This document shows positions 1-15,804 of a stretch of DNA of 15,804 nt, one piece after another. The notes under the pieces were generated by a model. That model searched no databases. It saw only the letters and a program-made list of their open reading frames with translations, and was not told where the DNA came from. Source of the DNA: Nostoc punctiforme NIES-2108 (GTDB lineage: Bacteria > Cyanobacteriota > Cyanobacteriia > Cyanobacteriales > Nostocaceae); NCBI GenBank assembly GCA_003326195.1, contig LXQE01000136.1, positions 308,087 to 323,890 of the forward strand. Reading direction: 5' to 3'. The translations under genes and the position numbers were made by a program. Positions within the stretch are counted from its first letter, which is position 1; every line of letters starts with the position of its first letter.

Positions 1-2
1 TA

Positions 3-104
3 GTTCCCGTTGGCTATGCAGCCGAACCACGCTTAAATCCCGGTCGTTTGCCATTCTCCTCCAACGTCTCTGTGGATAGAATCGGTAATCCTTACGCAGG
101 GTAG
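3..104 (+). CDS. 3' end of an ORF entering from the left window edge (33 codons plus TAG); family not assignable
   Basis: Frame 3 is open from base 3 to TAG at 102-104 and reads VPVGYAAEPRLNPGRLPFSSNVSVDRIGNPYAG. The VGYxxEP near a C-terminus is faintly nitroreductase-like, but 33 residues are too few to assign. It is absent from the ORF track because it is truncated. Confidence 0.3.
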   Translation, partial: VPVGYAAEPRLNPGRLPFSSNVSVDRIGNPYAG

Positions 105-143
105 TTATCTCTAAATTGGGAATGGGAATGGGGAATAGGTGAT

Positions 144-242
144 AAGTCTTTGATACTCGCCGACGAGTCTTTGATACTCGTGAATGAGTCTTTTATACTC
201 GCCGACGAGTCTTTTATACTCGTGAAAAAGTCTTTGAAACTG
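144..242. repeat. 21-nt tandem repeat, about 4.7 copies (GAGTCTTTGATACTCGCCGAC / GAGTCTTTGATACTCGTGAAT alternating, so a 42-nt super-period)
   Basis: Direct reading gives units at 144-164, 165-185, 186-206 and 207-227, with a partial unit from 228. It is preceded by GGGAAT hexamers at 118-137. It explains the spurious minus-strand ORF 111..368 (EYKRLVG heptads). Confidence 0.9.
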
Positions 243-297
243 CTCCCCCTGCCCCCTGCCTCCCCTGCTCCCCCTGCCCCCTGCCCCCTGCCTCCCC
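243..297. repeat. C-rich heptamer tract (CCCCCTG-type, STRR-like) abutting the MFS start codon; G-run-rich on the minus strand
   Basis: The tract reads ctccccctgccccctgcctcccctgctccccctgccccctgccccctgcctcccc. The minus strand carries at least 6 runs of G4-5 separated by 2-5 nt. Confidence 0.9.
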
Positions 298-301
298 AAC
301 C

Positions 302-1591
302 ATGTCTCTAGCCTCCTTCCTAGCGCGTCGCTCGTTCCACTATGGCTGGATCGTAGCTGGTTTAACATTCCTAGCCTTGCTGGTGGCAGCCGGAATCCGC
401 TCTGCTCCTGGAGTTTTTATAGTGCCTCTCGAACAAGAGTTTGGCTGGAGTAGAGCAACTATATCTTTGGCAATCTCCATTAACTTAGTACTCTACGGAC
501 TAATTGGCCCTTTTGCTGCCACAGTTATGGAGCGCATCGGCATTCGTCGGATGATGGTATTCTCACTTGCCATCATTGCGCTGGGTGTCGGTTTAACCAC
601 TTTAATGTCAGCTTCCTGGCAACTAGTCTTGCTGTGGGGTGTAGTTGTCGGTTCTGGTAGCGGAGTTATTGCCCTAGTTTTAGGTGCTATTGTTGTCAAT
701 CGCTGGTTTTTGGAAAAGCGGGGTCTAGTTCTGGGCATCTTAACCGCCAGTACAGCCACGGGACAACTAGTGTTTCTGCCGATACTAGCCTCAATGGCCG
801 ATCGCTTTGGGTGGCGAACTGCGGCTCTGGCTCTGACTGGTGCAGCACTTCTAATTATTCCAGCGATCGCAGCCTTTATGCGCGATCGTCCGGCAGATGT
901 CGGTTTGCGAGCCTTTGGCGACAACAGCGAAACTGTGGAAGTGTTGCAGCCCAAAGTCAATTCCATCGCTTCTACTCTTAACGCCCTCTGGCTAGGAATG
1001 CATAATCGAGACTTCTGGCTATTATTTGGTAGCTTTTTTATCTGTGGCGCAAGCACAAACGGGTTAATTGGAACTCATCTAATTCCTGCTTGTATTGACC
1101 ACGGTATTCCTGAAGTCAAGGCTGCTGGGCTTTTGGCAATCATGGGACTATTCGATTTTTTTGGTACTACTATGTCCGGTTGGCTATCTGACCGTTGGAA
1201 CAATCGCTACTTATTGTGCTGGTACTACGGATTGCGGGGTTTATCTTTGATTTTCTTGCCCTTCAGTTTTAACTTTTCCTTCTACGGACTTTCCATTTTC
1301 GCCGTCTTCTATGGACTTGATTGGATTGCTACCGTACCACCGACAGTCCGTCTTGTTGCCAACATCTTCGGTAAAGAAAATGTCGGCGTGATGTTCGGTT
1401 GGATTGTCGCAGGACACCAGCTTGGTGCAGCCACAGCAGCATTCGGAGCCGGAGTGTTGAGAACTTGGACGGGTAGTTATTTACAAGCATTTATTTTATC
1501 AGGCGTTCTCTGTCTGATTGCCGCAGTTTGTGTATTGCAAATTGGTCAAACTCCCACTAAGAGTAATTATTTTGTAGAGAAGAATTTGTAG
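302..1591 (+). CDS. MFS (major facilitator superfamily) transporter, 429 aa
   Basis: Full-length ORF that is hydrophobic throughout, with about 12 predicted TM segments in a 6+6 layout split by a central loop (RDRPADVGLRAFGDNSETVEV). It has an MFS-like loop motif (ERIGIRRMM) after TM2. The N-terminus resembles the OFA/YbfB-like subfamily. Confidence 0.85.
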   Translation: MSLASFLARRSFHYGWIVAGLTFLALLVAAGIRSAPGVFIVPLEQEFGWSRATISLAISINLVLYGLIGPFAATVMERIGIRRMMVFSLAIIALGVGLTTLMSASWQLVLLWGVVVGSGSGVIALVLGAIVVNRWFLEKRGLVLGILTASTATGQLVFLPILASMADRFGWRTAALALTGAALLIIPAIAAFMRDRPADVGLRAFGDNSETVEVLQPKVNSIASTLNALWLGMHNRDFWLLFGSFFICGASTNGLIGTHLIPACIDHGIPEVKAAGLLAIMGLFDFFGTTMSGWLSDRWNNRYLLCWYYGLRGLSLIFLPFSFNFSFYGLSIFAVFYGLDWIATVPPTVRLVANIFGKENVGVMFGWIVAGHQLGAATAAFGAGVLRTWTGSYLQAFILSGVLCLIAAVCVLQIGQTPTKSNYFVEKNL

Positions 1592-1735
1592 AGTGTGCGT
1601 AAGTCCTAATAACTTGCTTGTTAAGCTTATCCGTGGTTTGATATAGTACGGCATCTACATTAACTTATCGTAGTTTATTGACGACTCAATTACCTGAATT
1701 AACTTGTCAGCCACGAAATAAATATAAAACTTTCC

Positions 1736-2623
1736 ATGCCTATCCAAACTATTGGTATTTTAAGTCCGGGTGATATGGGACAAGCGATCGCAGCTGTTCT
1801 CAATCAACATGGATTGAAAACTATTGCCGCCCTAGACGATCGCAGCGAACGAACTCGGCAATTAGCAGCCGCAGCCAACATCCAAGATGTGGGTTCCCTC
1901 ACACAATTGGTAATTGAATCTGATGTGGTGCTGTCAGTTCTAGTCCCCGCAGCGGCTACCCAAGCAGCGAAGCAAGTAGCTGAGGCAATTGGTAATGTGG
2001 GTAAATCCATTATCTACGTTGACTGTAATGCGATCGCACCCCAAAAAGTTATAAATATCGGCCAACTCATTGAATCAGTTGGGGGAACATTCGTGGATGC
2101 ATCAATTATTGGTCCACCACCACGAGTTCCCAATCGCACCCGCATTTACACTTCAGGAAAACAAGCAAATCAACTCCTACAACTGCGAGATTATGGCTTG
2201 GATGTGCGGGTAATTGGTGATGAAATTGGTCAGGCTTCCGGGTTGAAAATGTCTTACGCAGCTCTAACAAAAGGGCTTACAGCAATCGGCACAGAATTAC
2301 TAATTGCAGCCCATCGTTTAGGTTTGGACAAAGAATTATGGGATGAAGTATCTAGTAGTCAACAAGAACTTGCTAGCATTTTAACGCGTTCCATTCCAGC
2401 GATGACACCGAAAGCCCATCGTTGGGTAGGAGAAATGGAAGAGATTGCAGAAACCTTTAAAGAGTTGGGTCTAACTGAGAGCATTTTTGAAGGAGCAGCA
2501 GACGTTTACCGTTTGGTGAAAGACACCTCCTTAGGTAAAGAAACACCAGAAGAGTCTAATCGCGATCGCCCCTTGGATGAAATCATTACAATCCTCTCCA
2601 ATGAAGCAATTTCCGACACCTAA
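1736..2623 (+). CDS. NAD(P)-dependent oxidoreductase, 6-phosphogluconate-dehydrogenase-like N-domain plus DUF1932-like C-domain, 295 aa
   Basis: N-terminal Rossmann dinucleotide motif IGILSPGDMGQAIA. The helical C-terminal half (KMSYAALTKGLTAIGTELLIAA) is typical of the 6PGDH_NADP-binding/DUF1932 family. Confidence 0.7.
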   Translation: MPIQTIGILSPGDMGQAIAAVLNQHGLKTIAALDDRSERTRQLAAAANIQDVGSLTQLVIESDVVLSVLVPAAATQAAKQVAEAIGNVGKSIIYVDCNAIAPQKVINIGQLIESVGGTFVDASIIGPPPRVPNRTRIYTSGKQANQLLQLRDYGLDVRVIGDEIGQASGLKMSYAALTKGLTAIGTELLIAAHRLGLDKELWDEVSSSQQELASILTRSIPAMTPKAHRWVGEMEEIAETFKELGLTESIFEGAADVYRLVKDTSLGKETPEESNRDRPLDEIITILSNEAISDT

Positions 2624-2664
2624 TCTTGAGTATTTTTTATAGATGGGGTAAAAAGCGAGAATCT

Positions 2665-3339
2665 ATGACTCAAGAGCAATGGACTGCGGTCGATCGTTAC
2701 TTTACCGATCTGCTAGTGCCGCCAGACCCCGCACTAGATAGAGCGCTACAGACTAGCGCCACCGCCGGACTGCCGCCGCACAATGTTTCGCCGAACCAGG
2801 GCAAGCTGCTGCTGCTGTTGGCGCAAATCCAAAGAGCGCGAAGCATCCTGGAAATTGGCACACTGGGCGGCTACAGTACAATCTGGCTAGCGCGGGCGTT
2901 ACCCAGCGATGGCCGTCTAATCACGCTGGAGGCAAACCCAAAGCACGCCGAAATTGCTCGTACCAATATCGCCCACGCTGGTCTGTCCGATATTGTTGAC
3001 CTCCGCCTGGGAAAGGCGCTCTCTACGCTGCCACAGATTGCCGCCGAAGGTCACGGCCCATTTGACTTAATCTTCATCGACGCAGACAAGCCAAGCAATC
3101 CCGAATACTTCGCGTGGGCGCTCAAACTTTCCCGTCGCGGCAGCCTGATTATCGCTGATAATGTTGTGCGTAACGGAGCGGTGATTGATGCCAATAGCAA
3201 CGATCCTAGCGTCCATGGGGTGCGTCGCTTCAACGAATTGCTTGCTTCTGAGCCGCGTGTCAGTGCTACGGCAATCCAGACTGTGGGTAGCAAAGGATAC
3301 GACGGCTTTGCGATCGCGATCGTCACCGCCGACGAATAA
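2665..3339 (+). CDS. Class I SAM-dependent O-methyltransferase (Methyltransf_3 / caffeoyl-CoA OMT-like), about 224 aa
   Basis: SAM motif I ILEIGTLGGYSTIWLA, the acidic post-I motif (LITLEANP) and motif FDLIFIDADK. The track ORF begins at TTG 2626, but ATG 2665 (MTQEQWTAVDRYF) is the more likely start. The gene is markedly more GC-rich than its neighbours. Confidence 0.85.
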   Translation: MTQEQWTAVDRYFTDLLVPPDPALDRALQTSATAGLPPHNVSPNQGKLLLLLAQIQRARSILEIGTLGGYSTIWLARALPSDGRLITLEANPKHAEIARTNIAHAGLSDIVDLRLGKALSTLPQIAAEGHGPFDLIFIDADKPSNPEYFAWALKLSRRGSLIIADNVVRNGAVIDANSNDPSVHGVRRFNELLASEPRVSATAIQTVGSKGYDGFAIAIVTADE

Positions 3340-3432
3340 TCTGAAGATGAGATGAGAGCCTCACTGTTCACTGTTGTGTCAGCTTCCCGCAGAGTACAGA
3401 AGTTCAGTAGCTCAAAATCATCGGGGTCGAAT

Positions 3433-3460
3433 CCCCCCTGCCCCTCTGCCCCTCTGCCCC
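3433..3460. repeat. C-rich octamer/heptamer tract (CCCCTCTG-type) immediately after the histidine-kinase stop codon
   Basis: The tract reads cccccctgcccctctgcccctctgccccc. On the kinase (minus) strand it is a G-run array directly 3' of the TAG, followed by the small hairpin GGGGATTCGACCCC (3423-3436) and a U-rich stretch. Confidence 0.8.
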
Positions 3461-6127
3461 CTAAATAGCTTTCATTGGCAGACTGACAACGAATGTCGCC
3501 CCCTGTCCAATTCCTGGACTTTCGGCCGAGACTGTGCCACCGTGTAATTCTACCAAGTGGCGGACGATCGCTAACCCTAATCCTAATCCTCCATGCGATC
3601 GCGTGCTGGAACTGTCAGCTTGACGAAAACGTTCAAATACATGGGGTAGAAATTCCGCAGCAATTCCTGCTCCCGTATCACTCACCCGAATTTGCACGCA
3701 AGATTCAATGCACTCTAATTGCACATCAACTCTGCCGCCCTTGGGTGTAAACTTGACAGCATTGGAGAGCAAATTCCACACAACCTGTTGCAAACGGTTG
3801 GCATCGCCCACAACTACTTCTACCTTTGGGTCGAATCTACACTTAATACTAATCTCTTTAGCCTGGGCTGCTGGGTACACAGTATCGATTGCCGCTTCTA
3901 CAAGTGGTACAATTTCTACCCGATCCGTACTTAAATGAAGTGTGCCTCTAATAATGCGTGATACATCGAGAACATCTTCAATTAGTTGTGTCAGGGATCT
4001 AGTATTACGTTCAATTGTCTCTAGTGCGCGGCCAGTAGTAGCTTGATCGAATTTGCGCGTTCTAAGTAGCTGTGTCCAGCCTAGTATAGCGTTGAGCGGT
4101 GTACGGAGTTCGTGAGAGAGTGTGGCGAGAAACTCATCCTTCATCCGGTTTGCAGTTTCGGCATCGGCGCGTGCTGCTTGTTCGCGTTTAAGCAGTTCTT
4201 CGCGTTCTTGCTCTGCTTGCTTGCGATCGCTAATATCAATCATGAATCCATGCAGTAGCTGTGGCCCATTTTCATCCCGCACTACATTCACAATGTCATA
4301 CAGCCAGACTACTCTGCCATCAGCAGCCAACATTCTGTATTCAAATTCATAATTATTTAGTGATAGAGAAGATTCTTGGCAATACTGAATAGCCCACTTC
4401 CGATCTTCTGGATGCATATTTTTTGCCCAGAAATTATCGGTGTACCAGTCTGACAATGGATAGCCTAGAATCTCAACAGTTTGTGGCCCTACATAAGTAA
4501 AATTCCCAGTAGTGGCATTTACCTCCCAAGGAATCACACGGACTTTTTCCGTGAGTGTCTTTAAACGTTTCTCGCTTTGTTTGAGAGCTGCTTCTGCTAA
4601 CTTATGAAGTGTAATATCTGTGATTAGGGCAACAAATCCTGCAACTTTTCCCTGGTGACTGAACTGGGGAACGTAAGTAATATTTAGGTAATGGTTTGTG
4701 CCATCTTTATCGGGTACTTGGGTTTCGTAAGTTACTTTTTCTCCTGAAAGTACCGCTTCTATATAAGGAAGAATTGACTGATAAACAGATTCTCCGACAA
4801 TTTCTCTAATGTGTTTACCATAAATTTCGGAAGTAGGAAGCCCAAACCAGTCTTCATATTCTTTATTATTAAAGCGATAACGCTGCTGACTATCAACATA
4901 AGAAATCTTGGCGGGCACAGCATTGGTAATTAGACGCAGTTCATCTTCTCGTTGACGGAGTGCTGCTTCTGCTTGCTTGTGTTCTGTGATGTCGCGTTGA
5001 GTTCCCCACGCTCTAACTAAAAGCCCATTTTCGACAATTCCCACCAGATTATTCAAAAAATATTTGGAATTACCTTGCTTATCTATTTCATGGGACTCGG
5101 CATCTATTAGTCGGTAGTTAGAACGTATAAAGTTACGCAGGTATGCAATATTATGTGGATCGGAGGCAACAAGAAAGTCTCCTAATCTGACACCGATAAT
5201 TTCTTCGGCACGAGAACAGCCATACATCTGTGCCATAACATTGTTGCATTCTGCCAGGTAAACATATTGGTAAAAATGTTGAATTTGTTCATCTTCTGGA
5301 CAATCTGCTGAAATTGGTACTTCCAGTTCGATGCACCAAATACCTTCTGAACTCTGCTCTAAAAAAGTGCGGTAGCGTTCTTCGCTTTTGGCAAGGGCGA
5401 GTTCTACTTGTTTGCGTTTGCTTAAATCAATCACAAAAGAAATAATATCATTTTGGTTATTTTCTAACAAAGCAGAACCTAACAGGATGGGAACGCGACT
5501 ACCATCTTTGCGGATGTATTCGTTCTCAAAAGACTGACACACGCCTTTAGTTGTGAGTTCTGCAATCGCACTGTTGTTAGTTTCAATATATTCTGGTGGG
5601 ATCATCTCGTGCCATCTGACTCGCCCTGCTAGCAAATCCTCCTGCGAATAATCTACCATTCTTAAAAAAGCATCATTAGCCTCTGCGATTGCCCCGTCCA
5701 TTTTGGCTACAATTACCCCAATAATGTTGGACTCTACCAACCTTCTAAATTTTGTCTCGCTCAACTGTAGTTTCTGCAAACTCATTTGAAGATGTTGTTT
5801 GGCAGCGCGTAATTCTAAGTTCAGCAAGTTAATAATTGTTGTCACCAGCACAAACAAGCCTAAGCGCAGTATATTGTCTAGACTGGCAACCAAGAGCGAA
5901 AACACTGGTTCTAAGAAAAAGTAGCTGACGGCTAAAGTAGACAAAGCAGTAGCCAATAACCCTGCTTCCATACCGCCATACCAGGCACTAACCGCCACGG
6001 CAGCAAAAAACAGCAAAAAAATACTTGGTTTCAGTAGTGGCTGTAGCAATAGTGTTAATAGCAATACGCTACCAACACCCAATAATGCCACAGCATAAGG
6101 TGCTAGAAGGGAACGTGTTCCTCTCAA
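3461..6127 (-). CDS. Sensor histidine kinase: N-terminal DUF4118-like membrane domain, about 4 PAS domains, HisKA, HATPase_c; 888 aa; no receiver domain
   Basis: The N-terminus has 3-4 TM helices (LLAPYAVALLGVGSVLLLTLLL...WYGGMEAGLLATALSTL). Repeated PAS-like blocks are each preceded by coiled-coil linkers ending in ITE(H/L)K / DIS(D/K)RK. The H-box FLATLSHELRTPLNAILGW has its His codon at 4112-4114. N/G boxes are NLLSNAVKFTP, DTGAGI and GGLGLGLAIV. A TTG start at 6125-6127 has AAGGAG about 10 nt upstream. Confidence 0.9.
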   Translation of the reverse strand: MRGTRSLLAPYAVALLGVGSVLLLTLLLQPLLKPSIFLLFFAAVAVSAWYGGMEAGLLATALSTLAVSYFFLEPVFSLLVASLDNILRLGLFVLVTTIINLLNLELRAAKQHLQMSLQKLQLSETKFRRLVESNIIGVIVAKMDGAIAEANDAFLRMVDYSQEDLLAGRVRWHEMIPPEYIETNNSAIAELTTKGVCQSFENEYIRKDGSRVPILLGSALLENNQNDIISFVIDLSKRKQVELALAKSEERYRTFLEQSSEGIWCIELEVPISADCPEDEQIQHFYQYVYLAECNNVMAQMYGCSRAEEIIGVRLGDFLVASDPHNIAYLRNFIRSNYRLIDAESHEIDKQGNSKYFLNNLVGIVENGLLVRAWGTQRDITEHKQAEAALRQREDELRLITNAVPAKISYVDSQQRYRFNNKEYEDWFGLPTSEIYGKHIREIVGESVYQSILPYIEAVLSGEKVTYETQVPDKDGTNHYLNITYVPQFSHQGKVAGFVALITDITLHKLAEAALKQSEKRLKTLTEKVRVIPWEVNATTGNFTYVGPQTVEILGYPLSDWYTDNFWAKNMHPEDRKWAIQYCQESSLSLNNYEFEYRMLAADGRVVWLYDIVNVVRDENGPQLLHGFMIDISDRKQAEQEREELLKREQAARADAETANRMKDEFLATLSHELRTPLNAILGWTQLLRTRKFDQATTGRALETIERNTRSLTQLIEDVLDVSRIIRGTLHLSTDRVEIVPLVEAAIDTVYPAAQAKEISIKCRFDPKVEVVVGDANRLQQVVWNLLSNAVKFTPKGGRVDVQLECIESCVQIRVSDTGAGIAAEFLPHVFERFRQADSSSTRSHGGLGLGLAIVRHLVELHGGTVSAESPGIGQGATFVVSLPMKAI

Positions 6128-6187
6128 TGTGGCTTCTCCTTTTATGCAGCTAGCTAAAGGATTATTCCCAAAATTAGCCAGAAAATG

Positions 6188-6272
6188 TGAAGCGTTAGCG
6201 AGTCTTCTCCCAAGGGAGACGCCAAGGGCGTTAGCGAGTCATCGAGCGTCACAGCCCGTCGTAGCAATCGCT
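6188..6272. repeat. Dispersed short-repeat element (GCGTTAGCGAGTC direct repeat at 6192-6204 and 6228-6240; AGCCCGTCGTAGC tail)
   Basis: Direct reading. Related sequence blocks recur at 14706-14793 and 15151-15188. It accounts for the spurious ORF 6129..6341. Confidence 0.7.
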
Positions 6273-6854
6273 CAACACTTAATTATGCATCGGAAAAATA
6301 CATATCCAAGAAGTTACTTGCTGCTAATCTATCTAAAGTAGTAAATCTTAGATTTAAAAAAGTTCAAGAATCTGATAATTATCGCTCTAATTATATATGT
6401 TTTATTTTTGAGTCTCTATCAAACAGTAGAGATTTATTAAGACGAATTCAGAACTCAGTAGTCGGATTATGCAAGTCCAAAAAAAATATAATCCTTGATA
6501 GGAGTTTTGCATAAGCCCCAACAAATAAGAGTAAATAATTCTACTACAATCAAAATTTTGAATGCGTATATTCTTATCTTCTAGATGTGAATTTACCCAA
6601 AGAAAAAAAGCAATTAAAGTTAAGCCAGCTATTAATATAATCTACACCTGCAATTGCAACCGTTTCAGCAAAAAGCTCTGTCGCTATTCTTTGTAGGATT
6701 CGGACAGGTTATTGTTGGTTTGCCGATGGGACATTCAGTGACTAATGAGCGCATCTAATTGGGTTTTGTCGGAATTAGTTTGATGAATCATGCACTTTTT
6801 GCGTTATTAGTAATCAATAGACTAGGGAATGGGGCATGGCGAATGGAAAAATTA

Positions 6855-6909
6855 CCAATGCCCAATGCCCAATGCCCAATGCCCAATGCCCAATGCCCAA
6901 TGCCCAATA
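6855..6909. repeat. Heptamer tandem repeat (CCCAATG) x about 7.7, STRR-like, ending 3 nt before the helicase ATG
   Basis: Units sit at 6861, 6868, 6875, 6882, 6889 and 6896, with a partial unit at 6855 and a degenerate unit at 6903-6909. A partially complementary GGGGCATGGCGAATGG lies just upstream (6829-6846). Confidence 0.95.
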
Positions 6910-6912
6910 CTC

Positions 6913-8517
6913 ATGGCTCGTACCCCTACATTAAATTTTGATCGTGGCACATTAATTTTGCATCCACCACCACGCGGCAAAGGTTGGATGGATTATGCTA
7001 CGTGGGATGATAGAGTTGAAAAATTCCGCATTCCAGCAATTAGATATCGATCGCTAGTGGAAGCACTACAAGCGGAAGATGTGAATTTTATCGATGAGGC
7101 CAAGCAATTTTATCCTGTAGATTTGGTTCCCACTCTGGAAATGGAACCCTATCCCCACCAAACTGAGGCGTTAGCGGCTTGGAAACTGGCGGGTAGACAA
7201 GGAGTCGTTGTGCTTCCCACGGCGGCGGGAAAGACTTATTTAGCGCAAATGGCAATGCAATCAACGCCACGCACGACGCTGATTGTAGTCCCAACTTTGG
7301 ATTTAATGCATCAATGGTATGCACATTTAGTAGCGGCTTTCCCCGATGCGGAAGTGGGATTGCTGGGAGGTGGTTCGCGGGATAGAACGGCAATTTTAGT
7401 TGCAACTTATGATAGTGCGGCAATTCACGCCGAAACGTTGGGAAATCAATATGCGTTGATTGTTTTTGATGAATGTCATCATTTACCCACAGATTTTAAT
7501 CGGGTAATTGCCGAATATGCGATCGCACCTTATCGCCTGGGACTCTCCGCGACACCGGAAAGGACTGATGGTAAACACGCTGATTTAAATATCCTCATTG
7601 GTCAAGAAGTATATCGCAAACGCGCCGAGGATTTGGCGGGGAAGGCGTTAGCAGAGCATGAAATTGTCCAAATTAAGGTAAAGTTATCGCAACTTGAACG
7701 GGAAAGATACAACCAATTAATTCAAACTCGCAATGACTTTTTGAAACAATCGAAAATTTCTTTGGGGAGTTTGCAAGGTTGGCAAATGTTCGTGCAAATG
7801 AGTGCTAGATCGCAATCTGGACGTAGGGCTATGTTAGCGCATCGAGAAGCGAAAGATATCGCTTTGGGTACTGATGGAAAGTTGCGAATTTTGATTGATT
7901 TATTGGCAGAACATTATCCGGCGAGAATTTTGATTTTTACTGCTGATAATACAACGGTTTATCGCATTTCTCAAGAGTTGCTAATTCCGGCAATTACTCA
8001 TCAAACTCCTGTGAAAGAACGGCATGAGATATTAACAAAGTTTCGAGAGGGTAAATATAATACTTTGGTTGCTTCTCATGTGTTGAATGAAGGGGTTGAT
8101 GTGCCGGCGGCAACTGTTGCAATTATTTTATCGGGGACGGGTTCGGCTAGGGAGTATACTCAGCGCTTGGGGAGGATTTTACGGAAGGGGAATATTGAGA
8201 ATAAGCAGGCGATTTTATATGAGGTGGTGGCGGAGGATACGAGTGAGGAGGGGACTTCGGCTAGGCGGAGAGGGGAGAGGAAAGACGAACCGCCAAGACG
8301 CGGAGGACGCAGAGAGGAAGAGGAGAGGAAAGGGAAGTTACAGGTTGTGTATGGGAGTGGGAAGGAAAGGAGTTTGAAGGCGGCGGAACAGTTAGAAATT
8401 AATTATTCAACCGGAAGTCCAAAATCTAAAATCCAAAATTCAGCAGATGTTACCGACAGACTTACTGATGCATCGCCAAAACGGGGAGGAGATTATTCCG
8501 AAGAGACTGAAGATTGA
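6913..8517 (+). CDS. SF2 helicase of the XPB/Rad25 (Ssl2)-like DNA repair helicase family, about 534 aa, with a low-complexity Arg/Glu/Gly-rich C-terminal tail
   Basis: Q/Ia region YPHQTEALAAW, Walker A LPTAAGKT (7216-7236), motif II DECHH (7468-7482), motif III LSATPER, motif VI QRLGRILR. The N-terminal ~70 aa (LNFDRGTLILHPPP...WDDRVEKFRIP) resemble the XPB damage-recognition-like domain. The start is placed at ATG 6913 rather than the track's 6829, which reads through the heptamer repeat. Confidence 0.85.
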   Translation: MARTPTLNFDRGTLILHPPPRGKGWMDYATWDDRVEKFRIPAIRYRSLVEALQAEDVNFIDEAKQFYPVDLVPTLEMEPYPHQTEALAAWKLAGRQGVVVLPTAAGKTYLAQMAMQSTPRTTLIVVPTLDLMHQWYAHLVAAFPDAEVGLLGGGSRDRTAILVATYDSAAIHAETLGNQYALIVFDECHHLPTDFNRVIAEYAIAPYRLGLSATPERTDGKHADLNILIGQEVYRKRAEDLAGKALAEHEIVQIKVKLSQLERERYNQLIQTRNDFLKQSKISLGSLQGWQMFVQMSARSQSGRRAMLAHREAKDIALGTDGKLRILIDLLAEHYPARILIFTADNTTVYRISQELLIPAITHQTPVKERHEILTKFREGKYNTLVASHVLNEGVDVPAATVAIILSGTGSAREYTQRLGRILRKGNIENKQAILYEVVAEDTSEEGTSARRRGERKDEPPRRGGRREEEERKGKLQVVYGSGKERSLKAAEQLEINYSTGSPKSKIQNSADVTDRLTDASPKRGGDYSEETED

Positions 8518-9661
8518 TCAAAAAACTTCGGAATTGGCGATTGAGTTAATTAATTATTTTCAATCAGCAGTGGGGAAGACTCAAGGTGTGCTTGAGCGAC
8601 AACTGACTGATTTTGAAGGAGATTCTACAGATTATAGGGTGAAGCGGGGATTAGCTTATATTCTCAAAAGCAGTTTTTGCACTTTTGAGGTGGTTAGTCC
8701 TTTGGAACCACAGATGTTAAGAGAACGGGTATTTTCTCTGGCTGCAAAGTCTGTTTCTAGTCGAGAATCTACACAAGTTAGTCTGGGTAAAATTGCTGAT
8801 GAATTAACTCAAGAACTTGAGCGAGAAGTTTTATTAGAACAGGTTCGGAATGGATTATACGCTGATTTATCTGAAAATAAGATTTTGACTGTTTTTGATG
8901 CACCAACAGCGCCAGATTTATTAAATCGATATAACTTATCTCAGGTACAGGGTGTGTTTTATAAGGCCAGTCAACTGGTGTTAAATGCTCATCGGAATGT
9001 TCCGGGAGAATATAAGCTGTTATTTCGCTATTTAAAGTTGTTTCAATTGATGGCTTATATTGAAGGTGATGCTGACCACGGGTTTACAATTACCATTGAT
9101 GGGCCGACGAGTTTGTTTAATCCTAGTACACGATATGGGTTAGCGATCGCTAAACTTATTCCGGCTTTACTTCACGTTACTAAATGGAGTCTTTCGTCGA
9201 TTCTCCAAACCCGTGATGCTTATACAAATACTTGGAAAACTGGACGTTTTACTCTCAATTCTGAATGTGGTTTGGTATCCCATTATCCACCAGGAAAGCC
9301 CTACGATAGTATGTTAGAAGCATCCTTTGCAGATAAATGGGATGCGTTGAAAAGTGGTTGGGCATTAGAGCGAGAAGTTGATTTGATCCCAATCCCTGGT
9401 AGTGTGATGATTCCTGATTTTCGCTTAGTTCATGCTGATGGACGCACCTTTTTATTAGAAATTGTTGGTTATTGGCGACCAGAATATTTACAAAAGAAGT
9501 TTTCTCAGGTGCGACGGGCTGGACGTGATGACTTAATTTTGGCAATTTCCGAGCGACTTAATTTAGAAAAGGCGGGAGTAAAATTAAATGATGTCCCCGC
9601 TAGAATTGTTTGGTTTAAAGATAAGTTATTGCCGAAAGCTGTGTTAGCTGTAATGGATTGA
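8447..9661 (+). CDS. DUF790 family protein (Bax1-like, XPB-associated endonuclease), 404 aa
   Basis: The N-terminus MLPTDLLMHRQNGEEIIPKRL matches my recollection of the DUF790 N-terminus. The C-terminal nuclease-like core is IPDFRLVH...LLEIVGYWRPEYL. It lies immediately downstream of an XPB-like helicase and overlaps it by 71 nt, the arrangement known for archaeal XPB-Bax1. Confidence 0.7.
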   Translation: MLPTDLLMHRQNGEEIIPKRLKIDQKTSELAIELINYFQSAVGKTQGVLERQLTDFEGDSTDYRVKRGLAYILKSSFCTFEVVSPLEPQMLRERVFSLAAKSVSSRESTQVSLGKIADELTQELEREVLLEQVRNGLYADLSENKILTVFDAPTAPDLLNRYNLSQVQGVFYKASQLVLNAHRNVPGEYKLLFRYLKLFQLMAYIEGDADHGFTITIDGPTSLFNPSTRYGLAIAKLIPALLHVTKWSLSSILQTRDAYTNTWKTGRFTLNSECGLVSHYPPGKPYDSMLEASFADKWDALKSGWALEREVDLIPIPGSVMIPDFRLVHADGRTFLLEIVGYWRPEYLQKKFSQVRRAGRDDLILAISERLNLEKAGVKLNDVPARIVWFKDKLLPKAVLAVMD

Positions 9662-9676
9662 TTAAGGATAAATGAG

Positions 9677-9919
9677 ATGAAAAGTATAGAAACAATTGCC
9701 ACAGTTACAAAAGATGGTAAGATTATAGCGCAATTACCACTCGATATTCCAGAGGGTGAGCATCAGGTGGTAATAGTAATTGATGAAAAGCCTTTGACTG
9801 AGAAGGCAGAGAAGAAAGAAAAGCGTCCTCCTCTAAACTTTCCTGTGCATAATTATGGCCCTTGGCCTGAAAACCTTTCTTTAAGACGTGACGATATGTA
9901 TGGTGATTGGGGGCGATAA
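9677..9919 (+). CDS. Type II antitoxin (VapB-like, cyanobacterial small antitoxin family), 80 aa
   Basis: Small ORF 15 nt after the DUF790 stop. Its N-terminal beta-rich segment (ATVTKDGKIIAQLPLDIPEGEHQVVIVID) and C-terminal LSLRRDDMYGD motif are typical of antitoxins preceding PIN toxins in cyanobacteria. It overlaps the PIN gene. Confidence 0.65.
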   Translation: MKSIETIATVTKDGKIIAQLPLDIPEGEHQVVIVIDEKPLTEKAEKKEKRPPLNFPVHNYGPWPENLSLRRDDMYGDWGR

Positions 9920-10352
9920 TCCTGTTTTTCTGGACACAAATATCTTGGTGTACGCTAGTCAGATTCAGTCTCCATTTCACCAAGCTGCTATGGAGGCAAT
10001 CCAAGGTTTTTATGATGCGGGGATTGAATTGTGGATTAGCCGACAAATATTGCGGGAATATTTGGCTACCCTTACCCGTCCGCAACAGTTTGTTAACCCA
10101 CTACCCATTGCAATAGTAATTCAGGATCTCCGCTATTTTTATAACCGCTTTTGGGTGGCTGAAGATAGTTCTCAAGTTACAGAAAGATTACTGACGCTTA
10201 TGGAGGAAATTCCTAGCGGTGGTAAGCAAGTTCATGATGCAAATATCGTCGCTACAATGCTAATTTATGGTATTCCTCAATTACTCACTCACAACATAGG
10301 CGATTTTGCAAGATTTTCTCGGTTAATTACTGTCTTGCCATTACAAGGTTAA
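9900..10352 (+). CDS. vapC: PIN-domain ribonuclease toxin (VapC family), about 150 aa
   Basis: PIN acidic signature FLDTNILVYA (Asp), ILREY (Glu), VHDANIVA (Asp) and THNIGDF. ATG 9900 overlaps the antitoxin stop by 20 nt; the track's GTG 9888 is an alternative start. Confidence 0.85.
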   Translation: MVIGGDNPVFLDTNILVYASQIQSPFHQAAMEAIQGFYDAGIELWISRQILREYLATLTRPQQFVNPLPIAIVIQDLRYFYNRFWVAEDSSQVTERLLTLMEEIPSGGKQVHDANIVATMLIYGIPQLLTHNIGDFARFSRLITVLPLQG

Positions 10353-10375
10353 CGCCGTGTGCGACTTTATCTCAA

Positions 10376-10463
10376 ACCTAACCCCCAACCCCTTCCCTAC
10401 TAGCGTTGGGGAGCAAGAATCAAAGCCTCTCGACCTTTCGGGGAGAGGAATGGAAGCGGGGTT
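10376..10463. repeat. MITE-like palindromic dispersed repeat between convergent genes (AACCTAACCCCCAACCCCTTCCC ... GGAATGGAAGCGGGGTT, internal hairpin CCTCTC/GAGAGG); possible bidirectional terminator
   Basis: The terminal segments are imperfect inverted complements. An internal stem sits at 10426-10431 / 10443-10448. This sequence type is common in Nostocales intergenic DNA. Confidence 0.55.
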
Positions 10464-10493
10464 CCAATTTCGGTAATTGTACAATTCCACTGA

Positions 10494-11183
10494 TTAACCC
10501 CAAACGCTTCTGCGTTCCCGATATTCAGCGACTCTTTTTTCCCACTGCTCCCAGTAATCTTTAATGACTGCTGATTCAAACCAAAATACCTCTGCTGGCA
10601 TTTCTGGAATCGCTACTACCAACAGAGCGTACTTTAGCTGAATGCCATAATCTTGATAATATTCGTTAGCTGCTCCTATATACGCCGTAAGTTGCAGTGG
10701 ATGTTCATATAAATGCTCAATTGAACCTTTGGGTTTGTCTGCTGTTTTCCACTCGCAAATACAGGGAATACCTTGATAGCTGGCAATACAATCAACTTTG
10801 CCAGAATAACCCAAATCATGATGAAAAACTGAGCCTTCTACAAGTCTAACTGTGTCAATTTGTTCTAAAACTGGCTTGATACTCTCCCAATAAGGGCGAC
10901 TTGCTTCGGGACAAACAGGGTTTTGACCAAGGAGGTAGTGCTCAATTTGTTTGTGTGTTTGGGTTCCCCGACGACTAGCGCTTGTAGTAATGCGGGTAGC
11001 TTCTTCTGTACCAACACGCGTTTTCCAGTTTAATAATCTGTCTCGGTCTGCTTGTGATTTGGTGGCATTAAGTATTGTAGTAACGCTGGGAAAACGATTT
11101 CCCTTGGCATCTACATAATATTGTTTACCATTTTCTCTTTTGGCTGTGGCATTAATGCGTGGTAGCAGTTGGGTATCATGCAT
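10494..11183 (-). CDS. PD-(D/E)XK superfamily nuclease (phage-type / RecB-like exonuclease family), 229 aa
   Basis: The N-terminal block FPSVTTILNATK...LLNWK...GTQTHKQIEHYL is followed by the catalytic-type GKVDCIA...ICEWKTA (D...ExK). Clean ATG start at 11181-11183. Confidence 0.65.
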   Translation of the reverse strand: MHDTQLLPRINATAKRENGKQYYVDAKGNRFPSVTTILNATKSQADRDRLLNWKTRVGTEEATRITTSASRRGTQTHKQIEHYLLGQNPVCPEASRPYWESIKPVLEQIDTVRLVEGSVFHHDLGYSGKVDCIASYQGIPCICEWKTADKPKGSIEHLYEHPLQLTAYIGAANEYYQDYGIQLKYALLVVAIPEMPAEVFWFESAVIKDYWEQWEKRVAEYRERRSVWG

Positions 11184-11372
11184 CAGTTGGTATGTTGACT
11201 TTGAGATTCCCTCAACAAGGAAAGTGAATAAAACCCCATTCCATTGTAAGGAATAGGGCTGCGGTAGGGGTTTGTTACAGTGCTTATTAGCTAAATATGT
11301 GTGATATATTTCCGAAATAGACAGAACTGCATTTGTATTTCCCAGCAGGATGTCGTATTTTATTACTAAATT

Positions 11373-11792
11373 ATGGAACCTGTAACATTAACAGCAGTTG
11401 CAACTGCGATCGCTACTATAGTTTTAACTAAAGCTCTAGAAAAAACTGGCGAAAAGCTTGGGGAAGCTGCATTAGACAAAAGTCGTGAGTTAATCGAACA
11501 GCTACATAATAAAAATAAGTTACCTTGGCTAGCGGCTGCAACACAGCAGCCGTTAGATTATGGCAAAGCAGTGCTGGAGTTAAAAGCAGCAGCAGATGCA
11601 GATAGTGAAATTGCTCAATCTGTGCGAGAAATGGAAGCAGCCGCAAATGCTGATCCCCAAGCGCCGAAAGTCCAGGCGTTAGCAAATGACCTAAACTCGC
11701 AACCAGCAGGTATTATTAATTCTACAAAGTTAGCTGACTCTATTAAAAACGTCTTTCAGGGAAATACTTTCACTGGTACTAATAACTTCTGA
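11373..11792 (+). CDS. Small alpha-helical protein, 139 aa: hydrophobic N-terminal helix plus N/Q/G/T-rich tail; in frame with the downstream NB-ARC gene (probable detached N-terminal effector/adaptor module)
   Basis: The sequence starts MEPVTLTAVATAIATIVLTKALEKTGEKLGE, continues with Ala/Glu-rich helices and ends VFQGNTFTGTNNF. Its stop, TGA 11790-11792, is in the same frame as ORF 11868..13838. Confidence 0.6.
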   Translation: MEPVTLTAVATAIATIVLTKALEKTGEKLGEAALDKSRELIEQLHNKNKLPWLAAATQQPLDYGKAVLELKAAADADSEIAQSVREMEAAANADPQAPKVQALANDLNSQPAGIINSTKLADSIKNVFQGNTFTGTNNF

Positions 11793-11867
11793 CTGTACCC
11801 GCCTGTTGGGGAACAGGTAAAGTTAAATCCTTCTACTGAAACACCGCAAAATTTACCCCTGAGTGGA

Positions 11868-13838
11868 GTGGTGAAGTTTGTCGGGCGTGAAACTGAATTG
11901 CAAAACCTGCATGAGATGTTGCAGGAAAATAATCAGGTGGTAATTGCCGCGATCGCTGGCATGGGTGGACTGGGTAAAACAGAACTGGCCTTACAATATG
12001 CAATGGCTCACCGTGAAACTTACAAGGGTGGAATTTGCTGGTTGTTGCCAAAGGCTGGAGATGTGGGTATTCAAATTGTGCAGTTTGCTAGAACTCACCT
12101 TGACTTAAACTCACCACAATATCTGGATGGAGACTTACCCAGTCAAGTGAAATACTGCTGGCAGCACTGGCGTGAAGGTGATGTACTGGTAGTACTGGAT
12201 GATCTCAATGATTACTCCAAAGTTGAGACATATTTACTACCGCAACTACCCCGTTTTAAAGTGCTGATTACGACGCGATTACAGTTAGACCTTCCCCAGT
12301 CTTTTACTCTAAATGTTTTGGGTGAATCCTCATCTGTGGAACTTTTACAAGCTTGGGTGGGAGAAAAAGTAACACAGGAATCAGCAGCAGCAAAAAAACT
12401 CTGTGAATGTTTAGGTTATTTACCTTTGGCTCTGAACTTGGTAGGAAGGTATATTAAAAAGCGGAGAATCTCTCTGACGGAAATGGTGCAACGGTTGGAC
12501 GCAAAAGGGAAAGCGTTAAATCATCAGGCTTTGACGCTGGATGAAAAAGACCGCACTTGTACGCTAAATGTTAAGCGGGGTGTGATTGCAGCTTTTGAGT
12601 TAAGTTGGGAAAAATTAAGTAATGATGCCAAAGAGTTAGGTGTTTTACTGAGTTTATTTGCTTTAGCTCCTATTCCCTGGACATTAGTAGAAAGTGTAGA
12701 AACGGGGAAAGATGCTGAACAGTTGGAAGATAGTAGAGTTGAGTTAGAGAGTTTACATCTGCTTCAAGGTGAGGACAACTACCACCTACATCAACTCATT
12801 CGGGAATTTTTTCAACTTAAGCAAGCTGAGTTCAATCAAGTGGAGGAATTAAAGCGATCGCTTTGTCGGGTAATGGTAGGGATCGCAAAGTCAATTTCTC
12901 ATCCCCAGTCAATTACCCATAATACGATTACAGCAGTTAATCCTGCACTACAACATTTGGAAGAAGCTGCTAAAGCTCTAAAAGACTTAAGTAACGATGA
13001 CGATTTAATTTGGCTATTCACTGGTTTAGGCAGATTTTATGAAGGTCAGGGTTTTTATGAACAAGCAGAGACTTGGTATAAACTGTGCATAGAGGTTGCC
13101 GACAGACCTTCTAGCTTTGCTGCTTTATATAAGGCCTCTAGCCGCAACAATCTAGCATCACTCTACACATTTCAAGGATATTATTCACAAGCAGAAGAGC
13201 AATACAAAGAAGCTTTAGAAATAAACAGGCATCTGCTAGGCGAGGAACATCCTGATACAATTACCACTTTGAGCAATTTGGCATATCTTTACAAAGCTCA
13301 GAAGTTTTACGAAAAGGCAAAACCTATCTACAAAAGAGCTTTAGAATTAAGGATCTGCTTATTGGGAGAGACTCATATTGATGTAGCAACAAGCCTTAAT
13401 AATCTGGCAGCTTTATACTCTGAAGAGGGCAACTATTGGGATGCAGAACTGCTGTGTACAAGATCCATAGAAATCTGCCAGATAAATATAAAAATCTGCC
13501 AGATAAATGAAAATTTTCTAAAACTCACTTTTAGCTTAAATACTCTAGCAAATATTTATTGTGGGCAGCATCGCTACAGTGAAGCTGAACAAAAATATCA
13601 ACAAGTCGTGGCATGGCGAAAAACCTTATTAGGAGAAGACCATCATCAAGTGGCAATCAGCTTAGATCAACTGGCATATCTTTACCGTATCCAATACCGC
13701 TATAAGGAGGCAGAAATATTATGTGTAAAAGCTTTAGAAATTTTTGAACAACGGCTGGGTGTCAATAATCCTGATACGGTTATGTGCCGTGAAAATTTAG
13801 CATATCTTCGCGATCGCCTCCCCCCAAATCCAGAATAA
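11868..13838 (+). CDS. STAND NTPase, NB-ARC domain plus C-terminal TPR array (NLR-like), 656 aa as drawn
   Basis: FVGRETEL pre-P-loop helix, Walker A GMGGLGKT (11958-11981), Walker B VLVVLDDL (12183-12206), LPLAL motif (GYLPLALNLVG). At least 6 kinesin-light-chain-type TPRs follow (LNNLAALY, LSNLAYLY, LDQLAYLY, ...LGE(E/D)HP). Only a GTG start is available and the upstream sequence is open in frame back to TGA 11790. Confidence 0.85.
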   Translation: MVKFVGRETELQNLHEMLQENNQVVIAAIAGMGGLGKTELALQYAMAHRETYKGGICWLLPKAGDVGIQIVQFARTHLDLNSPQYLDGDLPSQVKYCWQHWREGDVLVVLDDLNDYSKVETYLLPQLPRFKVLITTRLQLDLPQSFTLNVLGESSSVELLQAWVGEKVTQESAAAKKLCECLGYLPLALNLVGRYIKKRRISLTEMVQRLDAKGKALNHQALTLDEKDRTCTLNVKRGVIAAFELSWEKLSNDAKELGVLLSLFALAPIPWTLVESVETGKDAEQLEDSRVELESLHLLQGEDNYHLHQLIREFFQLKQAEFNQVEELKRSLCRVMVGIAKSISHPQSITHNTITAVNPALQHLEEAAKALKDLSNDDDLIWLFTGLGRFYEGQGFYEQAETWYKLCIEVADRPSSFAALYKASSRNNLASLYTFQGYYSQAEEQYKEALEINRHLLGEEHPDTITTLSNLAYLYKAQKFYEKAKPIYKRALELRICLLGETHIDVATSLNNLAALYSEEGNYWDAELLCTRSIEICQINIKICQINENFLKLTFSLNTLANIYCGQHRYSEAEQKYQQVVAWRKTLLGEDHHQVAISLDQLAYLYRIQYRYKEAEILCVKALEIFEQRLGVNNPDTVMCRENLAYLRDRLPPNPE

Positions 13839-13983
13839 GCTAGTTTTGTGCAGAGTTTACCATGCTAAAACTTGAAGGAGCGATCGCTTTAACTCGGCTT
13901 TTCCTGTTCTGAACTCTGAGGTAGAATGAGGTTCCCCAACTTACGCCAGTTTTAGTTTTTAGCCTTAACCCAAGCGTATTGAT

Positions 13984-14346
13984 TTATATAGGCAATCGCC
14001 TCACTCGGAAAGTTTCATTACTTACAGAAATAATTGCCCCTAACTCTAAATCTTCCTGGCATTCACTCAAAACTTGAGTCAACCGTTCATTAATTGCATC
14101 ATAATTTTCGTTCCCCAACCTAAACAAAATCACACTAGGTAAACTATCCCCACTCACGGCTAAAAGTTGGGCAAAATCTAAATCTATAGTTAATAAAATT
14201 CTTCCTTCTGCACGGGCTTTAATTAAAATCTCATTATCTGGTAGTCTTTGCAAACCTTCATCGCGCAAATGCACTACATCATAATCAGCACCACGCAACC
14301 AAGTTACAGTGCGTAGTGAAATTCCCATATCTGCCAAAAACTTCAT
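13984..14346 (-). CDS. DUF5615 family PIN-like / Mut7-C-like putative toxin, 120 aa
   Basis: MKFLADMGIS...VVHLRDEGLQRLPDNEIL..A..EGRILLTIDLDF is the characteristic DUF5615 pattern. It lies 9 nt downstream of a DUF433 gene. Confidence 0.7.
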   Translation of the reverse strand: MKFLADMGISLRTVTWLRGADYDVVHLRDEGLQRLPDNEILIKARAEGRILLTIDLDFAQLLAVSGDSLPSVILFRLGNENYDAINERLTQVLSECQEDLELGAIISVSNETFRVRRLPI

Positions 14347-14355
14347 TATTACTTG

Positions 14356-14628
14356 TTAAGCACTTTTGAAGGTATAAACCCGTTCTTGAGTCAACCACGC
14401 TGCATAAAGAAGAGATTGACGAATATCTTCTGCTTCTAAATCAGGATATTCTTCTAAAATTTCTTCTATAGACTTTCCATGAGCTACCAAATTTACCACT
14501 AAAGAAACCGGAATCCGCATCCCGCGAATGCAAGCTTGTCCAGCCATAATGCTAGGGTCAAATGTAATTCTCTCCAGACCTAACATAAACGATCGCTCCA
14601 AAATCTTTTTCATCGCTCTGAGGTGCAA
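14356..14628 (-). CDS. DUF433 domain protein (putative antitoxin / HTH partner of DUF5615), 75-90 aa depending on start
   Basis: ITFDPSIMAGQACIRGMRIPVSLVVNLVAHGKSIEEILEEYPDLEAEDIRQSLLYAAW matches the DUF433 consensus (DP.i..G.p.I.GtRi.v..i......G.s.eeIl..yP.l...di..al.Ya). Alternative ATG starts lie at 14613 and 14586. Confidence 0.75.
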   Translation of the reverse strand: MHLRAMKKILERSFMLGLERITFDPSIMAGQACIRGMRIPVSLVVNLVAHGKSIEEILEEYPDLEAEDIRQSLLYAAWLTQERVYTFKSA

Positions 14629-14705
14629 TGATGATATTGTAAAGCCTAGCGCTCTATTTTTGATTGTAAACCCATAAGCGATCGCCTTTTAGATAAAACT
14701 GAAAA

Positions 14706-14793
14706 GGGCGTTAGCGTTCGCGAAGCCTCTCGAAGAGAAGCGTCTCGTAGAGAAGCTTACTGTTCGCGTAGCGTTCTGAAGGAAAGGTATCGC
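14706..14793. repeat. Dispersed short-repeat element (GCGTTAGCGTTCGCGAAGC ... CTCGAAGAGAAGCGTCTCGTAGAGAAGC ... GTTCGCGTAGCGTTC)
   Basis: There is an internal direct repeat CTCG(A/T)AGAGAAGC, and the flanking segments are partially inverted. It is related to 6188-6272 and 15151-15188. Confidence 0.65.
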
Positions 14794-14823
14794 CTAAACT
14801 AAAATTCATATTGAACTAAGTAA

Positions 14824-15116
14824 AAATGTCATTCAACTTACTCAAAATGAGCTTTGACTTTCTCAAAAGCAGCTTTTACTTATTCAAACCCCAGTTTGCT
14901 TTCTCATTTCGGTGTTTTCCGCAAGCAAAATAAGCTTTTACTTATTCAAACCCCAGTTTGCTTTCTCATTTTGGTGTTTTCCGCAAGCAAAATGAGCTTT
15001 GACTTACTCAAAAGAAGCTTTTGCTTTCTCAAACCTGAGTTTGCTTTCTCATTTTAGTGTTTTCCGCAAGTAAAAGGAGCTTTTACTTTCTCAAACCCCA
15101 GTTTGCTTACTTATTT
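14824..15116. repeat. Complex non-coding tandem array: about 14 phased ~21-nt units (consensus nnnAGCTTTTaCTTtCTCAAA, interspersed GTGTTTTCCGCAAGCAAA) organised as about 4 copies of a 62-nt higher-order repeat
   Basis: The higher-order units 14871-14932 and 14933-14994 are near-identical. The third (14995-15077) carries an extra 21-nt unit and the fourth (15078-15116) is truncated. No unique spacers are present. Confidence 0.9.
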
Positions 15117-15219
15117 GAGTAATTCACGCATTTATTTTGGTATATCATTAGCCGAAAGCTGGCGTAGGCGTAGCCCGTCGGAGACATTACTCTAGAAAAC
15201 AAGTGTAAATCGACAAGCG

Positions 15220-15330
15220 ATCGCTATTGATGCAGATGCCATTGCCCGTGCGATCGCATACACTATTGAACAGCCCAGTGATGTTGATGTGAATTAAATC
15301 CTTATCCGTCCAACACGTCAAGAACTTTAG
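15220..15330 (+). pseudogene. C-terminal remnant of a short-chain dehydrogenase/reductase (SDR) gene with an internal nonsense codon
   Basis: The frame reads AIDADAIARAIAYTIEQPSDVDVN*ILIRPTRQEL*. The SDR C-terminal consensus is ...DIA.A..Y....P..V.VNEI.IRPT.Q, and TAA at 15295-15297 sits exactly where the conserved Glu (GAA) is expected. No N-terminal part lies upstream; repeats replace it. Confidence 0.6.
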
Positions 15331-15391
15331 ATTTAGGCTGACAAAAGAAGTAAGACACGATTAAAGCAAACTTGTCAGGGAGTTAATTGAC

Positions 15392-15804
15392 ATGGTTAAG
15401 GAATCTAATGCTTATCTGTTAGGTGGTGGTATCGGCTCTTTGGCAGCCGCCGCCTTCATGATTCGCGACGGCAGACTCCCTAGCGGAAATATTTTTATCC
15501 TAGAAGCAAAGCCCCTCCTGGGCGGAAGTATGGATGGAACCAGGAATCCTGGTGAAATAGTTGAGCCTGAAACAGTTGAGCCTGAAACAGTTGAGCCTGA
15601 AACAGTTGAGCCTGAAACAGTTGAGCCTGAAACAGTTGAGCCTGAAACAGTTGAGCCTGAAACAGTTGAAACAGTTGAGCCTGAAACAGTTGAGCCTGAG
15701 ACAGTTGAGCCTGAAACAGTTGAGCCTGAGACAGTTGAGCCTGAAACAGTTGAGCCTGAAACAGTTGAGCCTGAAACAGTTGAGCCTGAAACAGTTGAGC
15801 CTGA
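15392..15804 (+). CDS. 5' end of an oleate hydratase (MCRA family, FAD-dependent)-like gene, open to the window edge; from codon 55 onward it consists of (ETVEP)n repeats
   Basis: [55 protein letters not shown] shows the FAD GxGxxS motif plus the LIRDG...ENI.ILE....GGS(L/M)DG signature I associate with oleate hydratases. AGGGAG lies about 9 nt upstream of ATG 15392. It is missing from the ORF track because no stop is reached. Confidence 0.6.
15554..15804. repeat. 15-nt tandem repeat GAAACAGTTGAGCCT, 16 full copies plus one 9-nt partial copy (15659-15667), truncated by the window end
   Basis: Direct counting. Variants are the first unit with ACA->ATA, and the units at 15698 and 15728 with GAA->GAG. 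All units and the 9-nt partial are multiples of 3 and in frame with the ATG at 15392. Confidence 0.97.

Follow-up and report, generated by a model that had tools for sequence, protein, structure and literature searches.

A conserved XPB-Bax1 helicase-nuclease pair and a dispensable toxin-antitoxin cassette adjoin each other in Nostoc

The four genes between positions 6913 and 10352 of the window, i.e. the whole stretch of 15,804 nucleotides from Nostoc punctiforme NIES-2108 analysed here, are best explained as two independent units in one shared transcriptional neighbourhood, namely an XPB-Bax1 module and a toxin-antitoxin cassette. We assign this reading a probability of roughly 70%. Since the helicase-nuclease pair is conserved and the cassette is dispensable and often lost, nothing we found points to a new four-gene defence system, which the original prediction had put forward as a possibility.

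Organization of the locus

ORF analysis of the window confirmed four ORFs on the + strand, and the tight packing claimed in the original prediction is borne out by their coordinates. This applies to the 71-nt overlap of the helicase and DUF790 genes, to the 15 nt between the DUF790 stop and the next ATG (9662-9676), and to the 20-nt overlap of the PIN and antitoxin genes, which holds for an ATG start of the PIN gene at 9900; a GTG start at 9888 would give 32 nt, and either start is possible. The features are:

6855-6908, no strand assigned: CCAATGC heptamer array, perfect, 7.7 copies (Tandem Repeats Finder)
6913-8517, + strand: archaeal-type XPB SF2 helicase, 534 aa (Pfam and PDB matches)
8278-8517, + strand: C-terminal extension of XPB, about 80 aa (homologue alignments stop before it)
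8447-8517, + strand: out-of-frame overlap of the XPB 3' end and the Bax1 5' end, 71 nt (coordinates)
8447-9661, + strand: Bax1-family (DUF790) PD-(D/E)XK-type endonuclease, 404 aa (Pfam DUF790)
9677-9919, + strand: putative antitoxin, 80 aa (position only)
9888-10352, + strand: VapC-like PIN-domain toxin, start GTG 9888 or ATG 9900 (Pfam PIN)

The window also contains an NB-ARC/TPR gene, a Cas4-like PD-(D/E)XK gene and a DUF433/DUF5615 pair, as identified by Pfam. The longest helicase ORF begins at 6829 and crosses the heptamer array. This array is a short tandem repeat of Nostoc type within the 5' leader and stops 4 nt short of the XPB start codon. The start at 6913 is sensible, because XPB_DRD is matched from residue 7 (counted from the ATG at 6913) and the stretch from 6829 passes through the array. 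Heptamer arrays with variable unit and copy number lie upstream of XPB in about half of 80 Nostoc loci. The Bax1 start at 8447 is supported by the DUF790 profile alignment, which begins at residue 1.

Terminator-like matches on the + strand were restricted to 7214 and 8105/8107, all of which lie within the helicase ORF, and promoter-like matches to 8032 (within the helicase ORF) and 9696 (within the antitoxin ORF). The totals of both signal types between 6100 and 10700 equalled the shuffled expectation, and the promoter scan was a coarse consensus search performing at chance level. The result is compatible with co-transcription of the four genes but is no proof of it. No LexA-box-like site was found upstream of XPB.

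The helicase and the nuclease resemble archaeal XPB and Bax1

Judged by its sequence, the helicase is an archaeal-type XPB. It matches the Pfam domains XPB_DRD (4.5e-26), ResIII, Helicase_C and ERCC3_RAD25_C as well as the PDB chains 6p4f_A (3.7e-99) and 2fwr_A (7.2e-99), the alignment with 2fwr_A covering residues 7-456. A damage-recognition domain is present, as are helicase domains 1 and 2 and the thumb region between them. The RED motif in helicase domain 1 reads R-T-D (R-x-D form) in the alignment, and the thumb region is aligned without gaps; the score against the NCBIfam XPB equivalog was 188 bits at a cut-off of 610. Alignments to PDB and plasmid homologues end at about residue 449-456, and the C-terminal extension that follows has no counterpart in the XPBs of archaea, Deinococcus or other bacteria. 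It carries a conserved LQVVYGSGKERSLKAAEQLEINYS block flanked by two hypervariable low-complexity inserts, and a TCCAAAA repeat of 3.1 copies was detected by Tandem Repeats Finder within the tail region (8418-8439). Among 80 loci we distinguished 30 classes of tail length and overlap, every one of which is in frame.

By the same kind of evidence, the DUF790 protein is a full-length Bax1 homologue. The proposed profile check gave a Pfam DUF790 match of 8.4e-155 over the full length (residues 1-402), and PDB matches were obtained to Bax1 6p66_B (1.4e-30), 6p4f_B (2.4e-23) and 6p4o_B, while the NCBIfam endonuclease Bax1 match (1.8e-47) stayed under the equivalog cut-off. The protein retains the nuclease-domain acidic residues of the LE, IPDF and LEIVG motifs as well as the YAD aspartate, all of them being invariant in 21 mostly bacterial homologues. 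The Pfam and PDB matches therefore identify a true XPB-Bax1 homologue pair, as had been proposed. In 73 of the 80 Nostoc loci the two genes overlap by exactly 71 nt, in four by 98 nt and in one by 74 nt, and this arrangement is compatible with translational coupling; the XPB/DUF790 junction in other lineages ranges from a gap of 5-6 nt to a 35-nt overlap.

The archaeal counterparts from Archaeoglobus fulgidus and Sulfurisphaera tokodaii (6p66, 6p4f, 6p4o, 6p4w) belong to the same families and have the same gene order. The Nostoc helicase aligns with archaeal XPB end to end (E about 1e-99), sharing the damage-recognition domain, helicase domains and thumb, and the alignment of the nuclease with Bax1 covers at least residues 1-369 and shows that the nuclease-domain acidic residues and the YAD aspartate are retained. 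The differences concern AfBax1 E135 (N-terminal site), which is Ser in Nostoc Bax1, the R-T-D form of the RED motif, the hypervariable tail and the 71-nt gene overlap. Unlike the archaeal hosts compared, Nostoc is a bacterium and is expected to have UvrABC. The archaeal complex has been characterized by structure and biochemistry (PMC7293015, PMC7672443).

The XPB of Mycobacterium tuberculosis (Rv0861c) is likewise a bacterial XPB-family helicase, with 3'->5' polarity and proposed genome-maintenance roles (Balasingham et al. 2012, PMC3353954), but the N-terminal domain of this actinobacterial type, 120-130 aa long, is a different one, and Nostoc XPB is far closer to the archaeal type. According to the same study, no XPB-Bax1 complex was known from bacteria by then, and cyanobacteria had few if any XPBs. 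The pair in cyanobacteria was already known by bioinformatics, as COG3372/DUF790 had been associated with the SSL2-like helicase COG1061 in archaeal and cyanobacterial lineages (Kinch et al. 2005, PMC1189080; Steczkiewicz et al. 2012, PMC3424549), which is exactly the association seen here. These surveys reported DUF790 in cyanobacteria, Deinococci and archaea, noted its co-occurrence with ResIII/helicase genes and predicted a function in repair or recombination; the helicase was not identified there as archaeal-type XPB, and neither the Nostoc-specific XPB tail and overlap nor the adjacent toxin-antitoxin slot were noted.

The toxin-antitoxin cassette

The original family assignments hold for XPB, DUF790 and PIN according to Pfam, but the 80-aa ORF, described as VapB-like, matched no Pfam family and is regarded as a putative antitoxin by position only. 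Its only family match was a weak, sub-threshold one of the N-terminus to the NCBIfam RelN antitoxin (E 7e-4, 20 bits vs a cut-off of 70), and its AlphaFold model was unusable (pLDDT 61). The sequence AAGGA is located 8 nt upstream of its ATG. Homologous ORFs were found in 41 Nostoc loci, in most of which a PIN ORF comes next. The toxin scored above the Pfam PIN gathering cut-off (2.1e-7, 32 bits vs 23.6) and matched the TIGR00028 VapC family at 4.6e-13, which is under the curated cut-off. According to the translation, D16, E57, D117 and D139 (GTG numbering) would occupy the expected PIN catalytic positions.

The cassette resembles type II VapBC modules in that a small ORF precedes and overlaps that of the PIN toxin, which has four putative catalytic acidic residues, and in that its turnover is high and strains have swapped alleles. 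It differs from them in that the antitoxin matches no usual VapB family, the PIN protein falls short of the VapC-family threshold, and the module lies directly behind a conserved gene, where no separate promoter region is obvious.

Conservation of the pair and turnover of the cassette in Nostoc

We compared 80 Nostoc loci picked as best DUF790 matches, of which 77 were testable. XPB lies directly upstream of DUF790 in all 77 of these species loci. Median identities were 98.1% for DUF790, the highest of all genes in the window although inflated because the loci were selected by DUF790 similarity, 95.2% for XPB, 91.2% for the antitoxin, 70.7% for PIN and 52.3% for NB-ARC. The PIN identities range from 40 to 93% and cluster mostly at about 60-75% or 85-93%. 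The pair thus behaves as a core-like, vertically inherited unit in Nostoc.

The architectures 3' of DUF790 are highly variable. Antitoxin and PIN are both intact in about 36 of the 77 loci, while 7 carry an orphan antitoxin, about 10 an antitoxin remnant or pseudogene, and 24 no trace, so that the cassette is dispensable and has been lost in many related Nostoc species. Some loci have tandem antitoxin-antitoxin-PIN arrangements, and in several the cassette is displaced by 100-350 nt through heptamer repeats or a second antitoxin copy. An unrelated gene pair is located between DUF790 and the PD-(D/E)XK gene in 9 loci, as one would expect of a generic variable slot. However, the antitoxin starts with the same 15-nt spacing to Bax1 in 33 loci, and antitoxin homologues also occur 3' of DUF790 in some more distant Nostocaceae (L105, L120 and L137; DUF790 85-88% identity). 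From this we conclude that the association is old and retained in many lineages, and some functional benefit of the cassette is therefore conceivable.

Distribution outside Nostoc

None of the sampled loci outside Nostocaceae had a toxin-antitoxin pair directly 3' of DUF790; the XPB-DUF790 pair occurs without the cassette in Deinococcus, Latescibacteria and one further large genome, and a cassette at this position was likewise not found in the sampled other cyanobacteria. About half of the other cyanobacterial loci have DUF790 without an adjacent XPB, so that the nuclease may sometimes act without XPB. The 141 downstream neighbours of 73 other loci matched 194 Pfam families. The 25 commonest of these include neither PIN nor any toxin-antitoxin family, toxin-antitoxin and restriction genes are not enriched, and PADLOC matches are sparse. 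Sampled neighbours outside Nostocaceae were mostly metabolic or housekeeping genes.

XPB homologues were present in 42 of 72,556 plasmid records and DUF790 likewise in 42, with the same organism breakdown. The records with the pair are Deinococcus and haloarchaeal replicons only, and 40 of the 42 are non-mobilizable. The pair had no matches among 50,697 phage genomes, and IMG/VR contained one locus. Its distribution among bacterial phyla is patchy, and the archaeal-type sequence suggests horizontal transfer.

Discussion

The original prediction suggested that the four genes may form one integrated anti-phage or genome-surveillance system, in which XPB-Bax1 would sense or cut foreign DNA and the PIN protein would act as an abortive-infection arm. 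Tight packing on one strand without a convincing terminator between the genes, the spacing kept in 33 loci, the NB-ARC/TPR, Cas4-like and DUF433/DUF5615 genes in the window and the matches of the helicase core to defence models speak for it, but we consider it highly improbable and, in view of the non-conserved adjacency, close to refuted: the cassette is intact in fewer than half of the species while XPB-Bax1 stays intact at 97-100%, PIN alleles are swapped, and antitoxins occur in tandem. No PADLOC model matched DUF790, PIN or the antitoxin. The helicase matches PbeA (3e-52), with the best match spanning only profile positions 247-635 of 672, which we read as the shared SF2 helicase core; this core also matches dnd_restrict_1 (6.5e-32), and both matches are at the sub-family level. 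Hachiman HamAB, Gabija GajAB and Dnd/Pbe share the logic of an SF2/SF1 helicase combined with a nuclease, but the Nostoc nuclease has no match, and XPB-Bax1 is core-like, with no island enrichment in the sample and no mobility. A defence role of the block is hence unsupported.

The pair itself could also be a module for defence or foreign-DNA surveillance, or a selfish element, with the cassette as an unrelated neighbour. We regard this as unlikely, despite the common helicase-nuclease architecture, the patchy distribution with signs of transfer, the location on secondary replicons in Deinococcus and haloarchaea, the weak in vivo repair role even in archaea (PMC7690668, PMC7776575) and the explicit statement of Kinch et al. 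2005 (PMC1189080) that a selfish character was not excluded. No presence/absence variation was seen in the 77 Nostoc loci, phage genomes lack the pair, its carrier plasmids are almost all non-mobilizable, most sampled neighbourhoods are metabolic or housekeeping, and our literature search found no paper linking XPB, Bax1 or DUF790 to phage defence. At one locus (L084) the pair adjoins McrBC, GmrSD and BrnT/BrnA, but L085 has the same downstream backbone without the restriction genes, which are therefore an insertion beside the pair and no partners. Functional coupling of the cassette to XPB-Bax1 outside defence, for example through co-transcription after DNA damage, with the PIN RNase slowing growth during DNA processing, or as an addiction module that stabilises this chromosomal region, is also unlikely. 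With a spacing of 15 nt there is no space for a promoter between the genes, no promoter-like match lies within the Bax1 3' end, the cassette is kept at this junction in many Nostoc lineages and some other Nostocaceae, and at L104 antitoxin and PIN homologues lie just upstream of XPB instead; yet the promoter scan was at chance level, loss, pseudogenisation and allele replacement are frequent without affecting the conservation of XPB-Bax1, several cassettes are displaced, and the interval between DUF790 and the PD-(D/E)XK gene also holds the unrelated gene pair.

We thus favour two independent units. The cassette (9677-10352) would be an ordinary type II toxin-antitoxin module, consisting of a VapC-like PIN RNase and a small antitoxin upstream, which probably entered an ancestor of this Nostoc clade at a site 15 nt behind the Bax1 stop. 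About half of the species have since replaced it, kept it only as an orphan or pseudogene, or deleted it. In this strain it may receive read-through from the XPB-Bax1 transcript, while XPB-Bax1 would be independent of it. The region 6913-9661 would encode a bacterial copy of the archaeal helicase-nuclease machine. By analogy with the archaeal data, XPB would use ATP to translocate 3'->5', opening or extending a bubble or fork in the DNA, the Bax1 N-terminal domain would dock on the XPB thumb and helicase domain 2, and its C-terminal PD-(D/E)XK-type domain would then nick one strand near the single-strand/double-strand junction. Probable translational coupling through the gene overlap would favour a roughly 1:1 stoichiometry.

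The bacterial role was originally called unestablished, which is partly correct, but the cyanobacterial association and the repair or recombination prediction had appeared in 2005 and again in 2012. Since archaeal xpb deletions cause only slight UV, MMC or MMS sensitivity, a role in repair is itself inferred. Most likely, XPB-Bax1 would contribute to chromosomal DNA processing in Nostoc, for instance to the repair of bulky or crosslink damage or of stalled intermediates, alongside UvrABC.

Organization of the gene block

The four genes predicted on the + strand were recovered as open reading frames with the boundaries originally proposed, and the features of the region that are relevant here are as follows.

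6855-6908: perfect CCAATGC heptamer array (7.7 copies) with an ATG in each unit; its end is 4 nt from the start codon of XPB
6913-8517 (+): XPB helicase
8447-9661 (+): DUF790 (Bax1) nuclease
9677-9919 (+): 80-aa putative antitoxin
9900 (ATG) or 9888 (GTG) to 10352 (+): PIN toxin
10494-11183 (-): PD-(D/E)XK nuclease with weak Cas4-like matches, convergent to the block
11373-13838 (+): family-less 139-aa ORF, followed by a 656-aa NB-ARC/TPR protein that opens at its NB-ARC domain
13984-14628 (-): second toxin-antitoxin-like pair, consisting of DUF433 (14356-14628) and the PIN-like DUF5615 (13984-14346)

The tight packing that had been claimed was also found, i.e. the helicase and DUF790 genes share 71 nt (8447-8517), 15 nt separate the DUF790 stop from the following ATG, and the PIN gene overlaps the small upstream ORF by the expected 20 nt if it starts at the ATG, or by 32 nt if the GTG is used. 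Pfam supported the assigned families of the XPB helicase, DUF790 and PIN proteins, but not that of the "VapB-like" antitoxin, a label that rests on position. The longest helicase ORF opens at 6829, its extension being a read-through of the heptamer array, and the XPB_DRD domain begins at residue 7 counted from the ATG at 6913.

In a scan of 6100-10700, promoter-like and terminator-like matches occurred at the numbers expected from shuffled sequence. Rfam and tRNA scans of the entire window gave no matches, and the predicted folding of the intergenic segment 10345-10500 was unremarkable (z-score -0.63). When one mismatch was tolerated, the LexA box of Anabaena type (RGTACNNNDGTWCB) matched twice, which is below chance expectation, and neither match is located near the operon; the lack of a LexA-box-like site before the operon thus gives no link to the SOS response.

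The helicase and nuclease form an archaeal-type XPB-Bax1 pair

The helicase is an SF2 XPB-family protein that carries a damage-recognition domain at its N-terminus as well as two RecA-like helicase domains, according to Pfam (XPB_DRD, 4.5e-26, residues 7-63; ResIII; Helicase_C; ERCC3_RAD25_C) and the PDB search. Solved archaeal XPBs align end to end, the S. tokodaii XPBII chain 6p4f_A with 3.7e-99 and A. fulgidus XPB (2fwr, 6p66_A) with about 7e-99 over residues 7-456, whereas eukaryotic XPBs matched much more weakly (about 1e-23 to 1e-25). The NCBIfam XPB equivalog scored 188 bits (cut-off 610). At the RED motif, the window reads PERTDGKH compared to FEREDGRH in A. fulgidus XPB and PERDDGKH in S. 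tokodaii XPB, so that R and D are kept around a middle T (RTD) where A. fulgidus has RED and S. tokodaii RDD. The stretch after this motif, which we take to be the thumb (ThM) region, aligns to the archaeal XPBs without gaps. The actinobacterial XPB type of M. tuberculosis has a different N-terminal domain (PMC3353954), and the window helicase is not of that type.

The DUF790 protein covers the Pfam profile over its full length (8.4e-155, positions 1-386 of 387) and matches the solved Bax1 chains 6p66_B (1.4e-30) and 6p4f_B (2.4e-23). Two NCBIfam Bax1 equivalogs reached 162 and 135 bits and stay under their cut-offs of 500 bits because these models are narrow and at species level. The acidic residues of its LE, IPDF (D324) and LEIVG motifs align with the E274/275, D305 and E318 region of A. 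fulgidus Bax1, whose nuclease site is E275/D305/E318 (PMC7293015). Across the 21 homologues of alignment A3, most of them bacterial, the nuclease-domain acidic residues are invariant, and so is the aspartate of the YAD motif in the N-terminal site; we preferred A3 over the larger alignment A2 (47 sequences), which was too diverse for scan patterns. The family comprises 2,418 clusters at 50% identity (E ≤1e-3) among 1.84 billion representatives, and a homologue search seeded with a 518-aa relative led to Nitrososphaerota archaea, with Bax1 proteins at 30-35% identity. A protein identical to that of the window is encoded on a contig of a Nostoc metagenome-assembled genome. For Mycobacterium Rv0862c, the literature searched gave no relevant result. 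Based on the alignments to the XPB and Bax1 structure chains and on the conserved nuclease acidic residues, we conclude that the pair is, at the sequence level, a genuine archaeal-type XPB-Bax1.

Only in the archaeal systems are XPB and Bax1 known to associate physically as a heterodimer and to cleave bubble or fork DNA in a manner that depends on XPB (PMC7293015, PMC7672443). By analogy with these, XPB would spend ATP on translocation and DNA opening, the N-terminal domain of Bax1 would dock on the XPB thumb and helicase domain 2, the Cas2-like domain would place Bax1 at the fork, and the PD-(D/E)XK-type domain would nick close to the junction (PMC7293015, PMC7672443).

The pair is conserved within Nostoc

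For the analysis of conservation we used a Nostoc set of 80 loci, each from a different species and genome record and all but three labelled Nostoc or Desmonostoc, which was obtained by a contig search with a single Nostoc DUF790 protein and in which homologues of each window gene were then located. XPB lies directly upstream of DUF790 in all 77 loci with enough upstream sequence, and 73 of the 80 loci show an overlap of exactly 71 nt, which suggests coupled translation. The same-strand adjacency of helicase and nuclease is also found in Deinococcus, Latescibacteria and other lineages.

Table. Median identity of homologues of the window genes in Nostoc-set loci.
DUF790: 98.1% (minimum 97.3%; somewhat inflated, since the loci are the best DUF790 matches)
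MFS transporter: 97.3%
XPB: 95.2%
PD-(D/E)XK: 95.1%
Antitoxin: 91.2%
PIN: 70.7%
NB-ARC/TPR: 52.3%

Within Nostoc, XPB and Bax1 thus behave like a pair of core genes.

Some parts of the pair and its surroundings vary. The Nostoc-specific C-terminal tail of XPB (8278-8517, residues ~456-534) carries a conserved block flanked by two low-complexity inserts that are hypervariable and follow RRRGER and EINYS, respectively, and it falls into 30 tail-length/overlap classes among the 80 loci, all of them in frame. Some inserts resemble expanded short repeats (TCCAAAA x3 at 8418-8439, LVLSEVEV and AGGAGEAGG runs). A heptamer array of 3-11 copies, with CCAAT[G/C/T]C-type and other units, is present within 120 nt upstream of XPB in about half of the 80 loci, and shifts in copy number could change the leader or yield N-terminal extensions of XPB.

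Further downstream, the PD-(D/E)XK gene is kept at 87-97% identity in 49 of the 80 loci and thus forms a stable right-hand border of a variable slot; outside Nostocaceae it showed no link to XPB-Bax1. Other Nostoc loci carry the same type of 139-aa ORF followed by a 1031-aa protein, the N-terminus of which (MKNSIFISYRVTD...) looks TIR-like, by eye only, so the NB-ARC/TPR copy of the window may be devoid of an effector domain at its N-terminus, unless the 139-aa ORF substitutes for such a domain. The DUF433/DUF5615 pair occurs at 91-99% identity in a handful of Nostoc loci.

The toxin-antitoxin pair is a probable accessory cassette

The PIN toxin scored 32 bits against Pfam PIN (cut-off 23.6) and 49.6 bits against the TIGR00028 VapC family (cut-off 73.6), and its conserved acidic residues D16, E57, D117 and D139, as read from the translation, are presumably catalytic. 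In most Nostoc loci with an antitoxin-homologous ORF, this ORF precedes the PIN ORF. The 80-aa ORF did not match any VapB-type DNA-binding family (AbrB, RHH, Phd/YefM, MerR), Pfam returning only noise up to E 10, and its sole match was the NCBIfam RelN antitoxin (20 bits, cut-off 70); the single-sequence AlphaFold model (pLDDT 61, pTM 0.22) was too poor for a fold search. The two genes most likely represent a standard type II module, in which a putative RNase toxin would be neutralised by a labile antitoxin.

The state of this cassette (9677-10352) was counted in 77 testable loci, two of which (L028 and L038) were re-assigned from nucleotide matches.

Table. State of the cassette in 77 testable Nostoc-set loci.
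Intact antitoxin and PIN ORFs: about 36
Antitoxin ORF only: 7
Antitoxin 5' remnant or pseudogene right after the DUF790 stop: about 10 (e.g. L003, L021, L040, L079)
No trace of the cassette: 24

PIN identities cluster mostly at ~60-75% or 85-93%, and 14 loci contain two tandem antitoxin copies followed by a divergent PIN gene, suggestive of cassette replacement. In 9 loci, an unrelated two-gene pair fills the slot that separates DUF790 from the convergent PD-(D/E)XK gene; this slot is almost empty in L040 and L045, and about 25 loci have an entirely different downstream context (e.g. infC, a DEAD-box helicase or a TetR regulator). Eight cassette-less loci (L003, L021, L040, L041, L045, L056, L076, L079) retain 20-170 nt from the 5' end of the antitoxin gene at the 15-nt junction, and these remnants carry stop codons or truncations. 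Heptamer repeats are inserted exactly at the post-DUF790 junction in five loci (L008, L009, L016, L028, L067).

We conclude from these patterns that the cassette was probably inserted 15 nt after Bax1 in the clade ancestor and has since been decaying or turning over, while XPB-Bax1 apparently remained under strong constraint. The toxin-antitoxin pair is accordingly best described as an accessory cassette, observed at various stages of decay. The original prediction of one co-transcribed four-gene unit is not supported, since the adjacency is not conserved, the cassette being intact in only ~36 of the 77 loci compared to an adjacent pair in all 77; an adjacency that is not conserved in relatives had been named with that prediction itself as speaking against such a unit. 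The putative toxin-antitoxin module would be independent of XPB-Bax1, although read-through transcription may occur in NIES-2108.

Occurrence of the pair outside Nostoc

Among 72,556 plasmid records, XPB and DUF790 homologues were each found in 42, with the same organism breakdown: 12 belong to Deinococcus and the remainder are haloarchaeal secondary replicons, and 40 of the 42 are predicted to be non-mobilizable. The pair had no match among 50,697 phage genomes and was detected at one locus among 2.9 million IMG/VR contigs. Both annotated Deinococcus neighbourhoods are metabolic, with topA downstream in one, and neither contains a toxin-antitoxin pair near XPB-Bax1. In one 6.4-Mb genome (L084, 512-5451, - strand), McrBC, a GmrSD-type type IV restriction gene and BrnT/BrnA lie just upstream of XPB-DUF790; a Latescibacteria locus (L085) has the downstream backbone in common with L084 and is without these genes, which are therefore likely to be an insertion.

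We also analysed 80 metagenome loci, mostly cyanobacterial and with 60-99% DUF790 identity. Together with eleven other sampled loci (L081-L091), XPB adjoins DUF790 in 36 of 71 testable cases, and antitoxin homologues after DUF790 are confined to Nostocaceae-like loci. Many non-Nostocales cyanobacteria (L086-L089 and about half of the metagenome loci, L092-L171) encode a 60-72% identical DUF790 protein with no XPB alongside, its neighbours including PmbA/TldD, response regulators and phosphoketolase; in three annotated non-Nostocales cyanobacteria, DUF790 without adjacent XPB is located among housekeeping genes. One metagenome locus (L104) harbors antitoxin (63% identity) and PIN (68%) homologues just upstream of XPB, ~2.3 kb upstream of DUF790, and thus represents a second, differently placed association of the toxin-antitoxin family of the window with the pair. 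In 73 loci outside Nostoc proper, the next two genes downstream (positions +1 and +2, 141 genes altogether) match 194 Pfam families, most commonly Response_reg (5 proteins), DUF2786/DUF7168 (5), TPR families and Uma2 (3), with no PIN or toxin-antitoxin family among the 25 commonest.

Defence or repair

Since the block had been proposed as a possible defence or genome-surveillance module, we compared its proteins to PADLOC-DB v2. The XPB protein gave matches to PbeA as well as to type IV restriction and Dpd helicase models, its best alignment with PbeA extending only over profile positions 247-635 of 672, which we read as the SF2 core; DUF790, antitoxin and PIN had no matches, so the components do not each correspond to a defence-system protein model. 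A phosphorothioate-linked restriction system, as suggested by the PbeA/Dnd matches, was rejected, because the helicase alone matches and the window contains no dnd, ssp or pbe partners. In a small sample of 10 annotated diverse loci, one adjoins McrBC and GmrSD, and PADLOC matches are few among the 141 downstream neighbours of the 73 loci. We regard it as unlikely that XPB-Bax1 by itself is a defence or surveillance module, given the core-like conservation, a pair without signs of mobility, heterogeneous neighbourhoods and Pfam families, PADLOC matches limited to the helicase, and no link of XPB, Bax1 or DUF790 to phage defence in the literature searched. That all four genes act as a defence system is highly improbable, and the four-gene "defence module" is best dropped from the list of candidate systems.

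A role of the pair in repair is something we infer, and it is uncertain because loss of xpb in archaea causes hardly any sensitivity to UV, MMC or MMS (PMC7690668, PMC7776575) and because of the missing LexA-box-like site before the operon. Alternatively, the pair could be a chromosomal surveillance nuclease directed against foreign or aberrant DNA, e.g. R-loops, plasmid or phage DNA that enters the cell, or intermediates formed when mobile elements replicate, rather than a back-up of nucleotide excision. The cassette would then be kept in Nostocaceae because, through read-through, a toxin that arrests growth is coupled to the machine being activated. Such a function would also explain the almost absent repair phenotype of archaeal xpb/bax1 knockouts, yet we consider it rather improbable.

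The region therefore combines an already known type of pair, the Cyanobacteria/Deinococci clade of which was noted in 2012 (PMC3424549), with an ordinary toxin-antitoxin cassette. The lineage-specific details are the hypervariable XPB tail, the heptamer arrays, the cassette decay at a fixed junction, and DUF790 without adjacent XPB in other cyanobacteria. The practical value lies in a corrected annotation: RefSeq names the products "DEAD/DEAH box helicase family protein" and "DUF790 family protein", while the genes are clearly orthologous to the archaeal XPB-Bax1 machine, the structure of which has been solved. With its 98%-identical copy, Nostoc punctiforme, which is genetically tractable and tolerant to UV and desiccation, would be a reasonable host in which to probe the in vivo job of XPB-Bax1.

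Follow-up and report, generated by a model that had tools for sequence, protein, structure and literature searches.

In Nostoc punctiforme NIES-2108 an in-frame UGA stands between a small helical protein and an NLR-like NTPase, and it is very likely that this codon is a site of programmed read-through by which an abundant free Bell/BASS5 effector and a rare effector-NLR fusion are produced. The UGA and a pseudoknot located shortly 3' of it are both conserved, and therefore one gene probably makes the free effector and, occasionally, the fusion. Recomputation of the ORF layout in the window (the whole stretch of 15,804 nucleotides that was analysed) confirmed what a previous sequence-only reading had described, i.e. 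that the ORFs at 11373-11792 and 11868-13838 share one frame whose sole stop is the TGA at 11790-11792, and that the 25 codons in between are open in that same frame. The 139-codon ORF starts at the ATG at 11373 and ends at this TGA, 11373-13838 being a single frame with one stop only. The earliest candidate start for the NTPase is, as had been noted, the GTG at 11868, whose first base is also the last base of a GGAG (11865-11868), and the earliest ATG of the downstream ORF lies at 11916. The concept of a single gene was upheld as well, joining 11373-11789 to 11793..13838 into a predicted 821-residue effector-NLR fusion. The 139-aa module is predicted to be the major, terminated product and the linker codons to be translated only upon UGA read-through. 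Neither an intrinsic terminator nor a promoter-like site was found between the two ORFs, and no tRNA was found in the window. The features of the locus are collected in Table 1.

Table 1. Features of the effector-NLR locus, in coordinates of the window.
Feature	Position	Strand	Basis
N-module ORF, helical, Bell-like, 139 aa, TGA included	11373..11792	+	conserved family; AF2 all-helical
Hydrophobic N-terminal helix MEPVTLTAVATAIATIVLTKAL	11373..11438	+	alignment; AF2 model helix 6-25
C-terminal tail TKLADSIKNVFQGNTFTGTNNF, BASS5-like putative amyloid-signalling motif	11724..11789	+	alignment; two-gene relatives
Candidate recoding site UGA-CUG, opal stop, leaky UGA-C context	11790..11795	+	conservation among 81 copies
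Predicted read-through extension, 681 codons + stop	11793..13838	+	ORF translation
Linker, 25 codons (LYPPVGEQVKLNPSTETPQNLPLSGV..; LYPPVGEQVKLNPSTETPQNLPLSG)	11793..11867	+	open; in homologues alignable as protein directly after UGA
Spacer UGA-to-pseudoknot, 8 nt	11793..11800	+	spacing invariant in 71 junctions, and in 129
Stem 1, GCCUG (11801-11805) with CAGGU (11814-11818), loop 11806-11813	11801..11818	+	
Stem 2, GGGA (11809-11812, in loop) with UCCU (11828-11831)	11809..11831	+	covariation
L3, AAAGUUAAA, A-rich	11819-11827	+	
NB-ARC NTPase domain	11889..12485	+	PF00931, E 1.6e-14, residues 33-231 of translation starting 11793
P-loop GMGGLGKT	11958-11981	+	within NB-ARC domain
TPR sensor region (TPR_10/TPR_12)	12948..13811	+	TPR_10 E 2e-47, TPR_12 E 3e-44

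The N-module belongs to a family of proteins of about 130-160 aa, with 275 matches in one search and 415 representatives in another. Both the hydrophobic first helix and the N/Q/G/T-rich tail attributed to it beforehand were recognized, the residues M1, L6, A12, I13, T19 and K20 being invariant in the alignment of the helix and K119, L120, A121 and I124 in that of the tail. The AF2 model is all-helical with seven predicted helices, at a modest pLDDT of 62. HMM searches of residues 1-139, which had been proposed to classify the module, gave no family in Pfam, NCBIfam or PADLOC, databases that hold no Bell model. Foldseek of the AF2 model against the PDB returned nothing significant (best E=2), the scores for Bcl-xL and NRG1 CC-R being meaningless, and these candidates were discarded as structural relatives. 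This model of modest confidence yielded no resemblance to HeLo, MLKL or Bab, and a PDB profile search with the module found nothing. The tie to the Bell family comes from one source, the homologues carrying BASS5-type pairs, so that the initial guess of a HeLo/Bell-like module gains indirect support from close relatives that are Bell/BASS5 pairs as described by Dyrka et al. The expectation for the large ORF was borne out directly by domain searches, which matched NB-ARC (PF00931) and TPR_10/TPR_12 along with TPR_NPHP3 (residues 386-520). An NB-ARC domain with its P-loop followed by TPR repeats is the architecture of an NLR-like STAND NTPase. No anti-phage STAND model of PADLOC, Avs/bNACHT included, was matched; a generic TPR model (E 2e-7) was the only match in that database.

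Homologous loci were collected by similarity to the 139-aa N-module alone. The small ORF ends in TGA in 80 out of 81 copies (76/77 loci), from many genera and also in PCC 7120 and relatives, almost always in the form TGA-CUR, with C at +4 in 77/81 and T at +5 in 78/81 copies. In the same loci TGA represents 32% of long-ORF stops, C follows just 12 out of 100 ordinary TGA stops as compared with 77/81 at the junction, and CTR accounts for 26% of the Leu codons, TTR being the commoner one. In about 70 copies the frame continues past the TGA without a stop, over 400-1200 codons, and encodes a STAND NTPase, the similarity to the NTPase beginning at the first codon 3' of the TGA. This arrangement of UGA and open frame is far beyond chance. 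An in-frame stop conserved across diverged homologues and followed by a coding signature, as well as a read-through-prone stop context (UGA-C), are thus both found at the locus. The comparison of orthologues that had been suggested shows the TGA kept in related loci and replaced by a sense codon in none of them. A junction query retrieved no junction-spanning protein among the 5.8e9 proteins searched, and no tail fused through a sense codon occurs in the best 150 of the 415 family representatives. Four long matches (P0183, P0188, P0231 and P0265) are fused earlier and lack the tail, and therefore do not represent stop-to-sense variants.

The in-frame UGA, its context and a covarying pseudoknot are conserved over at least 129 junctions, the metagenome ones among them being pattern-selected. 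The pattern used to retrieve the latter fixes TGAC and parts of the stems, and therefore the metagenome junctions do not count for the conservation of those positions. RNAalifold finds stem 1 unaided. In the alignment 97.7% of its cells are paired, with CG, UA, UG and GC as pair types, and the stem is complete (5/5 pairs) in 122 of 129 junctions, represented by 20 arm combinations. For stem 2, 89% of the cells are paired vs 24-54% in slid controls, and the mean helix length is 4.34 vs 3.49+-0.10 in shuffles. Its covarying variants comprise GGGA/UCCC, AGAGA/UCUCU, CAGGA/UCCUG, GGGAG/CUCCC and CGGGAU/AUCCCG. In the compensatory changes a synonymous position of a Pro codon is linked to Gln/Arg, and the replacement Pro->Ser to Val->Thr, and the identity at synonymous sites reaches 0.97-1.00 at codons +2, +3, +5 and +9 to +13 vs 0.4-0.8 upstream. 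Thus, a conserved and covarying RNA structure lies at a fixed short distance 3' of the stop, a further mark of read-through. In the window itself the hairpin is not unusually stable by single-sequence folding (MFE -10.8 kcal/mol, z -0.33), stem 2 has only 4 bp, one G-U pair included, and stem 1 could alternatively be extended to a 7-bp hairpin. Over the window Rfam gave nothing at the gathering threshold, and around the junction nothing even at E<=10.

Neither a start codon nor a Shine-Dalgarno (SD) motif is conserved for the NTPase. In the homologous loci the position of the first in-frame ATG/GTG/TTG varies from codon 6 to codon 80, in some of them it lies beyond the FVGR motif or 3 codons ahead of the P-loop, and an SD-like motif is present in just 9/123 loci. 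Three control loci (L063, L064 and L067) are organized differently: the NLR lies in another frame behind its own ATG, the stop context is TGA-T, the pseudoknot is absent, and the tail KLAEKIGQVV..GSIQNQ is repeated at the NLR N-terminus. Pairs of this type match the bass_05 pairs of Dyrka et al. (Table S2, bioRxiv 10.1101/2020.01.06.895854), and from their sequences these related two-gene loci appear to be classical Bell/BASS5 amyloid-signalling pairs. Additional evidence comes from proteogenomics of Nostoc 7120 (PMC8557916, Table S6A, FDR<1%), which lists LNPEIPQNLPLSGVVK, FVGRDEELQELHK and AENVGLQVVQFAR, all of them exact matches to the orthologous locus L081. Of these, LNPEIPQNLPLSGVVK is fully tryptic, being preceded by Arg in L081, and is encoded there between the UGA and any ATG/GTG/TTG downstream. 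The basis of this evidence is a supplementary list, not the spectra, and the homologous locus of another strain. No junction peptide appears beside the linker peptide in the Nostoc 7120 list, and further linker peptides (LQSPEQER, and those of the NACHT-type linker) are absent from the parts of the PMC8557916 supplement that were covered.

These observations bear on the three readings put forward at first, namely a fresh nonsense mutation, read-through of the TGA and a genuine two-component pair. The second of them is favoured by the continuity of the frame, the UGA-CUR context, the covarying pseudoknot 8 nt downstream and the synonymous-site conservation, and further by the NTPase lacking a conserved start or SD and by the linker peptide detected in Nostoc 7120. 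Of the third, the part that holds is the free small protein as a genuine and conserved product; initiation of the NTPase on its own is unsupported. Two separately translated genes, the small protein ending at the UGA and the NTPase initiating alone at GTG 11868 or ATG 11916, with the RNA element serving mRNA processing or stability, translational coupling or the cistron ratio, are indeed an improbable arrangement. Gene callers annotate two genes (NTPase start 4529 or 4541 in L080/L081), genuine Bell/NLR two-gene pairs occur in relatives, and a strong SD is missing from many cyanobacterial genes. However, this explanation accounts neither for the universal identity of frame nor for an open linker conserved as protein from the codon after the UGA; the candidate starts are not conserved in position, some falling after FVGR or close to the P-loop as mentioned above, LNPEIPQNLPLSGVVK with its preceding Arg lies upstream of every candidate start in L081, and the real two-gene relatives are devoid of the element and use another frame. 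As for an otherwise normal fused NLR gene with a fresh nonsense mutation or an error of sequencing, a single in-frame stop and the truncated downstream ORFs of several relatives (L004, L038, L049, L050 and L068) would suit this view, and NLR loci do decay. Nonetheless, the presence of the TGA at the same position in 80/81 copies from many genera, across N-modules 52-96% identical and several NTPase families, together with the conservation of the small protein family at 130-160 aa and the failure of the junction query to find a fused sense-codon ancestor, refutes this reading, whose probability is close to nil.

Other ways of decoding the UGA were also weighed. A dedicated recoding event, either insertion of selenocysteine directed by a SECIS-like hairpin or decoding by a specialised opal-suppressor tRNA whose gene lies elsewhere in these genomes, is suggested by an in-frame UGA, the exclusive stop used, with a conserved hairpin from 8 nt downstream, which is also the layout of bacterial selenoprotein genes. 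It is rendered quite unlikely by the lack of Cys or any other sense codon at the UGA position in relatives (best 150 of 415 representatives, and junction query), by the location of the site in an interdomain linker rather than a redox motif, and by a structure that is a pseudoknot with a covarying second stem rather than a SECIS hairpin, Rfam giving no SECIS match even at E<=10. Neither Cys homologues nor a recognisable SECIS, the signature of selenoprotein genes, were thus found, and to our knowledge no selenocysteine machinery has been reported for Nostocales. Non-linear decoding, by termination-reinitiation at the next codon or by bypassing (hopping) over stop and hairpin as exemplified by T4 gene 60, appears more doubtful still. 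A stop closely followed by a structure does resemble the signals of both processes, and since the RNA element constrains the initial 10 linker codons, these give no direct sign of being translated. Against it, half of the loci have CUA, which is no initiation codon, directly 3' of the UGA; the sense codon preceding the stop is variable (UUC, UUU, AAC, AUU, ACU, CCU ...), no matching landing codon exists at a fixed distance, and frame 0 is maintained from the first codon after the stop. Frameshifting was rejected, as the downstream ORF invariably lies in frame 0.

Programmed read-through could operate at the locus as follows. The majority of ribosomes would terminate at UGA 11790, setting free the 139-aa helical module, which may be a cell-death domain of the Bell type that is directed to the membrane and carries a BASS5-like tail. 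A minority would decode the UGA, most likely by a near-cognate tRNA such as tRNA-Trp, and cross the 25-codon linker into the NB-ARC-TPR sensor to give the 821-residue fusion. Read-through would be promoted by the weak UGA-C(U)R context and the H-type pseudoknot. Since the latter starts 8 nt after the stop, it is located at the mRNA entry channel of the ribosome when the UGA occupies the A site. Read-through would place an effector copy and its amyloid-type tail onto the sensor, the sensor:effector ratio being set by read-through efficiency. Upon ligand binding the rare fusion would oligomerise, clustering N-modules and tails, and it is tempting to speculate that the abundant free effector, templated by this cluster, then forms an assembly that damages membranes and leads to abortive infection or cell death. 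The NLR would lack a second copy of the tail because read-through makes such a copy needless.

The element is not confined to Bell-like modules. UGA and pseudoknot were also found after a TIR_2 module (L150) and after DUF676-type alpha/beta-hydrolase modules (L101, L104, L144 and L161), the downstream ORF being an NB-ARC-TPR protein in L150, L104 and L144, those that were scanned. The STAND families located downstream of the cassette are NB-ARC+TPR_10/12, NACHT+HEAT+NCC-H, another NACHT, NB-ARC+TPR_1 and NB-ARC+phycobilisome-like. UGA-CUR, the 8-nt spacer and the small H-type pseudoknot are likely to form a standard connector that filamentous cyanobacteria reuse to link Bell/BASS5, TIR and alpha/beta-hydrolase effectors to STAND proteins. 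With a recoding cassette as connector, one gene would therefore yield abundant effector and a rare nucleating fusion.

Among known systems, the Bell/BASS pairs (Dyrka et al. 2020, bioRxiv 10.1101/2020.01.06.895854) share with the window a helical protein that is about 140 aa long and has a hydrophobic first helix, here 139 aa with MEPVTLTAVATAIATIVLTKAL and seven predicted helices, a C-terminal tail of KLA[ED].I..V...G....-type, and a small gene that directly precedes, in the same direction, the gene of an NB-ARC/NACHT-repeat protein, a position occupied by the N-module in the window and in about 70 homologous loci. In those pairs the NLR N-terminus repeats the tail, as in L063, L064, L067 and bass_05/nlr_08. 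In contrast, inspection of the translated NB-ARC ORF of the window revealed no copy of it, in agreement with the sequence-only reading, and the NLR has no start codon of its own and is joined in frame via the conserved UGA and pseudoknot. In this arrangement the entire effector, and not the motif alone, would be part of the sensor. Stop codons and read-through are unmentioned in Dyrka et al. 2020 (bioRxiv 10.1101/2020.01.06.895854), and the experimentally studied Bab/Agp Abi system of E. coli provides the functional precedent (bioRxiv 10.1101/2024.11.07.622273). Fused NLRs, either fungal (HeLo/SesB/TIR-type) or bacterial (Avs/bNACHT), likewise combine effector, NTPase and repeats, and their effectors are of the same types as in these loci, i.e. 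helical pore-former-like, TIR and alpha/beta-hydrolase. They differ in that here a conserved stop separates effector from NTPase, with no match to the Avs/bNACHT models of PADLOC.

Pseudoknot-stimulated stop-codon read-through is textbook knowledge for retroviruses and some RNA viruses, and we know of no proven precedent in bacterial chromosomal genes. In bacteria, dnaX (-1 frameshift) and prfB (CUU-UGA-C +1 frameshift) exemplify two-product recoding, and no stimulatory pseudoknot is known to us for Q-beta read-through. Like the locus described here, Q-beta coat/A1, dnaX and prfB deliver a short and an extended product from one ORF, and bacterial recoding also involves a downstream structure at the mRNA entry channel; in contrast to dnaX and prfB, where the frame changes, frame 0 is kept here. 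The gag-pol junction of MoMLV and other gammaretroviruses consists of UAG, an 8-nt spacer and an H-type pseudoknot, alphavirus and type II read-through signals are UGA-CUA and UGA-CGG, and the leakiest bacterial stop is UGA, especially UGA-C (review PMC13517186). The element of the window resembles the viral ones in the leaky UGA-CU(A/G), the structure 8 nt after the stop, the H-type topology and the A-rich L3, and the locus as proposed in its two products with a common N-terminus at a set ratio. Unlike them, it resides in chromosomal immune genes of a bacterial host (70S ribosome, RF2), its stems, of 5 bp and 3-6 bp, are considerably shorter, and it recurs in hundreds of paralogous genes of the cell instead of in a single viral gene.

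No earlier description of read-through in cyanobacterial or bacterial NLRs was found by full-text searches of the literature. If true, this would be the first family-wide case of structure-stimulated programmed stop-codon read-through in bacterial chromosomal genes, operating in more than 100 NLR-like immune or cell-death loci, and a new means of setting sensor:effector stoichiometry in innate immunity. It would change the annotation of loci now called 'hypothetical protein' plus N-terminally truncated NLR, explain the missing second amyloid motif in many Bell-NLR pairs and offer synthetic biology a compact and portable bacterial read-through element. It would also make testable how NLR systems set the ratio of sensor to executioner and hold the executioner inactive.

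In the window, as the sequence-only reading had described and as the window sequence and its ORF table bear out, the small ORF and the NTPase ORF lie in one reading frame divided by a single TGA: codons 11793-11867 are open in the frame of the small ORF, the large ORF could begin at GTG 11868 at the earliest and has its first ATG at 11916. Because the initial G of this GTG doubles as the final base of GGAG, it has no usable Shine-Dalgarno spacing, and no terminator-like or promoter-like site was found between the two ORFs of the window. The large ORF encodes an NB-ARC domain (PF00931, E 1.6e-14) followed by TPR_10/TPR_12 repeats. Within the TPR region, a 21-bp in-frame tandem duplication (13467-13508, 2.0 copies, 95% match) yields the product ...EICQINIKICQINENF..., a 7-residue insertion breaking one TPR.

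No Pfam, NCBIfam or PADLOC model matches the small protein. Searching 5.8 billion proteins retrieved 275 relatives; the best 120 of these 275, all about 139-152 aa long, can be aligned over their whole length, tail included (...KLA[ED]SIKNVFQGNTF.G...F), their sources being Nostoc, Anabaena, Nodularia, Scytonema, Calothrix, Tolypothrix, Brasilonema, Aetokthonos and Microcoleus. Among 1.84 billion cluster representatives, a profile search returned 415 family members, nearly all of the best 150 being 120-160 aa in length, and its 4 long matches are fusions at an earlier point in which the tail is absent. These four, P0231, P0188, P0265 and P0183, are rare direct fusions carrying N-module residues 1 to ~120-130; partners in this set are an 823-aa P-loop GTPase-like protein, a HEAT-repeat protein without a NACHT P-loop and proteins of unknown function. 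Database names disagree for two other homologues, P0081 and P0015 ('Holin' in UniRef, 'predicted RND superfamily exporter protein' in JGI); such labels were probably assigned automatically because the first helix is hydrophobic.

With similarity to the small protein as the sole criterion, 79 genomic loci (81 copies) were retrieved. TGA terminates the small ORF in 80 of the 81 copies, TAA or TAG in none of those 80; the sole exception is L072, whose N-module carries a premature TAG and a change of frame but which retains the downstream TGA element. The small protein is thus a conserved product and the stop therefore not a fresh mutation, which excludes the fresh nonsense mutation or pseudogene contemplated from the sequence alone. 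Clustering of the N-modules gives 9 groups at 80% identity and 27 at 90%, which is not the picture of a single recent event in many copies. The frame remains open past the TGA, typically for 600-1200 codons, in 76 of the 77 loci with a full N-terminal match, and similarity to the window NTPase starts at the codon immediately after it. Ordinary long ORFs of the same loci end in TAA (148), TGA (100) or TAG (69), and C follows only 12 of those 100 TGA stops, as against 77 of the 81 junction copies; position +5 of the junction is T in 78/81 copies, and the Leu codon after its TGA is always CTR, though these genomes use TTR twice as often. About ten loci (e.g. L004, L038, L049, L050 and L068) have shortened downstream ORFs, as expected for fast-turnover NLR genes. 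AP018216.1 (L082, 4001-6700), listed as a decayed copy, keeps an intact 152-aa gene with no NLR called downstream. No protein crossing the junction appeared among 22 matches to a junction-spanning query (tail + W + linker); since sense-codon relatives are lacking, both products appear to be under selection.

Across 129 junctions the position of the earliest in-frame ATG, GTG or TTG varies between codons 6 and 80 past the UGA, and only 9 of 123 show an SD-like motif before any start preceding the P-loop. The first start is downstream of the conserved FVGR/W.GR motif in several loci, L173 and L175 have it 3 codons upstream of the P-loop, and gene callers choose differing GTGs in near-identical strains. 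The NTPase is accordingly predicted to have no independent start.

From an alignment of 71 distinct junctions, RNAalifold predicted, unaided, a 5-bp stem 1 beginning exactly 8 nt past the UGA. Its pair 2 is CG in 57 junctions, UA in 13 and UG in 1; pair 4 is CG (32), UA (25), UG (6) or GC (2), and pair 5 GC (67), CG (1) or UG (1). Overall 97.7% of the cells are paired, the observed values being reached in 0 of 500 shuffles, and slid controls were 24-54% paired versus 94.7% observed. A silent third-position change in a Pro codon (CCU/CCC) co-varies with Gln/Arg (CAG/CGG), and a Pro to Ser change (CCC to UCC) co-occurs with Val to Thr (GUA to ACA); this covariation cuts across coding constraint and is the signature of an RNA stem rather than of a peptide. 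A second stem joins the loop to bases located 8-9 nt past stem 1 in diverse combinations (GGGA/UCCC, AGAGA/UCUCU, CAGGA/UCCUG, GAGGA/UCCUU, GGGAG/CUCCC, UGGGAG/CUCCCA, CGGGAU/AUCCCG), with a mean helix length of 4.34 against 3.49±0.10 in shuffled sequences, none of 500 shuffles reaching 4.34. The predicted fold is an H-type pseudoknot whose L3 is rich in A (AAAGUYAAA). At codons +2, +3, +5, +9 to +13, +19 and +22 the identity of synonymous sites reaches 0.97-1.00, compared with typically 0.4-0.8 upstream. With metagenomic junctions included, found by a pattern that itself fixes TGAC and parts of the stems, stem 1 is paired at 5/5 positions in 122 of 129 distinct junctions, with 20 arm combinations. 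The window holds exactly one copy of the element, no Rfam family matches it, and its hairpin there is thermodynamically unremarkable; the case rests on covariation.

Published proteogenomics of Nostoc 7120 bears on translation of the linker. PCC 7120-type Nostoc/Anabaena genomes encode P0054, a 152-aa homologue whose TGA is followed by CTA CAG TCG CCC GAA CAG GAA CGG GTA AGG TTA AAT CCT..., with no ATG, GTG or TTG before GTG GTG AAA (VVK). Table S6A of PMC8557916, which compiles genome-search-specific peptides (FDR<1%, five engines), lists LNPEIPQNLPLSGVVK five times, as well as FVGRDEELQELHK and AENVGLQVVQFAR, all three being exact matches to the P0054 locus. As LNPEIPQNLPLSGVVK is fully tryptic (Arg precedes it) and upstream of every candidate start, this published entry indicates that the Nostoc 7120 linker is translated in vivo. 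The same table (PMC8557916) contains TFEHDAFLEEVLK, which is outside the annotated proteome and corresponds to the N-terminal part of NLRs of the NACHT-HEAT read-through type, such as that of L070; a second such NLR may therefore be mis-annotated in PCC 7120.

Three homologous loci, L063, L064 and L067, serve as natural controls. In these, ...KLAEKIGQVVIGGTGSIQNQSF-TGA-T closes the small ORF, another stop comes 4 codons on, the pseudoknot is absent, and the NACHT-HEAT gene has its own ATG in a different frame, its N-terminus (M[AP]EDAGKFAEKIGVVAHNSTVNIHNQNIG...) being a copy of the tail of the small protein. These pairs match the bass_05/nlr_08 pairs of Dyrka et al. (bioRxiv 10.1101/2020.01.06.895854), e.g. 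KLADKIGQVVMPGGTGNIQNQ with MPEESGKFAEKIGVFAAPGAQVNIGTQI, which probably places the window N-module in the Bell/BASS5 lineage and would make its tail, TKLADSIKNVFQGNTFTGTNNF, the homologous motif. Read-through and an own motif copy thus look like alternative ways to equip the sensor with the motif.

The junction unites a conserved UGA-CUR, a covarying pseudoknot past an 8-nt spacer, a start-less coding linker and, in Nostoc 7120, in vivo detection of a peptide from that linker. Among bacterial stop contexts UGA-C is the weakest, and a structure 8 nt past the A-site codon is positioned at the mRNA entry channel. The UGA-CUR of the junction can be compared with the UGA-CUA of alphavirus/type II read-through, and its 8-nt spacer and H-type pseudoknot have a counterpart in MoMLV (PMC13517186); basal UGA read-through in bacteria is 1-6% (PMC13517186). 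We infer that the pseudoknot would slow or perturb RF2-dependent termination and that a near-cognate tRNA would then decode the UGA in a fraction of passes, the major product being the free Bell/BASS5 effector and the minor one an effector-NLR fusion. By analogy with Bell/BASS, HET-S/NWD2 and Bab/Agp Abi (bioRxiv 10.1101/2024.11.07.622273), ligand-driven oligomerisation of the fusion would cluster N-modules and tails, and on this cluster as a template the free effector would assemble into a form that damages membranes.

Independent expression of two genes would leave the frame identity, the coding linker and the linker peptide all unexplained, and we consider it very improbable. Decoding of the UGA as selenocysteine is unlikely, given that Cys homologues are lacking, that the UGA sits in a linker and that the structure is a pseudoknot with no SECIS match; reinitiation or bypassing is disfavoured by the CUA codon after the stop and by the variable last sense codon.

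The locus is isolated: the genes on either side are encoded by the other strand, and toxin-antitoxin and nuclease genes abound around it; it is flanked by two likely toxin-antitoxin pairs, and the helicase and DUF790 genes look like a bacterial XPB-Bax1-type helicase-nuclease pair. Such surroundings are compatible with a defence role.

Coordinates of features in the window and in homologous loci
Feature	Position	Strand	Remark
XPB/ERCC3-like helicase (XPB_DRD + ResIII + Helicase_C), then DUF790 protein	6829-9661		ORFs overlap 71 nt
Small ORF overlapping PIN (VapC-like) gene	9677-10352	-	likely toxin-antitoxin pair
PD-(D/E)XK nuclease gene	10494-11183	-	
Small ORF	ATG 11373 to TGA 11790-11792	+	139 codons; window ORF table
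Stem 1 in window	GCCUG 11801-11805 / CAGGU 11814-11818	+	RNAalifold
DUF433 + DUF5615 pair	13984-14628	-	likely toxin-antitoxin pair
L072, decayed copy	1995-2455		
L150, TIR_2 + element	201-3173		
L144, DUF676/PGAP1-type hydrolase + element	2-2587	-	

In the full-text literature open without subscription, our search met no account of read-through at NLR loci of cyanobacteria or other bacteria. The Bell/BASS paper (bioRxiv 10.1101/2020.01.06.895854) does not mention stop codons, and the words pseudoknot, readthrough and NB-ARC are absent from a 2026 paper that surveyed 202 cyanobacterial genomes for conserved RNA structures. Both components, Bell/BASS-NLR signalling and pseudoknot-stimulated read-through, are of known kinds; what appears new is that they are combined, that the host is a bacterium, and the scale.

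Classically, the N-terminal effector of an NLR is a TIR, lipase-like or helical pore-former-like domain. What follows the TGA is NB-ARC+TPR_10/12 in 56 loci, the window included, NACHT+HEAT+NCC-H in 12, another NACHT protein in L073, NB-ARC alone in L074, NB-ARC+TPR_1 in L075 and NB-ARC+DUF7779+phycobilisome-protein-like domain in L051, the initial 10-14 post-TGA codons (L[QYHE]S[PS]....[EQ][RQ][VT]K.[NT]P) being common to all architectures. In the read-through-type NLR of L051 (6436-8418) the C-terminal sensor is a phycobilisome-protein (globin-like) domain (PF00502, E 1.9e-36) that replaces the repeats. Scanning metagenomes with the pattern of the element yielded at least 120 stretches; among the 80 loci listed, a recognisable N-module precedes 43 of the 81 element matches, and chance pattern matches, e.g. 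in gut contigs, have no surrounding ORFs. The UGA-plus-pseudoknot is also found 3' of DUF676/PGAP1-type alpha/beta-hydrolase modules (L101, L104, L144 and L161), whose tail (GNIGVVNQNSSIQNQNIHQTF) is likewise BASS5-like, and of a TIR_2 module (L150, E 3.9e-16), the in-frame continuation being NB-ARC-TPR in L150, L104 and L144, the three scanned. Judged from these domain combinations, the element is predicted to be a general connector of effector modules and STAND NTPases.
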